Shown: piece after piece, positions 1-64,000 of the stretch | Numbering within the stretch: position 1 is the stretch's first letter | How the letters are laid out: every line of letters starts with the position of its first letter | Notes under the pieces: model-generated | Told to the model about the DNA's origin: nothing | The model's database searches: none | Seen by the model: the letters and a program-made list of their open reading frames with translations, nothing else | Program-made: the position numbers and the translations under genes | Virus record (IMG/VR): IMGVR_UViG_3300028583_002208 | DNA: 64,000 nucleotides | From: a virus | Taxonomy: Duplodnaviria > Heunggongvirae > Uroviricota > Caudoviricetes | Strand: one strand, 5' to 3'

Positions 1-1336
1 AACCTCCCTTTCTCCCTGTTTTCTGTGGAGGTGGTAGGTTTATCTTATGTGAATAGTCTATCACTGCCTCATCAAACCATGTACTTTTTAAATATTCTGC
101 ACATTTCTTGTCACCTACTATAAGCTTCACTGGATGAGTGCTATCGTGTTTTCGTATACTTACTCTAGATACTGCTTGAAAGGTGTATTCTAAGTAATAA
201 CTGGTTATGTAAGCTTCTACAAAAGTTTCTTCTGGTAATTTGAAGTGTTCAGCTAAATCAACTAATAAATCTCTTGTAAATTTGTTGGGATTGTAAGAGA
301 ATAGACATACACAAGAGTGTACATCGGAAAACTTGTTTAATCCGTGTGTAATTACAGGTATTCTTTCTCCCAGAGGTAAATTTCTTTCCCTGTAGTTGTT
401 AAAAGAGTATATGTATTCCTCATCACCTACAATTTTATGAACTTCCTTCAACATCAATTCAAAGTTAGTAGATTCATTTTTATCTAGTAAGTTTCTGGAT
501 AAGTCTGCACTCTCTAGCATAGGGTATATAGTTATCTTACTGGTGTTCGGTATTTTATCGTACCTAAGTTTAATATTTTCAGCGTCCACCAAAGAAACCT
601 TGAATATTTTAGTCCACATCTGACCTACCATAGTTTTCTCTATGTTTGCTGCAATCAGTGTGACTGTCTTAAATGGATTGAATAATTCTAAAGGACTTAA
701 CACTTTCAAAAACATGTACCTACACTTGTTAGGGTCTTTTTCATCTTGCCATCTTTGAATAGCCCCTCCTAAAAGTAGGTATTCGTATGCATCAAGTACG
801 TTTTCCCTTAGACTGGAGTCTCTACTTTTCCTCATGTGCTCTAATCTCTCTTCCAGCTTCTTTCTTACACCCTGCTTTAGTCTGTACACCTCTCTAACCC
901 AAGACCCAGAAATTTTAACCCCTGTATTAGTTATGAATTGTTGTATGATGGTGGTTTCATCTTCTGAATACTGCTCGAAAGATGTAACTTCTATAAAACT
1001 GTTAGGTACTTCATCTACTATCAGCTCCCATTCAGAGAAATCATAACCTTGCTTATAGGTCATTTCTAATAATTTATGTGTTATTATAATAACTCTCGCT
1101 TCTTTCTCCTCTATTGCTTCTAGAAACCTACCCATCACACCATTAATATATTTCACTTCGGAATTAACTAGGAGTACACCACCTACCCCTAATTCTTTCA
1201 ATAATTTGTAAGTTTGTTTACCCAGTTCTTTAGAAATAGAAGCTATTATAAAATTACCACCTGACTCTCTTATATGTAAAGCCGCCCCATAAGTTTTCCC
1301 CAAAGAAGGGGCAGCCTCTTTTATATTTATTATCAA
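1..1336 (-). CDS. P-loop NTPase (Walker A and Walker B; helicase- or ATPase-like), 5'-partial and continuing beyond the window start; probable TTG start at 1336
   Basis: Open minus-strand frame of more than 440 codons with no stop from 1336 to position 1. Translation '...GKGLIINIKEAAPSLGKTYGAALHI...LIVDEVPNSF...' shows Walker A (AxxxxGKT) and Walker B (hhhhDE). The only in-frame start is TTG at 1336-1334, preceded by GGAGGA (plus 1344-1349). It is missing from the ORF track because it has no ATG. Confidence 0.5.
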   Translation of the reverse strand, partial: MIINIKEAAPSLGKTYGAALHIRESGGNFIIASISKELGKQTYKLLKELGVGGVLLVNSEVKYINGVMGRFLEAIEEKEARVIIITHKLLEMTYKQGYDFSEWELIVDEVPNSFIEVTSFEQYSEDETTIIQQFITNTGVKISGSWVREVYRLKQGVRKKLEERLEHMRKSRDSSLRENVLDAYEYLLLGGAIQRWQDEKDPNKCRYMFLKVLSPLELFNPFKTVTLIAANIEKTMVGQMWTKIFKVSLVDAENIKLRYDKIPNTSKITIYPMLESADLSRNLLDKNESTNFELMLKEVHKIVGDEEYIYSFNNYRERNLPLGERIPVITHGLNKFSDVHSCVCLFSYNPNKFTRDLLVDLAEHFKLPEETFVEAYITSYYLEYTFQAVSRVSIRKHDSTHPVKLIVGDKKCAEYLKSTWFDEAVIDYSHKINLPPPQKTGRKGG

Positions 1337-1354
1337 ACCCTTTCCTCCAACGAC

Positions 1355-1374
1355 AAAAAGCCCCTCACGGGGCT
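1355..1374 (-). terminator. Rho-independent terminator (minus orientation)
   Basis: Hairpin agcccc-tcac-ggggct at 1359-1374, followed on the minus strand by UUUUU (plus aaaaa 1355-1359). It lies directly downstream of the HTH gene(s). Confidence 0.55.
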
Positions 1375-1562
1375 AAATATTCATCCAAATCCTCTTTTGT
1401 ATAAAACTTATGATTAGAAGGTGTTCTCCTTGCCACAAGCTTTCCACTCTTAAAACTATTTACTTTTACCCAACCTTTCCTGAAATTCTTCCAAACTGGA
1501 AACCCTACCTTCTGCAATATCCTCTTTTGCCAACTCCATGAACACTTGCAAAGATTCTCCAT
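1365..1562 (-). CDS. Second, divergent MerR/excisionase-like HTH copy; its N-terminal third overlaps the C-terminus of the upstream gene in another frame
   Basis: C-terminal 'GKLVARRTPSNHKFYTKEDLDEYL' parallels 'GKFKARKNPSGHRFYTEGDLKRYV' of ORF 1456..1743. The N-terminal 30 aa are W/C-rich, as expected for out-of-frame reading of the neighbour, so the true start is uncertain. Confidence 0.3.
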   Translation of the reverse strand: MENLCKCSWSWQKRILQKVGFPVWKNFRKGWVKVNSFKSGKLVARRTPSNHKFYTKEDLDEYLAP

Positions 1563-1743
1563 CTAGTAGAATGTAATCTTTCCCTTCTACATAACGTTTT
1601 AAATCCCCCTCAGTATAAAACCTATGCCCACTAGGGTTTTTCCTTGCCTTAAATTTCCCCTCTTCGTCCCATCGGACAAGTGTACGTTCTGAAACCTTGA
1701 TTAATTGTGCAAATTCTTTCTGTTTATAAATTTTATCTGTCAT
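1456..1743 (-). CDS. MerR/excisionase-family HTH DNA-binding protein
   Basis: 'EFAQLIKVSERTLVRWDEEGKFKARKNPSGHRFYTEGDL' matches the HTH_17/excisionase-type helix-turn-helix pattern. Confidence 0.55.
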   Translation of the reverse strand: MTDKIYKQKEFAQLIKVSERTLVRWDEEGKFKARKNPSGHRFYTEGDLKRYVEGKDYILLDGESLQVFMELAKEDIAEGRVSSLEEFQERLGKSK

Positions 1744-1789
1744 AAATGTTCCTATTTTGTTATGGTATTCTTATATTGTATAGGGATTG

Positions 1790-2620
1790 TCATTGTTTGT
1801 CAACCACTCTTTTCCTAGCCAAGTTTATATAACTTTCATCCATTTCTATACCTATGAAATCTCTTTTTAAATTATCAGAGGCAACACCAGTACTGCCGCT
1901 ACCCATGAAAGGGTCTAATATGACATCTCCTTCTTCAGAAAACGCTTTTATAAACCATTCAGGAAGTTGCCAAGGAAATACTGCAGGATGTGCCTTCTCT
2001 ATTGCATGTTGATTCACTTTCTGTGGCATATGTATGTGGTTACTTGGTAAGGCTAGGTTAGAGGTTATTTCCTTCCTCATTCCAGCAAAACCACTACCAT
2101 TCTTCGACTCTCCGCAAGCCTTCCTTTTGTACCTTTTCTTACTTTCTTCTGTGGCCTCTGTAGCTACATTGTAGGGAAAATGTTTATAACCTTTTTCTTT
2201 GGTAAAGTGGTATATAGGTTCGTGCGCGTTTTTAAACCTGCCTATAAACTTCCCTGCAACTCCTAATTTAGTCCAACAGAATTCATCTGTGTACCTGAAA
2301 CCTACATCTTCTTTTAAGGCTATAACTAATTTCATGACATAAAGATCCCTTTCCCCTTTATCACAGTGTGCCTTTATATTCAAGAAAAAGCTACCTGTAG
2401 GTGACAGTACTCTCTTTATCTCTACTGCCACTTCCTTGAACCAGTCTACGTACTTAGAAGAATGATAACCTTCGTAACAATTCTTTCTCCTATCTGCATA
2501 AGGCGGAGAAGTGAATATCATATCAACACTCCCATCAGGAATCTCTTTCATCCTTTCTAAACAGTCTCCCTGCATTAACCAAATGTCATTACCTTTCTCG
2601 CTTGTATATTTATAATCCAC
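1790..2620 (-). CDS. DNA methyltransferase, beta-class (N4-cytosine or N6-adenine), orphan
   Basis: Motif IV 'MIFTSPPYADRR' near the N-terminus, and AdoMet motif I 'LDPFMGSGSTGVAS' near the C-terminus. No cognate restriction-enzyme ORF is adjacent. Confidence 0.8.
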   Translation of the reverse strand: MDYKYTSEKGNDIWLMQGDCLERMKEIPDGSVDMIFTSPPYADRRKNCYEGYHSSKYVDWFKEVAVEIKRVLSPTGSFFLNIKAHCDKGERDLYVMKLVIALKEDVGFRYTDEFCWTKLGVAGKFIGRFKNAHEPIYHFTKEKGYKHFPYNVATEATEESKKRYKRKACGESKNGSGFAGMRKEITSNLALPSNHIHMPQKVNQHAIEKAHPAVFPWQLPEWFIKAFSEEGDVILDPFMGSGSTGVASDNLKRDFIGIEMDESYINLARKRVVDKQ

Positions 2621-2631
2621 TTAATATCCTC

Positions 2632-2964
2632 CTACTTAACCCCAGCCACAACCCTTTCCAAATGTTCCTTTCTCAACACTTGAATACGATTTTGTGCCAT
2701 ACGAAATATTTCTGCATCATGATTCTTAGGTACAATGTCTCCATTAATCATAACATCTACTACATCCTTTATACTATGATACCAACTAATGTATAAAGTG
2801 TTTCCTTTATCATCTTTAAATTTAACAGAAGGTATACTTCTAGATGAAGTGTTATCTTCTACAATTTCTCCATTATTAATAATATCCTTTGCACAAAGTA
2901 ATGCTTTACTTAAAGTGTCCTCTTCCTTTGAAAACAAGGATATTATTCTTTTTACAATATTCAT
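2632..2964 (-). CDS. hypothetical protein
   Basis: 110-aa ORF in operon-like tandem with its neighbours. Confidence 0.4.
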   Translation of the reverse strand: MNIVKRIISLFSKEEDTLSKALLCAKDIINNGEIVEDNTSSRSIPSVKFKDDKGNTLYISWYHSIKDVVDVMINGDIVPKNHDAEIFRMAQNRIQVLRKEHLERVVAGVK

Positions 2965-2976
2965 ATTATTTCTCCT

Positions 2977-3888
2977 CTAATTCAACATTTTCGTATCAGC
3001 AATTCTTTTCATAATATCTACTTTACTGCCAATACTTTCTTCCGCCTCTTTAAACTTATTTATAATTTGCAAATTAAGTTCTTCGTGACGTTTAGCACTA
3101 TTTTCTAATCGTAACAGTTGCTCTTTTGACTTAACCTGTCTACCAATAGCCCCTAGTTGAGCCGCTGCAGCACTTTCTCGGTTTTCCTCACGTATCACAC
3201 CACAGAGTTCTTCTAAGTCTGCACAAGTGGTGTTCAACTCTTCTAATTCATTCAATGTTACTAGAATACTTAGACCATCATCAAGTTGTGCTTTTAATTT
3301 AGGCTGCAATGCCACTATTTGGTGAACAGACACTTGTGCTGCTTGAATTGTATTCTTGGCAGATTGCATATTCTCTTTCATAATGGTTTGATACTCTAAT
3401 AATTCCGCAAGAAGAGTGTTTACATTAAACAATTCTGCCTTTTCAAACTCATTATTATCTATTGATAGGCGTATATCATCAGTGAGGGTAACTGTATCTT
3501 GGTAAGTGGTTTCAATGTTGTCATAAAGTTGAAATAAGCTACCTACAATCGATTCTACTGCATCTCTCTTGTTGCTCACTGCATCCATTAGGTTCTTTGT
3601 CACCTCAGATACACTACTACCTTTTGCAGCAGCTTTTTCTATGTTCTCCTCTACTTGGTTCACTGTATCCACAAAGGGGATCATACCTCTTAGTTTAGAT
3701 ATAAACCCGCTCTCTTCTTTCTTACGATGTAATATTTTTAATTTAGCTAAACTACTGGCAATGAGTTCCGCAGTTTCACCTGCACTGATTAGTTTGGCAT
3801 TATCTGCTATCGCACTAGAATGTGTACTTGACGCTTGCATAAGCTCGTCTCTTTTCTTACGTAATACTTGTGATCTTGTTAATTCCAT
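2977..3888 (-). CDS. Coiled-coil protein, possibly TelA/KlaA-like
   Basis: 303 aa, highly helical, with E/K/L-rich heptad-like periodicity. Weak resemblance to the TelA toxic-anion-resistance family, not verified. Confidence 0.3.
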   Translation of the reverse strand: MELTRSQVLRKKRDELMQASSTHSSAIADNAKLISAGETAELIASSLAKLKILHRKKEESGFISKLRGMIPFVDTVNQVEENIEKAAAKGSSVSEVTKNLMDAVSNKRDAVESIVGSLFQLYDNIETTYQDTVTLTDDIRLSIDNNEFEKAELFNVNTLLAELLEYQTIMKENMQSAKNTIQAAQVSVHQIVALQPKLKAQLDDGLSILVTLNELEELNTTCADLEELCGVIREENRESAAAAQLGAIGRQVKSKEQLLRLENSAKRHEELNLQIINKFKEAEESIGSKVDIMKRIADTKMLN

Positions 3889-3911
3889 AAAACACCTCTT
3901 CTGTAAATTAT

Positions 3912-4586
3912 TTAAATCTTGTTCAACCAGTTTGTAACAAACCTTTCTAAATGTGTAGGTTTCTCTTCTATAATTTTAAAATTAATAGCGGATTTCTCAC
4001 ACAACCCTTTTACAAACTCACTTTTTGTATGTATTTCAACCTCCTCTTCAAGGACAACACCTATTTTCAGTAGTTTATCATAAATCACTTCAGAAATGTT
4101 GTAGGTTTTCTTATTCCTTGAGTCTCCATAAAACCTTTCTAAACTTCTCATGCAAACCTCTGCTAGACTTTCCAGTAAAGCTTCCTCTCCCTTCCATGTG
4201 TCGTCCTCATAAGAATACCTGCCCAAAGAATTATTAACCATCTTCCAAATGGTAGGATATCTTGCCTTATTAGATATCTTGGATAAATCAGAGTTAGCTC
4301 GCTCCAAAGGACATTCCATCGGTGCATACTTGTTACTATCATAGAAAGGTAATTTTAGTATTGCAGGAGAATCTAACTCCTCTGCTAACAGGAGTAAGTC
4401 TTTCATATCTTCCATGTGGACTTTTATACTTAATACCACTGGAGTTTTATCTGTCACTTTATCGTGTAATACTACCAAATCCCATAACTTATCTGTGTAA
4501 GTTTTAGACAAAGAAAGTATTAATTCTTCTAAAGAAGGTTCTTCCTTAAAATCTCTTTTTGAGTATTCTTTTTTCACCTTAATCAA
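3912..4586 (-). CDS. hypothetical protein
   Basis: 224-aa ORF; stop overlaps the downstream start. Confidence 0.45.
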   Translation of the reverse strand: MIKVKKEYSKRDFKEEPSLEELILSLSKTYTDKLWDLVVLHDKVTDKTPVVLSIKVHMEDMKDLLLLAEELDSPAILKLPFYDSNKYAPMECPLERANSDLSKISNKARYPTIWKMVNNSLGRYSYEDDTWKGEEALLESLAEVCMRSLERFYGDSRNKKTYNISEVIYDKLLKIGVVLEEEVEIHTKSEFVKGLCEKSAINFKIIEEKPTHLERFVTNWLNKI

Positions 4587-4966
4587 TCCTTATCCCGTCT
4601 ACTCAAAAACACAGTTTCATCTGTACATACTACAGAACAACTTCCCGCATGTAAACCTTTAATCAACAATTCACCTAACTCAACACCCTTTTGTTTAATT
4701 TCATCTTGTGTCCGAGGGAATCTTGGGTAATTGATGATCCTCACCACCATACCACTCTCTTCCTCCATAGTGTATACATAATGCACAGGTTCAATTGACA
4801 CACAGAACCCTTGTAAACAATACTCTCTCAGAAGTTGTTTTGCCACAGGAATATCACCTGCAATGTATATTTCCGCTGTGTACGTAGTACATGTTAACCT
4901 TTTCATATTTTCTCCTCTACTCTGTAGATTAAAGTTTTCATGTTCACCTTTAATGAATCTCATCAC
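4583..4966 (-). CDS. hypothetical protein
   Basis: 127-aa ORF; start overlaps the upstream stop (ATGA-type coupling). Confidence 0.4.
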   Translation of the reverse strand: MMRFIKGEHENFNLQSRGENMKRLTCTTYTAEIYIAGDIPVAKQLLREYCLQGFCVSIEPVHYVYTMEEESGMVVRIINYPRFPRTQDEIKQKGVELGELLIKGLHAGSCSVVCTDETVFLSRRDKD

Positions 4967-5578
4967 TTACTTCAAAAACTTCCTTAATTTCTAAACCAGC
5001 ATCTTCCCACTTCCTGTAAGCACTAACTGCTTCCCTCCAACGGGCGAACACCTCTTTTGAAGGAGGTGTCTCATTTTCTAATGCTTCTACTAAGGCTAGT
5101 TGGTCTTCTTCACTTAATTTTAATTCTTTCATATTAATATCCTCTATAAATTTTCCACTTAGTTTTCCAATCCATGTTCTCTAAATCTTCAACACTTTCA
5201 AAATGTGCAATTAACTTGCGTTTACGACCCTCCCTTCTTGACCTAACATTACCTTGATCAAAAGTAAAAACTCTGCTACCAAGGCTGACATTGTAACAAC
5301 CTTGATCCTCCGACCTATAAGCTTCCACTTCCATATTTTCAAACTTAATCTTTTGAAGTAGGATATATGTTACAACAACCATTACCAAAAGTATATAACT
5401 CATGTTCAATCCTCCAAAAATACCCACTCATACTCATCAATAGGGTAATACTCCAATGCTTCTTTTAATGTGAGTTTATCTTCGTCCCATTCTCCATCGG
5501 GAAAGAATTGGAACATTGTACCTACACCTTCTGACCATTGGTATTTATAACAAATGAAACCTACTTCTCTTTTACCAT

Positions 5579-5971
5579 TCATAAACATTCTCCCACAATA
5601 CCACACCATTCCCGAAATACCACCCACTTATCAAAAGTTTCTCTGTCCACTTCAATAAATTCCACTTCATCTAAGGACATCACTTTTACAATTTCTGTTG
5701 CTGCTGCTAAAACCTCCCTTAACTTCCACAACATACCCTCAGTGTCTTCTCTTGTAAAAATATTTGAATTTGGTTCATAATCGAACACTTTACCAAGTAT
5801 TTTATATTCAAAAGGGGTTATTAACACATCTGTGTGCAGTATATTATCAACATAAGGATTACTATGATTGTAGGGTACAGAAAACTTCAACACAAAAGGT
5901 TTCTCCTCCTGTTCATGAAAATTAAAATCTTTGAACAAAGGTTGATTTTTGATTCTAATGTTATTTAGCAT
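5579..5971 (-). CDS. hypothetical protein
   Basis: 130-aa ORF in a co-directional array. Confidence 0.4.
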   Translation of the reverse strand: MLNNIRIKNQPLFKDFNFHEQEEKPFVLKFSVPYNHSNPYVDNILHTDVLITPFEYKILGKVFDYEPNSNIFTREDTEGMLWKLREVLAAATEIVKVMSLDEVEFIEVDRETFDKWVVFREWCGIVGECL

Positions 5972-6219
5972 AATCCGATTCCTCTATAGCAGGCATTTCT
6001 ACCCAACGTATAAGTGATGGCATAGAGAATAGACCTCTATCAACAAATTCGGCTTTTCTGACACCATCCTCTTTCCTTGCATAGAAGAATATATCCCAAT
6101 AAACATTTTCACCAGACTTAACTAATCCTAGGAAGTCTCTATTTTTAGGAGGGTTCTTTTTATTCATAATCGCACCTTAATACAAGTTTTATCTTTCACA
6201 TATGTTAAATCTAATTCTT

Positions 6220-6831
6220 TCATAATATTTCTCCTAGGGTTTCCAAGGTTTCAAGTTCTTGTATAAGTTTTAATTCTTCATCACTAAGTGTTACTGTCTC
6301 CACATTGTATTCCTCTAATAAGAGTAGTTTATTTTTCAATTCAAGTAAATACTTGTGTTCATAAGTATCTTCATAAGATAGACAAGGATCTTCGTTTAAT
6401 AACAGTGATTCTATATGGAAAGATTCTTGTCTAGTACGTAGTTTTCCCTGCACGTCAATAGTTTGTGTTGTGTAAGGTATCTCTCTTAAGTTGTTATAAG
6501 AAGGCCAATTAGCAAATAGTAAACCTGCGGGTAACGTGATATCTACTTCCTTCTTTAATTTCACAGACTTATAACTACGACAAGTATCCCAAAATAAGCT
6601 CTCCACCATTTTATTTTTGTATTCTTCCTGCAAGAAGATTTCTCTTAATTGCTCATCAGAATATTTCTTTAGGAAACTCTCCACTTCCCCTTTTAGAGCT
6701 TTATTCTGAAAGGATATTTCCTTATTAGCTTCTTCTGCTGCGATATTATAATCTTCTATCAAACTTTTCCATTTTACCATGAGGTTTTCCACTCGTAGTG
6801 ATACATCTTCCACTTGGAAGGTAGCTTCCAT
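6220..6831 (-). CDS. hypothetical protein
   Basis: 203-aa ORF. Confidence 0.4.
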   Translation of the reverse strand: MEATFQVEDVSLRVENLMVKWKSLIEDYNIAAEEANKEISFQNKALKGEVESFLKKYSDEQLREIFLQEEYKNKMVESLFWDTCRSYKSVKLKKEVDITLPAGLLFANWPSYNNLREIPYTTQTIDVQGKLRTRQESFHIESLLLNEDPCLSYEDTYEHKYLLELKNKLLLLEEYNVETVTLSDEELKLIQELETLETLGEIL

Positions 6832-6875
6832 AATATTTCTCCTCTTAAATAACTATTGTGTGAATGATAGACCTA

Positions 6876-7334
6876 TTAGCCGCAAGTGTCAACACTTTTA
6901 TAAAACGTATTCACAAAATCTGCTTGTTCTGGGTTAAGGTAAACTGGTGACCCTGCTTGCACTAGGGTTTTTAAAGTTTTATAAAGCTCCTTCTTGGTGT
7001 AGTGGTTGTCATACTTCTCTACGGTACGGTATTTATACAAAGTCTCTTTGTCGATAAGTCCGATTTTATAAAACTTATATAAATAACTGAAGTAAAAATC
7101 AGGGTCTTTTATCGTGATCAGGTGCGAGTACTTGCAAAGGTAAACCTTCTCCCAACTTTCACCCCTACTATCACATTTGAAGTTTTCCCACCAAGTAAGG
7201 TCACCCACTTCTTCTGCGAGTTTGTCTTGACAACCTTTCTCTATTTTTAAATACTCTTCCTTCAAAATTTTATAATTTTCCAAAGCATTCTCAATCTTCT
7301 GGTTATCAACCAGCACAGCACCATTAAACTCCAT
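6876..7334 (-). CDS. hypothetical protein
   Basis: 152-aa ORF. Confidence 0.4.
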   Translation of the reverse strand: MEFNGAVLVDNQKIENALENYKILKEEYLKIEKGCQDKLAEEVGDLTWWENFKCDSRGESWEKVYLCKYSHLITIKDPDFYFSYLYKFYKIGLIDKETLYKYRTVEKYDNHYTKKELYKTLKTLVQAGSPVYLNPEQADFVNTFYKSVDTCG

Positions 7335-7336
7335 AA

Positions 7337-7753
7337 CTACTCTCCTTCTAAAAGTTTTAATAATTCATTGCGGGTAACTTCATCCACTTCCACCTCAATT
7401 TCATTCACTTCGTCAACATGCTGAAACTTTGGTTGAAGGTGGTTCTTACTCGCCCACTGTGTGATCATCTCTGTCAATTCATCTCGTTGAGGTGTGGTGA
7501 CATAATCTAACCACCCTTCCGCAAATTCACCTACTTCGTCACAAGCGTTATTCTCTGCCATATCAAGCATGTAATCTACATCGATATAATCGGACATGTA
7601 TTTCTTAACAGGGACACCTTCATAAAGGAACACACTTTTTACAGCGAGTAATTCTTCTTTGGTGAAGTCTTCTAAGAATTGGTAAACAATTTCATCGACA
7701 TCTTCTGATGCATCGTTCCAATCATTTTCACATAAGTTATAAATTTTATTCAT
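7337..7753 (-). CDS. hypothetical acidic protein
   Basis: 138 aa, D/E-rich. Confidence 0.4.
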   Translation of the reverse strand: MNKIYNLCENDWNDASEDVDEIVYQFLEDFTKEELLAVKSVFLYEGVPVKKYMSDYIDVDYMLDMAENNACDEVGEFAEGWLDYVTTPQRDELTEMITQWASKNHLQPKFQHVDEVNEIEVEVDEVTRNELLKLLEGE

Positions 7754-8109
7754 TTGTGTTCTCCTCTTTGAGAACTGCTTCCTGAATGTAACCTTCTTTT
7801 ATTAAAACTTCCAGTAATATTCTACTGTCTGTTAAATTAAATTCTTCAGTGGTGAACAGCACTTTAGATACGGTTTTGTGTATAATTTCAACACATTTTT
7901 CTTTATTCACGATTTTCCTCTCAATTCTTCTAAAGGGGTGCATTGCCAAAAGTCTTCCACATAACCTGCAAATTCACCTTTGATGTAAACTACATCTTCT
8001 CCACAATTGTTATTGTAATCAATGCGGATATCATTGTAGGTTATATTTAATATTCGGCAGAGTTCCTGTATTAAAGTTTTATTTCTCATTCACCCAAAAA
8101 CTCCTTTCA

Positions 8110-8520
8110 TTAATATTCAAACACTTTAACAGGTTTCCCCAGTTTTGTCATGTAATTTATCATATCTTTCGTACCACGAGACTTCTTATTCCAAAAGGCA
8201 ATCAAATGCGTGGCAGTGTTTCCCATTGCGTGATTACGATCCATTCCCGCTTTGGCATTGTACTCTTTTCCAAACTTATTAATTTTAATAACAGCGTCTG
8301 GTGCAGAAGTGTCATCCCACTTCGGGATAAAGTATTCTATTTGCACACCATCTTCTTTGTGAAGTTTGTACCACTCTTCCCCGCAAGTGTCACCACCTGC
8401 GGCCTTGCCGCAAATGATGGTTATTTCGGATTTAGGAGTGTTTTTTGTCATGTGGTCAATACATTTGAAACCGTATTCAAAATTTGAAAAGGTTCTTCCT
8501 CCTGCGATGATTAGTCTCAT
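8110..8520 (-). CDS. SLOG-superfamily protein (DUF2493/YspA-like, phage-associated LOG/DprA-like fold)
   Basis: 'MRLIIAGGRTFSNFEYGF...ITIICGKAAGGDTCGEEWY...NHAMGNTATHLIAFWNKKSRGTKDM' fits the DUF2493 pattern (GxR...GGAxGAD...RN..M). The likely start ATG at 8520 overlaps the helicase TGA (ATGA). The ORF track extends to 8556. Confidence 0.5.
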   Translation of the reverse strand: MRLIIAGGRTFSNFEYGFKCIDHMTKNTPKSEITIICGKAAGGDTCGEEWYKLHKEDGVQIEYFIPKWDDTSAPDAVIKINKFGKEYNAKAGMDRNHAMGNTATHLIAFWNKKSRGTKDMINYMTKLGKPVKVFEY

Positions 8521-9869
8521 ATGTAATCCTTGTAGAACTCCACAGCATGAGGACAAACCTTGATATCAGATTTTCTCAGTGGACGTACTAAATATAAATC
8601 TTCCAGACTACGAGTACGACTTAACATAACATACGCTTGTCCTTCTGCAAAGCAACCTGACTCGAAATCTACTATAACTTTGTAAAGTGTCTTACCTTGA
8701 GTTTTATTGGCGGTTAATCCACTACTACCAACTAAACCTATTTGCTCAAAACTACCAACCTCTCTCGTCTTTAATTCATCATTATCATCTGTGTAATACT
8801 CTATCTCCGTATCTTTTGCATACTCTACCATTACCTCTTCATCGTTCCTGTCTAATTTAACTATGACAGCTTCGGGGAGTGTCATAATAACAGTACCTGT
8901 ATCTCCGTTTACGAAACATTTTTCTGGTTCAGGATCGTTTTTCAATATCATAACCTTTAAACCTTCTTTTAGTCTTAATATCTCTGGTAAATTAGTATTG
9001 TTTTTATTAAACCTACCCTTGGTCTTAGAATGATATAACCATTCTGGATTAGTATTTCTGGCGTAAATTATCGCATTTACCTTAGCCACTTGTTTATTTG
9101 TAGTTGCTACGTATATAGCATCTTTAGGCATATCTGATTTAGGTGTAACCCTTTGGTTAAAGTAAGGTACAGCTATATCAAGTTCTTGTCCGAAACGTAT
9201 ACGTTGTAAATTATCTTGAAACTCCTTATCTTCACCCGCACGTTTGTTTTGGTCTAACACTACCACCTCAAAACCATAGTTCTTGAAGATATCGCTTGCC
9301 ATAAGCTTAGTAGTACCATACTTACTCTCTATAAGCATAGCCTCTTGTGACCTGCTTTTAACTACATTGCCCAGTTGAGTAGGGTCTCCAAACAGGATAG
9401 GTACAGTTTTCTTGTGTTTAGATGTTTTACTGATCCTAGTTATCCTTTGAAAATATGCATCAATAGTGTGAGGGCCTAACATGCTGAACTCATCTGTCAC
9501 TATACGTTTTATAGGGTGATTCTTTTTAAATAAAGCTTTATAAGCAGACCAAACTTTCTTCATATTATCTTTTGTCGGTATTTCTCTAGGAAGTGAAAGG
9601 AGGGAATAACAAGTCACTCCTTCTATATCCACCGCAGACGCTCCTGTTGTACTGGTAAAGGCTGTACTCTCTGCTGCAAAAGCTTTTAATCCTAAAATTA
9701 CATAAGACTTACCACCGCCCCCTAAGCCACTGATAATTAAGGGTTTTTTAGCTTCCATAGCTTTTTCAAACGCTATTAATTGGTTAGGGTACAATGTATC
9801 TTTGTAAGATTCCAATCCAAGTTCCCGTATTCTCTCTACTTCTGTCATAACATCTCCTCTCATTAACAA
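8517..9869 (-). CDS. dda: Dda/RecD-like SF1B DNA helicase
   Basis: Walker A 'ISGLGGGGKSYVIL'; motif II 'RIVTDEFSMLG'; motif III 'FGDPTQLGNV'; motif VI 'VMLSRTRSLEDLYLV'. Confidence 0.8.
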   Translation of the reverse strand: MLMRGDVMTEVERIRELGLESYKDTLYPNQLIAFEKAMEAKKPLIISGLGGGGKSYVILGLKAFAAESTAFTSTTGASAVDIEGVTCYSLLSLPREIPTKDNMKKVWSAYKALFKKNHPIKRIVTDEFSMLGPHTIDAYFQRITRISKTSKHKKTVPILFGDPTQLGNVVKSRSQEAMLIESKYGTTKLMASDIFKNYGFEVVVLDQNKRAGEDKEFQDNLQRIRFGQELDIAVPYFNQRVTPKSDMPKDAIYVATTNKQVAKVNAIIYARNTNPEWLYHSKTKGRFNKNNTNLPEILRLKEGLKVMILKNDPEPEKCFVNGDTGTVIMTLPEAVIVKLDRNDEEVMVEYAKDTEIEYYTDDNDELKTREVGSFEQIGLVGSSGLTANKTQGKTLYKVIVDFESGCFAEGQAYVMLSRTRSLEDLYLVRPLRKSDIKVCPHAVEFYKDYI

Positions 9870-9878
9870 TAAACCTTA

Positions 9879-9906
9879 ATTCTACACTAATATTCCCACA
9901 AGTCAA
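9879..9906 (-). promoter_or_regulatory. sigma70-like promoter for the leftward helicase operon
   Basis: Minus strand: TTGACT (plus 9901-9906), 16-nt spacer, TAGAAT (plus 9879-9884). RBS GAGGAG sits just before the start at 9869. Confidence 0.45.
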
Positions 9907-9932
9907 CACCTTGTTTAAAAGTATTTTCCCTG

Positions 9933-9960
9933 TTGACATAAAGTAGTTACATGCTACAAT
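9933..9960 (+). promoter_or_regulatory. sigma70-like promoter for the rightward mini-operon
   Basis: TTGACA 9933-9938, 16-nt spacer, TACAAT 9955-9960. RBS AAGGAG precedes the ATG at 9990. Confidence 0.5.
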
Positions 9961-9989
9961 GGTGGTAAGATTAACAAAAAGGAGAATAT

Positions 9990-10262
9990 ATGTCCAGTGT
10001 TGAAGAAGCTTTAGCAGATTTACAAGCTTTTGCGGATAAGATGAAAGAAGATGCCAGAAAGAATGCTCCTGCTAAAAAGGAAATTCCTTTGGTTGAAAGT
10101 AAATGGGATTCTTTGCCCGAAGAGGAATACACATTATTCATGGCAGAAGTTGGTGATGAGTGGGAATGTGAGCAATATAAGGAAAAATATTTGAGAAGTT
10201 ATTCACAAGTGATGAATGATGTTTGGAAGAAGTGGATGATTAAACTAGAGGAGAATAAGTGA
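9990..10262 (+). CDS. hypothetical protein
   Basis: 90-aa ORF with strong RBS, the first gene of a two-gene plus-strand island inside the minus-strand block. Confidence 0.5.
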   Translation: MSSVEEALADLQAFADKMKEDARKNAPAKKEIPLVESKWDSLPEEEYTLFMAEVGDEWECEQYKEKYLRSYSQVMNDVWKKWMIKLEENK

Positions 10263-10537
10263 TGTTTATTAATAAAACATGGAGTACAGAGTACAAAAAC
10301 GGATACTACCTTTTACACCATCATAAAGTGGCAGAAGATTCGGGCAATTGGTATAAAGCTTCAACCAAAACATTCCCTAATTTAGGAAGTGTATCTCGTT
10401 TTATGGAAAGGGAGAGTATTGTTTCAAATGTTGATTTGGAAAAGAGTTATAATGCTTTGATAAAGGAATATGATATTGAGCAAAGTGCTGTTTGGATAAA
10501 TAATAAGAAGCGGAAGGAGGATAAGAAGGGTAAATAA
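10259..10537 (+). CDS. hypothetical protein
   Basis: 92-aa ORF overlapping the previous stop (ATGA). Confidence 0.45.
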   Translation: MMFINKTWSTEYKNGYYLLHHHKVAEDSGNWYKASTKTFPNLGSVSRFMERESIVSNVDLEKSYNALIKEYDIEQSAVWINNKKRKEDKKGK

Positions 10538-10542
10538 TTTCC

Positions 10543-10566
10543 ACATAGCAAAAAGGGAGCTTTCGC
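10543..10566. terminator. Bidirectional hairpin terminator between convergent units
   Basis: aaaaa-gggagc-tttc-gctccc, with A-run on one side and an 'ttcc' run on the other. It lies at the convergence point of the plus island and minus genes. Confidence 0.45.
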
Positions 10567-10972
10567 TCCCTTCCATTTCAACTAAGATTTCTTCAAATTA
10601 GCTAATTTAATAACACATTCTTCCCCAGTGGAAATATTTTCCGCAATGCAATACACTTCACCAATATATTTCAATTTGAAAAGCCTACTTCCTGCTAATT
10701 TGCGTCCCACCACTTCACCAACTTCGTACATGTGCATAAATATATCCTTTGAAACGAAAATAACCCCTTAAACAGAACGTCTAAGAGGTTTTTGTGATAA
10801 TAGGTAAGCTACCCTACCATAAGGGAATCAATTGCGTCTGAAACGTTCTGTTTAGTAAGGCACTCTTCTAGCACAATATCCAACACTTGCATAGGAAGTA
10901 GTCCATGTGACAGGATCATACTTTCCAAAGTACCATTTTGCTGAAAACGTTTCAATTCATCTAATGTGAAAT

Positions 10973-11464
10973 TCATTTTTCCTCCAATTTAAACTTTTCT
11001 AAAATATCTGTTGTAATAGAGTCGATATCCGATTCACGAATATCTGTTTCCGCAACAGTGTCCCATACTTTTGCACGAAGTCTTTGTTCAGGGGTTAATT
11101 TATAGACTTCGGATAATCTCCAAAGTTCAGTCACCATTTTCCCAAGGGTACTCTGATGCTCCTCATCTTCCATTGAACAAGAGACATTGTGCAAAAGGTT
11201 ACCTATTGATGAAAGTTGCCCTTGCAGGGAATCTTCATCCATCAGAGAATGTTCTACTTCATCTTCTTTTTCTTGATAAGGTCTTTCTGTTACAGTTCCA
11301 TCTAAGATACAAAGATCTAAATTCACAGTATAATCACCATACAATAATCGAGCAAAACCATCGCGTACCTTTTTAGCAAAACTATTAATATAAACCCCCC
11401 TAGTTACCTTTATATGCAAATCAAAACCTTCAGGAGCTTCTTCCCAATTTACTTCTTCATTCAT
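10973..11464 (-). CDS. hypothetical protein
   Basis: 163-aa ORF. Confidence 0.4.
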   Translation of the reverse strand: MNEEVNWEEAPEGFDLHIKVTRGVYINSFAKKVRDGFARLLYGDYTVNLDLCILDGTVTERPYQEKEDEVEHSLMDEDSLQGQLSSIGNLLHNVSCSMEDEEHQSTLGKMVTELWRLSEVYKLTPEQRLRAKVWDTVAETDIRESDIDSITTDILEKFKLEEK

Positions 11465-11750
11465 AATTGTTTCTCCTAATAACTTGTCACACAGAGGTAA
11501 ACTTTACACTTGTCATAATTTTTAATGACATCAGCTACACTATGATCTTTCATAAAAGTGTTCATATCCACCCCAACAAGGCAACCTTCTTCAGAAGACT
11601 CTAGTTCCACTCCAAATAATCCCGCATCGTAAAAGTAAGATACTAAGTTTACATCGCAATCATTTTTCAAATCAAGTTTATCTTGTTGCGAGTAGAATTC
11701 TGCTTCTGACTCAGGTATTCCGTATATTAGTTTTGCTACGTGCGTTGTGC

Positions 11751-12185
11751 TCATGTTATTTCTCCTTCTAAAAACTGTTGTATCGCTGGTATTAACAGTC
11801 TCATATCAAACTTTTCTTTTAAAAGTTGCTTTCCTTCATAATACAATCCGCAGGAGTCTATTTCCACTGGGTTATGTTTCCACCATGCCGCTCTAATACT
11901 ACTCCCCCACTCAAGCTTATCTTCGAAGAAAGGGTAGCTTACTGTCCTTAAATAGAGTTCATAACTTTCCTCTGACTCAATGAATTGAAAGTTGTTTCTT
12001 TTAGTGATAACATCACAAATTTTAAGAAACTCTAACCCCATCTTATCCTCGATACTGCTGTCATATGTCCATATTAAGAATACTTGGGTAGCAATGAAAT
12101 TTAATTTTGAAGGTGGTTCACAAGTAAAACAATTCTCTTTGCTCTCTTGGTAACTTTCTTCTAACATTTCAAGGTAATCCATCAT
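11751..12185 (-). CDS. hypothetical protein
   Basis: 144-aa ORF. Confidence 0.4.
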   Translation of the reverse strand: MMDYLEMLEESYQESKENCFTCEPPSKLNFIATQVFLIWTYDSSIEDKMGLEFLKICDVITKRNNFQFIESEESYELYLRTVSYPFFEDKLEWGSSIRAAWWKHNPVEIDSCGLYYEGKQLLKEKFDMRLLIPAIQQFLEGEIT

Positions 12186-12759
12186 ATTTCTCCTTCTCCA
12201 ATTGTAATGTACTCATCTGAAAAATACCCTTACCGCCAACACTCACTACCATCGAAGGAAATGGTGCTGGGTTCATTTTTCCAAACTTTTGATAAAGGGA
12301 ATTCTTCTTTCCATCAATAAACTCTTGTTTCCACACCCATTGCCAATAAGCATCATCTCCGAATGTAATACGACCTTTTATAAAATAGACAGCATTCGCC
12401 TTGGGAAGAATAACATCGTGGAAAAGTTGTGTGTCTGTGCGAGAAGGGATTAATATATCCGCAAACACGTTTTCTTCTTCACACAAAGTGATTACCTTTT
12501 CTACAAACTTCTTCTGCATTGTTCCATAAGGCGGATTGACAAACATTTCCACTTTAGGGAGGTTAAACTTTTCTCGTATACTATCCACTTTAAACAAGTC
12601 ATCTTCTTGTGTGATGAATAACTTACATTTTGCGGTAGATTCTTCGCAGCAGGGGTCAACATTGTAAGAACGTCCTAATTGCTGTTCTATACTTCGAAAA
12701 GTGACCTCTCTAGTTGCCCATTTTTGGTTGTCGCTGCTAAACATTAAACTTTTATTCAA
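12169..12759 (-). CDS. dam: Phage Dam-type DNA N6-adenine methyltransferase, orphan
   Basis: 'KVEMFVNPPYGTMQKKFVEK' gives the NPPY catalytic motif of the phage Dam_MT family. The 196-aa size is typical. Confidence 0.65.
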   Translation of the reverse strand: MNKSLMFSSDNQKWATREVTFRSIEQQLGRSYNVDPCCEESTAKCKLFITQEDDLFKVDSIREKFNLPKVEMFVNPPYGTMQKKFVEKVITLCEEENVFADILIPSRTDTQLFHDVILPKANAVYFIKGRITFGDDAYWQWVWKQEFIDGKKNSLYQKFGKMNPAPFPSMVVSVGGKGIFQMSTLQLEKEKYDGLP

Positions 12760-12760
12760 A

Positions 12761-13297
12761 TTATTCTCCTTCTACCAAAGCATCTTCACACATGAACACA
12801 TTTTGCAGCACACGTGATGTATCTTTCCCTTCTAAAATAAATAAACTTTCACTAGGTGTATCCAATGTAGTGTAAATTATTCTCATTGTTGTAACAGGGT
12901 CAATTCCCCAAGATTGCAACTTGCTGCCAATGTACATTAAAAGGTTGCGGTATTCTAGTACAGTCATATCCATTTTAACGTCACCTATCACTCTGTAGGG
13001 AGAATGGTATCCTATAACACTTTCCTCAAAGATACAAGCTTGTTTGGCAGAAGATGCCATATAACCTGCTGCGGAAAGTGCTTTCCATATTACAAGGTTA
13101 ACTTCTTTTTCATTTATACAATCACCTGCTTTCATAAAAGCGAATAAATTTCCGCCATTACTATCTACTGCAACAACTTGGTGAGGCTCTAACACTTCGC
13201 AAAACTCTTCTGCTTCTGTCATAGTGTTCATGGAGGTGATGGTGAGCATTGATGCAAACATAATACTTATCATAGTATTTCCTCCAATTCTACCCAA
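12761..13297 (-). CDS. hypothetical protein
   Basis: 178-aa ORF. Confidence 0.4.
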   Translation of the reverse strand: MGRIGGNTMISIMFASMLTITSMNTMTEAEEFCEVLEPHQVVAVDSNGGNLFAFMKAGDCINEKEVNLVIWKALSAAGYMASSAKQACIFEESVIGYHSPYRVIGDVKMDMTVLEYRNLLMYIGSKLQSWGIDPVTTMRIIYTTLDTPSESLFILEGKDTSRVLQNVFMCEDALVEGE

Positions 13298-14742
13298 CCA
13301 TTCCCTACATTTACAATGAACTTTTCTGAAAGGATAAATAAATCTTTGATATCAATCTTAACTTTTACATGAGGTACTTGCACATAATACTCATCGTAAG
13401 TTTTCCTCTGCGTAAAGAAATCATTAGCTACATAGGGTTCTAATAAACGTTTAGCATCACCTTCGATAATACCTAATCTTCCTAAATGTAAATCAATCAT
13501 CACCATCGGTCATCTCCCTAATTTCAATATCGGCTGTATCTGTAAGAATGAAAAGACGCGCTCCACAACTTAACGGCTTATCAGGAGAATATATCACCTT
13601 CGCCACAACTTTACCAGTGTCTTTACAAACTAATTCTGCATTGTTGAAATAGTTATTTTCTTTATAAGTTTTACTTGTCACAACAGGTAACCTTTCTTCT
13701 GGTGGAAGTTTTATATTTTTCCTGATGTGATTTTGATTTACGTGGGTATACTGTTTCATAATTAATCATCCTCTTCATTATCATTCTTATCGAAAAAGTC
13801 AAAACCCTTATCCGATAATATTACACTTCCCATCACAAGGAGTAACCACATTCCCACACTAGGGACTGGATACTGCTCAACTGGAACACCTGTGTGATAA
13901 AATATCCCTAGCCACAAAACTGCAAATAGGAAAGGCGAACTATTTTTAAATTGGTCTCTCTTTCTCATTTGGAGCACTCCTTTTTAACAATAGTGGATTC
14001 TTCTTCAAACACCTCTTCAAAGAATTGGAATTCGTTTCTGGCTATCAGAGTCATGGGTAATCCTTTTAAATATAAAAGACATCCCTCATCCACAAACCCT
14101 TCAAAACAATTATTCTTTAAGTGCTCCCTCAACAAAACATAGTTTAAATGGTGAGAGGATTTAAAACCCTCTTCATCAATCAACTTAAACTTTCGTAATT
14201 TATCTTCACTCATAATATTCTCCTAAGTATATTGCAAGTATTTCTGCTGGTGTTTTAAAGCTTAATCTAGTGGAACGCAACGGTTCAACCCATTCTACCC
14301 ATTTCCCTTCTTCTAAAGCATACCATTTCTCTTCTACCGTATGGTAAAATCTATCCCTTTCTGTAGAATAATTCTCCCATCCGAAAGGAGCTTTTGATAA
14401 AATATCTTCTGCCTCTTGTCTAGTCATAATACCTCCCGCTTAATTAAATTTAATCTTCTTATATAAAAACACTTTTATGCTTCTCATACAAAGACACCCT
14501 CTCACCAATAAGTAAATATTAGCAAAAGGGTGTTATGGTGTCAAATGTTATTTAACAATTTAATGAAATTAATTCTTCGTAAAAAGAGATAACTTCTTTT
14601 ATGTAATATACTTTTTCTATTGAAAGGTTTTCGTTCAAGTCTAATGAGGTGGTATTGTTTACTCTTCGGTATTCAAACAAATTACCCCTGACATGAATAA
14701 CATCACCAACAGACTCACACTTTATTCCAGTTAACTTTTCCA

Positions 14743-15807
14743 CTATGAGTTTTCCTCTTTTTCAATAAGACAATCTACGTAATTGATAATCTTATTTATA
14801 ATAACATTAACATCTTTTGTATTATGTGCAACACTCTTGACACCAATATCTTTTGCTAAAGTGATCAGCTCACTTCGGTCAAGGTTATCCTCTAGCCAAA
14901 TATTAGAAACAACCACCTCATCGTCATATTCTGCAATATCTAACACCGCTTCCGTGATAACACCATCTTCATCTAAAGTGTACATACATATCGCCGCAAT
15001 TTCATCTTTCACTTTGATGGTAAATGCATTTGAATAATCAGAAGACTCTTCTTCCGAAGTTTCCACACTTTTAGGAAGGTTATCCAAATCAATTTCACCA
15101 GATTCGAAAGCTTCATCTAAAAGTGGGGTAATCTTCTTAATGGCATCCACTTCTGCTTGAGTTACCTTTCCACTTGTTAGAAGGTGATTCAATCCTGCAT
15201 CAAGGGCTTCATCTTCGGCGGCAATTTGTTGGTCGAACATTTGGTTCATGGCTTCTTTGTATGAACCTTCACGGTACTTGTACATTCGTTGTAAACGTTC
15301 TTCTATTTCTTCTCCGCAAAAGATAAAATCTTTATCATGGTCAATCATTAATGAAAGTTCTTCCTCACTTAAGAAACCAAGATATACAGTTTCAAAAAGG
15401 CTTCGTACTTGTCGCTTGTAGCTTTCTGCACGTTGGATAGATTGTGATGGTGTTCCATAATTACCACCTGAACCACTGTGTAATAACATTTCAGAAGCAA
15501 TACCTACTTCGTGAGTCGTACACGCTAAAAAGATAATACTTCCGCAAGAGTGACATGAGCTACGAAGGATACCATGCACACCAGCTTTGCAATTTACAAT
15601 GGCGTTGGTCATTTCGATACCTGTAGCGAGAGAACCTCCATTTGAGTTAGTGGTAATAGCCACTTCATCCCCTTGACGAGCTTGTTCCAAAGCTTCCAAT
15701 TCGAAACGGTAATATGATGGTTCTATTATCTCATCATCAAAACGTAGTTTGAATCGTTGGGTTAGTGGTTCTACTACTACAGAATTATTTAAACTTTGCG
15801 TTTGCAT
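14743..15807 (-). CDS. ClpP-family (S14) serine peptidase-like protein with a ~150-aa acidic C-terminal extension
   Basis: 'TNSNGGSLATGIEMTNAI', 'GILRSSCHSCGSIIFLAC' and 'MLLHSGSGG' align to the ClpP nucleophile, His and oxyanion regions. The C-terminal 150 aa are D/E-rich. Confidence 0.55.
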   Translation of the reverse strand: MQTQSLNNSVVVEPLTQRFKLRFDDEIIEPSYYRFELEALEQARQGDEVAITTNSNGGSLATGIEMTNAIVNCKAGVHGILRSSCHSCGSIIFLACTTHEVGIASEMLLHSGSGGNYGTPSQSIQRAESYKRQVRSLFETVYLGFLSEEELSLMIDHDKDFIFCGEEIEERLQRMYKYREGSYKEAMNQMFDQQIAAEDEALDAGLNHLLTSGKVTQAEVDAIKKITPLLDEAFESGEIDLDNLPKSVETSEEESSDYSNAFTIKVKDEIAAICMYTLDEDGVITEAVLDIAEYDDEVVVSNIWLEDNLDRSELITLAKDIGVKSVAHNTKDVNVIINKIINYVDCLIEKEENS

Positions 15808-15809
15808 GG

Positions 15810-16538
15810 TTATTCTCCTTCATTGTTTTGATCTTTTATTGCTAAAGCGTCTATGTGCTTTTCAAAATTATTAAGGTATTCATAAACCCTATCGTCTACA
15901 AGACCACGGTATCTTTTAGCCAACACTTTCGCTAATCTAACTTTCTCTTTTCTGTAAAGCTCATAACCCTCTTTTGGACAAGTTGTTCTCCCCAGTGTTT
16001 TATTCTTACCGTCTAGTTGGGCACAAGATACTATATATTTTCCACCTGACTTAGTGTACCCCTTCTGCCACGAAACCCCTGCATAACCAGATTTACTTGA
16101 CCTCCGTCTGAAAGTTAAAAAACTATTTATAACTATAGGGATGAATACACAAGTGTCTTCTGAATATACCTTACCTTCTTCCGATAAAATATCCTTGTCC
16201 AAAACCCAACCTTTGTTATTGAAACCTGTTTGTTGTCTACACCACTCCACAAAATAATTATAATCTTTGAAGTTATCTGATAAAGAAACTCCTGTATAAC
16301 AGAAGTCTCCTTTTCCCGTATGCTGGGATCTAACTCTGCTACACATATTAGTATGCAGACAGCCCTCTTTAGTCTGTAAGTTTCTACCACAAGAACCCTT
16401 ATAGACTTTATTATATTTACCATCTACGAAGGTTGCAGGTAACCTTTCTCTGTGATCACTTCTTATATTTTCCAAGAGATACCTCTCGTTCCTTAGCTTT
16501 AACAACTGTCTTACATAAACCACCACGAACAATGTCAT
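15810..16538 (-). CDS. AP2-domain endonuclease-like protein (HNH-AP2 homing-endonuclease type)
   Basis: 'SGYAGVSWQKGYTKSGGKYIVSCAQLDGKNKTLGRT...YELYRKEKVRLAKVL' is an AP2 DNA-binding domain. The N-terminal Cys/His-rich segment is compatible with HNH. It overlaps the 3' end of phoH. Confidence 0.5.
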   Translation of the reverse strand: MTLFVVVYVRQLLKLRNERYLLENIRSDHRERLPATFVDGKYNKVYKGSCGRNLQTKEGCLHTNMCSRVRSQHTGKGDFCYTGVSLSDNFKDYNYFVEWCRQQTGFNNKGWVLDKDILSEEGKVYSEDTCVFIPIVINSFLTFRRRSSKSGYAGVSWQKGYTKSGGKYIVSCAQLDGKNKTLGRTTCPKEGYELYRKEKVRLAKVLAKRYRGLVDDRVYEYLNNFEKHIDALAIKDQNNEGE

Positions 16539-17223
16539 CTGATGTAGCTCGAATAACCTCTACAAACTCTTCAAGTTCAGGGTTATTCTTAACAAATTCT
16601 ACCAACCACTGAATACCATTTTGACCTTTTATGTCGTTTTGGGTCGGATCACCAATACATATGAGGCATCCTCCTTCCGCGATCCTTGTCAACATAGTGT
16701 ACATCTCTTCTGGCTTAGTGTTCTGGCATTCTTCTAAAACCACTACTTGGTCAATACTACGTCCACGAATATACTCTAAGAGTGCAAATTGAATAGTACC
16801 ATTGTTCAAACTACTCTCATAAAAACCGTGACCGTATCTCTCTGAAATAACATCCACTAAAGGAAGTAAATATGGTTCATATTTCTCTCTTAAACCACCT
16901 TTAAGTAAGCCTACTGAAGAACCCATACCTACAGCGGGACGAGTTAGGTAACAAGTGTCGTAAATCCCCTTTTTAAGCCAGTCAGTAACTTCTGACATAG
17001 TTAAGTAACTTTTACCAACACCAGCGGGTGCATCAAATACAATACAAGACTTAGTCTGTAGTGCTTGAAGGAATTGTCTTTGCACATCATTCTTAGCCTG
17101 TACAGGAGGTTTTAGGTAAGTGTGATTTTCATCTCGAACGACTTTCCCTTTTTCCGATTTCTTTTCCCAACGTTCTTGAACAACTTTTTGTTTATTACGT
17201 TTACCTGAACGATTACGAGCCAT
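16456..17223 (-). CDS. phoH: PhoH-like P-loop ATPase
   Basis: 'IVFDAPAGVGKSYLT' P-loop, and the overall PhoH layout '...VVLEECQN...IGDPTQNDI'. Confidence 0.8.
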   Translation of the reverse strand: MARNRSGKRNKQKVVQERWEKKSEKGKVVRDENHTYLKPPVQAKNDVQRQFLQALQTKSCIVFDAPAGVGKSYLTMSEVTDWLKKGIYDTCYLTRPAVGMGSSVGLLKGGLREKYEPYLLPLVDVISERYGHGFYESSLNNGTIQFALLEYIRGRSIDQVVVLEECQNTKPEEMYTMLTRIAEGGCLICIGDPTQNDIKGQNGIQWLVEFVKNNPELEEFVEVIRATSDDIVRGGLCKTVVKAKEREVSLGKYKK

Positions 17224-17289
17224 ATATCACCTCTTAATTAATAATTATTATGAAAAAACTGCTTAACCTTTAAACTGTAACCTCCTCCT

Positions 17290-17871
17290 CTAAAAGGGAA
17301 GATACTCTACTCTGTTTACAATTTGCCCATAAACAAAAGTTTCATCCTTCTCTCTACGCTCTGCCAATTCAACATAGTACACTTGCTGAAAACTATTCAA
17401 CCCATTAAAAATGTATCTCTCTGCTTCAAGTTCTCCTCTTCTTTTGCACAAAGCTGTATATGCACCAATAGATTTACTACCTAAGTATCCATCCACTTCT
17501 ATGTCTTTGTAATACTTCTGCTTACAATTGGATACATTCAGTAAACGTTGAAACCACTTTATAGGAGCACGATAACCTACATTAACACCAGAGTCCATCA
17601 TTTCTTTTGCTAAAGTTTCTGACACTTCTGCAACAAGGTTAAATTTAGGGGTAAGGTAATATTCGGTGACATATAAATCTTGTGCAAAGGTTATTGGTAA
17701 TTCTGACATATGTCCTTTGTAACCATTAGCTCTTGCCACCTTCTCCGTCACACCATATTTGGTTGCACCACCAGAATCATCCTTGTTATCAACATAACCT
17801 CCTTCCACATCAATAATATGGTCAACTATTTCCTGCACAAAATGGGGTGCATTTTTGTAACTATTCTTCAC
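17290..17871 (-). CDS. GH108 muramidase with PG_binding_3 domain (TtsA/endolysin-like)
   Basis: 'IIDVEGGYVDNKDDSGGATKYGVTEKVARANGY' matches the GH108 signature. Confidence 0.7.
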   Translation of the reverse strand: MKNSYKNAPHFVQEIVDHIIDVEGGYVDNKDDSGGATKYGVTEKVARANGYKGHMSELPITFAQDLYVTEYYLTPKFNLVAEVSETLAKEMMDSGVNVGYRAPIKWFQRLLNVSNCKQKYYKDIEVDGYLGSKSIGAYTALCKRRGELEAERYIFNGLNSFQQVYYVELAERREKDETFVYGQIVNRVEYLPF

Positions 17872-18590
17872 TCTCTTTCCTCCGTTTTCTCACCAGTTTT
17901 AACAATCGTTTCCTCTTCTCCCTTTTGTTCACCTTCTTTTTGCTTATCGGCTTTTTCTTTAGCATATACTTCCATCTTAGCTTGGTATTGTTCTTCTGTC
18001 AAACGTCTAAGCTTACCTTCTTTGAACAATCTTTTCAAAATGTCCAACCCCATCTTAATAATAGTAGCTTTACTACGAGTAGATACTTCTATAACAGTGG
18101 TGTTCTTAGCTTTTAAGTGTTTATCCTCTTCCACATTAAAAGTATTAAACCATCTAGCAACTTTCTCTCTTGATAAATCACCTGTCTTAAGTTTGTGAAT
18201 ATAAGCGTTGATAGTAGCCCATGTTATAGGATTACCTGTCCTATTGTTAATATTATTAGCAATAAGTTCGGCTCTCTTCTGCTTACGGTCATCTTTCAAT
18301 TCACGTAAAGTTTTCTTAATTAACCTAAAGGCTTCCACTTTTTCCATATCAGTAGGAGGATGGACAAATAACATATTCTTATGTATCTCACTCCTACTTT
18401 CTGAAATCTCAAACCCCCTTATACCAAAGTGGTGTGCCGTTAGGACAAGGGAGTGAGAAGATGGACAAAAGACTTCCCCAGTGTAAGGATAATATTTAAA
18501 CTGGATATTACCTTCTGAGAAATTAACTATATCATCAGAAGCTGTTTTCCTCTTAACAATATTTCTTTTCTTTTTTGTCATAGTGCCCAA
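17868..18590 (-). CDS. Basic DNA-binding protein, possibly a homing-endonuclease-like accessory protein
   Basis: 'TWATINAYIHKLKTGDLSREKVARWF' resembles NUMOD/IENR-type HTH modules. The N-terminal His-rich region and K/E-rich tail are uninformative; no clear catalytic motif. Confidence 0.3.
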   Translation of the reverse strand: MGTMTKKKRNIVKRKTASDDIVNFSEGNIQFKYYPYTGEVFCPSSHSLVLTAHHFGIRGFEISESRSEIHKNMLFVHPPTDMEKVEAFRLIKKTLRELKDDRKQKRAELIANNINNRTGNPITWATINAYIHKLKTGDLSREKVARWFNTFNVEEDKHLKAKNTTVIEVSTRSKATIIKMGLDILKRLFKEGKLRRLTEEQYQAKMEVYAKEKADKQKEGEQKGEEETIVKTGEKTEERE

Positions 18591-18601
18591 TCTTCCTAAT
18601 A

Positions 18602-18943
18602 TTAACCTTTCTGTGGTAATGAAGCTTTTAAAGAAGCTTTCACCCCTTTAGAACAATTAAGCTCCTCGATAACAGTGTCCATATTTTCCAAAGTGTGATT
18701 ATACTTTTGGATGTTTTGGTCATACATTGTCAGGAGGTATTTAACTTGACCAACAACCTCATAAACGAAATCGTTTAAAGTATCCTGTAATTCTTGGTCA
18801 ACATTATCCAATGCCGAAACGTGTTCTAACATTTTGATAATGATTGCTTCTAGTTTGGCGTAATCTTCTTGGTAATTTGAGCCATTTGATTCTTGTGTCA
18901 TGGTTTCTCCTTTTATGAATATTTGTTGATTATAGAAGTACAA
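18602..18943 (-). CDS. hypothetical protein
   Basis: 113-aa ORF between nrdB and the DNA-binding ORF. Confidence 0.4.
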   Translation of the reverse strand: MYFYNQQIFIKGETMTQESNGSNYQEDYAKLEAIIIKMLEHVSALDNVDQELQDTLNDFVYEVVGQVKYLLTMYDQNIQKYNHTLENMDTVIEELNCSKGVKASLKASLPQKG

Positions 18944-20250
18944 TCACCTAAGTAGTATCCCTCTTGGGTAAATACTTGAGGTACTGTAGTTAATCCTTTG
19001 TTTATCAAACTTTGTTTAGCGTATTCTCTTTCTACATCAACCTCTGTTACATTGATCCCCTTATCTTTAAGGAATTGTTTAACCTTATCACAAAAAGGGC
19101 AAGACTCTTTTGTATAAACCACAACATCAGAGGGCAATGTGTTTTCCCTATTACCGAAGTCATAAATAATATCTTCGCTAGTATCATCAATAACAGAGTT
19201 TAAGCGGTAATTGTTCAAACTAACCTCTTGAGCTGACTGTTGATTAGAATCTATATCTAACCACTTATCCATCCAAGGTAAAGGGTTTTCCTCTACAACA
19301 TCATAAGGTTTAACCAATCCTAGCTTATTGTATACAGCATCCGTTCGGTATGTAACCCAATCCTTAAGGAGTCCTGATGTCAAACCAAGAACACTACGTC
19401 CTTCACTGAATATATACTCTGACCAAGAAACCTCTTGATGGTAGACGCTATCCACTAACTCTTGTACTTGAGGTTTAATCTTCTCAAAAGTAGCTTTCCA
19501 TTCTGATTCTTTAAACAGGATATCAATAATAGCTTCATCCATTTGAGTATGAATAGTCTCATCTACCATTATTTTCTGTACTAAACTTGCCACGCCCTCA
19601 AATAGGTCTCTTTCCGCTAAACTAAAAGTACATGCGAAGGAGGCCATAAATTCCATTGCTTCTAGACAGTATAGAGCTACTAAGCTTAAAAGTAGAGTTT
19701 CTCTTACTTCTTCTGAAGATACTGAGTTTTTATCCAAAGAGTATTTAGCACCAAGTATTTTTAACTTAGAAAAACTTTTAGCAATAACATCTGAACGATC
19801 AGTTATATTCTTATCGGACAGTATCTCGTTAAATATATCGTCAGGGTTAGAAATACATTGCCTAATTATTTCAGAGTACGTTAATGCATGGAGGGATTCG
19901 TTTTCGCTCCACTTTAGCATCATTTGACTCAGGTCACTATTGGAAATAAATGGTGCAAACAATGCAATTATAGATCTAGATGCAAGGCTATCCGCTTCGT
20001 ATTGAAAGGATAAGGTTTTTATCATAACATCGTAACTATTTTTATCACAACTTGCAAAATCTAACCTTGATTTCTCTAAGTCTATCTCATCTTCTGCCCA
20101 ATCTAAACTTTTAAGCTTTTTGAATAGTTTGAATAACTCTGGGTAAGGTCTGTTCATGGTATCATGTAAACCTAACCCCTCTCCCATAAATAAAGGGTAT
20201 TTTCCTGTTTTCCATCCTGTGTTAGAACGATTCAATACATTATCTATCAC
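18913..20250 (-). CDS. nrdB: Class I RNR small subunit NrdB with a C-terminal glutaredoxin (NrdH/Grx-like) domain fusion
   Basis: The N-terminal ~360 aa show an NrdB-like ferritin fold ('LFMGEGLGLHDTMNRPYPELFKLFKK...W.EDEID'). The C-terminal ~75 aa, 'VVVYTKESCPFCDKVKQFLKDKGINVTEVDV...TVPQVF', give a CPFC glutaredoxin motif. Confidence 0.8.
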   Translation of the reverse strand: MIDNVLNRSNTGWKTGKYPLFMGEGLGLHDTMNRPYPELFKLFKKLKSLDWAEDEIDLEKSRLDFASCDKNSYDVMIKTLSFQYEADSLASRSIIALFAPFISNSDLSQMMLKWSENESLHALTYSEIIRQCISNPDDIFNEILSDKNITDRSDVIAKSFSKLKILGAKYSLDKNSVSSEEVRETLLLSLVALYCLEAMEFMASFACTFSLAERDLFEGVASLVQKIMVDETIHTQMDEAIIDILFKESEWKATFEKIKPQVQELVDSVYHQEVSWSEYIFSEGRSVLGLTSGLLKDWVTYRTDAVYNKLGLVKPYDVVEENPLPWMDKWLDIDSNQQSAQEVSLNNYRLNSVIDDTSEDIIYDFGNRENTLPSDVVVYTKESCPFCDKVKQFLKDKGINVTEVDVEREYAKQSLINKGLTTVPQVFTQEGYYLGDCTSIINKYS

Positions 20251-20274
20251 TAATATGATTCCTCTTTAAATGAT

Positions 20275-20296
20275 AGGCTGTATTTTACTACAGCCT
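20275..20296. other. Stable hairpin in the nrdA-nrdB intergenic spacer
   Basis: aggctgta-ttttac-tacagcct (8-bp stem) between the nrdA stop (20303) and the nrdB start (20250). Possible processing or attenuation site. Confidence 0.35.
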
Positions 20297-20302
20297 TTAC
20301 AA

Positions 20303-21312
20303 TTACATGCGGCAACTTTCACAGTCGTCTTCTTCATCTTCTAAAATAGAAGTTGCTGCAACCGTGGCCTTAGTCTCATCTTCTTTGATACCACCTTTAC
20401 TATTCTGATAGTATAAACTTTTAAGCCCCATTTTAGTAGCGTAGAAGTAATCTTTCATCATTACAGTAAGAGGTACTTTTTCACCTTCATACTTACTGTA
20501 GTTTGTGTAAAGGTCACAACTAATACCTTGTCCATGAAACTTTTGGAAGATAGCATAACAATCTATAATATCCTTAGTAGGTACATTATAAGCAAGTTCA
20601 TAACTATTCTTAACTTCTTCCTTCTCAATATCAGGTGCTGCAAAAGTATTCACTGTACTACCAGAACGCTTAACAGTGTAAAATTCACGTATAGGGTATA
20701 AGCTGTTGGTAGTCTCGCTTGCTTGAGAGCTACTTTCAGCAGGAGGAGTTGCCTCTAGTACCGAGTTACGTATACCACCTTGCCTTATGATTCCCTTACG
20801 TAAACTTTCCCAATCAAATTTCAAACCTTGGCTATGTACATCATCTACGTTTTTATTGTACGTGTCAATAGGTAGCCAACCTTCAGGATACTTAGTCCTA
20901 TCTATTAAAGAACAGTTACCCTTTTCTTTTGCTAAACGTAAACTTGCACTGTGTAAGTAGAAGCTGTGCATTTCAGCCAAAGAGTGCATGTAATTCTTAC
21001 CCTCTAAGCTACTATAACTCAAACCTCTTACTGCCATATCATGTGCTAGATTGGTAATACCTATACCTACACTACGTCTACCTTTAGCAGTGTTCTCCAC
21101 TTGAGGGAAAGGATACTCCATCAAATCGATAACATTATCAACTGCTAGAAGAGAATAATAAGCTACATCTTCATATTCTTCTTCTGAAATTCTTCCTGCA
21201 ACTAAACAACTTAGGAAACATAAAGCAATTTCACCTGCCTCAACTCCTTTATTCTTATCATACATATCTACAACGTTTAAATAACCTTTAGTAGGTAAAA
21301 ATATTTCTTGAC
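20303..21312 (-). CDS. nrdA: Class Ia RNR large subunit NrdA, exon 2 (C-terminal half)
   Basis: Upstream of the annotated ATG the frame stays open and reads 'QEIFLPTKGYLNVVDMYDKNKGVEAGEIALCFLS...', aligning with E. coli NrdA 'LEIALPTKPLNDVNDENGEIALCTLS'. It ends with the KSLYYQN and C-terminal CxxC tail. Confidence 0.85.
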
Positions 21313-21566
21313 TATAAGATCCCCTATTTTAATAAGGGTATGGATCATATCATCATCCGTTCTGGATGTCGGGCGCTAATGTGGTTATTAAGTTCTCAAA
21401 CCCCACTGATCTCTGGACGTTCTCTATCCTTAGAGCTTCGCTGCTGATTGCCATCTACTAACTAAAACACACTCGCTTCTCAGCGATAATGCAAAGCCTA
21501 GTTAAGGTTTCCAGTCAATTCACCCAATTATTCAATACGTGTCCCCACGTAAGGCTGCGTCATTTC
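21313..21566 (-). mobile_element. Group I-type self-splicing intron (ORF-less, ~254 nt) in nrdA
   Basis: The exon-1 frame hits TGA 3 nt past the conserved 'SSNL'. Joining ...aatctgt | gtcaagaa... restores 'SSNLCQEIFLPTK' (the NLC-EI radical-site motif). P1 can form between exon 'cugu' and intron 'gcag' with a U-G pair at the junction. R-like 'cagagaucag' and S-like 'gauaugaucc' elements are present. Boundaries are good to +/-1 nt. Confidence 0.7.
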
Positions 21567-22833
21567 ACAGATTGCTACTATAGATTGTATCTTTAAAAGG
21601 AGTATGCAAATTCATTTCATCTAACCAAGTGTGGTATTTACGGCCTGTATCACCACGTTGAGTTAAGAATAGTTTTAATACTTCAAAAGAGTTAACAAAC
21701 CTCTTCTTTCCTTCACTCTTTTCATAAGATTGATAAGCTTTCTTAAACTCGTCATAGCCTTTAAAATGTGCTTCATATAATTCAGGAGAATCATAATAAG
21801 ATACCAACATCCAAGGTTCTTTTCTAGAAGCTTTTTCAGCTAATAGTTTTGTTGCTCCCATCGAATAATCAAGTCCACGTATACGCTTATCTTCTATCGT
21901 GGTAGGATGCTTCAATCGTAACAAGGTTTCTACTTCTGGGTCAAGTACTGTGTAATGTACTGTCGCACCACCACCTCTAACTTCCTGCTTAGTAGACTTA
22001 ACCGCCCCTTGTAAATAACGGTAGTAAGGTATCTTTCCTGTATGTTTATCGGGCTGAGATCTTATAGGGTCTTTAACAGAACGAGTAGTTAAAGTACAAC
22101 CGATACCAGAGGATGCATTAGTAAACTTATAAGCAGCATGTACTAAATTCTCAATAGAGTCTGCAGTATCTTCTGACTTAATTACACAACAGCTAGCAAA
22201 ACCTTTAAAAGAAGTTCTCAAACCTGCTAAGAAAGGTGTTGGCATATTGATCTTCAAGTCGCTTAAATATGTGTATAGCTTCTCAACATCTTCTAATCTA
22301 CGCTCATCAGGTTGTGTTTCCATCACCTTCATTGCAATGCCCATGAAAGCATATTGAGGTGTTTCACAAACTACACCATTTAGCTTCTTCGCATACTTAG
22401 TGCTTATTTGTTTTACTGTAGATAACTTATAATTCAAATCTTTGTCATTATCTAAAACACTATCAAGATAATCTAAGTCAGAGTCATCATAATCCATGTA
22501 CTCCCATACACCAGCAGATGTCATTTTATAATAGAAGTCTGGTAAAGATGGCCTCTCTTCGAAACCCCCGTGTACAGTTTTATACAAAGAACCTAAATAT
22601 AACCTAGCTGCCATATCTAAATGTTCAGGAGTTTTCTTATCAGAGCAAGCGTCAATTAATGCTTGTTGCAACTCTTGTGTTGAACACTTATCTTCTACTT
22701 TACGTAATGCATCAAAAACTAACCCTGACCAACAAATACCTATTGTTGAACCCCACTCTGCCATACGGTTCAATTTGTCAGGAGAAAACTCTACAACATC
22801 ACCATTACTTTTAGTAACATAGTTTATACTCAA
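21567..22833 (-). CDS. nrdA: Class Ia RNR large subunit NrdA, exon 1 (ATP-cone plus N-terminal catalytic half)
   Basis: 'VTKSNGDVVEFSPDKLNR' is an ATP-cone. '...RKYHTWLDEMNLHTPFKDTIYSSNL' aligns to E. coli '...RIYIQNVDHCNTHSPFDPAIAPVRQSNLC'. Confidence 0.85.
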
Positions 22834-22843
22834 AATCTACCCC

Positions 22844-23101
22844 TTATAAACCATTAACTAAAATATGACGAACATCTTCCGCTTCTTTAGCATTTACTAA
22901 AATGTAACTCTCTTTCTTGTCCCAAGCAGATTTAATATCACCTACAAGTTTATTGAAATCTTCCGCATAAGGAGCTTTTCTGCCATGTGTATCTTTGTAA
23001 ACTTCTAAATGGTTTTGCAGAAGCATCACCGTTTCTGGAAAGTCCTTGCTATCTAATTTAAAATCCACTAAACCTTCCATCTCAATCTTCGCTGTTGTCA
23101 T
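22844..23101 (-). CDS. hypothetical protein (immediately upstream of nrdA)
   Basis: 85-aa ORF with no recognisable motif. Confidence 0.4.
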   Translation of the reverse strand: MTTAKIEMEGLVDFKLDSKDFPETVMLLQNHLEVYKDTHGRKAPYAEDFNKLVGDIKSAWDKKESYILVNAKEAEDVRHILVNGL

Positions 23102-23534
23102 AATTATATTTCCTTCTTCTTAATCAAAATCGTATTCATCTTCTACAAAAACATCATTGGCAGGACGATCATACATTCTGCGATGTGTGTACTCATATTC
23201 ACTTGGGAAACCCATTATTTTCCAAGTGGGAGGAGATTTTTTACGATCACCTCCTTTATCTGAATTGTTATTCTTCTTAGGCAATGACTGCTTCTTCATT
23301 CAAAATGAATCTCCTTTATTCTCAAACTGGGCGCTTATTATCTCACAAGGGTTTCTTATTGTCAATAGGTTTTTGTGGTTAATTGTCACTAACTCGGGAA
23401 GTATTTATCACTGTAGAATTCCTCTCCATCAGTTGCAACCCACTTGTAATTAACACCTTCACTATTTTTAACCCCGTGAATTGTTTTTCCTTCTTTAACA
23501 CATTTACGAAAACACCACTCGTTATAACTTTCTT

Positions 23535-24041
23535 TCATAATCTTCTCCAAACTTGAACACTTGCCTTCAAATCCCCCTCACTTACCTCCAAAGGTTCTCC
23601 TACTTTCTCAAACCCTGTTAAATCTGGTTTGAAATGTGTATCCGCTTCTGGGTAAGATTGTTCTACTGTTGTCAAGTGTACTTCTTGCACCAAAGGCCAC
23701 AACTGTTCATAAATGGTTGCCCCTCCTATTACCCAAACACCCCAAAAGTTGAAAATACTTACTTCGCTTTTCCAACACTTTTCAAAGTTTGCCAAAGGTA
23801 ATTTAACAATACCATCCACTTGTTCACCATAGCCAGTATTTGTAATAATATAATTTCTACGCTTAGGTAAACCTTTCGGGTAAAAGGGTAAACTTTGGTG
23901 CGTTTTATTTCCCATAAGGATAACACTACCATCAGAAGTAACCTTTTTAAAGTAAGCTAAATCTTTTGGAAGGTGCCATAGGAGAGAATTGTCCTTTCCT
24001 ATTTCACCATTGATCCCTGTTGCAAGGATTGCTTTAATCAT
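23535..24041 (-). CDS. frd: Dihydrofolate reductase
   Basis: 'MIKAILATGINGEIGKDNSLLWHLPKDLAYFKK', 'VIGGATIYEQLWP' and 'EADTHFKPD' are DHFR signatures, collinear with E. coli FolA. Confidence 0.85.
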   Translation of the reverse strand: MIKAILATGINGEIGKDNSLLWHLPKDLAYFKKVTSDGSVILMGNKTHQSLPFYPKGLPKRRNYIITNTGYGEQVDGIVKLPLANFEKCWKSEVSIFNFWGVWVIGGATIYEQLWPLVQEVHLTTVEQSYPEADTHFKPDLTGFEKVGEPLEVSEGDLKASVQVWRRL

Positions 24042-24346
24042 AATAATGCTTCCAGTTGCATTAAATGTTGAAGGTCTTTTATTTCAACTTCGTAACCATA
24101 ATCTAGTTCATCACCTAAACCGCTCCATGCATAAAGTACATTATACTCTTTATGGTAGTACAAAGTCCCTCCACTTTTACTAGATAGTGAAAATCCTTGT
24201 AGGTATTCTTCCCAGTACCCTTCTAAATAAGCAATAATATCTTTCTTATCGTCCTTGTCTTTAATATGCTTTTGATAGGCCGCTTTAGCCTTAGGACAAA
24301 TCTCTGGGCACAAAGCATCACCGCAATACTCACATTCGTAACTCAT
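24038..24346 (-). CDS. Hypothetical Cys-rich small protein
   Basis: N-terminal 'CEYCGDALCPEICP' is a possible metal-binding knuckle. Confidence 0.35.
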   Translation of the reverse strand: MSYECEYCGDALCPEICPKAKAAYQKHIKDKDDKKDIIAYLEGYWEEYLQGFSLSSKSGGTLYYHKEYNVLYAWSGLGDELDYGYEVEIKDLQHLMQLEALL

Positions 24347-24563
24347 AAAACTAACCTTGCGTGGGATATACCTTCTGAGTAAGCAGAGTACATAATACTA
24401 ATAAAATCCTCTGCGTAATATTTATCCTCTTCATCATCTAAAGATACAACCAGTAACTGAGATAATTGATCTTCCTCCCATACCAACTTATCTGAGAGGT
24501 CTTTATCTCCTTCAAAGTTCTTGAAAACTTCTACTATTTTATAATCTTTTATCATAGTACCTC

Positions 24564-25415
24564 CTATTCACTAAATGGAAAACTAATCTTACCTAAATGT
24601 TCATAGTTTGTCAACGTGAATTTATCAGTATTTTCCAATTTCATAATATCTTCCCAAGATTGGATACTTTCACAAATCGTTAATTCAGGTTTGCATTCCA
24701 TAAAACCCCTTTTCATTTGTATTGTAAAGTTTTCTATTTGATCCTCGTAAATATGAGGTTGATTTATAACATGAGTCACCTTACCTGCTTTATTATCTGT
24801 AATACGTGCCATCAATTCTAACATAATCCAACACTCTTGTGTATTTGCAACCAAGCCAAGAGGTACATCGCACGAACGTTGAGTTGCCGTCATATGTAAT
24901 ACATCACCTAAAAGGTTAAACTGGATAGAGTGAAGACATGGGCGCAAGCAACCCTCATCAAATTGGTCAGGCTTCCAATAAGTTATAATCTCTCCTCGGT
25001 CATCTATACCAAAGCGAAGGTTATTATACACTTTATCAAATTGGTTCACCCCACCAAAGTTATGACCAAAGTAACCATATACCTTGCCCATATCATCCTC
25101 ACCTTTACGAGAAGGATTATTTAACCAAGATTTATTTAAGTTAGCATTAGCATCCCAGCTTTTAGTACCGAGTTTACGGAAAGCTGCAGCACTAGTTTTA
25201 CCTTGCCAATAGCCCAACACTTCGGCAACACCCAGTTTAAATGGTGCCTGTCGGGATGTTATAATCGGGAAACTTTCTGTACGTAGGTCATAGTTAAAAA
25301 TAACCGTTTCTCCAGTAAGACACTTCTTACCAGTACGTTCATTTGTTACCCAAACACCATTTTCCAACAAGTCTTTGCCTAGAGTGTTATATTGTCTATC
25401 TACACTGCTGATCAA
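24564..25415 (-). CDS. td: ThyA-family enzyme (thymidylate synthase, or possibly a pyrimidine hydroxymethylase)
   Basis: 'ERTGKKCLTGETVIFNYDL', 'LRPCLHSIQF' (catalytic Cys), 'QRSCDVPLGLVANTQ' and 'QPHIYEDQ' match ThyA core motifs. The DSRR phosphate-binding motif is replaced by 'DDRGEI'. Confidence 0.75.
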   Translation of the reverse strand: MISSVDRQYNTLGKDLLENGVWVTNERTGKKCLTGETVIFNYDLRTESFPIITSRQAPFKLGVAEVLGYWQGKTSAAAFRKLGTKSWDANANLNKSWLNNPSRKGEDDMGKVYGYFGHNFGGVNQFDKVYNNLRFGIDDRGEIITYWKPDQFDEGCLRPCLHSIQFNLLGDVLHMTATQRSCDVPLGLVANTQECWIMLELMARITDNKAGKVTHVINQPHIYEDQIENFTIQMKRGFMECKPELTICESIQSWEDIMKLENTDKFTLTNYEHLGKISFPFSE

Positions 25416-26043
25416 TGTACTTCACCTCCATCTAATAATTTACTCAAGTAATCTTCATTATCATAAAGAACTGTTGCTAAAGCTTTTTCCATATTATCCG
25501 AAATGGTGTGAATCTTTTTGCTGAAATCTTTAGTAACACTTTCAAAATTTTCTTTTACTAAAACTTGATACAACATTTCCACATCTTCGTCATCTTTAAA
25601 TATTTCCAACTCCTTTTTAATAACCTTATCCGCTTCATCTGAAACGAAATCAATTGCAGCTACAGGCATATCTTTGAAAATACCCTTTAGTAAGTTGTAA
25701 TAGGTATTTGAAAAAGAGTTAATACATTTATCTAATTTTTCATTGTTATTCATAATCATTTTCTCCAAAGGTTAACTCTCTCAAATAGTCACTTTTCTGC
25801 ATACTTTCTAAAGAGGTTTCTTTCAAAACAGCCAATTGACCATCAGATAATTCTTTTTCTAAATCACCCACTGTGCGGAAAGTGTTTTGTCTTGGGTGAA
25901 GCATAAATCCACTTAGACCATCTTTCGTTGATTGGAAGCCACCACCTTTATTCCAAAGTGCATCCAAGTATCCGCAACGTGAATCCCGTTCTTGGCGAGT
26001 GTACTCATTTAATTGTGAGGCTGTTTTGCAAAGTTTATACGAT

Positions 26044-26382
26044 TTATTCATAATTGATATCTCCATTTACTGAACTTACATTGCCTGCTATTTTAAGAGA
26101 AGATACATCTCCATTTACAGTGCTAACAGTACCTTCTATAACGTCAGCTTTAATATTACCGTTGGTGGTGGTAACATTCTTTATAAGGTTAGCTGTTACA
26201 TTACCATTCTCATTATTTAATGTTTCTATGTCACCAATCACTGTCACATGTACAACACCAGTGAGTTTTTGTTCCATAGTTTTTCCATCTACAACAACTT
26301 CTCCATTATTTATAGAAATATTACTACCTGAGTAAGATGTTCCATTAACTTCTATACTCCCGTTATTCATAGTTATATTCAA
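26044..26382 (-). CDS. Bactofilin-like / beta-helical repeat protein
   Basis: A 112-aa protein built from about 10 repeats of the form NG.I/V...V.G.V (for example 'NGEVVVDGKT', 'NGNIKADVIEGTVSTVNGDVSSLKIAGNVSSVNGDI'). Confidence 0.4.
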   Translation of the reverse strand: MNITMNNGSIEVNGTSYSGSNISINNGEVVVDGKTMEQKLTGVVHVTVIGDIETLNNENGNVTANLIKNVTTTNGNIKADVIEGTVSTVNGDVSSLKIAGNVSSVNGDINYE

Positions 26383-26685
26383 TATTATCTCTCCTGTTTA
26401 TTCAATGTGGTAATTGTAGCAGAATCCTTCCCGCTGTCAATATATTATTTAGGTTTATTTCATACCTATCTTATCTTTGAAATCTTCTTTACTTAGGGCA
26501 TCTTCATAACAAATATGAGGTTGCATTTCAAACAACCAGAACTCTCCGCAAGACGGTTGATATTCTAAATAAGGATTATCCCCTTCACCTACCAAATTAG
26601 AATCTAGTTCAAAGTTCTCTCTTATGAACATGAGCATTTCCTCATCATAATCTAGCGTATAAAATGCATCTTCACCTAACATAAA

Positions 26686-27378
26686 CTACTCCTCTAAATA
26701 ACCATCTTTTCTAATGAGTAGTTCTTCTTTATGGTTACGTAAATATTCAAATATTTGTAACTTCCTTGAAGCTGCATTCTTTTCAGGGACTATACCTTTT
26801 TTCTTCAAGAAAGTGTTTTGTCCTTTGGCTGTTTTACTTTCCGCAATCATTTGTTTATGTGCCGATGCATCGTTAAAACTTTTAAACCCGTATTTATCTT
26901 TATACTTGTCATAATGAGAAATCACTTTGTGAAACTCAGTATCAATTATCTGCATATTATCCTGACTTGTCAATAGTCTTAGAAAATATATCAGAGCCTC
27001 TGGGACATTTGTACAACTTCCTGCGGGGTCTATATGATCAACATTATAAGTAGCAAACCTTTGCCCTTTAGGTTTTGAAGCTTTTAAAATCTTACCTGTT
27101 TGTTCACATATATAAGCTTTATAGGTTACTTGTTGCCCTTTCCTTTTACCCGTTTTAAAGTAAGTAGGGTTACCTTTGTCATCTAACTTAGGGATATCTA
27201 CTTTCCTTTTAGCTTGGTAATCGTTTTTGAGAATCCAATCTGACCAAATACTTCTGAATTGGCTCCTCAACCAATCTACATACTGACCTTCTGTAGTCCA
27301 GATAGATCCTTCCCACTTCCAAGGTTGATGGTGTTGTATTTCCTTTAACAACTTGTTAATGAATTCATCTTCTTTCAA
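26686..27378 (-). CDS. HNH endonuclease-like protein
   Basis: 'CEQTGKIL...ATYNVDHIDPAGSC' fits the C-x2-C ... VDHIxP HNH core. Basic overall. Confidence 0.45.
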   Translation of the reverse strand: MKEDEFINKLLKEIQHHQPWKWEGSIWTTEGQYVDWLRSQFRSIWSDWILKNDYQAKRKVDIPKLDDKGNPTYFKTGKRKGQQVTYKAYICEQTGKILKASKPKGQRFATYNVDHIDPAGSCTNVPEALIYFLRLLTSQDNMQIIDTEFHKVISHYDKYKDKYGFKSFNDASAHKQMIAESKTAKGQNTFLKKKGIVPEKNAASRKLQIFEYLRNHKEELLIRKDGYLEE

Positions 27379-27851
27379 ATCAAACCCCTTCTACATAAGA
27401 AATAATTTCCACATCAGTGATATTTGCACAAGCTTCATAATTTTCCGTCAAGTCCATATACCAAAGTGTATCACCTTCTAAAGAGTAAGGTTTTACAAGG
27501 TTACCCTCAAAGAACAAAAGGTCATTTGTTTCAATGGCAGTATTTATTAAAGCTTTATTACCCATTACATGAAGTCCTCGTACTTATCATAAAATTCATC
27601 TTCGGTAAGTTGATTCTTTGTAAGCAACACCTTTGTAATTGTTTCACCACAACCCGTATCATAGTTTATGAAAGTGCAATCATCTTTAATGGAAACGCCT
27701 TCTTTTACCTCACCAGAGTATACATCACCTCTTGACACATAATAAAAATCACTTTCGTCTACAAAGAATTCACCTTCGCAATATTCCATGTAAGGATAGA
27801 AATCCTCATTTACTTCCTCTAGTACAGATTTAATCTTATCAAATAATGACA

Positions 27852-28529
27852 TTACACTTCCTCCAATAATTCCTGTGGCTCACGGAAACTACTCGGTTTA
27901 AGGTATTTACCTTTTGGAAAACGTTCATTGTTTTTAGAATCATATTTACTCTTGAAAATGTAAACCTGTTTACCTAAAAGTTCACCTTCTTCAAAATATA
28001 CATCTTTGTAGCGACCTTTTTCCTCAATCTTATCTGCTTCTACTTCTGGGTCAACTGTACCAACCTCAGGGAATTTAGAAAGATTACTTTTGTTCACAGC
28101 ATGTAGATAAGCAACAATATCACCTTCCACCGAATCGACAGCATCTTCAATAGCACCTAATGCATCCACATAGTTACGTTCACGGAAGAATCGGTAACCT
28201 TCGTACACAAGATCATCAACACTTCGCTCAGATTCATTTAGGTAAAGTGGTGCATTCTTGGTTAAGTAATCATCCCCATCAACAATACACACCAATTCTG
28301 AAAGGGTTGTTAAAATATCCCCAAGGCCATCATGCAGCTCAACAATATCATTTTCATTAATAGCTTTCACCGTTTCTAAAAATTCACTCTCTGTTAGTGC
28401 AAATTGATTATCTTCATATTCAGCAGTTAATTCATTTCCAACACAAGCATTAATATTTCGTGCAGTGATATATACTTGTTGGATTGCTGCTGCTTTCTCT
28501 GCTTTGTTGCTACGTGATAATTTTGTCAT
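27852..28529 (-). CDS. Possible MazG-like nucleotide pyrophosphohydrolase
   Basis: 'ESEFLETVKAINENDIVELHDGLGDILTTLSELVCI' resembles the EExxE...ELGDxL helix pair of MazG and dCTPase-type enzymes. Weak. Confidence 0.3.
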   Translation of the reverse strand: MTKLSRSNKAEKAAAIQQVYITARNINACVGNELTAEYEDNQFALTESEFLETVKAINENDIVELHDGLGDILTTLSELVCIVDGDDYLTKNAPLYLNESERSVDDLVYEGYRFFRERNYVDALGAIEDAVDSVEGDIVAYLHAVNKSNLSKFPEVGTVDPEVEADKIEEKGRYKDVYFEEGELLGKQVYIFKSKYDSKNNERFPKGKYLKPSSFREPQELLEEV

Positions 28530-28789
28530 AATACTATTCTCCTACTTTTACATAAATTAAATTTGTGTTGAAAAGGTTTTCCAATTCATCTTCACCCTTT
28601 CCTGATAAATACCAATCATAAAAGAAGCCACAATCCCATTGATAAACTATGCCATTTTCAGGAATATCTTCTGGAGAAGTGATCTGTTTGTACTTAGAAT
28701 AAGGTGTAGATAACTGTTCCCCAGTACCTGAGAGAGGTTTACCATTAATCGTCACAACTGCGTCTTCTGGACTGTAACTTTTCATAATA

Positions 28790-30343
28790 TTATTCTCCTT
28801 CGATGTGATCAATAATTTCGCCAGTGGATTTATTCTTTTGTACAAGTTTTGTCTTACCTTCTGAAGAAAGTTTTCTTTGCTCAAGTAATATCTCTTTAAT
28901 GGAATCCATTGCGTCCACTAGGTCTTGCTTCTTACCAGATTTATATGCTTTCAGGTTATTATTCAAAATATGATCAATAACACTATCATAAGATTCGATT
29001 ATAACTTCTGCATTATCCTTATCGAACACTTCATAAGGTGCTGTAAAAAGGTTATTGTTTTCAATTGCAGAAGTATCTACTTTGAAAGCTTTACACAATT
29101 TATAAAAATCCATCTTATCGTCATACGATCTTGTCATGTATGCTACAAGAAAGTAAGTATTCATATAAGTCATGGTATCAACGTCATGAAAATCTCCGTG
29201 ACAGTCTGTGTATTCTACACCATTAGAAAGTAATTTTGCAAAGGTATCTATAGTAGCTTGTAAAACTTCTTTAGCCGTAGTACAAGGTTGTAATACTCTA
29301 TAGGCTGCTTGAACACCAAAGTTCATATTGTAACCGCAATCTACTAGATGCCCTAATGCGTTGTAATTATCGGCTTGATCTGAATTCAGAGCAGCTTGTG
29401 CCATTAAGAATTTAAAACCATACCCCTTAAGTTCAGGACTCCCTGATGTGGATACTAATTCTAAATTACCTGCACACTTATCTGTGGCAGGAATAAGCAT
29501 CAGTTGTGGATATTTAAAAGTGCCTTTCAAAGGATTATTCTCACCTGTGTGCAAATCAGCGTTTATAACACCTCCTGCACTATTTAGGGAATCCTTATCT
29601 GACGAAACTAAGACGTAAGATAACCATCCGTTTTTAATATAATTCTTGTAACCCTCAGCTTTATAAAATTCACAAAGGTCATCACACTCTATATTCTCCC
29701 CGTCATAACGACTTACAGGTAACTCTGCTCCTAATTCTTCAACACACCAATCTCTCAACTTCTGTAGTAGTAACGGTCTTAAGGAGTCTACACGATTTCC
29801 TTTGTAAGCTCTCACTGTTGGTAGCTTGTCTCTAAATGTTTTACCTTTACCAAACAGAAGTTTGGTTTTATCTAATCCATACTGAAGCTTAATTTGCTTA
29901 AGCTTTTTGTATACAAGTATCTTAGCCTGTTCCATAGCTTTGTCTTCATCGTACTTTAGTTTTTGTTTTTCCGTGATAACAAAATCTTCGACCTTTAATG
30001 GTTCTAATCCTTCTACTTCCCTCTCTGTGTTAAGTAAGCCCAACCAAGAAGATTCTGAAATCTTTTTACCCTTTCCTTTGAACTCTGTCTTATTCTTCAA
30101 GTCGGCAGTGATGTCTCCACACACTACAGTTATAAACTTATTTTCCATTTGTTGTGCAATTCTATACGCTGGAGTATCAAAATCGAACACTGCAATGGTT
30201 TCGTCTGTTATTACACCTTCTTTACGGGGGTCTTTCACTTGAATCTCAGGAAACAATTTATTATCCGAATCATCTCTTACAAAAGGTTTTTCCTCACCTT
30301 CCACCTTAGGAACATTCCCCATCACAAAACTAAATTCACTCAC
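28790..30343 (-). CDS. FEN / 5'-3' exonuclease (RNase H-like PIN domain), large form
   Basis: 'TIAVFDFDTPAYRIA' (N-terminal Asp cluster) and 'YVLVSSDKDSLNS' match T5-exo/Pol I 5'-nuclease motifs. Confidence 0.55.
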   Translation of the reverse strand: MSEFSFVMGNVPKVEGEEKPFVRDDSDNKLFPEIQVKDPRKEGVITDETIAVFDFDTPAYRIAQQMENKFITVVCGDITADLKNKTEFKGKGKKISESSWLGLLNTEREVEGLEPLKVEDFVITEKQKLKYDEDKAMEQAKILVYKKLKQIKLQYGLDKTKLLFGKGKTFRDKLPTVRAYKGNRVDSLRPLLLQKLRDWCVEELGAELPVSRYDGENIECDDLCEFYKAEGYKNYIKNGWLSYVLVSSDKDSLNSAGGVINADLHTGENNPLKGTFKYPQLMLIPATDKCAGNLELVSTSGSPELKGYGFKFLMAQAALNSDQADNYNALGHLVDCGYNMNFGVQAAYRVLQPCTTAKEVLQATIDTFAKLLSNGVEYTDCHGDFHDVDTMTYMNTYFLVAYMTRSYDDKMDFYKLCKAFKVDTSAIENNNLFTAPYEVFDKDNAEVIIESYDSVIDHILNNNLKAYKSGKKQDLVDAMDSIKEILLEQRKLSSEGKTKLVQKNKSTGEIIDHIEGE

Positions 30344-30761
30344 TAAACACCCCCTTTAAAATTTCTCTCTGTTGCTGCCCATCTATCCACTTTCTGGCAA
30401 TTATATACGCTTTTACCAAAATAGTCTTCTCTTCTGAAGTGTTGTAAATTTCAGGGTAAATACCTATACCTCCAAAATCTTCACTGTGAAAAAGTAATTC
30501 TACTTCACCAAAACTAAATTTATAAGTGTAGTTATCTACTTTCTCCAAGTCTTCTGGACAATCCAAAATAGATTCCACCACTTCCCAAATAGGAGAACTA
30601 ATTTCAGATAAGTGTTTCTCCACTTCTGCGGCTTGTTCTTCTTTGGTTAAATGAATCTGCCTACTCCAAAGGTTTGTCCAATGGTACTCTAGTTTAAATT
30701 GTTTAGCCACTTCTGCTGAAAAATAATCTTCTGCTAATTTACGTGCCTTTGGTGTAATCAT
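30336..30761 (-). CDS. hypothetical protein
   Basis: 141-aa ORF. Confidence 0.4.
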   Translation of the reverse strand: MITPKARKLAEDYFSAEVAKQFKLEYHWTNLWSRQIHLTKEEQAAEVEKHLSEISSPIWEVVESILDCPEDLEKVDNYTYKFSFGEVELLFHSEDFGGIGIYPEIYNTSEEKTILVKAYIIARKWIDGQQQREILKGVFSE

Positions 30762-31527
30762 TCTCCACTCTCCATTTCCATAACAGAAAAAATATGGTCA
30801 ACATGTTTACATAACTTTTTCCACTCTTTCTTATTTAAACAAGGTAAAGTTTGGGCAGGGATATCTTCTTCTTTGTAAGATATCTGCACATAACCACCTA
30901 CTTCAACCCATTCTTCTATTTCAAAATGTCCATCTTCTGTCTGTACTTTAATTTCAATCATAATACATCCTATACAATAAAATAAATACTAACCATCTCA
31001 CCTATAGTGTTTGAAAAACTCTCGTAAAACCCGAATAGATTACCTTTCTTGTCGTAATAACTTGTCTTGTAGTGAAAGTCGCTCACTTCTATAATCTTTT
31101 TATCGTAAGCTGTTTTGTCAATATCTATCCAATCTTCTCTACTCACTAATTTCACAATAACACCTCTTTCAAAATTTCAATAAACCTTTCCTTGATATTC
31201 CTTGCAGCAAACAATTCCTCTGCTGTTAAATGACAACCAGTATAGAAATGGTATTTTTCTAAACGTTCAACCACTTCCGCAAACTGGTTATCCTTTTCCT
31301 TCCAAGCTGCTTCTGCTGCAAGGTATTTCTCTTGGTAACATCCGTCATCTTCTATAAAGGAGATTTCTTCCCACCAAGTATTAAAATCATTTTTCATAAT
31401 TATAACCCCTTCCACCAATCACCACTTGCAGAAGTATCATTTTGGGTAAAGTAATTATCGCTACTGTGGTAATAGTTGTTGAACAAGGTGAATAACTTTT
31501 TCATAATAGTTTCCTTTTAAGGTAGTA

Positions 31528-31558
31528 GCCCTTCCCAAAAGTGGAAGGGCTTTTGTTG
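31528..31558. terminator. GC-rich hairpin with T-run, downstream of the SPFH gene
   Basis: agcccttcc-caaaagt-ggaagggct, then tttgtt. It is a perfect intrinsic terminator on the plus strand and a weaker one on the minus strand. Confidence 0.4.
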
Positions 31559-31559
31559 G

Positions 31560-32423
31560 TTACTGTTTACCAAACATGCGATTGCTTACACCCGAAGAGT
31601 TACCAAATTCAACAGGGACATACACTGTACCGTCACCTGCATTCTCTGCTAAAGTTTGCTGTACTTCTAGTTGCTTGAGTTGTAATAGTGCTGGTGTAAT
31701 ACCTTCTGCTAACATTTTATTCTCGTCACGGATAGTTTTTGCTTTAGTCATACGTACTTGGTATTCAGCTTCAGCGATCAACCGATCATTCTCCTTCTTG
31801 GTAAGCTCAATTTCACGGTTAGCCTCTTCCTTCGTAATAGCAAGCCTACGTTCCTCAGCAGCTTCAATAGCCTTTGTAACAACATCAGGGTACTGGATAT
31901 TACCGACTGCAACACTACTAATTTCCAGAGGTGTATTTGTTAAAGAAGTTATTAACACTTTACTAATCTCACCTGATAATCGAGCGTAATTCTTATGAAC
32001 ATCATCTACAGAATATTGACTTACAATCTCACGAACTTTATTCTGAACTGCCATCTTACCATAAACTGCATACACTTCACGGAATTGTACTAATTTATCT
32101 GGACCTGCTGTAATATCATTAAACATTGCGTTCAAAGTGTTCTTATCACCTTTCAATCGACCTTGGAAACGGACTTCAACACGAAGGGTTAGCTTATCCT
32201 TCAACACAACTTTTACGTTTTCAGTGTACGTGTCCGTCTTTGTCTCAATAAGAACCAACTCTTCTCGCATACCTTCCCAATATTTACCTGATGGTAGGAT
32301 TTCTGGCTGATAACCACTCGGTGTTAAAAGTTTACCTACGTGGGCTGGTGGTACAGTTACTGGACTACAACCTGATAACACCATTGCACCTACTAATACA
32401 AACATTGCCATAACTTTATTCAT
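31560..32423 (-). CDS. SPFH/band-7 (prohibitin/HflC-like) lipoprotein
   Basis: Lipoprotein signal 'MNKVMAMFVLVGAMVLSGCSP', then an SPFH domain and the coiled-coil 'KAIEAAEERRLAITKEEANREIELTKKENDRLIAEAEYQ'. Confidence 0.75.
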   Translation of the reverse strand: MNKVMAMFVLVGAMVLSGCSPVTVPPAHVGKLLTPSGYQPEILPSGKYWEGMREELVLIETKTDTYTENVKVVLKDKLTLRVEVRFQGRLKGDKNTLNAMFNDITAGPDKLVQFREVYAVYGKMAVQNKVREIVSQYSVDDVHKNYARLSGEISKVLITSLTNTPLEISSVAVGNIQYPDVVTKAIEAAEERRLAITKEEANREIELTKKENDRLIAEAEYQVRMTKAKTIRDENKMLAEGITPALLQLKQLEVQQTLAENAGDGTVYVPVEFGNSSGVSNRMFGKQ

Positions 32424-32721
32424 TGATACTCTCCTCTGTTAATTTACTTTCTTGTTTAAGTTTTTCAAGCTTCTGCGCTTGCTTTTCTTCAAAAGATACA
32501 CTTTCCACAATAACCTTTTCAGGTAATGGTGCTGGTGTAGATGTGAACCTTGAGTTGCTGGGTGTTTCCATTACAACAGGTGAAGTGAACCAAAATACAA
32601 CAACTGCTAGTCCTGTAACAACCAAACTTTTGTACATCTTCTTTGTGTAAAAGATATAACCTAAATAGCAAATAACTAATGTTGCCACGATTTGCATTAT
32701 ATCAAAATAATTAAAACTCAA
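32416..32721 (-). CDS. Small two-TM membrane protein, candidate NfeD-like partner of the SPFH protein
   Basis: Two hydrophobic helices (IMQIVATLVICYLGYIFY; LVVTGLAVVVFWFTSPVV). Its stop overlaps the SPFH start, suggesting translational coupling. Confidence 0.4.
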   Translation of the reverse strand: MSFNYFDIMQIVATLVICYLGYIFYTKKMYKSLVVTGLAVVVFWFTSPVVMETPSNSRFTSTPAPLPEKVIVESVSFEEKQAQKLEKLKQESKLTEESINE

Positions 32722-32782
32722 CTTCCTCTCCTCTTCAAAATAGAGACCCCATATTACAGAAGTCTCACCTTCATGTCAAATG

Positions 32783-33667
32783 TTATTTTACAATAACTTC
32801 TTCCAAACGATTAATCACATCAAACACCACTGGCAATTGTAATTGATACTGTGTCAAAAAGTTAACACTGTCCGAAGTATCCTCATCTGGTTTAAATTTT
32901 AAATCTTCTAAAAACTTAACCGACTCAATTGATAAAGTGTTCGTCACATCACACTCAAATATTCCGTCGAATTCGATTTGTACGCTTTTGACCACATTAC
33001 CTAAATCAGTCACCAATGATAAAATCTCATCCACTGCTGGGTAAGTTTTAGAAACTTTAATTGTAGAAGAAGATGGTTTTTTATCAAGAACACTCTTCTT
33101 ACCTAGTGATACCTTTTCCACAAGAGTGAACGGGTCAGGAAGATTCTTACGTTCATCTAATAGGAAATCTGTTAGGATAGTTTCCGTTGCAACAGGTTCT
33201 GTTGAAAGTAATTCCAATTCAGAATAATCACCTTCGAAACAAGATAACAAATCTCCCATAATCATATCAGCAAAGTTACGTGCTTCTGCAATCACCACTT
33301 TGCCCGTAGAGTTGTCAACAGCCACGATAGCAGCCTTTGAAGTATAACCAGTGTATTGCATTAACTCAAGGCGTTTCTCCTCTTGTACCGCGTTGTAGGT
33401 ATCTTCATCTTGTGGTAAAGCTTTGTCTTCTATATGGGCAGCAGTTTGTTCTGCTAAAATAGTTTTATCTGGCTCTTTTCGAGAAGTGAATCGAATTTTG
33501 GCAACTTGGTAACCATTTACGTCTTGGATGTACGTTTCATCGAAAAGTGGATCAAATGAAACTAAAGTGGTTTGTTCTTTTGTAAGGGTGTTGACAGTTT
33601 TAGCAAGGATTGCTTCTTCGTTTAATTGGATATCACCTTTGAAATTGTACACTGCGAATTTTTTCAT
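32783..33667 (-). CDS. Possible RdgC-like recombination-associated protein
   Basis: 294 aa, an RdgC-like size. The N-terminus 'MKKFAVYNFKGDI' parallels RdgC 'MLWFKNLMVYRL'. Acidic. No decisive motif. Confidence 0.3.
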   Translation of the reverse strand: MKKFAVYNFKGDIQLNEEAILAKTVNTLTKEQTTLVSFDPLFDETYIQDVNGYQVAKIRFTSRKEPDKTILAEQTAAHIEDKALPQDEDTYNAVQEEKRLELMQYTGYTSKAAIVAVDNSTGKVVIAEARNFADMIMGDLLSCFEGDYSELELLSTEPVATETILTDFLLDERKNLPDPFTLVEKVSLGKKSVLDKKPSSSTIKVSKTYPAVDEILSLVTDLGNVVKSVQIEFDGIFECDVTNTLSIESVKFLEDLKFKPDEDTSDSVNFLTQYQLQLPVVFDVINRLEEVIVK

Positions 33668-34023
33668 AAATATTATTCTCCTATTTGATTATCAACTTTA
33701 AGCTAAATCTATTCTGCAATTTCGGACGAGGATGTATGCTTCCTCTATCTTATGCAAATCTTCTAAACTTTCTATTTCTAGTGTATCCTCTATCTCTAAG
33801 AATTTATCTTGGAAATGTTCTACTACACCTTCTAGGTAATCTAGTATCTCCTCTTTCTGCTCATCAGATACTTCTTCGTTAAAAGGTATTCCTGATAAAA
33901 TTTCATATCTATTCATAAAAACATCCTATTTGATTGTATTATCCTTCTATTCTACAGGAAGGAGATATTTTGTAAAGGGTTATTTGCAACAAATTTCCGA
34001 TTATTTGTGGTCAATTCTGTGAT

Positions 34024-34239
34024 CTACCACTTCTTCTTACTTGGATCAAAGAACCAAAATCCAATTCCGAAAAGTATGATTGATATTGCCATATGGAGTA
34101 ACCACCAACCAAAGTTTGTTGCTGCGATAGTGAAAAACCCTTGATCAGTTTTAACCAATTCATAAATTGCGTGACCAATCCAAAATAGGTTACCTGATAT
34201 TAAACCTAACCAACCCATTGCAATCATTAAAATTCTCAT
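34024..34239 (-). CDS. Small membrane protein
   Basis: 71 aa with two predicted TM helices. Confidence 0.4.
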   Translation of the reverse strand: MRILMIAMGWLGLISGNLFWIGHAIYELVKTDQGFFTIAATNFGWWLLHMAISIILFGIGFWFFDPSKKKW

Positions 34240-34254
34240 CCTATTCTCCTATAA

Positions 34255-34443
34255 TTAATCGTTACCAGTGTAAGAACTTTTAAACAACACCGATGATAAA
34301 ATTGAAATCCAAATACTGTCCAAAAAGGTTACATCTGGTAGATTGAAAAACTTCACCATAACGTCATCCCATAGACAATAGATGATTGTTGGGCAAATTA
34401 GAAGTATTGCCATAACCGTGATTAAAATTCCGATAATTTTCAT
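34255..34443 (-). CDS. Small membrane protein
   Basis: 62 aa and hydrophobic. Confidence 0.35.
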   Translation of the reverse strand: MKIIGILITVMAILLICPTIIYCLWDDVMVKFFNLPDVTFLDSIWISILSSVLFKSSYTGND

Positions 34444-34454
34444 AAACTTTTCTC

Positions 34455-34787
34455 CTACAAGTAATTTTCATTTAAAACTAATTCAAAACCGTCTGTGGTG
34501 CATTTATACCCTTCTATACGTGATCCACAATTTCCTTCGTATGCTAGAAATAATTCTTCATCCCCATCCATTGTAAAATCACCACCTTTGTAACCTGTGA
34601 ATGTTTCACCAACTGCATTTGCTAAACAATCCATCATTTCGGTAACAGGCACTTCACCACAAGGTTCTACTGCCAAATTGTCATAACTTCCACGATAGCT
34701 GTGTGCATTGGTGAATCCATTTTCAAAAACTGTATCCTTTGGTAATTCGGATAGCATATCATAAATTTCATATACTGTTGCGTACAT
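34455..34787 (-). CDS. hypothetical protein
   Basis: 110-aa ORF. RBS AAGGAGAG lies immediately downstream of the hairpin. Confidence 0.45.
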   Translation of the reverse strand: MYATVYEIYDMLSELPKDTVFENGFTNAHSYRGSYDNLAVEPCGEVPVTEMMDCLANAVGETFTGYKGGDFTMDGDEELFLAYEGNCGSRIEGYKCTTDGFELVLNENYL

Positions 34788-34806
34788 TGTTCTCTCCTTT
34801 TAAAAT

Positions 34807-34838
34807 GGAAGCTCTTAACACTTTGGATAAGAGCTTCC
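34807..34838 (-). terminator. Hairpin (terminator/5'-UTR stem-loop), copy 1 of a repeated cassette
   Basis: ggaagctctta...taagagcttcc (11-bp stem), followed on the minus strand by CCAUUUU and then the RBS. Confidence 0.45.
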
Positions 34839-34854
34839 TTGTTGCGATAGGTGT

Positions 34855-34883
34855 ATCTTAGTGGAGGGGTGGGTTGTTGTCAA
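34855..34883 (-). promoter_or_regulatory. sigma70-like promoter (minus), copy 1 of the repeated cassette
   Basis: Minus: TTGACA (plus 34878-34883), 17-nt spacer, TAAGAT (plus 34855-34860). It sits in the conserved block 'gggttgttgtcaaggg'. Confidence 0.4.
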
Positions 34884-34900
34884 GGGTTTGTTTAAAAACT

Positions 34901-36502
34901 TTAGAGCTGTGCCTTCCACTTACCATTTTTAATAGTGATAATACACCGTTTACCATTACTGTAGGTTATAATGTGACTATTACTCCATGAAGATCCTCCT
35001 TTATTGTACCCCATATCGAGACAACCACTTACCCCCGCAGTGTAAACCCCGTCTTTTATCCCTGCTGAATGAGTATGACCTGTGTTGAACCTTCCGCCTT
35101 GCATTTGGAAAGCTCTTACACCGCCTCTGGCACCATTATTTCCAACGTGCCCATGTTGACCACACTCTATATCTCCACATATTTTGAAGCTTTCATCCTC
35201 CGACAAGAATATCACGTCATCTAAGTTATCATTGACTAAATTACAGGCAGTTTTGAATGTGTGCAATTTTCTACCCTCATCCATAGCATAATAATTTTGA
35301 AGCTGCAGTTCTAAGAAGAAGATAGCATTAACAGGGTCATTTTTATAATCCTGTTCCCTGAGGTATTTTTCTAAAGCTAAGTCATGGTTCGACTCAACTA
35401 CAACCACCTTTTCACAAACTTTATTCATTTCTTCTATAAGGTTGGCAGTTAAGGTTACTTCATCTTTAACACTCTCTGTACCTTTCTTGTACATCTGAAA
35501 CTTGAAGTAAGGGTCTTTGATATTGTGGTGATTGCGTGATTGCTGGTCGAAAACATCATGTAAGAACACGTAGTTAGGTAAAAGTTCACTTGCCATACTA
35601 TCAGTTCTCTTACCCCAACTAATATCTGCTACAACAGGGTCTAACTTAGCGGTATGAATATCACCCCAATTTATAGATTCCACACAGTAAGGTTCTTGTT
35701 CTTTACCCTCGGGAGTATAGTACCAACCTAAATCGAAGAATTTACCTGTCTCTGATTCTGCTACCAGTTGTCTAACAAACCAATCGCCATCACTGTCAAT
35801 CTCTACAACCAAAGCGCTAAACACATGATTATGAGATGCTTTCTGTCCTGCTTTCATTTTAACGTAGTTACGTTGGGTTACCGTGCCTGTTGTATACATC
35901 ATCTTTGCTGGATCATTCTTAGGTGTTGGCAGACTCTCCAATTGCAACTTGGCGTGAGGTATGATAGCGGAATCTTTATTGGTGTAGTTTTGTAACCCTG
36001 AAATAGGATTAACTGCAGTAGGTAATATATTCAACTCCCCGCAATAAATCAATTGATCCGCAAGTACACAACTTTCATCTAAAATATAATCACGTATTTT
36101 AGGATCGAACCACACTTCCTCAGATTTACCATTCTGGAAACCGTTCTTATTATAATGATATGTTCCTACAATTAATTCTGCGTCTTCTTCTTCACAGTAG
36201 TGCAATAAGCTTCTCAAGAATTTATCATGTACATAAGTATTATTTTGTGCAGAAGTTATTACAAACTTGTTACCGCTAAGGATTTTCCTCTTTGTAGTAG
36301 GACAAACCACTTCACCACTAGCAACAGGTTTATCCTCATAAGACTCCCAAAAATCAGTATAAGTTTCTTTACGTAAAAAATCACCTATCGTAGATTTACC
36401 TACACCATACATTTCTGCAATATACCTACTGCTCCGTTTCTCTTGATAAGTTAGTCGTAAAATCTCCACCAACTCATCATTTGAAAAAATAGTTTTACTC
36501 AA
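34901..36502 (-). CDS. N-terminal HTH domain fused to a calcineurin-like metallophosphoesterase
   Basis: 'SSRYIAEMYGVGKSTIGDFLRK' is a sigma-r4/transposase-like HTH. Later come 'INWGDIHTAKLDP', 'VVVVESNHD' and 'GHTHSAG', the GDxH / GNHD / GHxH metallophosphoesterase motifs. Confidence 0.55.
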   Translation of the reverse strand: MSKTIFSNDELVEILRLTYQEKRSSRYIAEMYGVGKSTIGDFLRKETYTDFWESYEDKPVASGEVVCPTTKRKILSGNKFVITSAQNNTYVHDKFLRSLLHYCEEEDAELIVGTYHYNKNGFQNGKSEEVWFDPKIRDYILDESCVLADQLIYCGELNILPTAVNPISGLQNYTNKDSAIIPHAKLQLESLPTPKNDPAKMMYTTGTVTQRNYVKMKAGQKASHNHVFSALVVEIDSDGDWFVRQLVAESETGKFFDLGWYYTPEGKEQEPYCVESINWGDIHTAKLDPVVADISWGKRTDSMASELLPNYVFLHDVFDQQSRNHHNIKDPYFKFQMYKKGTESVKDEVTLTANLIEEMNKVCEKVVVVESNHDLALEKYLREQDYKNDPVNAIFFLELQLQNYYAMDEGRKLHTFKTACNLVNDNLDDVIFLSEDESFKICGDIECGQHGHVGNNGARGGVRAFQMQGGRFNTGHTHSAGIKDGVYTAGVSGCLDMGYNKGGSSWSNSHIITYSNGKRCIITIKNGKWKAQL

Positions 36503-36710
36503 ATCTTCTCTCCCCTTCAGTTATTCTAACAAAAGTTCCCACTTTGGTGAATGATAAAACTCACTCTCAGAACCATCTTCATACAAAAACTTAACACTGG
36601 TATCTTCCATATCACCATCAAAAATAGTAAACATTACTTTAACTATATCACACCCCATAAAAGTAATACCTGTATCCTCTATAGGTATCCATTCATCAAG
36701 TCTATACAAA

Positions 36711-37139
36711 TCAATCCTCTCTCATAAAAGTTCTTTGCACAACAGTGATCACTTCCTCAGATTGCACCTTTACAAACTCAGCATCCCCAATCCAATCAAT
36801 AGCCTCTGGTTCAGCATGTTTACCACCACCATACCAATAGTTCCAACCTATCCACTTACCATCAATCTCTTTTACAACGTAGTCCACTTCATAATGACGA
36901 GAATAACTTTTAGGAAGTATATTACACTCTTCACCCGAACTACGATAATCTTGATATACTTCATAAACAACATCACTTGGGTAATCCGTATCTGAAAGAT
37001 ATTCCTCTGGGTCATTGTAAATTTCCGAAGCATTATCCAATGTCAACTCACCGTTAAGGGTGACATCTCCCCAAGCAAGCACTTCTTCAATAATACCTTT
37101 GTGAATGTAATCCTGTGGTGTAAGTTTTCTATTGCTCAA
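36711..37139 (-). CDS. hypothetical protein
   Basis: 142 aa with W/G-rich 'WIGWNYWYGGGKH'. Confidence 0.4.
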   Translation of the reverse strand: MSNRKLTPQDYIHKGIIEEVLAWGDVTLNGELTLDNASEIYNDPEEYLSDTDYPSDVVYEVYQDYRSSGEECNILPKSYSRHYEVDYVVKEIDGKWIGWNYWYGGGKHAEPEAIDWIGDAEFVKVQSEEVITVVQRTFMRED

Positions 37140-38302
37140 ATTATTTCTCCTGTTTAAGCTTAGTCATAAACCTGTGAGGGTATATTAAATCGTCAATAAT
37201 ACCATTCCTTAAATACCCATAGACCGATGCTTGAAAATCTGTTACTTTAGATACCCATATGGTATCATCTGGTGTGTTTAAAACGTAATCTATCCTACCC
37301 ATAGATTCTTTTAACAGTTCTTCCAATATATCTTCTCTTGTCATAATCACTCTCCTCTAACCTACCCTATTTGACACTTTAACCCCTATTTCCGCAGCTA
37401 AAGTGCCATATTTGTCACATTAAGAATTCCCTACGTAAACACAATCCTAGGCACAAGTAGTTTTAAATTCTGGAAATAAAGACTCAATTTCCTCATAATC
37501 ACCATTGTGCCAAAGTTCCAAGAATAACTTTACGTGATATGTGTTCAATTCTAACGCAAACTCAATCGCTTTGTTATAAACATTACACACTTCCTCAATA
37601 TCACTACCCACTATCATCTTCTTTATAATCTTTATACTCTTGTAAAAACCACTCATACGCAGATTCTGTACTTCTAACAACTTTCTTCTTTTCTTCCCAA
37701 TTGGAAATCGCTTTACGAAGGTTTTCTTCTGCTAATTCCACCTCTTGTTCCGAAAGGATCATCTCCTGCTCAGCATCCTGTAATTCTCCCAAAACACCCT
37801 CCAAGTCAATTACTAATATGTTATAAAGGTTTTGTTCCTCTTCGGATAATGTCCTTTCTTTTTCAGATGGATTATTCTTCCTCGAAGGTGATCTCATCCG
37901 AAATCTCCTCTTCCACCTCATTAGACTTTTCTAAATTGGCAGTGATATCTTTCAAATGAGAAACAATTCTCTCACGTAAATCCTCTGGTGTCAATACTTC
38001 CTCTTCTTCTGAAGCTTGTTCATCCATTACACCCGCTAGGTACATTTGTTCCAAAGTAAATAAGAATTGTTCTGTGCTTGCTGTTATTTCTTTTGTCAAA
38101 ATATTTCTCCTATTGTTAATAATGTTATTGTTTAATTGGTTTAGCTAGTGAAAAACGTTCCACATCTTTTTCGAATTGATCTGCCACTTTTGAAACAACA
38201 GATTCAATGTTCACAGTAGAAACCCCTTTCTTCCCATCGGAATATGCTTTCACATAAAGTTGTTCTGCCACATAAAGTAACACCTCTTTTGAAACTTGAA
38301 TC

Positions 38303-38581
38303 TTATTTTGCATTAATTTTCTCCTTCTTAAAAATTTTACTCACCCACATCGCAATAAAGCAACCTAACGCTCCACCAGTCCCTGTGCTTAACACTAACC
38401 ACACTTTATCCAAATCTGATGTAGCTATCATATGAATAACATAAACCTCGCACAAAGCTATACATAGGCTTGTAGGAAGTATCAACCACCATTGACTATT
38501 TGTTATATTGATCACCTGCATGGAACGGAAACTCACATAACCTGCAGATGCCAACATTTGAATAAAGAATAATGTTATCAC
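38303..38581 (-). CDS. Small membrane protein
   Basis: 92 aa with three hydrophobic segments. Confidence 0.35.
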   Translation of the reverse strand: MITLFFIQMLASAGYVSFRSMQVINITNSQWWLILPTSLCIALCEVYVIHMIATSDLDKVWLVLSTGTGGALGCFIAMWVSKIFKKEKINAK

Positions 38582-39795
38582 TTTTTATTCCTGTTGAAAA
38601 CTTCCACTTGCTTATCGGTGTAATATTTACACTTAGTGGCATCATATTCAAAATCATTACCTGCCTTACCTTGACCTTTTGTTAATTCGAACATACGCTT
38701 CTGTGCTTTGAACACATTAGTAAAATTGAAATCATTTTCAAACATAATCTCAGCTAAATCCTCTAACATGATAAAACCCTTTTCAGAATGTTTATCCAGT
38801 AACCACTTAGGTAATTCTATCTTATAATAGTCACTCTTACCACCATCGGATTTAATTGGTGCTGTGGAAGGTTTTTGCTCGACCTTATTCTTTACCCTTT
38901 CCGAACTATCAAGTTGTTTCAGGTAAGAGTTGATCCTCCTAGCCTCATCTTCAACTTTGTTTGTCGTGCATTTATACGACCCTTCTCCTAATAAGTGGTC
39001 AGGAACACCAAATGTTGCAAGTATTTTATCTTCACTACTTAACTCTTTTAACAAGGCAGCTTTCTTCTCCTCAAGGGTTCCTTTTAAGGTTATACGTTTT
39101 GTATCATCTAAAGAATTAACCATATTACTAAAATCTCTGTACGGTTGGTCAGAAACACTCGGGGAATCAAGTACACTCTCTCCCGTCAAAGTAAATTCAC
39201 CTAAATCTACCACCTTCTTTACTCCTGCCACTCCATACTCGGCAGGAGTAATCACTTGTTCCCAAAGGCCAACTTTTTGATAATTAGCTTCCACCCAAGA
39301 TTTCTCACCTCGGAAAAAGATCAATTCATTTTTACTATTATAATCTTCCCAATAGTAATATTTTCCACAATCAGATTCCGACATGAATAAAATACCATTT
39401 CCACTGTAGAATTGTTCACATTGAGAAGGAGCGCCTTTTGAACAACGATAATACTTTTCAATAGAAATGTTTTTAACAGGGTTGTATGGGATGCTGAAAT
39501 TTTCTTTCTCAGCTACTTTAAAACTTGCCAAAATACCTTCTCTACTCTTATTCAAGTGTTCCACCAACTTCTCCCATGTAAAGACCCCTATATTAATCCA
39601 ATCATTGTCGGTAATGTAATATCCTGTTTCCAATTCTACAAATTCTCGGAAATCAATGGCATGTGTACCAAGGTTAATTTCTGTGTGAGTGTAACAATTA
39701 TCGAAAACGTAAGTGAAATCCACGCCGCAATAGTCACTAAACCTTTTCATAATTTCATCTACTTTATCACCGTTAATTTTTGTATAAACCATCAA
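38578..39795 (-). CDS. Hypothetical protein translationally coupled to the nucleotidyltransferase
   Basis: 405 aa. Its start overlaps the nucleotidyltransferase stop by 4 nt. No motif recognised. Confidence 0.45.
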   Translation of the reverse strand: MMVYTKINGDKVDEIMKRFSDYCGVDFTYVFDNCYTHTEINLGTHAIDFREFVELETGYYITDNDWINIGVFTWEKLVEHLNKSREGILASFKVAEKENFSIPYNPVKNISIEKYYRCSKGAPSQCEQFYSGNGILFMSESDCGKYYYWEDYNSKNELIFFRGEKSWVEANYQKVGLWEQVITPAEYGVAGVKKVVDLGEFTLTGESVLDSPSVSDQPYRDFSNMVNSLDDTKRITLKGTLEEKKAALLKELSSEDKILATFGVPDHLLGEGSYKCTTNKVEDEARRINSYLKQLDSSERVKNKVEQKPSTAPIKSDGGKSDYYKIELPKWLLDKHSEKGFIMLEDLAEIMFENDFNFTNVFKAQKRMFELTKGQGKAGNDFEYDATKCKYYTDKQVEVFNRNKK

Positions 39796-40997
39796 ATATC
39801 CTCCAAATCAATCTCACCAACAACTGTTAATTTTGTACAAGTGGAATACTTACCACCACCATCAGATTCAAGTTTAGCGCGAGTTTTCCCTGATGTCAAC
39901 TTAATAATTGCGGAATTGTCATTGCTTCCTAATCCATAATGATTCTTTGCCTTCTCAGCACTCTTATAAAGGAATACACCTCGACCAGAATTGTCAGGAC
40001 TTTCTCCTACAATATATTTAAAATCTCTGGCATAAATACTTGTGTAAACACCATATTCCGAAGTTTTTAACACTTTCTTATAATAGAAATACTCTTTATT
40101 AGGATCATTTGGTTCATGTTGTTCTTCGATAAACTCTAATAAATCTTCTAAATCAGTAGCTGGAATTTTAGCAGTTGTACCTTCTAAATTACATTCCAAC
40201 TCTTCTAATTGTTCAAACACTTCCTCTATTGTAAAATCTTTATCTTCATCGAAGAGGTCATCCATGTTATAACCGTACATACCTCCGATAGCATTTTTAA
40301 CATCGTCCCAAGAAGAAAGATTCAAACTTGCAACAGATAAACATAGTTTAATAAATTCCTTTCGATTAATTGAATAACCTCGTTGCTGGTATTTAGCTAA
40401 GCGAAGTTGACTAATAATTGGGAAAGATGTCCCCTCGTTAACACGTAGCTTTCGTGAAGCATTATCTGTTAGGAAATCATCATCTAGGACGAAACACCCC
40501 TGTGCAAAATCGTACACACCCATGTTAATAGTGAAATCAAAACTTTTAAAAATATCTTCCACTGTTGGATAGAATCCACAATGAATAGCTTGCACCTGCA
40601 TACCACTTCCGTCAAGGAACATAACACTTTTATCAGTGTGACCCACATAACGTAAGGCAAAGGTATCTAATTCTACAGGAGAGGGTGTTACATCTTGGTC
40701 AAAGTTAATAGCACTTGGAGTACAAGGTACACAAGGTTTTTCACCAAAAGTTACTTTTATAAATTTAATCAAACTTTCCTTATCACGGAAATAAATATCC
40801 AAATCGTTCACTTCTTTATTAGTGAATACACTTGTCACAGCTCCACCTGCTACAAAGCATCCTAACTCTTTGAACAATTCTTCCAACCCTTCTGTCTCAC
40901 TAACTAAACTTAAAAGTTGTTTCTTTTGTCGTGAATGCTTGCCCTTGTTTGATCGGGTGATCACTTCTTGGATTTCATTTAACACTTGTTCCCTCAT
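39792..40997 (-). CDS. Pol-beta-superfamily nucleotidyltransferase with CCA-adding-enzyme/poly(A)-polymerase head-domain motifs
   Basis: 'GCFVAGGAVTSVFTNKEVNDLDIYF' matches GGAVRD...DxD of class II CCA-adding enzymes, and 'FDFTINMGVYDF' matches their RDFTINA motif. No HD domain. Confidence 0.55.
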   Translation of the reverse strand: MREQVLNEIQEVITRSNKGKHSRQKKQLLSLVSETEGLEELFKELGCFVAGGAVTSVFTNKEVNDLDIYFRDKESLIKFIKVTFGEKPCVPCTPSAINFDQDVTPSPVELDTFALRYVGHTDKSVMFLDGSGMQVQAIHCGFYPTVEDIFKSFDFTINMGVYDFAQGCFVLDDDFLTDNASRKLRVNEGTSFPIISQLRLAKYQQRGYSINRKEFIKLCLSVASLNLSSWDDVKNAIGGMYGYNMDDLFDEDKDFTIEEVFEQLEELECNLEGTTAKIPATDLEDLLEFIEEQHEPNDPNKEYFYYKKVLKTSEYGVYTSIYARDFKYIVGESPDNSGRGVFLYKSAEKAKNHYGLGSNDNSAIIKLTSGKTRAKLESDGGGKYSTCTKLTVVGEIDLEDI

Positions 40998-41093
40998 AAA
41001 ATCTCCTCTTTTAATATTTATTTCGGTAAAGTTTAATTGACTTATGAAAGGTATTCTACGTTAAATTTTACATAAGTCAATTAGTTTTTACTT

Positions 41094-42200
41094 TTATTCT
41101 AAAGGTGCTCCACTGTCATCACATTTACGGAAGTATAAACCTCTTGCAAATGTAGGGATACCATCTTCGGTTAAATCTTGATATTTGAAATTAACCCATT
41201 CACCTAAACGTTTACTAAGTTTCTCATAAGTGTTTTCCTCATGGCTGCCGTTCATTGCTAATTCAAAAACAACTTTACTGTTTGTCTCAGGATTTGTCCA
41301 CTCTACTGTAAATAAACCTTGTCCATTCTTATCCTCTTTACAAGATAACACCTTACATTCAGAATCTTCCATCAACTTATATTTAAGTAGGTCATTTGAA
41401 CGTTTATTCTGGAACTCATAAAACCCTTGCGGGTTTCTTAGCATGATCCCCTCAAATCCTTCTAACAGATACTGGTAAAGCTTCTCCTCAAGTCCTGACT
41501 TTGTTATAAGCTCTTGCTCTACAATGTTTACATGTAAAAGTTCTGCCGCTGTTTCTTTGAAGCTTTCCATAGTACAATTGCGATTTACAAAAGGTTCATA
41601 CAACACGGGGACATCAAATACCTCGTATGTAACTTTCTTTGTTAAATCATTAGGTTTCTTAACACAGGATTGTATCTTTTGGAGCTTGTACCCAGATACG
41701 TAAGCTTCACCATCTAAAGATTCAACACCTGTAACCTCGTGTAGACGCTTTAATTGAGGAATTAAGTGTTCTGGTACAGGGTAGGTTTTACCACCACGAG
41801 AATGCCACTCAGGTTCTCCATTTACGAATACAGTTTTACACCTCAGTCCATCAATTTTTCTAGAAGCATAGAAGGTGTCTTCTAAAAAGTGAGGTTTCTT
41901 AGTGTAATCCTGTGCAAGCATAACACCTTCTGTTAAAAGTAATCTGGACTCTTCAATAGATTCACGGTAATATTTATCGTATTGTTTATTCCACTTAGAT
42001 TGTGCTTCCAGTTCCGCTTGTTGAGAAGGTGTTGTCTCATTAGAACGTCCTACATTTTTAGGTTTGCAAACTGTTTTCTTAATTTGCTTCTTACCTGCAA
42101 GCTTGCCCCATTCCACAATAACAGTGGCATCTTCTGTCCAAACAGACCATGATTTTACTTCTAAAGTTTTGTCAACTCCGTACAATGTTTTCTTATCCAT
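41094..42200 (-). CDS. ATP-dependent DNA ligase (T7-like)
   Basis: Motif I 'ASRKIDGLRCKTVFVNGEPEWHSRGGKTYPVPEHL' parallels T7 ligase 'KYDGVR...SRVSKTIPALEHL'. 'EGIMLR' is motif IV-like. Confidence 0.8.
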   Translation of the reverse strand: MDKKTLYGVDKTLEVKSWSVWTEDATVIVEWGKLAGKKQIKKTVCKPKNVGRSNETTPSQQAELEAQSKWNKQYDKYYRESIEESRLLLTEGVMLAQDYTKKPHFLEDTFYASRKIDGLRCKTVFVNGEPEWHSRGGKTYPVPEHLIPQLKRLHEVTGVESLDGEAYVSGYKLQKIQSCVKKPNDLTKKVTYEVFDVPVLYEPFVNRNCTMESFKETAAELLHVNIVEQELITKSGLEEKLYQYLLEGFEGIMLRNPQGFYEFQNKRSNDLLKYKLMEDSECKVLSCKEDKNGQGLFTVEWTNPETNSKVVFELAMNGSHEENTYEKLSKRLGEWVNFKYQDLTEDGIPTFARGLYFRKCDDSGAPLE

Positions 42201-42823
42201 TATTCACTTTCCTCCATAATAACATTCCTAACAACTTCCACTATTCGGCAAAGATAATTATATTTATGATTTGGTTCATATTCAAAAGGTACGTTGTCCC
42301 AAAGCCATTGCCCAAACTCTTCCTCATAGTATTCATCCTCCACACCATAACCACCAAATAAAGGCTTCCACACAGAAGATTCTACTGTCCAATGGTCAAC
42401 ATTCCAATTAAAACATTCATGATCATGTTCAGGTGAAATAACCTCCATATCAATATTATCAATTTCGTCCCAAGCTTTACGAGCGTCCTCTTTTAAAATG
42501 TAATATGCTCTTCGTTGATATAGAATATACTCTCGCATCTTCTTTCTAAAGGTATCCTGCATTACGGAAGTATCTTTCACATCAGAATCAGCACGAATAC
42601 CTCTTTCAAAACAATTTACCAGATACCCTACGTTTGTACGAGTGAAAAACTCCTTAACATTGCCACCCATACTTCCCCAATAAGAAGTCCAGCTTTCACC
42701 ATAACATTTAATTGTTACATCTGCAGAACCTTCTCCGTATTCGGAGATAAGTATTTCAATCGGGTCAAGTGAATCTAATTCTGAAACTTTGATACTTTTA
42801 ACTAATTTATGTTCAATTTTCAC
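42200..42823 (-). CDS. hypothetical protein
   Basis: 207-aa ORF; start overlaps the ligase stop. Confidence 0.4.
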   Translation of the reverse strand: MKIEHKLVKSIKVSELDSLDPIEILISEYGEGSADVTIKCYGESWTSYWGSMGGNVKEFFTRTNVGYLVNCFERGIRADSDVKDTSVMQDTFRKKMREYILYQRRAYYILKEDARKAWDEIDNIDMEVISPEHDHECFNWNVDHWTVESSVWKPLFGGYGVEDEYYEEEFGQWLWDNVPFEYEPNHKYNYLCRIVEVVRNVIMEESE

Positions 42824-43359
42824 AAATCACCCTTCCAATCAAATTTATTAAACACATAATCACCATCACTATCCAAATACGCATCCTCTGGTAGCACAAA
42901 TTCAGATAAATCTCCTTCATCCTCAAACATTTGTTTAAAGTATTCCTCTGGCTGATATGTGATCCCTTCATTTGTAATATGTTCCAATCTTCTCTCCTCA
43001 AGTATTCTTTTAATATTTATTTCTTGTCAGCAATCATAGCAAATTCTGTACGAGTGATCAATGCCTTTTTATAGTTCCCATTCACCACTTCATTCACATA
43101 CATCTGTAAAGCTGAAAATTTATAAATGTCACTCTCTTTCCAATTACGTTTATATTTCATCGTATGATTAAACCTGTACACCAACCAATCAGCATTCACC
43201 ATCAAATCATACACCACTTCCCTCTCAGGATAACTCCCACCGTTGTCATCTTCTCTCACTCTTTTCTGGAAGTAGGAGATCACTTTTGCGACAGGAGAAT
43301 CACCATCAGGGAAAGAGACATCATTGAAATATGATTTCCACCCATTTTCCCTGAAATCC

Positions 43360-43818
43360 TCATACTTCCTCAATATCATATTCATTATCCTCGACAGGAA
43401 TATAATCCCAATCTGAAATATTCACTTTTACCACTTTGTCCTGCAGGTGTGGAGGTATCATTGAAATAGCTTTGATTGCGAACATGTCAGGTTCATCTTG
43501 CACACTTGGGATTTTTCCATCTTTAACTTTGTAAAAAGGGACTTCTGATAGGAAATTTACTTCCACTGGACAAGGATTACCCTGTTTATCAAATCCGCCT
43601 GTAAACACCTCTACAAGGAACTCCTCTCCATTAGCTTGGTATTCACCTTCCCACCATGTAATAACGTCCTCTGTGTGCTCTACAGGAAGGATTAATTGCA
43701 CAATAGCTTCACTGTATTGTAAAATGTTCATCTTCTTACGTTGACGGGTGTTATGCTTCGTAAAATTGTTTGGATACTCTGGTAGCACTATTTCAATTTC
43801 TGGTAATTGTTCAATCAT
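43360..43818 (-). CDS. hypothetical protein
   Basis: 152-aa ORF. Confidence 0.35.
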   Translation of the reverse strand: MIEQLPEIEIVLPEYPNNFTKHNTRQRKKMNILQYSEAIVQLILPVEHTEDVITWWEGEYQANGEEFLVEVFTGGFDKQGNPCPVEVNFLSEVPFYKVKDGKIPSVQDEPDMFAIKAISMIPPHLQDKVVKVNISDWDYIPVEDNEYDIEEV

Positions 43819-44311
43819 AAATTTTCTCCAATTCTAAATATTCACCTAGGGTTATGTTAATGTAATTATTACAAGAGTTCTCAAGTATTACAATCGGATG
43901 TTCTGGATGGTACCCTATAAACAGGTAGGACTCACCTCCTTTCATAACTAGTCGGGGTTTGTCGTCGAAAAAATCTTCTGCTTGTTTTCTAGTGATATAG
44001 ATAGCACCCTCTTCTGCACAAATTACCATCATCTTCCCAAAACGATCTGAGTCCATAGAAAACACTTCTGTACTGTAGTCATACTTTCCTTGTACCATTG
44101 CCTCAAATTCAACCTTCATAAGATATTCTCCTGTTTAATTAATGTGTAGTCTACCACTGTGATAAATTTACTATCTATTTCATAAGTGGATGCAATATCA
44201 TAAGCTTGTTCCTTCACCTTATCCAAAGTAACAGGATACTCACTTACAAAATTAACATTTATAGAAAGTTCACTTCCATCATCAGATGACAAAGTAATCT
44301 TAGTGTAATAC

Positions 44312-44797
44312 TTAGTTTTCATTTAAACTCTCCTCGTATTGTAATTGTTTACAAAAATCTTCCATAAATATAGCTTCATCATAAAGGGTATCCCTGTTGT
44401 CGCTAACCATGTTTACGTAATCGTCAAAACTGATTGTTTTTAAAGTATCTCCTTCTTGGATAACAATGTCAACACTTTTATAACCATCTTGATGAAAATT
44501 ATTCTGCATTATCTCCAAACTTGTCAGAAACTCTAGTGAATAATGGTACTCTGTCCAAACTTGAATTGTTTCATCAAAGTGGGAGCACTCTTTAACAAGC
44601 CTGTTTATGGAAAGGTAATCTAAATTATCCTCTAATTCTTGTATCTCCTTGTACAAAGTGACCCAACCCTTGGATAAAAGTATATGATTCTTACCTAAAC
44701 GTTTACTTTTGGAAACTGCTACCACCCCTGAGGCAGCATGACCAATTAATTTTGTTAAAAGGTATAAACTTATTGCAAAAATACTAAAATAAATCAT
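44312..44797 (-). CDS. N-terminally membrane-anchored hypothetical protein
   Basis: 161 aa with TM helix 'IYFSIFAISLYLLTKLIG'. Confidence 0.4.
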   Translation of the reverse strand: MIYFSIFAISLYLLTKLIGHAASGVVAVSKSKRLGKNHILLSKGWVTLYKEIQELEDNLDYLSINRLVKECSHFDETIQVWTEYHYSLEFLTSLEIMQNNFHQDGYKSVDIVIQEGDTLKTISFDDYVNMVSDNRDTLYDEAIFMEDFCKQLQYEESLNEN

Positions 44798-45188
44798 TTA
44801 TTAAATCCTCCTCTAAAAAGTTTAATTCTTCATCTGATATTGAATTTTCTTGCTCCAATCTCATTTCTAAAGTTGATTCTAATGTAGCAAGTTCCTCTTG
44901 TAAAGAATTAATTGACATTCGGATAAACATTTCCTTGTGTGCAGATATGCTTGTGTGAATTTCTCCATCAGATAATCGAAGTGGATTCTCATTTGGATAA
45001 TCTTTCATTGCTTTGAATTGAACTAACATTGCTTTAATGGCAGCTATCTCTTTTAGTAAAGGGATATAATCTTCCACACAAGAGTCAGGATTATCCGCAA
45101 GGAAACATTTGATCTCAATTTGTTCTTCTGGTTGAAGTGATTCATCTGAGAACCAATAGGCTTTGTCCAAAGTGTGTACTTTTGGCAT
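44784..45188 (-). CDS. hypothetical protein
   Basis: 134-aa ORF, the first gene after the terminator/promoter cassette. Confidence 0.4.
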   Translation of the reverse strand: MPKVHTLDKAYWFSDESLQPEEQIEIKCFLADNPDSCVEDYIPLLKEIAAIKAMLVQFKAMKDYPNENPLRLSDGEIHTSISAHKEMFIRMSINSLQEELATLESTLEMRLEQENSISDEELNFLEEDLINDLF

Positions 45189-45230
45189 AATTTTTATCCT
45201 TTTTAACAGAGTGAATTAAATTTTAGGCAA

Positions 45231-45267
45231 TAAAAAAGCTCTTACCCGTTTGATTAGGTAAGAGCTT
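45231..45267 (-). terminator. Rho-independent terminator, copy 2 of the repeated cassette
   Basis: aagctcttacc...ggtaagagctt (11-bp stem), followed on the minus strand by UUUUUU. Confidence 0.6.
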
Positions 45268-45291
45268 ATGTTATGTTGGGGTTGTTGTCAA
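45263..45291 (-). promoter_or_regulatory. sigma70-like promoter (minus) overlapping the terminator, copy 2 of the cassette
   Basis: Minus: TTGACA (plus 45286-45291), 17-nt spacer, TAAGCT (plus 45263-45268). The conserved block 'gggttgttgtcaagaggg' is shared with 34871-34886. Confidence 0.4.
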
Positions 45292-45519
45292 GAGGGTTTT
45301 ATGTTTTATATGGGGATTGTGTGTTAGGATTTTACTTTGCTGTGGATATTGGCAGCAAGATTAAAAAATAGCCAACGTAAAAACAAAACTAGCAAATACA
45401 TTTACACCAGCATCAACGGCATTTGGTTTAATTGGTCATCTTGTATGACAGCATCTGCTAGCTTCGGTGTTAATTTTTACAATGTTAAGAAAGGATAAGT
45501 AGACTCATTGATGGTTTTT

Positions 45520-47442
45520 CTAGTTTTGGTTGTTAGATCTACTAAGCTCGCACCACAACCCAAGCCTGTTATACATCAATTCTATTTTATCAAGCTCATG
45601 AGTCATTGAAAAATCCCCCTTGTCAACATCTAACCTTATATTGTCAGATGAGTTTATGGTAACTGTACGGGATGAGTTTTTGGCGTTTAAAATAAGCCTC
45701 ATACCCTCAAAACCCCCATTTATTGTGGTTAGAGTATCGGTTGCTGCGCCACCTTCCGTGTCAACGTTATGATATGATTTTGTGGCGTTTATAGACCCGC
45801 TAGATATTGTCTTATCCTCAGCCATTCCAAATGAAAAATAATTAGATTCGACCCCGCTTTTTGAGCTATCCCCATTGTTTGTAATTATAGCAGCACCGTT
45901 ACCTATCATGTTAAATCTAGGGCTGTATAATTCTTCTCCATACCCAGTTACACTTGGGCTTTCATAATTAACCTTACCTGTACCTATCGCTCTAGCTATA
46001 TACTGCCCAGTCGCATTTGTTACAGTTGCAAGTTCAGCATTTACTTCACCTCCACCAAGCGCGTACATGGCTATACCTGCCACTCCATCTATAGATACCT
46101 CGTCTGCGTTTATGATACCTCCAAATGATGTTGTTAGGGCTGATTGCATAGAGTTAGAGATAGATGCAAATTTAACAAATATAGCTCCACCACTTTCGCA
46201 GGTTACGCTTGACTGTGCCGTATCATTAATAGTTGCGTTTGTAGCTTCTATGCTGCCTCCGTAATTAACAACAAGACCGTGCCCACTGGTCTTGTCTATT
46301 TCACCACTGGACACGTTTATATTGCCACCATAAAGTATGGCTACAGCATCCGTTCCTGTGTCGTAAACTTTAGCATTTACAGCGCTTATAGTGCCCCCAT
46401 GCTGACAATATAATCCTCTGTTAGATGAACCGACAATAACGCAGTTATCAACTATAGACATTCCAGATTTGTGAGCGTGTATGCCTACGCCTGTAGAGTT
46501 TACCGAATATATATCATCAGCCACTGTCACGCCTCCATCTTCCGCTTTAAACTGACTACCTAGAGTGCTGCACCCTGCGGCTGTTATCTTTCCAGAGTTA
46601 AATGGGTTTGATGTAATCTTAATGTCTTTTAGCTTAACATCTCCGATAAATCCGCCGTCAAACGATAGTGAGGATAACCAGTAAGAATTAATAAGGTTAG
46701 CCCTTCCCGTTACATCTTCAAGCTTTAATTCTTCATACGTTGGCTTTACCCCTGATACGTAGCCAGCAATTTCACCCCCACCTATTGTTTTATTATTTAA
46801 CCCATCAACACTGTTGACCAAGAAACTATTCCCGAAAGGTATTTCCAAAGGGAGGCCGAGAGATTTAGACTTATTATTTGCTTCATTTACTGCCGCACCA
46901 GAGTTAGCGCCATCAACTGCACCGAAGTTAATTACATTACACACATCACGTATCTCTAAATCATAGCTGTATGATGAATTTGCAGAACTCTGAATAACAT
47001 CAAGATCGTTAGGTGTTACCGATGACGTTTCAACAACACTAAAATAAGCTTGGCGGTCTTTTAGGTAAACCCTACAACCCAACAACTTATCAATTTTACT
47101 ATAAGATTTAGCATCCTCTACAGTATCGAATTCCAATCCATCAAATTTATCCTTTACGCTAAAACCTTCCTCCAAAACCACCTTCTCAGCACTCTTCTCT
47201 AATCCCTTAACAGCTTCCACCAATTGACTACTATTAGCATTATCCACATCCCCATCAGGAGTGACACCTGCTTCAAGTAGCAACCCTTGCAAAAACCCCT
47301 CTAGGTTATTATACCAATCTGCTTCAAATGGAGTCCCTGTACCCTCAACCCCGCCTACAACATTCCTGCCTTTTCCATAAGGATAATTTGGGTCAGTGGT
47401 ATCTGTACGTCCACTGTACGTATTTTTAATCTGTATTGCCAT
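45520..47442 (-). CDS. Tail fibre/tailspike protein with beta-helix (pectate-lyase-like) repeats
   Basis: A conserved phage fibre N-terminus 'YSGRTDTTDPNYPYGKGRNVVGGVEGTGTPFEADWYNNLEGF' is followed by about 450 aa of G/S/N/T-rich beta-helix-type repeats. Confidence 0.6.
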   Translation of the reverse strand: MAIQIKNTYSGRTDTTDPNYPYGKGRNVVGGVEGTGTPFEADWYNNLEGFLQGLLLEAGVTPDGDVDNANSSQLVEAVKGLEKSAEKVVLEEGFSVKDKFDGLEFDTVEDAKSYSKIDKLLGCRVYLKDRQAYFSVVETSSVTPNDLDVIQSSANSSYSYDLEIRDVCNVINFGAVDGANSGAAVNEANNKSKSLGLPLEIPFGNSFLVNSVDGLNNKTIGGGEIAGYVSGVKPTYEELKLEDVTGRANLINSYWLSSLSFDGGFIGDVKLKDIKITSNPFNSGKITAAGCSTLGSQFKAEDGGVTVADDIYSVNSTGVGIHAHKSGMSIVDNCVIVGSSNRGLYCQHGGTISAVNAKVYDTGTDAVAILYGGNINVSSGEIDKTSGHGLVVNYGGSIEATNATINDTAQSSVTCESGGAIFVKFASISNSMQSALTTSFGGIINADEVSIDGVAGIAMYALGGGEVNAELATVTNATGQYIARAIGTGKVNYESPSVTGYGEELYSPRFNMIGNGAAIITNNGDSSKSGVESNYFSFGMAEDKTISSGSINATKSYHNVDTEGGAATDTLTTINGGFEGMRLILNAKNSSRTVTINSSDNIRLDVDKGDFSMTHELDKIELMYNRLGLWCELSRSNNQN

Positions 47443-47471
47443 TATTTAATTTCCTATTTTATTTACGTAAA

Positions 47472-48224
47472 TTACGCTACACGTTCCCAAACATTCATCG
47501 CTTCATAAGGGGGTAACACTGTTGCATTAGAAACACCACCACTTAATCCATGAGAGTGACTTCCACCACCACCAAAGCTGCTATCTTCTGTAGTAGTGTC
47601 ATAATATAGCCAAACAGAATTATCACCATCTGTACCTTGAGCACCACGCCCCGAGTTATAATTAGAAGGAGTGGATTCTTTATAAACAGATTGACTCACT
47701 TCACTAGGAGTATCTACATGGTAACGATCCCTATATTCATGACTGTGAACATATGTAGGCACCTGCGCTTCTGTTAAAGTGTGGCTGTTTACAGAAAGGT
47801 TATCATTATGTGTATGGGTTTTTACACCGCCAGTCTTACCTGCTGGACTAAAATCAGTGTCTGTTGAAGAAGTAGAAACAATAAACTTCCCTTCCACTTT
47901 CTCCCATGTACCAAAACCAAACCTAACAGCAGGATCATCTTCCGATTTAGTCACCCACACATCACCCACACTGAATATCAATTGCAATAACGCTTGGTTA
48001 TCAGGTTCTTGTTGTGTTAAATTGGTGATCTGGTCTTGAAGGGATTTAATTGCCTCATACGTTTCATACTTTAAATAATTATTCCATTGACGAGGTTCCG
48101 CTTGGTAACGTTTTAATCCACTTGTTTTAACTTGAGCAGGAGGAGCTGATTTATTATTCTCTCCTGAAATGGGGTCAGTTTCATTAACGCTCGCCCATCT
48201 TAGCTTTTCGTAATCATACGCCAT
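47472..48224 (-). CDS. Tail fibre protein with phage tail-collar domain
   Basis: 'THTHNDNLSVNSHTL', 'HSHEY' and 'GGGGSHSHGLSGGVS' are His-rich collar repeats. The C-terminal 'LPPYEAMNVWERVA' is a tail-collar signature. Confidence 0.6.
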   Translation of the reverse strand: MAYDYEKLRWASVNETDPISGENNKSAPPAQVKTSGLKRYQAEPRQWNNYLKYETYEAIKSLQDQITNLTQQEPDNQALLQLIFSVGDVWVTKSEDDPAVRFGFGTWEKVEGKFIVSTSSTDTDFSPAGKTGGVKTHTHNDNLSVNSHTLTEAQVPTYVHSHEYRDRYHVDTPSEVSQSVYKESTPSNYNSGRGAQGTDGDNSVWLYYDTTTEDSSFGGGGSHSHGLSGGVSNATVLPPYEAMNVWERVA

Positions 48225-48226
48225 TA

Positions 48227-48463
48227 TTATTTTTCCTTATGTTCTTCTTTATTTCTGCTAAATTCATATGTAAATTTATAAGTAGCAGCTATTGACGCAA
48301 ATATTCCACTTATGGCAACACCTGCTCCTGCACTCAACGCATTTAATTCTTCCACCCCGAATGAAGTAATCCATGTTACGATGTAATAAAACATCCATGA
48401 AATGAATAGACATGCACTGATGCTAAAAATTCTATATTCTTTTATCTTTTCTGGGAAGCTCAT
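48227..48463 (-). CDS. Small membrane protein
   Basis: 78 aa with two TM helices. Confidence 0.4.
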   Translation of the reverse strand: MSFPEKIKEYRIFSISACLFISWMFYYIVTWITSFGVEELNALSAGAGVAISGIFASIAATYKFTYEFSRNKEEHKEK

Positions 48464-48954
48464 GACTTAGGTGCTCCCACCATTCTGAATGTTTGTGATG
48501 GACGTTGACCAAACCAGAATGTGATTGCCGTAATTGTAAGATATATTATACTAAAGATTATCTGACCGTACATATCAATTAATACATCCATAGGAAGCGT
48601 TTCTAAGCCACCAATAAGGGTATTAACCTCATAGGCTAAGTAGGTCATGAAAATAAGCAGGTACGTTGTTACAAGGACTCTCACGGCACTCATTAATCCT
48701 GCTGCCCATCCAGTTTTAGGAGTGTCTTGTGCTTTTACAAACGCTTCTCCATCTAAACGCTCTCCATCTGCTTTAGATTGAGATTCAATTTCTCTGCGTT
48801 TATTCTCACTATCCAACATGGACATTTTATACTGTTGGTTATTCTGTTCTTTAATTATTTCTATTTCTTGCTTCTTTTGTATCCAATTCCCAATCATACC
48901 AGATATACTACCTAGGACGGGACTAGCAAGAAGTGTTAAAATACTTTCAATCAT
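48460..48954 (-). CDS. Membrane protein (N- and C-terminal TM helices, central charged region)
   Basis: 164 aa. Hydrophobic N-terminus 'LTLLASPVLGSISGMIG' and C-terminal helices. Confidence 0.4.
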   Translation of the reverse strand: MIESILTLLASPVLGSISGMIGNWIQKKQEIEIIKEQNNQQYKMSMLDSENKRREIESQSKADGERLDGEAFVKAQDTPKTGWAAGLMSAVRVLVTTYLLIFMTYLAYEVNTLIGGLETLPMDVLIDMYGQIIFSIIYLTITAITFWFGQRPSQTFRMVGAPKS

Positions 48955-49438
48955 TATTTCTTCCTCTTCGAATATTCTTTATGTAAGTGTCAACTTTTGT
49001 TTTAATAAGAACATCCATTTTCTTTATGTGAGGTGCAAATCGTGAATTGATCAAACATGTCCACACTAATATTTCAAAGAATAATACATTCCAAAATACA
49101 TAAGTTTCTTGGTAATAAATGTAGAATTCATGAAGTGGTATCCAATACCCAACAAAGTTAACGAAGAAGGATATACAAGACACTACAGCTAACATAACAC
49201 CTATTCTTGATCCAATTATCAACACTGAGAAAAAGAACACCAGTGCCTCGAAGAACATCACAGCTTCATAGTAAGTACAATTATACTCTGTCATAAAGTA
49301 AAGAGGAACAGTTTCACTTAAGAAACTCATGAAGAGGCAACTAACTGTAGATATAAAGTCCTTAATGTGTTCTTGAGCAAAAATCAAAACAAAGAATACA
49401 ACCTCATAATACCCTACGTGGAAAGTTGCCTCTTCCAT
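48947..49438 (-). CDS. Multi-pass membrane protein
   Basis: 163 aa with at least four hydrophobic helices. Confidence 0.4.
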   Translation of the reverse strand: MEEATFHVGYYEVVFFVLIFAQEHIKDFISTVSCLFMSFLSETVPLYFMTEYNCTYYEAVMFFEALVFFFSVLIIGSRIGVMLAVVSCISFFVNFVGYWIPLHEFYIYYQETYVFWNVLFFEILVWTCLINSRFAPHIKKMDVLIKTKVDTYIKNIRRGRNND

Positions 49439-49513
49439 TATTTATCTTTCTTCTTAGTCTTTTCTCGTGGAGTTTTAGGCTGTGTCTTAGGTGGCTTTAA
49501 TTTAGTAGGCATT

Positions 49514-49912
49514 CTAGTTCCCTTGATTTTCTAGACGTTTTTCTATGTTTACCAATGCATTGTTTGTAACAGCTACATCAGTGGAGAGTTTATTAACTGT
49601 GCTTAGGATTATGTCAAGTTTATGATCGTATTCTCTACGGCCTTCGTTAACACTTCTACGATCTTCTGCTTGCTGATAAAGTGCATTTTCAATCGTCACT
49701 AACAACTTTTCATAACGAGCATCCATTTCCTGCTGGACATTCTCCTTATGATTTTTTATGATAGTGTCAGTTTCTTTCTTTGTGTAAGTGTTGTCTAGCT
49801 TTTCTTTATCCTTTCGGACATAATGAATCAAGCCGCCCCACATTACAGTGAAGATTGCACAAACAATGTAGAAGAGGTATTTGAATCCGATCAAAGCTGC
49901 TTCTGGACTCAT
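49514..49912 (-). CDS. Membrane-anchored coiled-coil protein
   Basis: N-terminal TM 'FKYLFYIVCAIFTVMWGGLI', then a charged helical domain. Confidence 0.4.
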   Translation of the reverse strand: MSPEAALIGFKYLFYIVCAIFTVMWGGLIHYVRKDKEKLDNTYTKKETDTIIKNHKENVQQEMDARYEKLLVTIENALYQQAEDRRSVNEGRREYDHKLDIILSTVNKLSTDVAVTNNALVNIEKRLENQGN

Positions 49913-49951
49913 TTATCTTTTCCTTAAAAGGTTGTTTTGTGGTAGGATACG

Positions 49952-49980
49952 GGATTGTATCCATAAGATACATTATAACA
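49952..49980 (-). promoter_or_regulatory. sigma70-like promoter for the leftward block
   Basis: Minus: TTGTAA (plus 49975-49980), 17-nt spacer, TATAAT (plus 49952-49957). Confidence 0.45.
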
Positions 49981-49986
49981 GAATAT

Positions 49987-50015
49987 AATTATTTTTACAA
50001 TCACACTTGACAACA
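49987..50015 (+). promoter_or_regulatory. sigma70-like promoter for the rightward block
   Basis: TTGACA 49987-49992, 17-nt spacer, tgTAAATT 50008-50015. RBS GGAGGGAG precedes the ATG at 50076. Confidence 0.45.
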
Positions 50016-50075
50016 AGGTAATCTTTGTGTAAATTGTACAGCACATTATGAAAATGTTTAATTAGGAGGGAGATT

Positions 50076-50381
50076 ATGATAAGAAAGAATAAGGCATTTT
50101 TAAGTAATACTCATGGTGAAGGTGGAAGTATTAATTGGTACATAGCCACAGGTAATTGTATTGATGAGGATTTTAATATATTTTCAAATATAGTAGAAGG
50201 GGAGTTGAAACTATCAGATTGTTATAGAACAATAACCTTGGACTTTGATTGCGAGAATACAAACCAGCTTGATAAACGTATTATTAAAGTTCAAACACTT
50301 ATTGATAATCTTTTAGAAATGAAGCAAGGTTTACTTGAGGCTAGAGAGAGTATCAATACGAAGAATAAATTTTATTACTAA
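50076..50381 (+). CDS. hypothetical protein
   Basis: 101 aa; the first gene of the rightward block. Confidence 0.45.
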   Translation: MIRKNKAFLSNTHGEGGSINWYIATGNCIDEDFNIFSNIVEGELKLSDCYRTITLDFDCENTNQLDKRIIKVQTLIDNLLEMKQGLLEARESINTKNKFYY

Positions 50382-50392
50382 AGGAGAATACA

Positions 50393-50686
50393 ATGAATAA
50401 GACAACTAAGGCACAATTGGAATACAATTCACGTAAAGTGGGTTATGGTTGGGCATATGTCGGTGGTGCCTTGTTAGGAGGTTTATACTTACACTATGCG
50501 ATCATTAAGGAATGGGATTTCTTTTTAGCAGGGATTGCCGTTTTGGTGGCGAGTTTTTATCAACCAATTTTCATTTGGGTACATTTGATCTTTGTGTTAG
50601 GCGGGGTGTTCCATACAAAATGGTTAATTGATCAGCAGAATAAGAAGATCATGAAGGATTGTGAGGATGTTTTTGGGGAGGAGTGA
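50393..50686 (+). CDS. Small membrane protein
   Basis: 97 aa with two TM helices. Confidence 0.4.
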   Translation: MNKTTKAQLEYNSRKVGYGWAYVGGALLGGLYLHYAIIKEWDFFLAGIAVLVASFYQPIFIWVHLIFVLGGVFHTKWLIDQQNKKIMKDCEDVFGEE

Positions 50687-50937
50687 TGAGTAGGTATGGA
50701 ACTAGGACAGTACCCTATAAACATAACACATCCTTTCATCAATACATTTATTGTAGGGGTGGTAGACACTTGTTATGGAGTTATGATCCTTCTAAGATAA
50801 CCGTGTTGGATACAAGGAACCCAACTGGAATACACGATCATGGTTGTCAGATGGGTGACTTTGATGAAAGTGTTTTAGATGAGGTTGAGGTTTATTGCCC
50901 TCATAGGTATATTTATCCTAGAGTTAGGGGTAGGTAG
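50683..50937 (+). CDS. hypothetical protein
   Basis: 84 aa; overlaps the upstream stop. Confidence 0.35.
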   Translation: MMSRYGTRTVPYKHNTSFHQYIYCRGGRHLLWSYDPSKITVLDTRNPTGIHDHGCQMGDFDESVLDEVEVYCPHRYIYPRVRGR

Positions 50938-50961
50938 TGTAGGATATTTATACCAAGTTTG

Positions 50962-50990
50962 TTGACATATACTAAGTTTCTTGGTATAAT
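50962..50990 (+). promoter_or_regulatory. Consensus sigma70 promoter flanked by an inverted repeat (candidate operator)
   Basis: TTGACA 50962-50967, 17-nt spacer, TATAAT 50985-50990. The inverted repeat accaag (50952-50957) / cttggt (50979-50984) brackets the -35 and spacer. Confidence 0.55.
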
Positions 50991-51010
50991 AGAGTTAAAT
51001 AGGAGAATGT

Positions 51011-51253
51011 ATGAGTATCAAAACGCAACTTTGCAATATAGTTATAACTTTGAAAAAGGATAAAAATCTAACATATGACCAGATATTAGACAAAGGTGAA
51101 GGAGCATTTCACAGGTCACAATTAGTATCTATTTTAAAAAGAGATGGTACATCTGTGAGTGTTAATGTGATAGAAGATGTTATAAAATGTTTAGGGGGTA
51201 ATTTGTCTATTATTTGCTCAACCGATCCGACCTTCGAGAATTTCAGAGAGTAA
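51011..51253 (+). CDS. XRE/Cro-type HTH transcriptional regulator
   Basis: 'LTYDQILDKGEGAFHRSQLVSILKRDGTSVSVNVIEDVIKCLGGNLSI' fits the HTH_XRE pattern. Confidence 0.5.
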   Translation: MSIKTQLCNIVITLKKDKNLTYDQILDKGEGAFHRSQLVSILKRDGTSVSVNVIEDVIKCLGGNLSIICSTDPTFENFRE

Positions 51254-51490
51254 GGTAAAGCCTTATAGGGTACGGCCTGTAGAGGGATTTTATAAGTTTA
51301 AATTCCCTCTTAGCGAACCATATGATACTCTATCTATAATTACATAGGATTATTACTATGCTTAAACTTATAATACCTCGTCCCTTATTGGAGTATATCG
51401 ATAGGTGTAGAGGTTATAGATCTAGACCTAGTTTTATACTAGCATGTGTGAATTACATTATGATTAACAATATAAACCTAAATAACGAAG

Positions 51491-52771
51491 GTGAATGTAA
51501 TGATGAACTTAAAAGAACTCTCAATAGAGGAGAGAACATTAATAACGATAGGGTGTGACCCATTCTATATAGGATTTACCCAAGACAATAAACTTAAACC
51601 CGTGCATAATGAATTGAGTAAATATTTCCCCAGTAACCACAAAAAAGAGTTGTGGGTTTTTATAACTGCTGCAGTAAGTCCTATAAAAAATAATTTATCT
51701 GGTAGTATATTCTCTATGAGAAAGGAGGACTACACAAAAGCCAATAAATTAAATAACAGTAAGATTAGTTACGTAAAGTGTAAGCGTATAATTGATAAAC
51801 TTGATGAATTAGGTTACATAACTTTTTACAAGGGTTTTTATGACCACAGTGAAAGTTTAAGTTTAAAAAGTTGTTTTATTATCAACGATAAATTAAGACT
51901 TTTGTTTGATAGAATTAATATAGAGAAAGTAGGTAGACCTTTACCTATAGAAACTTATGTAGAATTAAAAGATTCTAAAACAAAGGAAATAATAACAGAA
52001 CTCAGCAAACTTAAAGGTATTAAAAATAAAAGGGAATTAGTAAAGAAGTATAATGAGATGCTTTTGAAATTTGATATAAGGTGTAAGTCTCATCGGGTTT
52101 CTGCTGTATATAAAAGAGTGTTTACTGATCTACTTGATCTGCATGGTCGTTGGTATAGCCACGGTTCTTTCCAAACAACCAGCTCTTTACTAAGACCTTT
52201 TATAACGATAAATGGAGTTAAGACTACAGAAGTAGATTTCAGGCAAATGCACCCTAGAATATTAATGGAGTTAGATGGTATTAAAAAACCTATGACTTGG
52301 GAACCATATACCGATATTTCAGACATCACAGGAGGTTGTAAAAAGGAGTCAAGAACATTAAGCAAGTTTGCTCTTATGTGTCTACTTAATTGTGAGACTA
52401 CAAGTAAGGCTAAGTCGGCTTTATTTAAATATTTCTGTGATGATAAAAATAAGGAAAATAAGGTAATACCAAGTTTAAAGTTACCTAAGGGTTCTGTAAA
52501 TACAATATTTGAAAGACTCCTTGAGAAGAATAAAGAAATATCTCATTGGTTTGGGAAAGATAAGCTATGGGCTGTGTTGCAGCACTACGATTCTGAAATT
52601 GCATCTTTCATTATTGATAAGTTTATAAAACTTGGTAAATGTATACTTCCTTGGCATGACAGTTTTGTGGTGCAGGTGGGTGATAGAGATTTACTGATTA
52701 ATATTATGAGAGAAGCATGGGAAAGTGTTTTAGGTAAACGAGATAATTGTTTTTACGATATTGAATTTTAA
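51491..52771 (+). CDS. Large hypothetical protein (candidate replication-initiation or defence/anti-defence factor)
   Basis: 426 aa and K-rich, with His/Trp-containing blocks ('GRWYSHGSFQ', 'ILPWHDSFVVQ'). No confident family assignment. Confidence 0.45.
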   Translation: MNVMMNLKELSIEERTLITIGCDPFYIGFTQDNKLKPVHNELSKYFPSNHKKELWVFITAAVSPIKNNLSGSIFSMRKEDYTKANKLNNSKISYVKCKRIIDKLDELGYITFYKGFYDHSESLSLKSCFIINDKLRLLFDRINIEKVGRPLPIETYVELKDSKTKEIITELSKLKGIKNKRELVKKYNEMLLKFDIRCKSHRVSAVYKRVFTDLLDLHGRWYSHGSFQTTSSLLRPFITINGVKTTEVDFRQMHPRILMELDGIKKPMTWEPYTDISDITGGCKKESRTLSKFALMCLLNCETTSKAKSALFKYFCDDKNKENKVIPSLKLPKGSVNTIFERLLEKNKEISHWFGKDKLWAVLQHYDSEIASFIIDKFIKLGKCILPWHDSFVVQVGDRDLLINIMREAWESVLGKRDNCFYDIEF

Positions 52772-52792
52772 TAAGAAGAGAGGAAAATAAAA

Positions 52793-53740
52793 ATGAAATT
52801 AAAGAGTTTAGAAGGTGAAACTGTAATTTTTAGAGCTAAAATAGAAAGGATCTATCTAATTAAAAGCACATCTAGCAAAAATTACCCAAATAGATGGGCT
52901 GCCACATTGACAAATTTACGTTGTAAAGGTCAGCCAGTAAAACTAAACTGCCGTAATATGGAATTAGATGTAACTAAGCATTATCACAATCTACTTAAAG
53001 GAGATGTAATAAAGTTCAAGAGTAAGGTATCTTTAAATGTTGATAATAGATTTAAAAATGTAAACAAGATTGAAATAGTAAAGTCCCCTCTTGTAGATAA
53101 AATAGGTAACGATTACTTTGAAACTTTATCGGAGGTTTGTGATAAGGTATCTACAAGGAAGAATGGAGATAAGTTAAATACAAAAATAAATAAAGAAGAT
53201 GTTTTTCCTCTTATAGTTAAGAGTAATAGAGAGAATGGTACAGTATATACATTCACGTACTTACTTGAGAATATAAAAATAGTAGGCTGGGGTTATAAGA
53301 CATTATACAAGGAAATGTTATTTAAAAGTAAACCCGAGATGTATTTTGTATACCAATTAAAAAGAGGTGAAGATATTGTTTATGTAGGATCTAGCAAAGG
53401 ATTAGGTAGTAGGCTAACCTCTCATAAGAAAGATAAAGATTTTGACCAAGTTCTTATCTGTTTGTGTAAGGATGAAGAAGATATGTTGATTCTTGAAAAC
53501 GGAAAAATACAAGAACTTCAACCAGAATATAACAAAAGTATAAACCTTAAGTTAGCTCGTATCTATAAAGAAAGCCCAGATCACATTTTTGAGAGCTTAG
53601 AAGACCACACTCTTGATTTTATCCCTTCTATACCTCTTCACAAAGAATTTGGATTTAATAATGAAGGTTATTGGTATGAAGTTCCGTTAGGTTTGTTCAT
53701 AAGAAAAGAATTATGCCCTCTATCTTGGAAACCTACATAA
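52793..53740 (+). CDS. GIY-YIG nuclease-domain protein with an unknown ~180-aa N-terminal domain
   Basis: Residues ~185-250, 'MYFVYQLKRGEDIVYVGSSKGLGSRLTSHKK...ENGKIQELQPEYN', contain the GIY...YVG, R, H and E...N elements of the GIY-YIG fold. Confidence 0.55.
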   Translation: MKLKSLEGETVIFRAKIERIYLIKSTSSKNYPNRWAATLTNLRCKGQPVKLNCRNMELDVTKHYHNLLKGDVIKFKSKVSLNVDNRFKNVNKIEIVKSPLVDKIGNDYFETLSEVCDKVSTRKNGDKLNTKINKEDVFPLIVKSNRENGTVYTFTYLLENIKIVGWGYKTLYKEMLFKSKPEMYFVYQLKRGEDIVYVGSSKGLGSRLTSHKKDKDFDQVLICLCKDEEDMLILENGKIQELQPEYNKSINLKLARIYKESPDHIFESLEDHTLDFIPSIPLHKEFGFNNEGYWYEVPLGLFIRKELCPLSWKPT

Positions 53741-55225
53741 ATTAAACTGTAAAATTAAATAGGAGAAACCATGAAAGCATTAAAAGGGAACCTAGCAAAA
53801 ATAATACTATCTGATGAAAAGGGTAAAATTGCTATGAAAGAGTTTATTGCAAGCGGAGAATCTTCTGCAATAATAACTTTATCAAATAGTAAATCTTATC
53901 GAGTTTTTAATAAATAAATAGGAGAATATTATGAGGAAACAAACTATTCATACGGTTAACGGCAGTAAGATAAAATTATGGCACCCAAATAAAAACTCAG
54001 AAGGATACTCTATATCGTTTGCAAGTGGGGGTTGGATGTGTGGATTGTATGCAACCGTAGAAGCAGCGCTACTTGGTGCAAGCTATGATCTGGAGTGTAG
54101 TGAAGATTTTTATGAAATGCAGGAGAGGGTCAATTCTGTTTATAAAGAGAACAGATTAATAATTATTGAAGATATCATGAACCTTCCTTAAAATAACCCT
54201 TGACACAACACAAAACCTTCCGTAGAATCACCTCTATTGAAGGTTTTCTCGTTTCTGGGGAAGCTAATTATGAGGAGAAATATTATGAATAAAGATATGA
54301 ACGGTCACCCATTATCAGAATACCAAGTGGTAGTTGATCCATACGGAAACCTTCTTACAGTGGAAACCTTCCTGCCAAGTGGTAATGTTAAATGCCGTAA
54401 TGGTTGTGTATTTATCAACTGGGAGCCAGAACGGTTGAAACGTGTTAATTATACAGAGGACTTATTATGAAACTTATTAGACTATTCCAACAAGATGATT
54501 GTGCTCCAGATTCTTTGGAACATTTTGAAAGTAAACTTTATGAAGAAGTCGGTGTTTCTTTGAAAGGTTTTAAAGATCAAGGGGAATTTACTTGTGGACT
54601 TAACTTTATGGATTGGGTACTTGATGGTTATGTGTTGTCTGTTTCAGCAGAAGATCCTTTCTACCTTTTACAAAAGGAACATATAACATGAAACAAGATT
54701 CAATTATCAAAAATAAACCCCTTTTAACGCAATCTCGATTGTTTTTAGAAGTATCAGGTGTCATCGGAAAGGTGGCTGCTTTAGAAGAGCTTACACTTGC
54801 TTACAGAGAGTATAAGTATTGGAAGGATAAAGAAGATTTTGACTGGAGTGTAACACTTCTAGACTCTTTCATTTGGGAGGGAACACCTCAAGGTTTTGAA
54901 TACTGGGATAAGATTCGTACTGAGATAGTTAGAAGGGCACCTTTCTAATGGACGATTACATTTACAAGGATAACGGAGTTTTCACCCGAACAGTGGAATC
55001 CATTCACAGAACACGTTTGGAAAAAGACGAATGTGCCTTGAAGGATTACATTTTCGAAAATTACAAACTTTCAGAAGAAGATATTATACTTTTCTTCCAA
55101 AGGTTTAATAATGTGAGGTTGAAGTTTTTGTAAAAATTTGAATTCCCTTGTGGAAATACACAGTACGTAGATAAACTTAAAGGTGCAGTGGTTATTGTGT
55201 GCCAAGGGGATTACGTTTATGAATA

Positions 55226-55765
55226 TTGGAGGGAGGAAGGATGACGTTCCACGAACATATAAAACTTAGGGGTGGTGGATTCTGCAAACAAAGGGTAAAC
55301 TGTTTTGTAGATAGTGAAAATCAAATAATCACCTTTCCTTTGTGGACAACCAACGGTAAACTAGTAGGTTATCAGAGGTATGATTGGAGAGCTGATAAAT
55401 TAAGGAGTAACTCTACCAAAGGTAAATATTACACTTACCGTGATAAGAATATACTTTCCTGTTGGGGTGTTGATTGTAACGATTTAACTTCAACAGAAGA
55501 TTTATTTGTTGTGGAAGGGGTTTGGGATGCGATAAGTGTTATTAATACAGGTAGACGATGTGTAGCAGTGTTATCTAATAACCCACAAAACCTCAAAGTT
55601 TGGTTCAGAACACTACCTTGTAAAACTATTGCATTGTGCGATGGAGATAAAGCAGGTAAAATGTTATCTAAAGTTTGTGATAAATCTATAATTCTACCAG
55701 AAGGTGTAGATTGTAATGATATGACGTTGACAGTATTAGATAATTATTTAAAGGAGAATTTATGA
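55226..55765 (+). CDS. Toprim-domain protein (DnaG-primase-like catalytic core)
   Basis: 'LFVVEGVWDAISV' (E and D), 'AVLSNNPQ' and 'IALCDGDKAG' (DxD) are Toprim motifs. Confidence 0.55.
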   Translation: MEGGRMTFHEHIKLRGGGFCKQRVNCFVDSENQIITFPLWTTNGKLVGYQRYDWRADKLRSNSTKGKYYTYRDKNILSCWGVDCNDLTSTEDLFVVEGVWDAISVINTGRRCVAVLSNNPQNLKVWFRTLPCKTIALCDGDKAGKMLSKVCDKSIILPEGVDCNDMTLTVLDNYLKENL

Positions 55766-56241
55766 AACCAGTACAAGTGTTCAGCATAAATAAAGATGAT
55801 GCTCAAGTATATCCAATGGTTACTGATATCGAATATGCGGATATGAGTTTCCTAGGAAGAGAGCCTTACGTTTTACAACACGGAGATAAAGTCTTTTTAG
55901 AAGATTATATCAATTATACGAGGACTCCTGTTATCGAATTTCATGATTGTGGAAGTGATATTTCATCCTATGTAAACTTTACTCCTGATTTGGATAAGTT
56001 TGTAAATGTTCTTTTGGAACAGAAAGCAACTTCCGTAGAATTTGAAATTTCCTCTCACTATCAGAAGAGACTTTCTGAATTAAGTAAACAACTTAACAAA
56101 GTTATTTTTGAAAAGGAAACACTTGTTGAGAAGGATTATCAACGTAGACAAAGTGATATTAAACAAATGAATAATGATGTTAAACTAGTGGGATGGTTGT
56201 TGGCAGGTGTTATTACCTTAGCAGGAGTGTTATTTTTATGA
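55762..56241 (+). CDS. C-terminally membrane-anchored hypothetical protein
   Basis: 159 aa, ending with TM 'LVGWLLAGVITLAGVLFL'. Confidence 0.4.
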   Translation: MKPVQVFSINKDDAQVYPMVTDIEYADMSFLGREPYVLQHGDKVFLEDYINYTRTPVIEFHDCGSDISSYVNFTPDLDKFVNVLLEQKATSVEFEISSHYQKRLSELSKQLNKVIFEKETLVEKDYQRRQSDIKQMNNDVKLVGWLLAGVITLAGVLFL

Positions 56242-56275
56242 AAGTGAGAGATGATATTATTAAAGAGGAGAAAAC

Positions 56276-56992
56276 ATGATAGAAGTATTTGATTTTGAGG
56301 CAACAGGATTAGGTGATCCGAAAGCAACTCAAATTGGTAAATGTCGATTGGATAAGAAATACCAACTTATCAAAAGTACATGTAAAAGTAGTTACATCAA
56401 TCCAGAAAAGGATATCACATGGGGTGCAATGGGAATCACAGGTATCACAAATGAAATGGTGGCAAATAAACCTACTATTGATAAAGTGTTACCTAAGTTT
56501 AAAATCCACCCTTCAACAAAATATGTAGTTTGCCACAATATGTCATTTGATGAAAAGTTCTTTCCAGAAGGGTTTATTCCTGATGATGTGAAATTGTTAT
56601 GCACTTTGAAACTAGCGAGGAAACTTATACCCAAAGGTGAATCTGGTGATCATAAAAACACCACTTTATTTTATTATCTGAGTTGCCACAAAGACCCTTT
56701 TGGCAAGGAGTTTATTGAGAAGGCGCACGATTCTTTGTCAGATGTTTTGATGACAGCTAACGTATTGGTTGCCATGTTGGAAAAGTATAATCTCACTATT
56801 GACGAAGCGTATACACTTATTGCACCAAAGGTTAATAATATTGAAGTGTGTGATTTCAACAAGTATAAAGACCAAGGTAAGAAGTGGGTTGATTTGGTGC
56901 AGGAGGATCTTTCTTATGTACAATGGTTACTTGCCAATGTGAAATGGAATGATGAAAAGGAGCAAGCATTTGTTGAAAGCTTGATTAATTAA
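56276..56992 (+). CDS. DnaQ-like DEDDh 3'-5' exonuclease
   Basis: Exo I 'IEVFDFEATGL', Exo II 'VVCHNMSFDEKF', Exo III 'AHDSLSDVLMTANV'. Confidence 0.75.
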   Translation: MIEVFDFEATGLGDPKATQIGKCRLDKKYQLIKSTCKSSYINPEKDITWGAMGITGITNEMVANKPTIDKVLPKFKIHPSTKYVVCHNMSFDEKFFPEGFIPDDVKLLCTLKLARKLIPKGESGDHKNTTLFYYLSCHKDPFGKEFIEKAHDSLSDVLMTANVLVAMLEKYNLTIDEAYTLIAPKVNNIEVCDFNKYKDQGKKWVDLVQEDLSYVQWLLANVKWNDEKEQAFVESLIN

Positions 56993-57013
56993 ATATAGTT
57001 TAACTAAGGATAG

Positions 57014-57041
57014 TTGACAACATTTCAAATTAGTGTATACT
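57014..57041 (+). promoter_or_regulatory. sigma70-like promoter upstream of the tRNA pair
   Basis: TTGACA 57014-57019, 16-nt spacer, tgTATACT 57034-57041. Confidence 0.45.
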
Positions 57042-57250
57042 TAATCGTATAAGGTGAATTGTGCAGCAGGATTTGACTTTGCACCTAAATTCATCACAAT
57101 GTAACTAACATCGGTTACTTCTGTAAAAGGGAGTGGATTTGGTTACATGGAGAATACCTTAGGAACCGTTGTCTTTATTGGCATCAGGTGTCTTTATGCA
57201 AGAGTTAACCCGACTTGCACAAGTTTCGCTGCTTGGATAGGGTTATTTTC

Positions 57251-57327
57251 GGGACATTAGCTCAATTGGACAGAGCAAGGTGTTTCTACCGCCTAGGTTG
57301 CAGATTCGAGTTCTGCATGTCCCACCA
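57251..57327 (+). tRNA. tRNA-Arg (anticodon UCU), CCA encoded
   Basis: Manual cloverleaf: acceptor gggacat/atgtccc, D-arm gctc-aattggaca-gagc, anticodon arm aggtg-ttTCTac-cgcct, T-arm gcaga-ttcgagt-tctgc, discriminator A, then CCA. Confidence 0.8.
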
Positions 57328-57331
57328 CATT

Positions 57332-57406
57332 GCGAGATTAGTTTAATTGGTAAAATAGTAGCCTTCCAAGCTTCAGTCATGGGATCGTAACCCATATCTC
57401 GCTCCA
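57332..57406 (+). tRNA. tRNA-Gly (anticodon UCC), CCA encoded; slightly non-canonical
   Basis: Acceptor gcgagat/atctcgc (7 bp). D-arm gttt/aaat. Anticodon arm gtagc-ctTCCaa-gcttc with one U-U mismatch. T-arm atggg-atcgtaa-cccat. Discriminator U, then CCA. Confidence 0.6.
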
Positions 57407-57408
57407 AT

Positions 57409-57438
57409 TTGACACACACTTAAACAAAGTGTTATAAT
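57409..57438 (+). promoter_or_regulatory. Extended -10 sigma70 promoter for the packaging-region genes
   Basis: TTGACA 57409-57414, then TGtTATAAT 57430-57438. Confidence 0.5.
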
Positions 57439-57582
57439 ACTCATACAAACAGAGATACATTAATAAAGATTTCATAATACTATTTTCATAATAGACCTCC
57501 TCAAGAGCCTTGTGCTCTTTATTAATATATTTTACAATAATAAGAGCTGTTTTAACAGCCTTCCAAATTCAAGAGGTATTCC

Positions 57583-57864
57583 ATGTGTAGATGTGTAAGC
57601 TGCAACAAAGAATTACCACGCACCAGACAATTCAAGAAAATAGTAGTCCCACATAAAACTAATCCGAATAAAGTCACTAAGATCACATTAGATGGTAGCA
57701 ATGGTAATTATCCGATCGTAGAAGAAGATATGTGCTCACGTTGTCAATCTTCAACAGGTAGCGATTATTCTGAGTATGAAGGTATTCATGAAAGTGAGTA
57801 TGATTTGATGGAAGAGATTGCTACTTTGATTGAAGTGAATATTGATAGAAGTGTAGATTACTAA
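57583..57864 (+). CDS. Zinc-ribbon protein
   Basis: 'CRCVSCNK...' and 'CSRCQS' form two CxxC pairs. Confidence 0.45.
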   Translation: MCRCVSCNKELPRTRQFKKIVVPHKTNPNKVTKITLDGSNGNYPIVEEDMCSRCQSSTGSDYSEYEGIHESEYDLMEEIATLIEVNIDRSVDY

Positions 57865-57876
57865 AAGGAAATCCTT

Positions 57877-58386
57877 ATGGCAGATGATAAAACCAACAAA
57901 GGTGGTGCTCCTTTATTAGAAGATCAAATGAAGAATGCTCATCAGATAGCTTATGTACGTGTACAAAAACGTATGGCAAAACTTTCTGGTAAGAGTATGG
58001 ACATTTTAGAAAGACTTGTTTTAGATATTGATGAAAGTACTGATCCTGCTAACATAGGTAAGGCTAATATTGTACAAGTACAGAATCCTAATTTTGATGC
58101 ATCTAAGAAACCTTCTAAAGATAATCCTATGTTCCTAAATGAATATGTTCCAGCATATAATCCAACTAAGTACAAAGAGAACACACAGTTAACAGTGGTA
58201 TCTAAAGTGTTGGATAATAATAATGCTTTTGAAAAGGAACAGAAAGCTTTAGCAGAGGCAGAGCGTAAACTTAAACTTGCTCAAGAGAAAGCTAATTCTA
58301 ACCTTGAGGAAGAAGAAATTGATGAAGAGTTTGCCCCTTATTTAGATATTCAATTTGATAATGATGAACCTTCTTCTGTAAACTGA
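57877..58386 (+). CDS. Candidate small terminase subunit (by position and size only)
   Basis: 169 aa: basic/helical N-terminus, acidic C-terminus. It is in the same rightward unit upstream of terL, with a terminator after it. Confidence 0.3.
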   Translation: MADDKTNKGGAPLLEDQMKNAHQIAYVRVQKRMAKLSGKSMDILERLVLDIDESTDPANIGKANIVQVQNPNFDASKKPSKDNPMFLNEYVPAYNPTKYKENTQLTVVSKVLDNNNAFEKEQKALAEAERKLKLAQEKANSNLEEEEIDEEFAPYLDIQFDNDEPSSVN

Positions 58387-58510
58387 TTACATTTATAAAA
58401 ATTTCCCTACTATATTAAAATAATAATTCTAAAAACTTTTCATAAAAAGAAGACTTCCAAGTCTCTCCTCGTACCATTCCACATGGTGCATCCCTTTTAA
58501 GGGAACCCTC

Positions 58511-58547
58511 AAGCCCCAGTCGCCTCTCCTCGGCTGGGGCTTTTTCT
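58511..58547 (+). terminator. Rho-independent terminator
   Basis: aagccccagtcg...cggctggggctt, then TTTTTC. Confidence 0.6.
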
Positions 58548-58621
58548 TGCCTAAAATTTGACATACTTTAATAATAGGAATATAATCCTCACAATTAGAT
58601 GTCTAAGAGAGCGACAGAGCA

Positions 58622-59047
58622 ATGAACAAACTTAACGAGTATGATTACACCACTTACTGTGAAATAACGTTCCACACGCCTCAATATAACGGTATTCCTC
58701 ATTATATTTATTCAAGGCAAGGGAATTTATTAGCCGAGATATGTCCTGAAGGTAAGCTTACTATTTACAGAGGGTATAGTTGGAATGTTTGGAGATGTAT
58801 TGGAGAAGAGGAGATCACTGTTCATGGCGAAAGTGTGATGTATTTGCCAAGTTTAGTGTTAGACGTTTTACGCCAAATGTATAGACATTCTCACGGATTG
58901 GACGGTTATGATAAGATCACCATTCACAAATATTATAAACAACTTATGAAAGAGTGTGGACTTTGTAAAGGAAAAACTTTTATAAATTATTCTTTTGTGA
59001 GAATAGCTGCTTTTTGGCGTAAGGTGAGTTGCAAGTGGAGGTGTTGA
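58622..59047 (+). CDS. hypothetical protein
   Basis: 141 aa, Cys/Trp-rich. Confidence 0.4.
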   Translation: MNKLNEYDYTTYCEITFHTPQYNGIPHYIYSRQGNLLAEICPEGKLTIYRGYSWNVWRCIGEEEITVHGESVMYLPSLVLDVLRQMYRHSHGLDGYDKITIHKYYKQLMKECGLCKGKTFINYSFVRIAAFWRKVSCKWRC

Positions 59048-59123
59048 CTTTGTTGGGATGGTGTGGTAGTATTGGGTAAATGATGATAGTTTTTAATAAT
59101 GTTAATTTTATGGGGAGAGGAAT

Positions 59124-59435
59124 ATGAAAGAGTTTAAATTTATGAATGGTTGTGAATTAGAAGCAACAAAAGAAGTGTTTCAACTTTTAGAAGGTAATCC
59201 GTTTTGCCATACATGGGGTATGTATAGAGAAGGTGATTTGGAAAAGGTTTGTATTTGTTTCAAGGATATTTCAGGAGAAGAGTATTTACTGGAATGGTAC
59301 AGCAATCAAGAAGACCTTTTTGAAGTTTATTCTGATTTAACAGATATTGATTTGGGTATGGAGTTTTATGATTATAAACTTGTCAAGGATGTAGTAAATT
59401 ACCTAAACAGTTTACCACACTTTAGAAAGATTTAG
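59124..59435 (+). CDS. hypothetical protein
   Basis: 103 aa. Confidence 0.4.
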   Translation: MKEFKFMNGCELEATKEVFQLLEGNPFCHTWGMYREGDLEKVCICFKDISGEEYLLEWYSNQEDLFEVYSDLTDIDLGMEFYDYKLVKDVVNYLNSLPHFRKI

Positions 59436-59451
59436 TCTTGGAGGAGTAGAT

Positions 59452-60261
59452 ATGATCTGGAATAATATCACCTTTCCTGTCAAAGAAGAGTGGAAAGATA
59501 TCGAAGGTTACGAAGGTATTTATAAAGTTAGTAATTATGGCAGGGTGAAGAGTCTGTCCAGAGATATTCACTACCACAGGAACGGAAAAATGACTTCTAT
59601 CTTTAAGAAAGGAAGGTTACTTAAACCCAAGACAGACAAGGATGGTTATAAAGAGTTATGTATGACTTCCTCTGAAGGTATTAGGAAATACAAGAGAGTG
59701 CACCGTATCGTGGCAGAAGCTTTCTTAGAAGAAACTCACATAGATAACGCTGTGATAGACCACATAGATAATACCAAAGACAATAATATTTGGTACAATC
59801 TGCAATGGATGACTTCTACTCAGAATACTATAAAGTATTACGCAGAAGATTACAGTAAAAGTAGAACTTTAAGTTCCTTAACAAAAGAGGAGTTTGCTAG
59901 GATAGGTGAACTTTACAATAAAGGTTTACTTTACCCTGAGATTATAGATGAAATGGGTTTGACGGTAGAAAGTCCCTCCACTTTATGGGAAGTTCTATGT
60001 GGGAGAAGGTTGTCTAGCGTATCTGGTTTTAAAGAGGGAGATTTTAAAACAAGACCTCACCCTACTACGAAATTAACTGAAGATGATGTAGTACAAATAA
60101 TTAAAGAAAGAATTATAGATAAACAAAAGTTAAAAGTGTTGTCAGAGAAATGGGGTGTAGCTGAGTCCATGATAAGTAGATTTACTAAAGGTACTCGACA
60201 ACCTTCCGCTTATATTAAATTCAAAGAAAGGTATAATTATGACAAAGAAAAAGAAGAGTGA
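59452..60261 (+). CDS. HNH homing endonuclease with NUMOD4-type N-terminal module; free-standing, abutting terL exon 1
   Basis: 'IEGYEGIYKVSNYGRVKS' is NUMOD4. 'HRIVAEAF...IDHIDNTKDNNIWYNLQWMTSTQN' is the HNH core. The C-terminal region is HTH-like. Its 3' end overlaps the terL exon-1 start in another frame. Confidence 0.75.
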   Translation: MIWNNITFPVKEEWKDIEGYEGIYKVSNYGRVKSLSRDIHYHRNGKMTSIFKKGRLLKPKTDKDGYKELCMTSSEGIRKYKRVHRIVAEAFLEETHIDNAVIDHIDNTKDNNIWYNLQWMTSTQNTIKYYAEDYSKSRTLSSLTKEEFARIGELYNKGLLYPEIIDEMGLTVESPSTLWEVLCGRRLSSVSGFKEGDFKTRPHPTTKLTEDDVVQIIKERIIDKQKLKVLSEKWGVAESMISRFTKGTRQPSAYIKFKERYNYDKEKEE

Positions 60262-60346
60262 ACCACTCTTCAAACCCGCCAGTGAGAAGCAAGCTCTTAT
60301 TCTTAAAAGGGCTTCTGACACACAGGTGACTATTATTGGTGGAGCT
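60239..60346 (+). CDS. terL: Large terminase subunit TerL, exon 1 (N-terminus up to the first half of Walker A)
   Basis: ATG at 60239 with a GAAAGG RBS. Translation 'MTKKKKSEPLFKPASEKQALILKRASDTQVTIIGGA' then hits TAA. 'Q..L......Q..IIGGA' is the typical TerL region before the P-loop, and it is missing from the ORF track. Confidence 0.7.
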
Positions 60347-60592
60347 TAAAAATCCAGTGGTTCCACATTAAATAACCCTGCTAATTCGATGAAGGCTAAG
60401 TGTACTACATAAGCTAATATCGAGCCGAATGATTAAATTCATGGGTGTAGAGATCAATCGTGATGAGTGTAACGATGTAGGGGCCAAGTGGCTTCCAAAC
60501 GTAGGGCTATGTTATAACATAGAAGATATGATCCGACAACACAGGAAACTGTGGAAAGAGAGTAACGCCTCTAAAACTGATCCTGAAAAATG
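60347..60592 (+). mobile_element. Group I-type intron A in terL (ORF-less, ~246 nt), splitting the Walker A motif
   Basis: Exon 1 ends ...GGA, exon 2 begins (A)GSGKS. P1 forms between exon 'ggagcu' and intron 'gguucc' with a terminal U-G, and the intron ends in G (60592). R-like 'gagaucaa' and S-like 'aagauaugauccg' elements are present. Confidence 0.65.
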
Positions 60593-60928
60593 GCTGGTTC
60601 AGGAAAAAGTTATCTATTGCAAATGATCCCTTTAATGTTAATAGATGATCCCAATTCGGAAATGGTAATGTTCCGTAGAACTAATCCCCAGATAAAAGGT
60701 GCGGGTGGTATATTTAGCACAGGTTGCGGAATATACAATCAGCTCCCTCCTAATATAAGACCAAAGATTAAAACAGGTGACCTAGAAGTTATATTCCCTA
60801 CCAAAGACGAGAAAGGTAGGCGTAGTTATAATGGTGCCAAGATAAAATATCAACAAGCAGAAAATGTAGAACAAAGTAAACTAAATGCCCAAGGTTTGCA
60901 ATGGACTTTTGTTGGTATAGATGAGGGT
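60593..60928 (+). CDS. terL: TerL exon 2 (ATPase: Walker A second half to Walker B)
   Basis: '(A)GSGKSYLLQMIPLM...' completes the P-loop, and '...LQWTFVGIDEG' is Walker B. The frame then hits TAA at 60929. Confidence 0.8.
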
Positions 60929-61182
60929 TAATTGTAGCCCCTTAATGTAGGAATACATTTAGAAAATCCCGTGAATTCAGGGGAAGCCTCTAGTAGGTAA
61001 TCCTGAGCGAAGCTCGAAAGAGAACGTGCAACGACTATCCTGAAAAGGAGTACACAACAAGCTAATGGTTGTGGAAGCGCGGGACACCTAGAACAGGTGA
61101 TGATATAGTCTGAACTTCTATGGTGACATAGAGCAGCCATAATAGGCGGAAGATGACTTGCAAACATCTTTGAACACAATTG
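60929..61182 (+). mobile_element. Group I intron B in terL (ORF-less, ~254 nt), inserted just after Walker B
   Basis: Canonical group IA-type core: R element 'caacgacuauccug' and S element 'gaugauauagucug' (P7 GACUA/UAGUC). A U-G P1 forms between exon 'gggu' and intron 'gccc'. It ends in G (61182). Joining gives '...VGIDEG|TQFEWSQIEYF...'. Confidence 0.75.
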
Positions 61183-62298
61183 ACACAATTCGAATGGAGT
61201 CAGATAGAATATTTCATGTCTCGACTCAGGTCACAATCAAAACATTTCTCCCGTATGGTTATATCTTGTAACCCGTCACCCTCTCATGAGATTAAGAAGA
61301 TGATCTCATTCTACTTGACAGATGACGGATATCCTGACCCTAAAAAGGACGGTTTAGTTAGGTATTTCATACAAAGAGACGGTGAGTACATATGGGGAGA
61401 AACAAGGGAAGAATTAGGAACAAGGTTTGATATTCCTGAAAAAGATTGGGAAAACTTAATTCTATCTTTCAGCTTCGTGAGCGCAAATATTTATGATAAT
61501 CCTCCGATGATTGAGAGCAACCCAGCTTACCTCGGCTTCTTAGAAGGTTTGAATGAAATTGACAAAGCTCAACTATTACATGGTTGCTGGGCAGAATTTG
61601 CATTCGGAAGTAAATACTTTAAACGTGATTGGATAGATCACGTAGATAAAGTACCTACAGATGGTCTCACTGTTAGGGCATACGATTTCGGAGCATCTGA
61701 AAGAACCATGTCAAACAAGAACCCCGATCCAACAGTAAGTATAAAAATGCATAAAAGTAAAGATGGCTATTATACTTTAATGGGTGATTACCACGAAGAC
61801 TTCTATGACAAAGTGGATGATATTCAAGGGGCAATGTATCTCAGTTCTGGGGAAAGGGATAGAGTAATGTTAAAACAGGCTGCATTTGACGGTTCAGAAG
61901 TTTACCTTGTTGGTCCGCAAGATCCTGCTGCGGCTGGAAAAGCCCTTTGGAATCAACAAGCTAAGTACTTTGCAGAAGAAGGTTATATTTATAAAAAAGA
62001 CCCCATGCCTATAACAAAGAATAAACTTACCAAGTTCTTACCTTTTGCAACAAGTGCAGAGAATGGTTTGATACGTATAGTTAAGTCCACTTTTTCAGAG
62101 AACACTTATAATCATATAATGAAACAGTTGGAAAACTTTGATGGTGAAAGATCAACCAAAACCAAAAAGGATGACTTTGCAGATGCTATAGCTTCGGCTT
62201 ACAACTTCCTATCCAAAGAAAGAGTAATCCGCGCCTACAGCCTCCCAGACACCACTTCTCCAACAGCTTACACCTCTTACCGCAAGTCTATCCGATGA
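61183..62298 (+). CDS. terL: TerL exon 3 (ATPase C-motif plus RNase H-like nuclease domain)
   Basis: 'SRMVISCNPSPSHE' is the TerL coupling motif (ISTP-like). 'RAYDFGAS' and 'KDDFADAIASAYNF' carry the nuclease acidic residues. Confidence 0.8.
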   Translation, partial: TQFEWSQIEYFMSRLRSQSKHFSRMVISCNPSPSHEIKKMISFYLTDDGYPDPKKDGLVRYFIQRDGEYIWGETREELGTRFDIPEKDWENLILSFSFVSANIYDNPPMIESNPAYLGFLEGLNEIDKAQLLHGCWAEFAFGSKYFKRDWIDHVDKVPTDGLTVRAYDFGASERTMSNKNPDPTVSIKMHKSKDGYYTLMGDYHEDFYDKVDDIQGAMYLSSGERDRVMLKQAAFDGSEVYLVGPQDPAAAGKALWNQQAKYFAEEGYIYKKDPMPITKNKLTKFLPFATSAENGLIRIVKSTFSENTYNHIMKQLENFDGERSTKTKKDDFADAIASAYNFLSKERVIRAYSLPDTTSPTAYTSYRKSIR

Positions 62299-62443
62299 CG
62301 GGAAGTGGGTTCTGTTGCCAAAATAAACCCCTTGTGTTATAATATCTCTTATAACAAGAATTAATAAAGTTTCCGTAATAATATAACATTGCGGGAACAT
62401 CTACATTTAGGAGAAATGTTCTCCTTTCCTAACAGGAGATACA

Positions 62444-63997
62444 ATGGCTAATAAGACTAGGCGCAGACGGAAGAAAAATAACTCTTCTGAACGTGCTAAC
62501 ATGGCTGCAACAAATGCCACTCCCCCTAATTCAACTCGTGAACAACGTTCCGCTAATAAGCAATTATCCACTGCAGCAATAGAGTTTGTCAAGCGTCAAA
62601 TTGATATCCTTAAACCTTGGGAACTCAGTCGGACGCAACGACTCACCACTTACCAGCAAATGTTAAACGATGATGCAATAGCTACTTGTTTTTCTGCAAG
62701 AAGTATGGCTGTTGCAAAAGCTCAAGCTAAAGGTAAGTTCAAATATGATGTAAACTCAGAAGAGTCACTTCGCATCAAAGAGTTCCTTGAATATAACATG
62801 GAAAACCTTTTTGGACAAACCCCTTTAGTTGTAGGTATGTGTTCTGCTGCAATGATCCGTGATGGATGGTCACCTTTTGAGATGGTGTTTGAAAATGGTG
62901 ATGCAGAATGGAATGATAAGTGGAAGCTTAAAAAACTTGCTTATATCCATCCTCTCACTTTAGATAAGATCACTCCTTGGACAACTACACCTAATGGAGA
63001 CAGAATAACCTCTTTGAATCAATCGCAATCAGCTTTTGAAGGTGTGGATGGTGTTCGTTCAATAGGGTTCAATGGATTCAAAGGTAATACAGGTGTGCAA
63101 CCTATCTCCTTTAATCGAGTAGCTTATTGCTCATATTCATCGACTCCTACACAACCTGCTGGAATTTCAGTATTTGATTCAGCTTATATCCCTTGGAAAG
63201 AGAAACAACTTTTACAAGATTTAACATTGATTGGTGTTCAAAAGGATATGGCGGGTATGCCTGTTCTTGGTGCTCCAAGTTCATTGTTAGCTGCGGCCTC
63301 TGATAACCCAACGGGACCAGAAGCTAGAATGGTTGAACAATTGAAAGATAACCTTGCCAACTTACATGCTGGTGACCAAAGTTATTGTGTTCTTCCAACA
63401 GATACACATTCTGAAAATGGTGCAGGTGCAGCGCAGTTCAAACTTCAATTCTTAGGGATCGAAGGAAGCGGGAAAAACTTTGATATAATGGAATTAGTTG
63501 AACAACGTAAACGTGCAATATACAACTGTTTCGCATGTCAGAATATGTTATCAGGTGAAAACGGTGGCGGAAGTTACAACCTTTTAGAAGGGCAATCTTC
63601 TATACAAGCACACTTTGTTGAACTAGATACCATGATCATAGATGATATGTGGAATAAGCAAATTTTCCCTAAGTTGATGAAACTTAACAATTGGGATTAT
63701 AAAGCTTCGGACATGCCTAAATGGAAAGCGGGTAATGTTCAGAAGATATCTGCTGATGAAGCGGGTAAGCTTGTTTCACGTACAAAGAGTATTCTACCAG
63801 CGCATCCAGACGTTATAAACTATGTTCTCGATATGATGGATGTAGACTACCGTGTTCCAATTGATACACCTGCGGAAGTGTTAAGAGAAATGCTTTTCGA
63901 TATACAGGATAATCAAGGAGAAGATAATGGTGGTACATCAGGATCTGGGAACAATGCACAGGATAATTCAGATGTTAACAATGAAAATGCGGCATAA
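62444..63997 (+). CDS. Portal protein (by synteny and size)
   Basis: 517 aa, immediately downstream of terL. Basic N-terminus and acidic G/S/N/D-rich C-terminal tail are typical of portals. No decisive motif. Confidence 0.5.
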   Translation: MANKTRRRRKKNNSSERANMAATNATPPNSTREQRSANKQLSTAAIEFVKRQIDILKPWELSRTQRLTTYQQMLNDDAIATCFSARSMAVAKAQAKGKFKYDVNSEESLRIKEFLEYNMENLFGQTPLVVGMCSAAMIRDGWSPFEMVFENGDAEWNDKWKLKKLAYIHPLTLDKITPWTTTPNGDRITSLNQSQSAFEGVDGVRSIGFNGFKGNTGVQPISFNRVAYCSYSSTPTQPAGISVFDSAYIPWKEKQLLQDLTLIGVQKDMAGMPVLGAPSSLLAAASDNPTGPEARMVEQLKDNLANLHAGDQSYCVLPTDTHSENGAGAAQFKLQFLGIEGSGKNFDIMELVEQRKRAIYNCFACQNMLSGENGGGSYNLLEGQSSIQAHFVELDTMIIDDMWNKQIFPKLMKLNNWDYKASDMPKWKAGNVQKISADEAGKLVSRTKSILPAHPDVINYVLDMMDVDYRVPIDTPAEVLREMLFDIQDNQGEDNGGTSGSGNNAQDNSDVNNENAA

Positions 63998-64000
63998 TAT

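Follow-up and report, generated by a model that had tools for sequence, protein, structure and literature searches.

The window, a 64,000-nt stretch of DNA from a tailed phage, encodes a genuine two-domain protein that consists of a complete class Ia NrdB, a variable linker of about 10 residues, and a GrxC/Grx3-like dithiol glutaredoxin (Grx). The fused open reading frame (nrdB::grx, 18913..20250 on the minus strand, stop codon included) has a GTG start codon, preceded 8 nt upstream by an AGAGGA Shine-Dalgarno sequence as its ribosome-binding site, and continues without interruption through 445 amino acids. A preliminary description of the DNA had proposed that NrdB carries an extra C-terminal Grx domain of about 75 residues, and this proposal is borne out: Pfam families PF00268 and PF00462 both match within the single 445-aa frame, where positions 18916..19143 (minus strand) are the codons for residues 370-445, and the CPFC (residues 384-387) and TVPQVF (residues 422-427) motifs that it listed are both present in the translation. 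The fused Grx is most likely a tethered, glutathione-recycled reductant of the CESC cysteine pair in NrdA, by analogy with a characterised fusion of different domain order. Overall, we assign a probability of roughly 75% to the complete explanation, in which the protein has two domains, its Grx reduces the NrdA tail, and fused and split forms arise through a single stop codon.

Domain architecture of the fused protein

Both domain matches are far above chance. The NrdB core (residues 1-339; 19234..20250, minus strand) is a ferritin-like class Ia beta subunit according to its alignment with E. coli R2 chains and its AlphaFold2 (AF2) model, whose pLDDT is mostly 80-98 in this region. In particular, Pfam PF00268 (Ribonuc_red_sm) matches residues 35-323 with an E-value of 5.2e-36 (124.9 bits against a cut-off of 33.6), and the core matches E. 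coli R2 structures with an E-value of 7e-48. Alignment to the R2 chains equates the metal ligands D87, E118, H121, E197, E231 and H234 with E. coli D84, E115, H118, E204, E238 and H241, the radical tyrosine Y125 with Y122, and the pathway residue W51 with W48. The six ligands, Y125, W51 and a further tyrosine, Y348, are invariant across 30 fused homologues. These correspondences point to an NrdB of the class Ia, diferric-tyrosyl type. Further, the NCBIfam equivalog NF006576 scores 207.6 bits, below its 346-bit cut-off, and both the NrdB and the Grx domains score below the NCBIfam equivalog cut-offs; judged by these thresholds, the NrdB is a divergent phage member and not an equivalog of the bacterial protein.

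The Grx domain occupies residues 376-445 (18916..19125, minus strand), is supported by Pfam, TIGR02181, the 1FOV structure, AF2 and Foldseek, and includes K381, C384-P-F-C387, T422-V-P424 and G435-D-C-T-S439. The redox-active CPFC site lies at 19090..19101 and the TVPQVF segment, which corresponds to the cis-proline loop of the thioredoxin fold, lies at 18970..18987 (both minus strand). The preliminary description had suggested an HMM search and a structure prediction of this region, and named the lack of a Grx/Trx fold as grounds for abandoning the idea. Both analyses identify a glutaredoxin. PF00462 matches residues 376-428 with an E-value of 1.5e-15 (57.5 bits against a cut-off of 22.9), TIGR02181 (GRX_bact) matches with an E-value of 4.9e-13, and among solved structures E. 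coli glutaredoxin 3 matches the C-terminal part best (1FOV, E = 4e-10). The AF2 model of residues 367-445 has a mean pLDDT of 91.8 and arranges its strands and helices as a glutaredoxin does (beta-alpha-beta-alpha-beta-beta-alpha), and in a Foldseek search against the PDB the top 50 matches are all glutaredoxins or Grx domains with a probability of 1.00, including several glutathione (GSH)-bound Grx structures.

The domain is also conserved. Both active-site cysteines are invariant among the 30 fused homologues, where the site reads CPYC in 16 and CPFC in 12 (CP[YF]C in 28/30), and K381, C384, P385, C387, P424, Q425, G435 and D436 remain invariant at identities as low as 43%. Comparison of the Grx codons with those of phage J2-1 yields 20 synonymous and 2 non-synonymous differences, and the domain is under purifying selection. 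By its sequence and modelled fold, it would be classified as a dithiol, class I glutaredoxin of the GrxC/Grx3 type. However, GDCTS stands in place of the usual GG-x-D-D glutathione-contact motif, which makes the domain's glutathione dependence uncertain; within the clade, GDCTS and K381 are both invariant.

The altered contact motif is one reason to consider that the domain could instead be an NrdH-like redoxin, which would still serve NrdA and would be recycled by the host's thioredoxin reductase. The hallmarks of NrdH are a CVQC active site and a WSGFRP motif. NrdH models do match the domain weakly (TIGR02194 at E = 3e-6; E. coli NrdH by phmmer at E = 9e-4), but the GrxC/Grx3 matches are much better (5e-13 for TIGR02181 and 4e-10 for 1FOV), the active site is CP[FY]C (CPFC in the window protein), not CVQC, and WSGFRP is absent from the sequence. 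Moreover, two features typical of GSH-binding glutaredoxins are conserved, namely the TVP loop and a lysine (K381) ahead of the active site, and GSH-bound structures are among the top Foldseek matches. An NrdH-like redoxin is therefore quite improbable.

The junction between NrdB and glutaredoxin

The preliminary description had asked where the domain joins relative to the NrdA-binding C-terminal peptide, and the alignments place the Grx after a complete tail (...DIIYDF365). The tail spans residues 340-365, AQEVSLNNYRLNSVIDDTSEDIIYDF (19156..19233, minus strand), and aligns with the last residues of both N. gonorrhoeae NrdB (7MDI_E, ...DDLGDF, 389/391) and E. coli NrdB. It contains Y348, the equivalent of E. 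coli Y356 in the radical-transfer pathway, and the predicted NrdA-binding end. Unfused NrdBs stop at the DF position, where their tail has a free C-terminus; here, the Grx joins 10 residues farther on. The intervening linker (residues 366-375, GNRENTLPSD; 19126..19155, minus strand) begins with an invariant glycine, is otherwise variable, and is 8-14 aa long in the 30 homologues, with a majority-residue frequency of 0.39 compared to 0.79 for the NrdB core and 0.62 for the Grx. In contrast to the remainder of the linker, N347, Y348, D364, F365 and G366 are invariant in all 30. The putative NrdA-docking peptide, with the Grx 10 residues behind it, is thus internal and capped by the invariant glycine.

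In the AF2 model of the full-length protein, the pLDDT falls below 50 for residues 339-369, and the tail is therefore considered flexible; the same model gives no confident position of the Grx with respect to the NrdB core. From the conserved sequence of the tail, we infer that it still binds NrdA as an internal peptide, although a domain appended at the DF position might alter that binding. Another reading is a regulatory role, in which the redox state or bulk of the Grx would tune the affinity between the alpha and beta subunits and make holoenzyme assembly responsive to cellular thiol status. A junction only 10 residues from the binding determinant and the invariance of D364, F365 and G366 are compatible with such a role; against it, the linker is unconserved apart from G366, relatives whose Grx is a separate protein are viable, and the proposal is purely speculative, making it very unlikely.

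The neighbouring nrdA gene and other redoxins

The nrdB::grx gene adjoins a cluster of thymidylate synthase, DHFR and nrdA genes. The nrdA gene is divided by a group I intron at its catalytic-cysteine codon (21312..21565, minus strand; the boundaries were set by restoring the frame, with a possible error of 1-2 nt), detected as Rfam RF00028 at 21321..21605 with 60.1 bits against a gathering score of 50 and an E-value of 9.8e-13. Exon 1 (21566..22833, minus strand) encodes residues 1-423, ending in ...IYSSNL, and the first two bases of the C424 codon; exon 2 (20303..21311, minus strand, stop codon included) encodes the remainder, with a flexible C-terminal tail ending in ...EDEEDDCESCRM. The spliced product reads SSNLCQEI across the junction and can be aligned over its whole length with E. 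coli NrdA (E = 4e-135). Once spliced, NrdA is complete and retains a C-terminal CxxC pair. This CESC pair (20312..20323, minus strand) is the presumed substrate of the fused Grx, and the ending CESC[RK]M is common to the NrdAs of J2-1 and ICP1.

No second thioredoxin-fold redoxin was found in either the window or the complete J2-1 genome: a phmmer search (--max) of all their stop-to-stop ORFs of at least 45 aa matched the nrdB::grx frame only; the queries were E. coli TrxA, T4 NrdC, E. coli NrdH and Grx1, together with the Grx domains of the window and of split relatives. The J2-1 annotation likewise lists no other redoxin gene.

As the sole recognisable redoxin in the J2-1 genome, the domain might be a general thiol-disulfide oxidoreductase of the phage, or maintain the NrdB cofactor, with the fusion merely securing co-expression and host redoxins mainly reducing NrdA. 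T4 NrdC and similar phage redoxins exist as free proteins, and the connection of the domain to the NrdA tail is drawn here by analogy, both of which favour the broader role. Yet in distant phage groups grx is tightly and specifically tied to nrdB at its 3' end, as a fused domain in some and as a separate gene in others. A Grx fused to the NrdB of Facklamia ignava provides a precedent for direct reduction of the RNR (PMC6187632). CPxC dithiol glutaredoxins with an active-site proline usually do not ligate Fe-S clusters. Overall, a general oxidoreductase is an unlikely reading, and a dedicated reductant of NrdA is preferred.

Distribution and origin of the fusion

The NrdB-Grx fusion is real and ordinary for its phage lineage, recurring among marine and Vibrio phages. 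In principle, two separate genes could have been joined artificially, through a frameshift introduced during sequencing or assembly or through loss of a stop codon in this one sequence: split relatives exist in which nrdB, a stop codon, 1-3 codons and grx follow one another in the same frame, so that one base error could fuse the two ORFs. However, the same 445-aa architecture is present in the Pseudoalteromonas phages HM1 and J2-1 (Qingdaovirus), whose orthologues are 97% identical over the full length. It is also present in the Vibrio phages ICP1 (ORF204), PWH3a-P1 and eugene 12A10, with 65-68% identity over the full 445 aa, and in about 30 metagenomic clusters; these fusions, at 55-76% identity, have linkers of their own and no stop codon. 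The fusion was also found in HNL01, F102 and VPMCC14. In total, the fused ORF is conserved in no fewer than 30 protein clusters and is present in at least 91 genome records of phages, which answers the suggestion in the preliminary description to look for the extension in related phages. As the in-frame fusion persists down to 55-60% identity in about 30 independent clusters and about 90 phage genomes, the frameshift artefact, also raised in the preliminary description, was rejected as exceedingly improbable. The view that such a fusion is rare and unusual was overstated: myoviruses of Vibrio, Pseudoalteromonas, Aliivibrio and Shewanella form a broad lineage in which it is fixed.

The C-terminal NrdB-Grx fusion is also already known, having been catalogued in 2018 by Rozman Grinberg et al. 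(PMC6187632), whose Table S1 lists ICP1, PWH3a-P1, eugene 12A10, helene 12B3 and Shewanella phage 1/4 as 'Glutaredoxin:NrdB', subclass NrdBg. With its Grx at the C-terminus (residues 376-445), the window protein belongs to this phage NrdBg type, and not to the N-terminal F. ignava or Francisella type. In the literature searched on C-terminal NrdB-Grx fusions and on ICP1 RNR biochemistry, PMC6187632 is the only paper to list the fusion, which goes unmentioned in PMC3653736 and PMC6715854, and no biochemical or structural data on any C-terminal NrdB-Grx fusion were found. Like HM1, J2-1, the Vibrio phages named above and Shewanella phage 1/4, the window has a Grx at the C-terminal end of NrdB, FDFG at the junction, a CP[FY]C active site and the gene order nrdA-nrdB::grx ... 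endolysin-phoH, and its protein differs from the known orthologues in sequence only. The neighbourhoods differ in detail: in J2-1, nrdA and nrdB are separated by an HNH endonuclease gene, which is absent from the window, and the ICP1 NrdA has an intein, whereas the window phage has a group I intron there instead.

Other known proteins also combine the two domains or their principle. F. ignava NrdB, the only biochemically characterised Grx::NrdB fusion, is arranged as Grx, ATP-cone and NrdB, and its fused Grx reduces the RNR with glutathione (PMC6187632). Although a Grx in the NrdB chain is common to both proteins, the F. ignava Grx is N-terminal and followed by the ATP cone, while the Grx in the window is C-terminal and directly behind the putative NrdA-binding tail; moreover, F. 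ignava NrdB belongs to subclass NrdBi, with a Mn(III)/Mn(IV) cofactor and no tyrosyl radical, in contrast to the diiron-tyrosyl type predicted here. The Francisella-type bifunctional glutaredoxin/NrdB (NF009398, PRK12759) likewise joins Grx and NrdB in a single chain, but its NrdB occupies positions 105-389 of 410, which places its Grx at the N-terminus, and the window protein matches the NF009398 model in the NrdB part only, with 65 bits against a cut-off of 649. Outside RNR, the Haemophilus influenzae hybrid Prx5-Grx (1NM3) and thioredoxin-glutathione reductase (TGR) also attach a Grx covalently to the enzyme with which it exchanges electrons. Both are top Foldseek matches of the modelled Grx domain; since their partner enzymes are unrelated to NrdB, the analogy is one of principle only.

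In the closest relatives without the fusion, nrdB is followed by a single stop codon, three further codons and the ATG of grx, with no change of frame; the junction of split relatives reads, in one frame, ...FDFNTKR*ENNMTDKLKVYSKPDCKPC. One stop codon therefore separates the fused from the split form. Adjacent nrdB and grx genes, with gene order and frame as in the window and with homologous Grx, occur in Vequintavirus (rV5 and FFH2) and in the metagenomic loci L002-L004, whose NrdB is 63% identical to that of the window. In all of these, a stop codon and a new ATG between the genes yield a free Grx, whereas the Grx of the window is tethered; in FFH2, for example, nrdA, nrdB, a stop codon, one codon and grx follow with the frame unchanged. 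The existence of fused and split pairs, including those of Vequintavirus, implies that the linkage between nrdB and grx is old and specific to RNR.

The fusion would have arisen from an adjacent, in-frame nrdB-grx pair by the loss of a single stop codon, and the gain of one would revert it. In a neighbour-joining bootstrap, which is distance-based only, a split pair falls inside the fused clade in 100/100 replicates; P0031 is the basal lineage in 84 of them and groups as sister of the pair in the other 16. Such a topology favours secondary fission or repeated fusion, and leaves the direction unsettled. In the few cases compared, the NrdA tail has CxxC in the fused phages and FFH2, and Cx4C in the split locus L002.

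Proposed mechanism and implications

In F. ignava, the Grx at the N-terminus of NrdB reduces the RNR efficiently and in a GSH-dependent manner (PMC6187632), and from this precedent and homology we infer that the phage Grx reduces NrdA with glutathione as the electron donor. The beta tail would dock on NrdA as in other class Ia enzymes, bringing the tethered Grx onto the alpha surface. After each turnover, the flexible NrdA C-terminal tail, with about 30 residues and a CESCRM end, would carry the active-site disulfide outward, where the nearby Grx (C384/C387), at high local concentration, would reduce it. The oxidised Grx would then be re-reduced by host glutathione, glutathione reductase and NADPH. 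More tentatively, and with less than even odds, the C-terminal placement may set this fusion apart from that of F. ignava: the Grx would meet NrdA only when the tail docks, coupling re-reduction, and possibly alpha-beta affinity, to holoenzyme assembly.

These findings have consequences for annotation and for RNR enzymology. Database records label such genes only as 'NrdB', overlooking the Grx domain. For enzymology, the fusion raises the questions of whether a beta tail can bind NrdA from an internal position and whether C-terminal tethering is kinetically superior to the split form of close relatives. The lineage's one-stop switch between tethered and free Grx supplies natural matched pairs with which the effect of tethering can be tested. 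For the phage itself, the gene content suggests that it would bring in an electron-delivery module of its own, joined directly to the RNR, to support dNTP synthesis, which fits the cluster of thymidylate synthase, DHFR and nrdA genes and the apparent absence of another phage redoxin.

Domain identity and conservation of the fused protein

The segment 18916..19143, which the preliminary description read as a glutaredoxin (Grx) domain fused to the C-terminus of NrdB, encodes residues 370-445 of a single uninterrupted 445-aa reading frame (nrdB::grx, 18913..20250, minus strand), which starts with GTG and has an AGAGGA ribosome-binding site 5′ of its start. Pfam assigns an RNR small-chain domain to residues 35-323 (E = 5.2e-36) and a PF00462-type glutaredoxin domain to residues 376-428 (E = 1.5e-15; 57.5 bits versus a gathering score of 22.9). 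The top NCBIfam model for the protein's body is class Ia NrdB; for its C-terminal end, GrxC/Grx3-type models rank highest (GlrX-dom, 2e-13; GRX_bact, 4.9e-13), far ahead of NrdH (3e-6), and none of these scores reaches an equivalog cut-off. The match to PHROG 86 (RNR small subunit) spans residues 4-444, so that the phage family profile itself covers the Grx part. Further, the C-terminal part contains CPFC (residues 384-387) and TVPQVF (residues 422-427), and its best solved-structure match is E. coli Grx3 (1FOV, E = 4e-10). The AlphaFold2 model of residues 367-445 has glutaredoxin topology (mean pLDDT 91.8), and a Foldseek search of the PDB with it ranks glutaredoxins or Grx domains highest, several of them glutathione-bound; in the full-length model, both the NrdB core and Grx are confident. 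Domain profiles, both motifs, the 1FOV match and the predicted fold all bear out the initial assignment.

The extension is also found in related phages. Two Qingdaovirus phages of Pseudoalteromonas, HM1 and J2-1, are related to the window, matching it at 92.6% nucleotide identity across 6 kb, and have 445-aa orthologues that are 97% identical; full-length matches at 60-80% identity occur in Vibrio phage ICP1, PWH3a-P1 and at least ~88 further Vibrio phage records. Both Pfam domains are present in 32 of the best 120 clusters from a 5.8-billion-protein collection, all 442-462 aa long with a single exception of 763 aa. Of 30 fused homologues, 28 have a CPYC or CPFC active site, and both its cysteines and the cis-proline are invariant in all 30. 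Compared with J2-1, the window has 20 synonymous and 2 non-synonymous differences in the Grx codons (79 and 6 in the NrdB core), and the Grx part, with a GC3 of 0.26, resembles nrdA and nrdB in this respect. A frameshift merger of separate nrdB and grx genes is excluded by the full-length fused orthologues, the invariant cysteines and the codon differences from J2-1. Overall, the sequences indicate that the NrdB-Grx fusion is real, conserved and functional-looking.

NrdB core, tail and junction

By its sequence, the NrdB part is a class Ia beta subunit of the diiron-tyrosyl type. When aligned to E. coli R2 chains, with an offset of 3 throughout the N-terminal half, W51, D87, E118, H121 and Y125 correspond to W48, D84, E115, H118 and Y122, and E197, E231, H234 and Y348 correspond to E204, E238, H241 and Y356; all are invariant in 30 of 30 fused homologues. 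Residue 365 pairs with position 389 of 391 in the N. gonorrhoeae beta chain (...DIIYDF versus ...DDLGDF). Because the alignment reaches this residue, and unfused relatives end exactly there (...EIFDI, ...LDFDF, ...VLDF), the whole NrdA-binding tail appears to be kept. Grx starts 10 residues further on, after the linker GNRENTLPSD. Among the 30 fused homologues, the majority-residue frequency is 0.79 in the core, 0.73 in the tail, 0.39 in the linker (8-14 aa) and 0.62 in Grx, and D364, F365 and G366 are invariant. The full-length model has pLDDT < 50 at residues 339-369, in line with the expectation of a flexible tail and linker.

The nrdA partner and gene neighbourhood

The nrdA gene lies directly upstream, separated by a 52-nt spacer (20251..20302); in J2-1, an HNH endonuclease gene (9302..9823 of its sequence) occupies this place. 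A group I intron of ~254 nt without an ORF (21312..21565, minus strand; Rfam RF00028 match at 21321..21605, 60.1 bits) splits the catalytic cysteine codon (SSNL/CQEI, E. coli N437-L438-C439). Group I intron 5′ splice sites usually follow U; here, frame restoration places the site after G, and the exact boundaries are therefore approximate. Joining 21566..22833 to 20303..21311 yields a 758-aa NrdA, reading ...SSNLCQEI... across the junction, whose residues 5-736 align with E. coli NrdA (E = 4e-135), including equivalents of C225, N437, C439, E441, C462 and the YY pair. Its tail extends ~30 residues past the YYQN motif to a terminal CESCRM, an ending shared by J2-1 and ICP1 NrdA. At E <= 0.01, Pfam finds no ATP-cone domain in the NrdA N-terminus (21566..22833, minus strand), although its first ~90 residues align with the part of E. 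coli NrdA that holds the ATP cone. The J2-1 annotation enters the two nrdA halves as separate CDSs. In ICP1, an intein interrupts NrdA at ...IYSSNL/C... (4025..5008 of its sequence), the same codon as the window's intron (about 21566); at this one site, the orthologous genes carry selfish elements of two different kinds.

Upstream of nrdA, the genes for DHFR (23535..24041, minus strand) and thymidylate synthase (24564..25415, minus strand) make up a dNTP-synthesis cluster (23535..25415). Downstream of nrdB::grx are a GH108 endolysin (17290..17871) and PhoH (16456..17223), as in ICP1. Neither the window nor the complete J2-1 genome yielded a further thioredoxin-fold redoxin.

Elsewhere, a second group I intron (60919..61133, plus strand; Rfam 97.1 bits) lies between the ORF 60590..60931 (ending ...VGIDEG) and the ORF 61180..62298, which matches Terminase_6N (positions 109-213) and Terminase_6C; an intron appears to split the large terminase gene. 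Just upstream, the ORF 59452..60261 encodes a NUMOD4/HNH_3 endonuclease, and a single tRNA gene is at 57332..57403 (plus strand; RF00005, 57.4 bits).

A predicted tethered reductant

The best-supported reading is that the fused Grx acts as a tethered reductant of NrdA. Docking of the beta tail on NrdA would carry Grx to the alpha subunit's surface, where it would reduce the disulfide brought out of the active site by the flexible NrdA tail; oxidised Grx would then be re-reduced by glutathione. The NrdA-binding beta tail is normally a free C-terminus, and its internal position here counts as a caveat. Moreover, residues 435-439 (18934..18948) are GDCTS instead of the GG-x-DD glutathione motif, making the glutathione route less certain; GDCTS is nearly invariant across the fused clade, and the split relatives have GDGTK. 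The domain content and its conservation are direct observations, and we infer the electron path from general RNR knowledge and the F. ignava fusion, whose Grx reduces its own RNR via dithiol and monothiol routes (PMC6187632); that Grx is N-terminal, whereas the one here is C-terminal. The literature searched yielded no assay of any C-terminal NrdB-Grx fusion.

Split relatives and origin

Among the matches listed, the nearest Grx-less NrdBs (P0032 and P0033, both 63% identical) come from three short contigs of metagenomic origin. On these, nrdB is followed in the same frame, 9 nt past its stop, by a gene for a Grx of 74-75 aa (...FDFNTKR-stop-ENNMTDKLKVYSKPDCKPC...); a single stop codon thus separates split from fused. 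Past this stop, three codons lead up to the grx ATG. These NrdBs have four extra residues past the DF end, and their free Grx has a CKPC active site. In a neighbour-joining (NJ) bootstrap of the NrdB core (100 replicates, distance-based only), the fused clade and the split pair grouped together in 100/100 replicates and the split pair fell outside the fused group in 0/100; the homologue P0031 was basal in 84 and sister to the split pair in 16. This pattern favours secondary fission or repeated fusion, a tentative direction weighed from distance-based NJ only.

P0050 and Aliivibrio phage HNL01 (NrdB ~42% identical) represent another fused lineage, which did not group with the first in this bootstrap, and Vibrio phages F102 and VPMCC14 have further C-terminal fusions with a shared gene order. 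In Vequintavirus FFH2, nrdA is followed by nrdB, a stop, one codon, an in-frame grx ATG and then nrdD. Together, these cases indicate that the linkage of grx to the nrdB 3′ end is older and wider than the fusion.

Relation to known fusions

From a RefSeq search for RNR-Grx combinations, Rozman Grinberg et al. (2018) reported Grx-NrdB fusions in Francisella and 24 viruses, and they drew a 'vibrio-phage operon' in their Fig. 1 (PMC6187632). Their Table S1 (Glutaredoxin:NrdB, subclass NrdBg) includes ICP1, PWH3a-P1, eugene 12A10, helene 12B3 and Shewanella phage 1/4, whose proteins are 65-68% identical orthologues of the window's protein; the architecture is therefore already catalogued. Near-identical genes in GenBank carry the plain name NrdB. 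The C-terminal orientation, the junction directly past an intact tail and the in-frame split relatives were not found described in the text of PMC6187632 or other literature searched. Thus, although the initial reading is supported, the novelty of the NrdB-Grx fusion is low; its orientation, junction position and split relatives are increments on a known fusion rather than a new kind of system.

Follow-up and report, generated by a model that had tools for sequence, protein, structure and literature searches.

Group I introns that interrupt phage genes for ribonucleotide reductase (RNR) are a textbook phenomenon, and finding one in such a gene is in itself unsurprising. Among the genes of nucleotide metabolism they interrupt td, nrdB and nrdD/sunY of T4, nrdE of Twort, bnrdE and bnrdF of SPbeta, and nrdA and nrdB of Pectobacterium phage CB7. 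The introns of nrdB and nrdD, Twort I2 and the CB7 introns carry a homing-endonuclease ORF. A different arrangement is known from Aeromonas phage Aeh1, in which nrdA is split by insertion of mobE: there the insert is an endonuclease gene, no intron is involved, and the two polypeptides assemble (PMC3045599).

Here we describe an intron in nrdA of a Pseudoalteromonas myophage that is Qingdaovirus-like, within a 64,000-nucleotide stretch of IMG/VR record IMGVR_UViG_3300028583_002208 (hereafter, the window). It shares about 93% identity with HM1 and J2-1, two Pseudoalteromonas phages of the genus Qingdaovirus. Like the known phage RNR introns, the insert is a self-splicing-type group I ribozyme at a highly conserved and functionally critical position in a lytic phage, and it shares with them the P1–P10 core, an extra hairpin between P7 and P3', and a guide sequence that forms both P1 and P10. 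It differs from them in having no endonuclease ORF, in belonging to a marine Pseudoalteromonas/Vibrio myophage lineage where the intron is unannotated, and, in this allele, in lacking the canonical junction between terminal G and exon. As in Aeh1, nrdA is annotated as two adjacent ORFs, but the gap between them is a ribozyme, and a split would strip the catalytic Cys and Glu from both. The intron is thus a new, previously unannotated member of a well-known kind. At blastn sensitivity no DNA match to the introns of T-even or other well-studied phages was listed, and our literature searches found nothing specific on a Qingdaovirus nrdA intron or on natural introns without a terminal G.

Results

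The intron interrupts the catalytic cysteine codon of nrdA

The ORF of exon 1 (22833..21565, minus strand) codes for 422 N-terminal residues of the large subunit of a class Ia RNR and ends in ...IYSSNL, with CTG at 21570-21568 followed directly by TGA at 21567-21565. The frame of exon 2 is open from G21312, 47 nt upstream of the called ATG (21265), and reads GU CAA GAA AUA UUU UUA CCU ACU AAA, that is, C-QEIFLPTK. The first-pass annotation had described an exon 1 that runs into a TGA after SSNL and an exon 2 that resumes with QEIFLPTK upstream of its ATG, and the coordinates agree with both statements. Joining U21567 to G21312 yields SSNLCQEIFLPTK across the junction and a 758-amino-acid ORF that matches Escherichia coli NrdA end to end (4r1r, E-value 4e-135). 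Because SSNLCQEI of the joined product aligns with SNLCLEI of E. coli NrdA, placing Cys423 opposite C439, Cys423 is the counterpart of the thiyl-radical Cys439 and is flanked by the counterparts of N437 and E441; the proposed regeneration of this active-site triad by precise joining therefore stands. The Cys codon is split after its first base, so the intron lies in phase 1 of the catalytic Cys codon (Table 1).

Only two placements of the junction restore the nrdA frame, U21567|G21566...A21313|G21312 and G21566|A21565...G21312|U21311. The catalytic residues C-QEIFLPTKGYLNVVD, which include the Cys and the Glu, are absent from both of the separately called ORFs, and since neither ORF holds C439 or E441, splicing is needed for NrdA function. 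Compared with the relatives J2-1 and HM1 (dS 0.2–0.4), dN/dS is 0.01–0.02 for exon 1 and 0.02–0.03 for exon 2, values which indicate that nrdA was functional until recently, or still is.

Downstream of nrdA, the window encodes an NrdB with a glutaredoxin domain fused to its C-terminus (18913-20250, minus strand; PF00268 and PF00462); nrdB starts 53 nt past the nrdA end. The fusion is kept in all related contigs.

Table 1. Coordinates of the nrdA exons, the intron and its structural elements in the window. Intron boundaries are those of the placement in which U(-1) and the frame are retained, with A21313 as the last intron base.
Feature	Coordinates	Strand	Details
nrdA exon 1	21567..22833	-	422 codons plus U21567 (first base of the Cys codon); ORF list, alignment to E. 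coli NrdA
P1 hairpin	21555..21570	-	CGCAG (21559-21555) paired with exon CUGU and intron G (21570-21566)
Group I intron	21313..21566	-	254 nt, no ORF; RF00028, helix map, orthologues
P10 half of the internal guide sequence	21559..21562	-	UGAC; pairs with exon-2 GUCA 21312-21309
P2	21536..21551	-	UACGUG-GGGA-CACGUA; 5/6 pairs covary among nine aligned sequences
P3, 5' strand	21521..21527	-	UUGGGUG; partner CGCCCGA 21375-21369
P4-P5 domain	21442..21517	-	P4 is 21517-21511 with 21447-21442; P5 is CC/GG
P6/P6a	21417..21441	-	GC...GU; CUCUA-AGGA-UAGAG
P7, 5' strand	21407..21413	-	G(A)GAUCA; pairs with 21347-21342; inside 'cagagaucag'
P7.1/P7.1a hairpin between P7 and P3'	21381..21406	-	GUGG-GGUU-UGAG-AACU-UAAUAA-CCAC; one compensatory pair
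P8	21354..21368	-	CAUCC-AGAAC-GGAUG; two pairs doubly compensated versus CACCU/AGGUG
J8/7 and P7, 3' strand	21342..21351	-	'gauaugaucc'; C21343 pairs with G21411
P9	21321..21338	-	CCCUUAU-UAAA-AUAGGGG; helix map and local folding
Anomalous 3' junction	21312..21313	-	A21313-G21312; orthologues all G|G
nrdA exon 2	20303..21312	-	GU (Cys codon positions 2-3), QEIFLPTK..., to the stop codon

The insert is a group I intron without an ORF

The Rfam group I model (RF00028, Intron_gpI) matches 21605..21321 on the minus strand with 60.1 bits (gathering score 50, E-value 1e-12), and so the outcome that would have spoken against a group I assignment, a lack of covariance-model support, did not occur. Elsewhere in the window, Rfam matches at the gathering level are limited to one tRNA and a group I intron in terL that scores higher. 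The longest ORF confined to the intron interval, on either strand, has 35 amino acids, and an endonuclease ORF sought inside the intron was not found. An intein is excluded by the in-frame TGA right after SSNL and by the insert length of 254 nt, a number not divisible by 3. Nor does the locus fit a gene in pieces of the Aeh1 type, in that the catalytic Cys and Glu are encoded in neither called ORF.

All core helices, including P1–P10, P5a/P5b, P6a and P7.1, can be written out with window coordinates, and local folding of the intron recovers P1, P2, P4–P5b and P9. The U21567·G21558 wobble in P1 marks the 5' splice site, the guide pairs with the start of exon 2 in P10, and the P3–P8 core contains the P3/P7 pseudoknot with covariation. 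Two segments that had been singled out as P7-like, 'cagagaucag' (21415..21406) and 'gauaugaucc' (21351..21342), do form the P7 strands, and compensatory swaps support their pairing. Within P7, the G21411-C21343 pair next to the bulged A21412, with an A-U pair below, is the putative guanosine-binding pair, G21411 being assigned as the counterpart of the guanosine-binding G by position only. The window intron also carries a P5a (UAACUA/UAGUUA) and P5b (CGCU-GAGA-AGCG) extension, which is found in contig L147 and in Pseudoalteromonas phage PH357 and is absent from J2-1 and HM1.

The Rfam match, nine orthologues at the same site, full pairing with compensatory changes and the lack of any ORF longer than 35 amino acids together support the first-pass reading of an ORF-less group I intron inside the catalytic Cys codon of nrdA, as judged from sequence comparison. 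By descent and structure the insert is a group I intron, although this allele lacks the terminal G before a frame-restoring 3' exon that is present in all nine orthologues.

Orthologous introns covary with the window intron

Nine further introns occupy the identical nrdA site in Pseudoalteromonas and Vibrio phages and in metagenome contigs: those of J2-1, HM1, Vibrio phage PWH3a-P1, an IMG/VR contig (L005), and five contigs that encode exon-2 homologues (L147–L151). They share the insertion site (CUGU | ... | GY), P1, the guide and the P3–P8 core; among them and the window intron, the latter alone lacks one G at the 3' junction. Of the eight scanned with RF00028 (all but PWH3a-P1), seven score 75–95 bits and L147 falls below the gathering score.

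When four sequences are aligned, each of 50 pairs is standard throughout and seven are doubly compensated, as against 0–1 in controls with the partners slid by 1–3 columns. When the window and eight orthologues are tabulated, 29 pairs in P2, P3, P4, P7 and P8 are standard in all nine sequences, and most of these positions show several pair types. In P7, the window and L147 have GAUCA/UGAUC where the other aligned orthologues have GACUA/UAGUC. The difference amounts to two adjacent compensated swaps, which affect neither G21411-C21343, the presumed guanosine-binding pair, nor the A-U pair beneath it. The window and L147 further share the P5a/P5b extension and P8 (CAUCC/GGAUG), unlike the other orthologues.

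In all eight tabulated orthologues exon 1 ends in CUGU, whose last U forms a U·G wobble with the guide, G is the final intron base, and exon 2 starts with GU or GC, completing a UGY (Cys) codon; the junctions of PWH3a-P1, read by eye, agree. The first intron base extends P1 in the tabulated orthologues through a pair that covaries between G-C and A-U, and the first 4–5 bases of exon 2 pair with the guide in a P10 that covaries as well (GUCA/UGAC, GUCA/UGAU, GCAAA/UUUGU, GUCAG/CUGAU).

Among the best 60 of about 4,000 phage records that match the NrdA segment, the protein is split at this position only in J2-1, HM1 and PWH3a-P1. NrdA homologues of 49–63% identity run continuously through SSNLCQE, and the intron is therefore optional. 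In all, the family occupies the catalytic-Cys codon of nrdA in at least 10 marine Pseudoalteromonas/Vibrio phage lineages. Since the RefSeq record of J2-1 annotates nrdA as two separate CDS and that of PWH3a-P1 (L155, NC_020863) leaves the gene wholly unannotated, though both exons and a canonical intron are present, these public annotations can be corrected.

A G is missing at the 3' splice junction of the window allele

At the 3' junction the window reads ...GGGGAUCUUAUAGUCAAG, with A21313 as the base before the P10-paired GUCA, and L147, the closest relative of the intron, reads ...GGAUAAAAUAG|GUCAAG (in short, ...AUAGUCAAG versus ...AUAG|GUCAAG). A global alignment of the two introns places a single 1-nt gap exactly here (ATA-GTCAAG versus ATAGGTCAAG). 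All nine orthologues combine U(-1) with a terminal G that precedes GU or GC, where the window has A-G. The simplest description of these sequences is that one G of the G|G junction has been lost in the window strain. The first-pass annotation had noted an ambiguity of 1 nt in placing the junction; the ambiguity is real, but with nine intact orthologues it appears to be a lesion in one strain and not a placement problem of the family.

An exact look-up of the exon-2 protein returned seven contigs. The three whose DNA was read (JGI 3300023215, JGI 3300022693 and Logan SRR7467836) are 100% identical to the window over 1.7–7 kb, including the junction. This identity across separately assembled samples makes a one-off assembly error unlikely; the three represent the same strain and not independent lineages, and so they are no evidence that the lesion persists in nature. 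Sister strains in which the junction is intact were sought with the exon-1 protein, and only the same strain was returned.

With G21312 as the terminal G, the mRNA would be one base short and would translate to SSNLFKKYFYLLKVI-stop; because of the missing junction G, canonical splicing would give a frameshift. Exons ligated in frame would read ...AAUCUGUGUCAAGAA..., with the junction AAUCUGU|GUCAAGAA, as opposed to AAUCUGU|UCAAGAA in the -1 product. The frame survives only with A21313 as the terminal base, or if the 5' cut falls not after the wobble U but after G21566, a base of a G-C pair. Checked by hand, no alternative 3' site after an upstream G yields an in-frame Cys. We also considered that ribosomes might slip by -1 on the mis-spliced mRNA, and rejected this because Val would then replace the catalytic Cys. 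The guanosine-site pair G21411-C21343 is unchanged in the window, so no switch of specificity to A is expected.

A recent lesion is the favored explanation

From their structure we infer that introns of this family splice by the standard group I mechanism. Exogenous guanosine would attack after the U of the P1 U·G wobble (CUGU|G with CGCAG), following the first base of the Cys423 codon; the guide would then hold exon 2 through P10 (GUCA with UGAC), and the terminal G of the intron would enter the G-C guanosine site in P7, so that ligation of the exons gives ...SSNL-C-QEI.... In group I introns generally, the terminal G takes the same site in exon ligation as the exogenous G does (PMC2588497). 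In the window strain, one G of the terminal 'G|G' (the terminal G plus the first exon base) is missing. We assign a probability of roughly 0.6 to the reading that the lesion in the window allele arose recently and that nrdA yields little or no functional product as a result; in that case the phage would depend on the reductase of its host. The ribozyme core itself is intact and would have been under selection until recently. The window allele is either a splicing-dead copy of a constrained gene caught in nature or, less likely, a natural test of how strict the terminal-G rule is.

Intact, constrained exons and the four compensated pairs in P7 and P8 would also be expected if the gene works through a non-canonical splice, with NrdA still made in vivo by use of A21313 as the terminal base or by a 5' cut after G21566. 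The strong purifying selection on both exons, a fully paired core with compensated changes specific to the window copy, and the recovery of the strain in several samples all fit such splicing. So does the local geometry: a 3-bp P9.0 (AUA/UAU) can form just before A21313 and position it together with P10, and the P1–P10 guide helix fits the alternative placement, with exon 1 ending at G21566 and exon 2 starting at U21311, equally well, since the guide pairs with CUGUG plus UCA as it does with CUGU plus GUCA. Against it, all nine orthologues keep the terminal G and the wobble U, and the guanosine-site pair remains G-C. In established work (Price and Cech 1988; Michel et al. 1989; Barfod and Cech 1989; Been and Perrotta 1991), a terminal A is reported to require an A-U pair at that site, and the first step to require the U·G pair. 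By classical mutagenesis, neither rescue route, the terminal A or the shifted 5' cut, should be efficient with a G-C site pair. It also counts against this kind of splicing that no junction-spanning protein close to that of the window phage was found among 5.8 billion sequences, where the uninterrupted junctions came from homologues of 38–63% identity. We consider it improbable. If true, productive splicing of the window allele would break, in nature, a rule that ranks among the most conserved in group I splicing.

Slightly lower still do we rate a sequencing or consensus artefact, by which the true genome would read ...AUAG|GUCAAG and the intron would be fully canonical. The difference from the closest homologue is indeed one base in a GG pair, and no other damage is apparent in intron or exons; yet the three separately assembled samples carry the identical sequence, and a two-base run is not a typical site of homopolymer errors. 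That the RNA is not spliced at all and nrdA is expressed as two assembling polypeptides, like NrdA-a and NrdA-b of Aeh1, has the precedent of a split and functional NrdA (PMC3045599, PMC3653736) and the two CDS annotated in J2-1 in its favor. It is nevertheless highly implausible here: the exon-2 ORF starts at MYDKNK, 15 codons past the junction, which leaves the Cys and Glu of the NxCxE motif in neither product, and the gap holds a conserved, covarying ribozyme and no endonuclease gene. A recent lesion in the window strain thus remains our preferred explanation.

The terL introns and the variant P7

The terL gene of the window is interrupted by two group I introns, at 60347-60592 (intron A) and about 60932-61180 (intron B), both on the plus strand and both ending in a canonical G. 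The Walker A region (IIGGA | AGSGKS) is divided by intron A, whose RF00028 score of 48.6 bits falls slightly short of the gathering score; intron B comes after FVGIDEG and reaches 97 bits (match 60919-61133). A three-piece terL of the same kind is present in Vibrio phage 1.193.O (L142).

The first-pass annotation had proposed that the nrdA intron and intron A form one family because of a common variant core, and had called for their pairwise comparison. The two do have the variant P7 elements AGAGAUCA and GAUAUGAUCC in common; the copies in intron A, at 60449 and 60525, are the only others in the window. The GAUCA/UGAUC form of P7 is, however, widespread in the introns of other, unrelated phage contigs, and in sequence the nrdA intron is nearer to intron B (nhmmer E-value 8e-7), with which it shares the sequence from P6a to P8, than to intron A. 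Both terL introns differ from it in host gene, P1 and peripheral helices. A MAFFT alignment of the nrdA and terL introns misaligned intron A and was dropped, and for this reason the comparison draws on Rfam alignments, blastn and nhmmer.

Where the splice site could be placed, the variant-P7 introns of other contigs end in a normal G. Two GAUCA/UGAUC introns score below the gathering threshold though fully paired, one in L147 (Logan SRR23175291, 1264-1518) and one at 60322-60555 of the window. No P7 pairs are marked in the structure line of the Rfam model, and the score is therefore probably lowered by the variant P7; it is apparently what keeps intron A under the gathering score, and introns of this class are probably under-detected by standard annotation. 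In a metagenome scan with the 17-mer GGATGATGATATGATCC, at least 120 loci were returned, mostly chance matches, and a few of these loci, together with matches in viral contigs, did contain variant-P7 introns. A window-specific 21-mer from P9 had no match in IMG/VR.

Immediately upstream of terL lies a free-standing gene for a NUMOD4 and HNH_3 endonuclease (59452-60261, plus strand; Pfam E-values 4e-14 and 1e-7), which is a candidate for helping the ORF-less introns to move by 'collaborative' homing. Two further RNA features occur on the plus strand in this part of the window. Adjacent tRNA genes for Arg(TCT) and Gly(TCC) are encoded at 57251-57406, and a GC-rich hairpin followed by a U run (58484-58548), with weak sub-threshold matches to NsiR1 and ar14, looks like an intrinsic terminator rather than an sRNA.

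Probable exchange of intron segments

Comparison of contig L154 (positions 1-210) with the window (21240-21450) reveals a mixture of types. The exon-2 protein of L154 is 99% identical to that of the window, yet its intron is of the J2-1 type and its first exon-2 codons are CAG GAG AUU UUU CUC, whereas those of the window, CAA GAA AUA UUU UUA, are of the L147/L148 type. This mix indicates that intron alleles and about 20 nt of flanking exon have been exchanged independently of the rest of the gene. The P5 extension of the window intron resembles elements in phage PH357 and in the terL introns of Vibrio phages. Taken together, the pattern suggests that segments of the intron are exchanged, with short tracts of co-conversion. 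Such fine-scale mosaicism, seen in the P5 extension, the P7 and P8 variants and the co-converted codons, fits a traffic of introns among phages that co-infect a cell and encode free-standing HNH endonucleases.

In J2-1, a free-standing HNH_3/AP2 endonuclease gene (gp28; L001 3995-4516) lies between nrdA and nrdB and overlaps the end of nrdA. It sits where mobE does in T4, and it is absent from the window. In PH357 (L143, about 2460-2760), a group I-like sequence with the window-type P5 extension occupies an unannotated gap between a 'hypothetical protein' CDS and the gene for endonuclease VII.

Follow-up and report, generated by a model that had tools for sequence, protein, structure and literature searches.

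What does the nucleotidyltransferase (NTase) encoded on the minus strand of this phage DNA do, and does the gene overlapping the end of its own take part in that function? The window (the whole stretch of DNA analysed, 64,000 nucleotides) carries both genes as the preliminary description placed them. The NTase is a 401-aa ORF from ATG (39792..40997, minus strand, stop codon included; phrog_18122 match at 7e-142), and its neighbour is a 405-aa ORF if read from TTG (38578..39795, minus strand). Both are genuine genes and not fortuitous ORFs, because 84 and 56 homologues were found, respectively, and a strong Shine-Dalgarno sequence, AGGAG (41003..41007, minus strand), lies 6 nt 5' of the ATG at 40997. 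One metagenome protein (P0001) is identical to the NTase. A sigma-70-like promoter sequence, TTGACT-16-TAGAAT, sits within the 96-nt spacer that follows the ligase gene (41053..41080, minus strand) as a consensus match only, and the count of such matches in the region does not exceed the shuffled expectation. The region spanning both genes (38578-40997) shares ~90% nucleotide identity with Pseudoalteromonas phage J2-1. Phage genes in the window include terminase, tail, RNR and ligase, and the NTase gene is phage-encoded, in keeping with the phage or prophage origin of Gad2 proteins.

Judged by its sequence, the 401-aa protein is a member of the known Gad2 family (Gabija anti-defence 2, PF26128). 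A precomputed PF26128:Gad2 label is attached to P0001 and to 84 of the 84 homologues. BLASTP aligns the NTase with SPbetaL7 Gad2 at 32% identity over 366 positions (E=4e-52), and tblastn matches the CDS annotated as Gad2 in SPbetaL7 (E=6e-42); these alignments show homology over most of the protein's length. Searches of the NTase and its neighbour against NCBIfam, PADLOC and a copy of Pfam that lacks PF26128 returned nothing significant, and neither protein gave a match in sequence or profile searches of the PDB. With this assignment, what is annotated as a 'hypothetical protein' in Pseudoalteromonas phages (J2-1, HM1 and a number of phages from marine metagenomes) is better described as an anti-defence candidate of the Gad2 family than as a tRNA CCA-adding enzyme. 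The known range of the family now takes in gammaproteobacterial phages from the sea, which would imply Gabija-type pressure in those hosts.

We then consider whether the enzyme is likely to be active. The modelled structure shows a Pol-beta-type head and helical neck (~aa 46-266; 40200..40862, minus strand), the family's conserved catalytic core, most like those of class II CCA-adding enzymes and poly(A) polymerases. Minimal and toxin-antitoxin NTases (MNT, MenT) and CD-NTases are not its nearest structural or sequence neighbours. Motif A, AGGAVTSVFTNKEVNDLD (aa 50-67; 40797..40850, minus strand), supplies the GG turn and the metal-binding aspartates D65 and D67, and aa 49-70 read VAGGAVTSVFTNKEVNDLDIYF. 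Motif B is represented by FDFTIN (aa 153-158; 40524..40541, minus strand), in which alignments place Ser-Phe at the Arg pair of the class II 'RRD'. The GGAV…DxD and (R)DFTIN motifs named in the preliminary description are thus largely present, as GGAV…DLD and FDFTIN, but the residue before D154 is F rather than R. Across a 70-sequence family alignment G51, G52, D65, D67 and D154 are invariant and F153 nearly so; G51, G52, D65 and D67 also align with E. coli Cca. As in other Gad2 proteins, then, an NTase domain with intact catalytic residues is predicted, and conservation of the metal-binding carboxylates points to a family member whose catalytic site is intact. An HD domain had been reported as lacking, and the Pfam HD model indeed gives no match at E<=1. 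Where CCA enzymes have a helical body and tail, the model places a beta-rich C-terminal domain (~aa 300-395 from model secondary structure; 39813..40100, minus strand). This domain is partly common to SPbetaL7 Gad2, with the BLASTP alignment reaching aa 355, and is missing from many shorter homologues, many of which cover 50-66% of the query.

The best explanation, which we regard as probable, is that this catalytically intact Gad2-family NTase uses nucleotidylation to disable a host defence system, the likeliest one being Gabija. Deletion of gad2 renders SPbetaL7 sensitive to Gabija, a Gad2 homologue from a Brevibacillus prophage blocks Gabija when co-expressed, and AlphaFold predicts an NTase domain in Gad2 (bioRxiv 10.1101/2023.05.01.538930). 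It counts against this explanation that anti-Gabija activity has been shown for only two homologues, both from Firmicute phages, whereas the NTase is 32% identical to one of them (SPbetaL7 Gad2) and comes from a Pseudoalteromonas-type phage. The mechanism was still called unknown in February 2026 (PMC12904381); our literature search found no newer papers on it. We infer that the most likely function here is that of an enzymatic anti-defence (anti-Gabija) protein. The window also carries an exonuclease (28790-30343) and a recombination-associated RdgC-like protein (32783-33667), which we count in favour of an anti-Gabija role because such genes are reported to sensitise phages to Gabija. Active-site mutants of Gad2 reportedly lose function, but Gad2 does not figure in Antine et al., and we do not use this claim as evidence.

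In the mechanism we propose, the NTase would be expressed early, as part of the leftward block of genes that also encodes the DNA ligase and functions in recombination and nucleotide metabolism. It would modify a target with a nucleotide drawn from an NTP or dNTP, and this nucleotidylation would disable the host defence, most likely Gabija. Gabija targets the ends of injected linear DNA and prevents circularisation (PMC12407980). Because Gabija is proposed to attack these ends and the closest structural relatives of the NTase extend 3' ends, the likeliest chemistry would be template-independent nucleotide addition at a nucleic-acid 3'-OH, not stoichiometric binding of the defence complex. With the RRD and EDxxR motifs replaced, and the tRNA-binding body and tail as well, substrate choice would differ from that of CCA enzymes. 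The overlapping downstream gene would be accessory and distinct rather than an obligate partner.

A Gad2-family paralogue with another target, be it a different defence system or a general role in RNA or DNA 3'-tailing or host takeover, is an alternative that we consider possible though on the unlikely side. Homologues number 721 representatives (50% clustering, E<=1e-30), or 5826 at E<=1e-3, and a family so large and diverse may not share a single function. SPbetaL7 Gad2 is toxic when expressed alone (bioRxiv 10.1101/2023.05.01.538930), and a Pseudomonas phage NTase, whose homologues are annotated as Gad2-family in some other phages, is cytotoxic at high induction; together these effects suggest a target that is present even where Gabija is absent. 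Genomic context also varies among lineages, from tRNA arrays to an RNA ligase/PNK neighbourhood to DNA ligase. Against this, anti-Gabija activity is the family's only experimental function, and the catalytic core is strongly conserved from SPbetaL7 Gad2 to the present protein.

A more speculative reading, doubtful as it stands, is that Gad2-family enzymes, this one included, may be template-independent 3'-end transferases. By tailing or capping 3'-OH ends, whether on the linear genome that the phage injects or on some other nucleic acid (tRNA, for example), they would keep the end-sensing Gabija nuclease-helicase from engaging. If true, 'nucleic-acid end camouflage' would be a mode of immune evasion, and three neighbourhoods would be traces of 3'-end chemistry: DNA ligase in this clade, RNA ligase with PNK and an HD protein in jumbo phage CBB, and tRNA arrays in Vequintavirinae. 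Hypotheses about the Gad2 substrate are narrowed by the class II CCA/PAP head-and-neck fold, by the replacement of ribose- and base-selecting motifs together with a different C-terminal domain, and by the immediate surroundings of the gene, which in several lineages include ligases, RNA-repair genes or tRNA arrays.

The preliminary description had instead proposed a tRNA nucleotidyltransferase that restores or adds 3' CCA on nuclease-damaged tRNAs, or that tags RNAs, a reading we now find improbable. Its appeal is structural, since the best matches to the NTase model are CCA-adding, A-adding and CC-adding enzymes and PAP, and the head and neck fold of class II enzymes is present as expected; the helical tRNA-binding body and tail, however, are absent. 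PolyA_pol (PF01743), the head domain whose absence was, by the preliminary description's own first test, to count against its reading, has no match in the NTase at E<=1 and appears in 1 of 70 homologues at a sub-threshold E=0.0057, and PolyA_pol_RNAbd (PF12627), an example of such an RNA-binding region, likewise has no match in the NTase at E<=1. The positive control, E. coli Cca, matches PF01743 (3.7e-19) and PF12627 strongly. Motif A of class II enzymes (GGxVRD…DxD) is recognizable as AGGAVTS…DLD, with the GG and both Asp aligned to Cca. In motif B (RRD), Cca has KRRDLTIN and the NTase KSFDFTIN, so that the Asp alone is kept. In motif D (EDxxR), which serves as the amino-acid template for CTP and ATP selection, GEDPLR of Cca faces SFPIIS in hhalign and MAFFT alignments; since hhalign assigns a low probability (0.6%, E=0.096), the register depends on both programs giving the same result and on the LR…(K/R)(Y/F) match at its flanks. 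With the RR of motif B and EDxxR replaced and no helical body or tail, tRNA CCA repair by the NTase is unlikely.

Genomic context bears on the tRNA reading in both directions. A homologue lies directly after an array of 12-23 tRNA genes, on the same strand, in four Vequintavirinae phages, but this is one phage lineage and such adjacency is absent at 12 other loci; we therefore dropped it as a family-wide signal. The CBB homologue sits among an HD-domain protein, a T4-type RNA ligase 1 and a polynucleotide kinase, and an RlaP NTase is near the homologue in locus L010. The tRNA genes cited earlier as nearby do encode CCA, and are the only two in the window (Arg-tct and Gly-tcc, 57251-57406, plus strand), but 'nearby' was generous because they lie 16 kb away on the opposite strand; with CCA already encoded, they too speak against the tRNA reading. 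The second neighbour cited, a metallophosphoesterase at 34901-36502, shows GDIH, SNHD and GHTH motifs by eye but no Pfam phosphoesterase match; this ORF matches phrog_1745 'DNA transfer protein' (T5 A1-like) at 3e-190. Finally, P2 Old, which is homologous to the Gabija nuclease GajA, cleaves tRNA, but the cut falls in the anticodon stem, beyond repair by a 3'-end transferase, and GajA cleaved DNA in the same study (PMC12445682).

The downstream gene encodes a mosaic protein of unassigned function (phrog_4521). The gene junction reads GAGGATATTTGATGG, with stop and start joined as TGATG. An ATG at 39792 is the codon after TTG 39795 and has GGAGG 7 nt upstream; independent gene calls on metagenome contigs and in phage J2-1 start there, and the identical homologue is 404 aa long. 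The 4-nt overlap and 405-aa length described earlier follow from TTG/TGA, but the protein most likely starts at ATG 39792, giving 404 aa (38578..39792, minus strand) and a 1-nt overlap. Translational coupling holds in either case. The protein combines two mobile modules and has neither a family nor a fold match. Its middle beta domain (~aa 100-175; 39268..39495, minus strand; pLDDT 76-95) contains Cys residues (PYNPVKNIS…YYRC…CGKYYYWE), forms a conserved block in A2 and is common to the protein after the ligase in L008. The C-terminal helical module (~aa 315-404; 38581..38850, minus strand; pLDDT 89-96) occurs on many different phage proteins, sharing 62-83% identity with the C-termini of otherwise unrelated ones, and hhalign relates it to gp41 of the N4-like phage St11Ph5 (probability 88.9%, E=2.4e-6). 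A suspected likeness of this domain to DUF3310 was rejected, with no Pfam match for the domain, St11Ph5 gp41 or 52 homologues, as was the name 'DNA polymerase' on an Acinetobacter phage protein that carries it, which has no Pfam support.

The overlapping stop and start codons, and retention of the pair in the closest relatives (J2-1 and contigs of the 88-90%-identical homologues P0002, P0004 and P0008), could suggest a two-component system in which the 404-aa protein is, for example, a targeting or regulatory subunit of the NTase; this is very improbable, given that at 47-48% identity the partner-type gene stands apart from Gad2, after the ligase (L008, L011), that SPbetaL7, Vibrio, Klebsiella and jumbo-phage loci lack such a neighbour, that its two domains are found separately on other proteins, and that it diverges fast (304 aa with an internal deletion in J2-1; HM1 matches aa 1-174 only) while the NTase stays at ~90%. 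In Shewanella phage 1/40, Vibrio phage R16F and Aeromonas phage 2L372D, too, a long distance separates the C-terminal module from the Gad2-like gene. Because the partner follows DNA ligase, not Gad2, in related phages, the coupling is probably incidental, and the functional link once suggested for the pair is not conserved in relatives.

Among the closest known systems, the TENT5/FAM46 non-canonical poly(A) polymerases differ from the NTase in being eukaryotic (12% identity, with no sequence-level match). Phage proteins named 'nucleotidyltransferase' or 'tRNA nucleotidyltransferase' (phrog_1614, 9e-10; Shewanella phage KASIA p052, 2e-9; Bacillus phage YungSlug) show weak but significant head-domain similarity; their names are annotation only, and KASIA p052 also lacks a PF01743 match. 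Compared with class II tRNA nucleotidyltransferases and PAP I (E. coli Cca, B. stearothermophilus 1miv, PAP 3aql), the NTase has SFD for RRD and FPIIS for EDPLR, gives no PF01743 or PF12627 match, and carries a beta-rich C-terminal domain instead of the helical body/tail and HD domain. The founding Gad2, gp159 of Bacillus phage SPbetaL7 (WIT28108.1), comes from an SPbeta-like temperate phage and an SPbeta anti-Gabija locus, whereas the source here is a virulent, Pseudoalteromonas-type gammaproteobacterial phage of ~137 kb in which the gene adjoins DNA ligase. Both proteins are nonetheless ~400 aa long and phage-encoded, with a predicted NTase domain and the same GG…DxD and FDFT(I/V) motifs.

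The 401-aa protein (39792..40997, minus strand; ATG start with AGGAG 6 nt upstream) belongs, on sequence comparison, to the Gad2 (Gabija anti-defence 2) family. PF26128 labels 84/84 homologues in a large protein collection, and a contig look-up names the family Gad2. This label comes from a precomputed table; the Pfam-A copy used for hmmscan did not contain PF26128, hence 0/70 family members matched it, and scanning with that copy alone would leave the protein unclassified. Searching GenBank phages by tblastn retrieved a CDS annotated 'Gad2' in Bacillus phage SPbetaL7 (OQ921347, 109563-110765; E=6e-42), and pairwise BLASTP gave 32% identity over 366 aligned positions (E=4e-52), extending into the C-terminal domain. 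That CDS is the gene removed in the Gad2 knockout (deleted bases 109,505-110,753) that renders SPbetaL7 Gabija-sensitive (Yirmiya et al., bioRxiv 10.1101/2023.05.01.538930). On this evidence, we regard membership as well supported. Otherwise, that Pfam copy, NCBIfam and PADLOC yielded no curated match, while PHROGs returned phrog_18122 (7e-142), of unknown function there, and, weakly and over the head domain, phrog_1614 'nucleotidyltransferase' (9e-10). Family members are numerous: when 1.84 billion cluster representatives were searched with a profile, 721 scored E<=1e-30 and 5826 scored E<=1e-3. An identical protein occurs on 137-138 kb contigs, and the window is part of a ~137 kb phage. The gene-pair region shares ~90% nucleotide identity with Pseudoalteromonas phage J2-1 (Qingdaovirus) and 87% with phage HM1.

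Gad2, a protein of ~400 aa, is encoded at the anti-Gabija locus that SPbetaL6 and SPbetaL7 carry, and its 170 reported homologues are nearly all from phages or prophages. The SPbetaL7 protein is toxic when expressed alone; a Brevibacillus prophage homologue is non-toxic and abolishes Gabija defence. AlphaFold modelling of Gad2 predicted a nucleotidyltransferase (NTase) domain, which suggests that it works enzymatically and so differs from Gad1 (Yirmiya et al., bioRxiv 10.1101/2023.05.01.538930). As of February 2026, a review counted the mechanism as not yet elucidated (PMC12904381), and our literature search found no later mechanistic paper. The motifs noted in the preliminary description, GGAV…DxD and DFTIN, are present as AGGAVTS…NDLD (motif A, aa 50-67) and FDFTIN (aa 153-158), with G51, G52, D65, D67 and D154 invariant across a 70-member alignment. 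We think it probable that the protein is a catalytically intact Gad2-family NTase whose nucleotidyl transfer would disable a host defence, most likely Gabija. We favour a nucleic-acid 3' end as the putative substrate because of the analogy with structural relatives and because Gabija is proposed to act at injected linear phage DNA ends on which RecBCD cannot load, preventing circularisation (PMC12407980).

A smaller but appreciable chance falls to a Gad2-family protein with a different target, or to general RNA or DNA tailing. The gene neighbourhoods of homologues differ from lineage to lineage. In four Vequintavirinae phages (VIK251, PVP-SE1, Av-05 and 18-1-2), the homologue comes straight after an array of 12-23 tRNA genes and shares its strand (compared loci L014, 4001-5458; L018, 4983-6399; L016, 3935-5290; L019, 4935-6272). 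Terminase comes after it with two small genes between, and in PVP-SE1 it is divided between the CDSs of genes 80 and 79. Pectobacterium jumbo phage CBB (L017, 4062-10324) places its member, gp079, amid RNA-repair-like genes: HD-domain gp077, T4-type RNA ligase 1 gp083 and polynucleotide kinase gp087, with cytidyltransferase gp073 nearby. On a 364-kb contig a homologue lies near an RlaP NTase, and in the window's clade it adjoins an ATP-dependent DNA ligase. Twelve other homologue loci had no nearby tRNAs. Since every one of these associations comes from a single lineage, none carries much statistical weight; as a set, they give a hint of chemistry at nucleic-acid ends.

Genuine tRNA 3'-end repair, as proposed in the preliminary description, appears improbable. 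The tRNA arrays above would suit it; the protein itself lacks the defining features of a class II CCA-adding enzyme or PAP. The suggested profile, PF01743 (PolyA_pol), gave no match at E<=1, nor did PF12627 match, while in the same scan E. coli Cca strongly matched PF01743, PF12627 and HD. PF01743 likewise failed to match SPbetaL7 Gad2 and a weakly similar Shewanella phage protein annotated 'tRNA nucleotidyltransferase'. The absence of an HD domain, which had also been claimed, was confirmed. An hhalign profile alignment and a MAFFT alignment both set KRRDLTIN of E. coli Cca opposite KSFDFTIN, so both arginines of the RRD motif are lost. The same methods set the nucleotide-selecting GEDPLR opposite SFPIIS, a register for which hhalign statistics are weak and which rests mainly on two-method agreement and flanking conserved residues. 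A confident AlphaFold2 model (70-sequence alignment; mean pLDDT 87.3, pTM 0.83) predicts four parts from N- to C-terminus: a helical segment, an alpha/beta head (~aa 46-170), a helical neck (~aa 175-266) and a domain built from eight beta strands (~aa 300-395).

An obligate two-gene system of NTase and partner is slightly less probable still. Both ORFs, of 401 and 405 aa, exist as first described, and their junction reads GGAGGATATTTGATGG. The described 4-nt overlap with the TGA stop holds if the partner starts at TTG (38578..39795, minus strand; 405 aa). The next codon is an ATG at 39792, better spaced from GGAGG, and independent gene calls on three metagenome contigs and J2-1 all use it, which makes the partner 404 aa long and reduces the overlap to 1 nt. 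The two genes are translationally coupled with either start. Beyond the partner, a 92-aa ORF (38303-38581, minus strand) overlaps its stop by 4 nt and matches phrog_7045 'holin' (1e-11), an odd location amid an early/DNA-metabolism block.

Against such a system, in phages with a 47-48% identical Gad2 homologue, the partner-type gene comes after the DNA ligase gene and not after Gad2 (Gad2 … ligase-partner in L008; Gad2-46aa-ligase-222aa-partner in L011). SPbetaL7 and several other loci examined have no partner-like neighbour. Among close relatives the partner varies while the NTase keeps ~90% identity: the J2-1 partner is 304 aa, and in HM1 the match is limited to aa 1-174. The partner matched only phrog_4521, of unknown function there, and nothing in Pfam, NCBIfam, PADLOC or PDB. 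As a whole it was modelled poorly (pLDDT 63), with confidence confined to a beta domain (~aa 100-175) and a helical domain (~aa 315-404; window 38581-38850, minus strand), and fold searches returned nothing interpretable. By sequence comparison it is a mosaic protein. Its middle domain also occurs with a different C-terminus, and its C-terminal ~90 aa recur at 62-83% identity behind unrelated N-termini, four times fused to acyl-carrier-protein (ACP) domains. This helical domain is a mobile module (compared loci L023, 27302-27766; L012, 2218-3294): it also forms the C-terminal end of an Acinetobacter phage protein wrongly named 'DNA polymerase', and by hhalign (probability 88.9%, E=2.4e-6) it is homologous to the N-terminal part of gp41, which lies in the replication module of N4-like phage St11Ph5. 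Tens of kilobases separate it from the Gad2-like gene in Shewanella phage 1/40, Vibrio phage R16F and Aeromonas phage 2L372D. Because the partner changes and moves while the NTase is kept, the overlap is best interpreted as the dense gene packing usual in phages.

Elsewhere in the window, the ribonucleotide reductase large subunit (20303-22833, minus strand) is split into ORFs of 422 aa (21565..22833; phrog_84 profile positions 60-487) and 320 aa (20303..21265; positions 501-795), separated by ~300 nt (21266-21564), and may contain an intron or be a split gene. The terminase large-subunit ORF (61180..62298, plus strand) matches only positions 274-626 of phrog_979 and lies just downstream of an HNH endonuclease ORF (59452..60261, plus strand); a homing-endonuclease element may interrupt it, as is annotated in Escherichia phage 18-1-2. 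The 'metallophosphoesterase' at 34901-36502 (minus strand) shows phosphoesterase-type GDIH, SNHD and GHTH motifs, but it has no Pfam match and instead matches phrog_1745 (3e-190), a T5 A1-like 'DNA transfer protein', located here mid-genome and not in a terminal, first-step-transfer region.

The NTase fold of the Gad2 family is already published; new here is a previously unannotated member of a known, Pfam-curated family, whose motif- and context-level description could guide experiments on Gad2 mechanism. Gabija attack is proposed to be licensed by phage exonuclease/annealase or Gam-type end-binding proteins, and end-processing and recombination functions such as the window's exonuclease (28790-30343; phrog_107), RdgC-like recombination-associated protein (32783-33667; PF04381/phrog_724) and the phage's own ATP-dependent DNA ligase (41094-42200), all on the minus strand, are reported to license it on other phages (PMC12407980). 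Whereas CCA-adding enzymes hold tRNA with a helical body and tail, the 401-aa protein is predicted to carry a beta-rich domain in their place.

Follow-up and report, generated by a model that had tools for sequence, protein, structure and literature searches.

In the window (the whole stretch of viral DNA analysed here, 64,000 nucleotides long), the large terminase gene (terL) is in all likelihood transcribed as one pre-mRNA, in which two ORF-less, subgroup-IA-like group I ribozymes separate three exons, and from which a single TerL protein would be produced by splicing. Such a three-exon gene with two ORF-less introns had been proposed in the original prediction, and it is borne out, at the coordinates listed in Table 1, by covariance models, by covariation in the first intron (intron A) and by the colinearity of the joined TerL. 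Following established group I chemistry, each intron would fold and bind guanosine, the RNA would be cleaved after the U of the P1 U-G wobble (U60346 for intron A, U60928 for the second intron, intron B), and the exons would be ligated at the terminal G (G60592 and G61182, respectively), guided by P10. The spliced mRNA would then encode a 519-aa TerL in which Walker A (GAAGSGKS) and Walker B (FVGIDE) are both intact. Since an in-frame UAA opens each intron and the P-loop is bisected, unspliced RNA would give no functional ATPase, and it is reasonable to consider, for that reason, that TerL production and packaging would depend on both splicing events, such dependence having been shown in ICP1 for the homologue of intron A.

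Table 1. Features of the terL region (positions in the window)
Feature	Position	Strand	Details
Free-standing homing-endonuclease gene	59452..60261	+	269 aa; NUMOD4 + HNH_3 (Pfam NUMOD4 E 4e-14, HNH_3 E 1e-7)
terL exon 1	60239..60346	+	36 codons, MTKKKK...VTIIGGA; first two Walker A residues
Intron A	60347..60592	+	ORF-less group I, 246 nt; in-frame UAA at start (60347-49), G60592 at end; Rfam RF00028 and covariation
Intron A, P1 hairpin	60339..60366	+	exon GUGGAGCU (60339-46) x guide GGUUCCAC (60359-66); U60346-G60359 wobble at 5' splice site
Intron A, catalytic core	60452..60533	+	P7 GAUCA (60452-56) x UGAUC (60529-33); P7.1 60457-76; P7.2 60480-95; P3 3' strand 60501-06; P8 60507-22
terL exon 2	60593..60928	+	112 codons, AGSGKS...FVGIDEG; remaining Walker A through Walker B (hhhhDE) and one Gly
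Intron B	60929..61182	+	ORF-less group I, 254 nt; in-frame UAA at start (60929-31), G61182 at end; Rfam RF00028
Intron B, P1	60925-30 x 60935-40	+	
Intron B, P2	60944-59	+	
Intron B, P3	60967-73 x 61078-84	+	
Intron B, P4-P6	60977-61027	+	
Intron B, P7	61033-37 x 61106-10	+	GACUA/UAGUC
Intron B, P7.1	61038-49	+	MFE fold
Intron B, P7.2	61053-73	+	MFE fold
Intron B, P8	61085-99	+	
Intron B, P9	61118-31	+	
Intron B, P9a	61136-47	+	
Intron B, P9.2	61149-71	+	
terL exon 3	61183..62298	+	371 codons and stop, TQFEW...RKSIR; rest of ATPase domain and nuclease domain

Exons and the joined TerL

The ATG of exon 1, preceded 8 nt upstream by a Shine-Dalgarno-like AGAAAGG, opens a frame that ends in ...IIGGA and is directly followed by an in-frame TAA, and exon 2 resumes with the codons GCT GGT TCA GGA AAA AGT, encoding AGSGKS. 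These exon limits agree with those first proposed, and so does the bisection of the Walker A P-loop by intron A, which lies between residues 2 and 3 of the motif (G-A|A-G-S-G-K-S). Once joined, the exons are in frame and encode 519 aa (rather than the 520 first counted), reading IIGGAAGSGK across the exon 1/2 junction and GIDEGTQFEWSQIEYFMSR across the exon 2/3 junction. Comparison of the joined product with TerL HMMs, which had been suggested as a check, gives a single Pfam Terminase_6N match across both junctions (residues 32-299, E 1.6e-17) and a Terminase_6C match (E 3.5e-9). The Terminase_6-family architecture, i.e., a Walker A/B ATPase and a C-terminal RNase-H-like nuclease domain, is found in this one joined polypeptide.

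When the joined TerL is used as a tblastn query, 1217 phage records cover at least 80% of it; a PDB sequence search gave no match at E<1e-3. Vibrio phage RYC has an uninterrupted TerL that is 60% identical over 520 columns (blastp), and the alignment contains only two gaps, both away from the junctions. Exon 1 is aligned to RYC residues 12-47, and at either junction the two proteins have the same residues: IGGAAGSGKSYLLQ (IGGA|AGSGKS) and DEGTQFEW (DEG|TQFEW). The introns had also been described as GC-enriched, which holds only marginally (0.40 and 0.43 in the introns, 0.38-0.43 in the exons, 0.36 in the whole window).

Structure and conservation of the introns

With lengths close to the 250 nt first estimated, neither intron contains a plausible internal ORF. 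The Rfam group I model (RF00028), suggested earlier as a check, clearly matches intron B (97.1 bits for a gathering score of 50, E 7.9e-24, full-length model matched), whereas intron A, with 48.6 bits, falls 1.4 bits below the gathering score, although its E-value is 2.3e-11 locally and 2.6e-9 for the window as a whole. The default Rfam scan at the gathering threshold did not report intron A, which was recovered by searching locally by E-value; the same scan also found an unrelated nrdA intron.

The P1-P10 structure of intron A was built by hand and tested on an alignment of nine phages, in which 94.3% of the cells are paired, versus 34-41% in slid controls. Compensatory changes affect 31 of the 66 pairs, including pairs of P1, P10 and the P7 pseudoknot, and none of 500 shuffles reaches the observed values. 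The P1 helix comprises 8 bp; its U-G pair is invariant in all nine sequences, and in ICP1 the pairing is kept via a compensatory A-U to U-A double change. In P10, the guide CCAGU (60354-58) faces the first bases of exon 2, GCUGG (60593-97), with 97.8% pairing and one compensatory pair. Across P3, P4-P6, P7, P7.1, P7.2 and P8, pairing ranges from 88 to 100%, and each helix has 1-5 compensatory pairs; pairing is complete in P7.1, P7.2 and P8, with 3-4 such pairs per helix (four in each of P7.1 and P7.2). The variant P7 noted at first as 'gauc' is thus GAUCA/UGAUC, and it covaries among phages (GAUCA/UGAUC, GACUA/UAGUC, GACCA/UGGUC). The GTAGGG of the P3 3' strand occurs again inside P7.2.

For intron B, the core is supported by the covariance-model alignment and by the MFE fold, which recovers all helices but the P7 pseudoknot; only three lineages align reliably, and P8 is misaligned by MAFFT. 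The 5' splice site lies after U60928, which pairs with G60937, so that the U-G pairs anticipated at both 5' splice sites are present, as are the anticipated 3'-terminal Gs. The P1 of intron B includes only four exon base pairs, and its P10 is weak, with 3 bp when read in the canonical register or 6 bp when shifted by 2 nt (AAUUGU x ACAAUU). Because of an in-frame stop at 61171-73, G61182 is the sole in-frame terminal G. The final 9 nt of the intron recur as the first 9 nt of exon 3, which makes guide-sequence competition possible. Both introns carry the extra P7.1/P7.2 of subgroup IA, placed after the 5' strand of P7 and before the 3' strand of P3, in keeping with the IA-type core that had been recognized in intron B from its P7.

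It is very unlikely that decay or a need for host factors affects one intron or both, with inefficient or regulated splicing, or that terL is a pseudogene in a defective genome. Such states would fit the sub-threshold Rfam score of intron A and the short P1 and offset P10 of intron B, and strict self-sufficiency is not assured, since some phage group I introns, in Bastillevirinae, splice in vivo and not in vitro (PMC11878797). Nevertheless, the core helices are all intact and show compensatory evolution, and terL is essential, with no second copy seen in the window. Selection on structure is also visible among close relatives: a search of IMG/VR for an intron-less one returned none, and only two relatives at 95% identity (L015 and L016), independent metagenomic genomes that both keep both introns. 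All 12 intron differences from these lie in loops or tails, or preserve pairing, and C60484U with G60491A forms a compensatory pair in the P7.2 of intron A. The introns diverge by 1.6-3.3%, versus 7.4% for exon 3. Of the 107 stretches that matched a 14-mer at the exon 2/intron B junction (GATGAGGGTTAATT), nearly all were chance matches; after filtering, only the L015/L016 duplicates and two vequintavirus-like contigs were left.

Genes can also function in pieces, as exemplified by the Aeh1 NrdA, split by mobE. That the three terL fragments are translated separately into a split terminase, or that the interruptions are inteins, is extremely improbable here. The final three nucleotides of the introns, AUG in intron A and UUG in intron B, are in frame with the next exon, but no Shine-Dalgarno motif precedes the codons at 60590 or 61180, and these start-like codons are not conserved, the homologues reading UUG, UCG or CAA. 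A split would, moreover, break Walker A after two of its eight residues, and both spacers are bona fide ribozymes. In ICP1, splicing of the homologue of intron A has been shown at the RNA level, in vivo, by RNA-seq and RT-PCR (Barth, Dunham & Seed 2023, NAR Genom Bioinform, PMC10448857). The split-protein reading was rejected on the in-frame stops and the absence of translation signals, and inteins are excluded because of the in-frame UAA stops at both intron starts.

Occupation of the same sites in other phages

Splicing of one pre-mRNA through two group I introns, the preferred reading, does not make this terL the rarity that the original prediction implied. More than 100 public records of Vibrio and Aeromonas phages, that of ICP1 among them, have the P-loop site occupied, the intron B site is occupied in Escherichia phage RudolfGeigy, and terL genes with two or three introns have been published (PMC11878797). 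The two-intron terL is real but ordinary: introns at each of the two positions, and terL genes with several introns, have been recorded before in other phages, and no new mechanism is involved.

The ICP1 terL intron (between the gp129 and gp128 exons) is homologous to intron A, with 82% nucleotide identity, and this copy was not reported by Rfam at E<1e-3. It is likewise ORF-less and inserted where the two Ala codons of GGA|AG.GK meet, with the junction GGx GCT|GCT GGx found in the window, after an exon 1 of similar size (about 33-36 codons). A free-standing endonuclease gene also overlaps the terL start, although it is of the T5orf172 type in ICP1 (tcgB/gp130) and HNH in the window. The ICP1 TerL, in contrast, is of a different lineage (about 29% aa identity), and its gene has a single intron only.

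The terL of RudolfGeigy (Vequintavirus, MZ501102), whose product is of the same lineage as the window TerL (about 50% aa identity), is annotated as a three-exon join; its two group I introns, both ORF-less, score 84 and 95.6 bits. Its intron 1 occupies a nucleotide position identical to that of intron B (GAT GAG GGT|ACA CAA TTC), in the same exon context (GATGAGGGT|...|ACACAATTCGAATGG), and P1, P9a, P9.2 and the 3' tail are homologous. The helices of intron B are all kept in this intron with different sequences, the differences being the lack of P2 and a large P5 extension. The second RudolfGeigy intron lies at residue ~251 (I|YDNP region) and not in the P-loop. The phiTE intron was considered as a same-site homologue of intron B and rejected, as it is inserted 6 nt upstream (GAT|GAA GGT), though its 3' domain is related. 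In a relative from IMG/VR (L019), an intron at the intron B site contains an Endonuclease_7 ORF.

Vibrio phages 1.187.O (MG592553) and qdvp001 combine a homologue of intron A at the P-loop site with further group I introns in terL (three introns in 1.187.O, of 75, 90 and 82 bits), an upstream endonuclease gene and a TerL of the window's lineage (55% aa identity). Unlike in the window, their other introns are found at residues ~180 and ~253 instead of DEG|TQF, the last base of the P-loop intron appears to be A instead of G, and the introns are unannotated in the records. Two or three group I introns also split terL in Bastillevirinae and Twort-like phages, and splicing of the SIOphi TerL has been shown in vitro and in vivo (PMC11878797). 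That likeness concerns the number of introns; the hosts are Gram-positive, the terL family is unrelated, and most introns carry endonuclease ORFs (mean 802 nt) (PMC11878797).

Inteins have been described in the P-loop and Walker B of TerL (Kelley et al. 2016, PMC5050341); these selfish elements sit at the same ATPase motifs as introns A and B, but splicing occurs at the protein rather than the RNA level. In Pseudoalteromonas phage HM1, which shares the window's backbone, a LAGLIDADG intein separates K from T in the TerL Walker A, and the J2-1 terL has a group I intron three codons further into Walker A than intron A. The window adds one more packaging ATPase to those in which selfish elements have converged on the sequences coding for Walker A and Walker B. 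In this phage and its relatives (J2-1, 1.187.O, qdvp001, IBT_VpB-34 and others), terL is mis-annotated as fragments; standard pipelines miss the 36-codon exon 1 and the sub-threshold intron A, a relevant loss, given that terL commonly serves as a phylogenetic marker.

Upstream endonuclease gene and possible mobility of terL

The introns would be selfish elements that settled in the two best-conserved motifs of the ATPase, now devoid of their own endonuclease genes and travelling with a terL cassette, which the upstream free-standing endonuclease gene may help to spread. The last 23 nt of this HNH gene overlap the terL start codon region, and the 5' splice site of intron A lies just 85 nt past its end. 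Its closest homologue (52% aa identity), in Vibrio phage 184E37.1, is also located directly upstream of terL, and in the relatives L015 and L016, which are 95% identical to the window, a GIY-YIG gene occupies the slot of the HNH gene.

The body of terL is foreign to an otherwise Qingdaovirus-like backbone (J2-1/HM1-like). Tentatively, an RYC/Vequintavirinae-type terL with both introns may have replaced the resident terL (32-35% aa identity) as a mobile cassette, one boundary lying where the endonuclease gene meets the start of terL and the other some 75 nt short of the terL stop, the upstream endonuclease gene having since been swapped from GIY-YIG to HNH. If so, this terL, together with the J2-1 intron and the HM1 intein, would constitute a natural system for the replacement of an essential packaging ATPase as a whole gene, driven by the endonucleases next to it, and P-loop introns and inteins would act as immunity determinants.

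Collaborative homing, in which a free-standing endonuclease gene acts together with an ORF-less intron, was reportedly described by Bonocora & Shub in 2009 and by Zeng et al. in 2009. The adjacency that characterizes it, a free-standing endonuclease gene beside a gene with an ORF-less intron, is found in the window. As a possible but doubtful addition to the splicing explanation, the HNH enzyme would cut intron-less terL at or near the P-loop site, intron A would protect its own genome, and the endonuclease gene and intron would be co-converted into naive phages during co-infection. The short distance from the endonuclease ORF to the splice site is in line with this, and wherever a P-loop intron examined had an identifiable upstream gene, an endonuclease gene overlaps the terL start, be it HNH (window), GIY-YIG (L015/L016, Vibrio phage 1.187.O) or T5orf172 (ICP1, qdvp001). 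The same has been proposed for ICP1 by Barth et al. (PMC10448857). However, RYC and Vibrio phage 184E37.1 have such a gene upstream of an uninterrupted terL, and IBT_VpB-34 has the intron with no recognizable upstream endonuclease. Near-identical genomes whose sole difference is the endonuclease gene next to terL could serve for testing both collaborative homing and nuclease-bounded gene exchange. Between the 95%-identical genomes, the endonuclease gene was swapped while the intron stayed, and the two elements therefore turn over independently.

Exons of the terminase gene and the joined protein

Sequence data alone argue strongly that the original prediction for the large terminase gene (terL) is correct, as an observation and in its interpretation: two ORF-less group I introns, A and B, split the gene at 60239-62298, and the first bisects the P-loop, as indicated by scores on RF00028 (the Rfam group I intron model), by covariation, and by the colinear ligated product (TerL). 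The exons lie as described, including the ATG-initiated third piece ending ...IIGGA, which exon 2 continues with AGSGKS, and AGAAAGG precedes its ATG. Joined in frame, they encode 519 aa (rather than the 520 first proposed), which Pfam identifies as TerL through a single Terminase_6N match over residues 32-299, across both junctions (E 1.6e-17), and a Terminase_6C match. Aligned with TerL of Vibrio phage RYC, which is uninterrupted, the product is 60% identical and has no gap at either junction, where the residues (IGGAAGSGKSYLLQ and DEGTQFEW) are identical in both proteins; colinear homologues occur in 1217 phage records. The gap-free alignment, spanning match, and colinear homologues thus fix the junctions at the amino-acid level. 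At the nucleotide level, only 60346/60593 and 60928/61183 (slashes mark junctions throughout) end the upstream exon in U, end the intron in G, and also keep the reading frame; alternative intron B junctions are excluded by an in-frame stop at 61171-73.

Coordinates of terL and of other features of the window
Feature	Position	Strand	Remarks
terL exon 1	60239-60346	+	36-codon ORF ending ...VTIIGGA, TAA directly after
Intron A	60347-60592	+	246 nt
terL exon 2	60593-60928	+	GCT GGT TCA GGA AAA AGT (AGSGKS) to ...FVGIDEG, then TAA
Intron B	60929-61182	+	254 nt
terL exon 3	61183-62298	+	ACA CAA TTC (TQF...) through to stop
ORF103	59124-59435		No Pfam match
HNH/NUMOD4 gene	59452-60261		Overlaps terL start
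nrdA intron	21321-21605	-	Group I, Rfam 60.1 bits
nrdA flanking ORFs	21565-22833 and 20303-21265	-	Either side of the nrdA intron
Two adjacent tRNA genes	57251-57324 and 57332-57403		~3 kb upstream of terL

Both introns contain all the elements for the two transesterifications. By established group I chemistry, guanosine would attack after U60346 (intron A) and U60928 (intron B), and exon ligation would take place at G60592 and G61182, respectively. Ligation restores both Walker motifs: intron A splits Walker A (GAAGSGKS) after its second residue, and intron B lies one codon past the catalytic Glu of Walker B (FVGIDE). Since each intron opens with an in-frame UAA, translation of unspliced RNA would stop where the intron begins and give only a 36-aa peptide, so functional TerL is expected to depend on both splicing events. 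The homologue of intron A in phage ICP1 is spliced in vivo, according to RNA-seq with Magic-BLAST and RT-PCR (PMC10448857).

Ribozyme cores and their conservation

Intron B scores 97.1 bits on RF00028 (E 7.9e-24), well past the gathering score of 50, and the alignment contains the U60928-G60937 pair in P1 and the predicted GACUA/UAGUC P7. Its MFE fold alone gives P2, P3, P4, P5, P6/6a, P7.1, P7.2, P8, P9, P9a, and P9.2. The 9 nt that end the intron (ACACAATTG) recur at the start of exon 3 (ACACAATTC; 61174-61191), and the guide AAUUGU (60930-35) is able to pair with either copy.

Intron A was missed by the default Rfam scan; a local RF00028 search detects it with E 2.3e-11 (2.6e-9 for the whole window), but at 48.6 bits, below the gathering score. 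A P1-P10 model was hand-built and counted on nine aligned phage sequences (the window, ICP1, 1.161.O, IBT_VpB-34, 10AMN, 1.170.O, Aeromonas PAc, qdvp001, and 1.187.O). In this model, 94.3% of cells are paired, versus 34-41% with partners slid by 1-3 columns, compensatory double changes affect 31 of the 66 pairs, and none of 500 shuffles reached the observed values. Covariation extends to P10, the P7 pseudoknot, and P1 (exon GGUGGUGCU with guide GGUACCAC in ICP1). As P7 covaries across phages (GAUCA/UGAUC, GACUA/UAGUC, GACCA/UGGUC), the 'gauc' sequence predicted to mark a variant core is present, yet represents a covarying P7, and not a defect.

The intron A subfamily is systematically under-detected by RF00028. 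The validated ICP1 terL intron (positions 2500-2761 of the sequence compared) and the 1.161.O copy go unreported at E<1e-3, and many records list the short exon 1 of such genes as a hypothetical protein. The homologues in 1.187.O (~1859-1861 of its sequence) and, at the homologous position, qdvp001 end in ...ACAA/GCTGG; their terminal nucleotide is an A, and not the near-universal G, if the exon junction is conserved, or else the junction has moved by one nucleotide and one Ala codon has been dropped.

Both introns have the P7.1/P7.2 pair, which is typical of subgroup IA, and, as predicted, the ORF listing shows no credible ORF in either. The proposed GC enrichment is only marginal: 0.40 and 0.43, compared with 0.36 for the window and 0.38-0.43 for the exons. 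Both introns also occur in each of two IMG/VR contigs, L015 and L016, which match the window at 95% identity starting from the terL ATG. Intron A differs from theirs at eight positions, including three in the L5 loop, two in the 3' tail, a compensatory pair in P7.2 (C60484U with G60491A), and G60482A, which converts a G-U pair to A-U. In intron B, the four differences all fall at unpaired positions, and the P9 GNRA loop is kept. Divergence is 1.6-3.3% in the introns, versus 7.4% in exon 3. These differences are evidence that both ribozymes are probably under selection.

Introns of other terL genes

Same-site or homologous introns are already public, one being experimentally validated, as are multi-intron terL genes. 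Homologues of intron A were found in 115 phage records, almost all of them from Vibrio phages. The copy in ICP1 isolates is 82% identical and interrupts terL between the same two codons (GGT GGT GCT/GCT GGC), after a first exon of ~33 codons; tcgB, an endonuclease gene of the T5orf172 type, overlaps the terL start there. The annotation of E. coli phage RudolfGeigy joins terL from three pieces, and Rfam confirms both introns (84 and 95.6 bits), the first at a site identical to that of intron B; RudolfGeigy lacks the 9-nt repeat. In a vequintavirus-like IMG/VR contig (L019), the intron occupying the intron B site (906-1748, ...CFDEG/) encodes a 196-aa Endonuclease_7-family ORF (Pfam E 2.5e-21), and this intron is presumably the mobile counterpart of intron B. 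The HNH-bearing intron of phiTE lies 6 nt upstream of that site. Three group I introns interrupt the 1.187.O gene (P-loop site, residues ~180 and ~253), the genes of qdvp001, IBT_VpB-34, and 10AMN are each interrupted at least twice, and Shewanella phage 1/4 has one (residue ~283). Spliced terL genes with two or three introns were described in Bastillevirinae (PMC11878797), and the P-loop and Walker B of TerL are classic intein sites (PMC5050341). The window's terL combines two known sites, a combination seen only here and in L015/L016.

Possible replacement of terL and turnover of its neighbouring endonuclease genes

Over 37089-59093, the window matches J2-1 and HM1, Pseudoalteromonas phages of the Qingdaovirus group, at 86-89% identity; similarity resumes at 62224 for J2-1, where about 75 nt of terL remain before its stop, and at 62143 for HM1. 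Their TerL proteins share only 32-35% aa identity with that of the window, except for an identical C-terminal stretch of ~17 residues; the window's TerL is RYC-like (60%) and Vequintavirinae-like (50%). The terL body, within 59094-62223, is thus foreign to this backbone. Walker A also carries insertions in the resident terL genes of J2-1 and HM1. That of J2-1 (441-3208), mis-annotated as its C-terminal exon only, contains a group I intron missing from the annotation (584-826, 71 bits; GGGGG/GKT, between x5 and G6) and a LAGLIDADG ORF (1244-2056) ahead of the Walker B exon. In HM1, an 876-aa ORF (1944-4574) encodes TerL together with a LAGLIDADG intein that separates K from T in Walker A. The HM1 portal gene has a ~1 kb insertion (5739-6798), absent at window 63466-63470; the group I core within it scores 36 bits on Rfam and shares 79% identity with the P7-P9 region of intron B.

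What lies between terL and the conserved ORF upstream of it varies: this slot is empty in HM1, occupied by a GIY-YIG gene in J2-1 and L015/L016 (89% nt identity between them), and filled in the window (59119-60238) by ORF103 and the HNH/NUMOD4 gene. The L015 and L016 gene (245-1113 and 2132-3000, respectively; 295 aa) replaces these two, with swap boundaries at 59118 and exactly the terL ATG. The pattern agrees with the published view that nuclease genes lie where exchanged segments begin and end (PMC10448857). Collaborative homing, pairing the upstream endonuclease gene with an ORF-less intron, is a possible reading of the arrangement, although homologous or analogous endonuclease genes also lie upstream of uninterrupted terL in 184E37.1 and RYC. 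The remaining interest lies in endonuclease-gene turnover and terL cassette replacement around the introns.

Elsewhere in the window, a third group I intron splits nrdA (ribonucleotide reductase large subunit) at ...IYSSNL/C, with a P7 of the GAUCA/UGAUC type, as in intron A. The first of the two tRNA genes was found by E-value search only.
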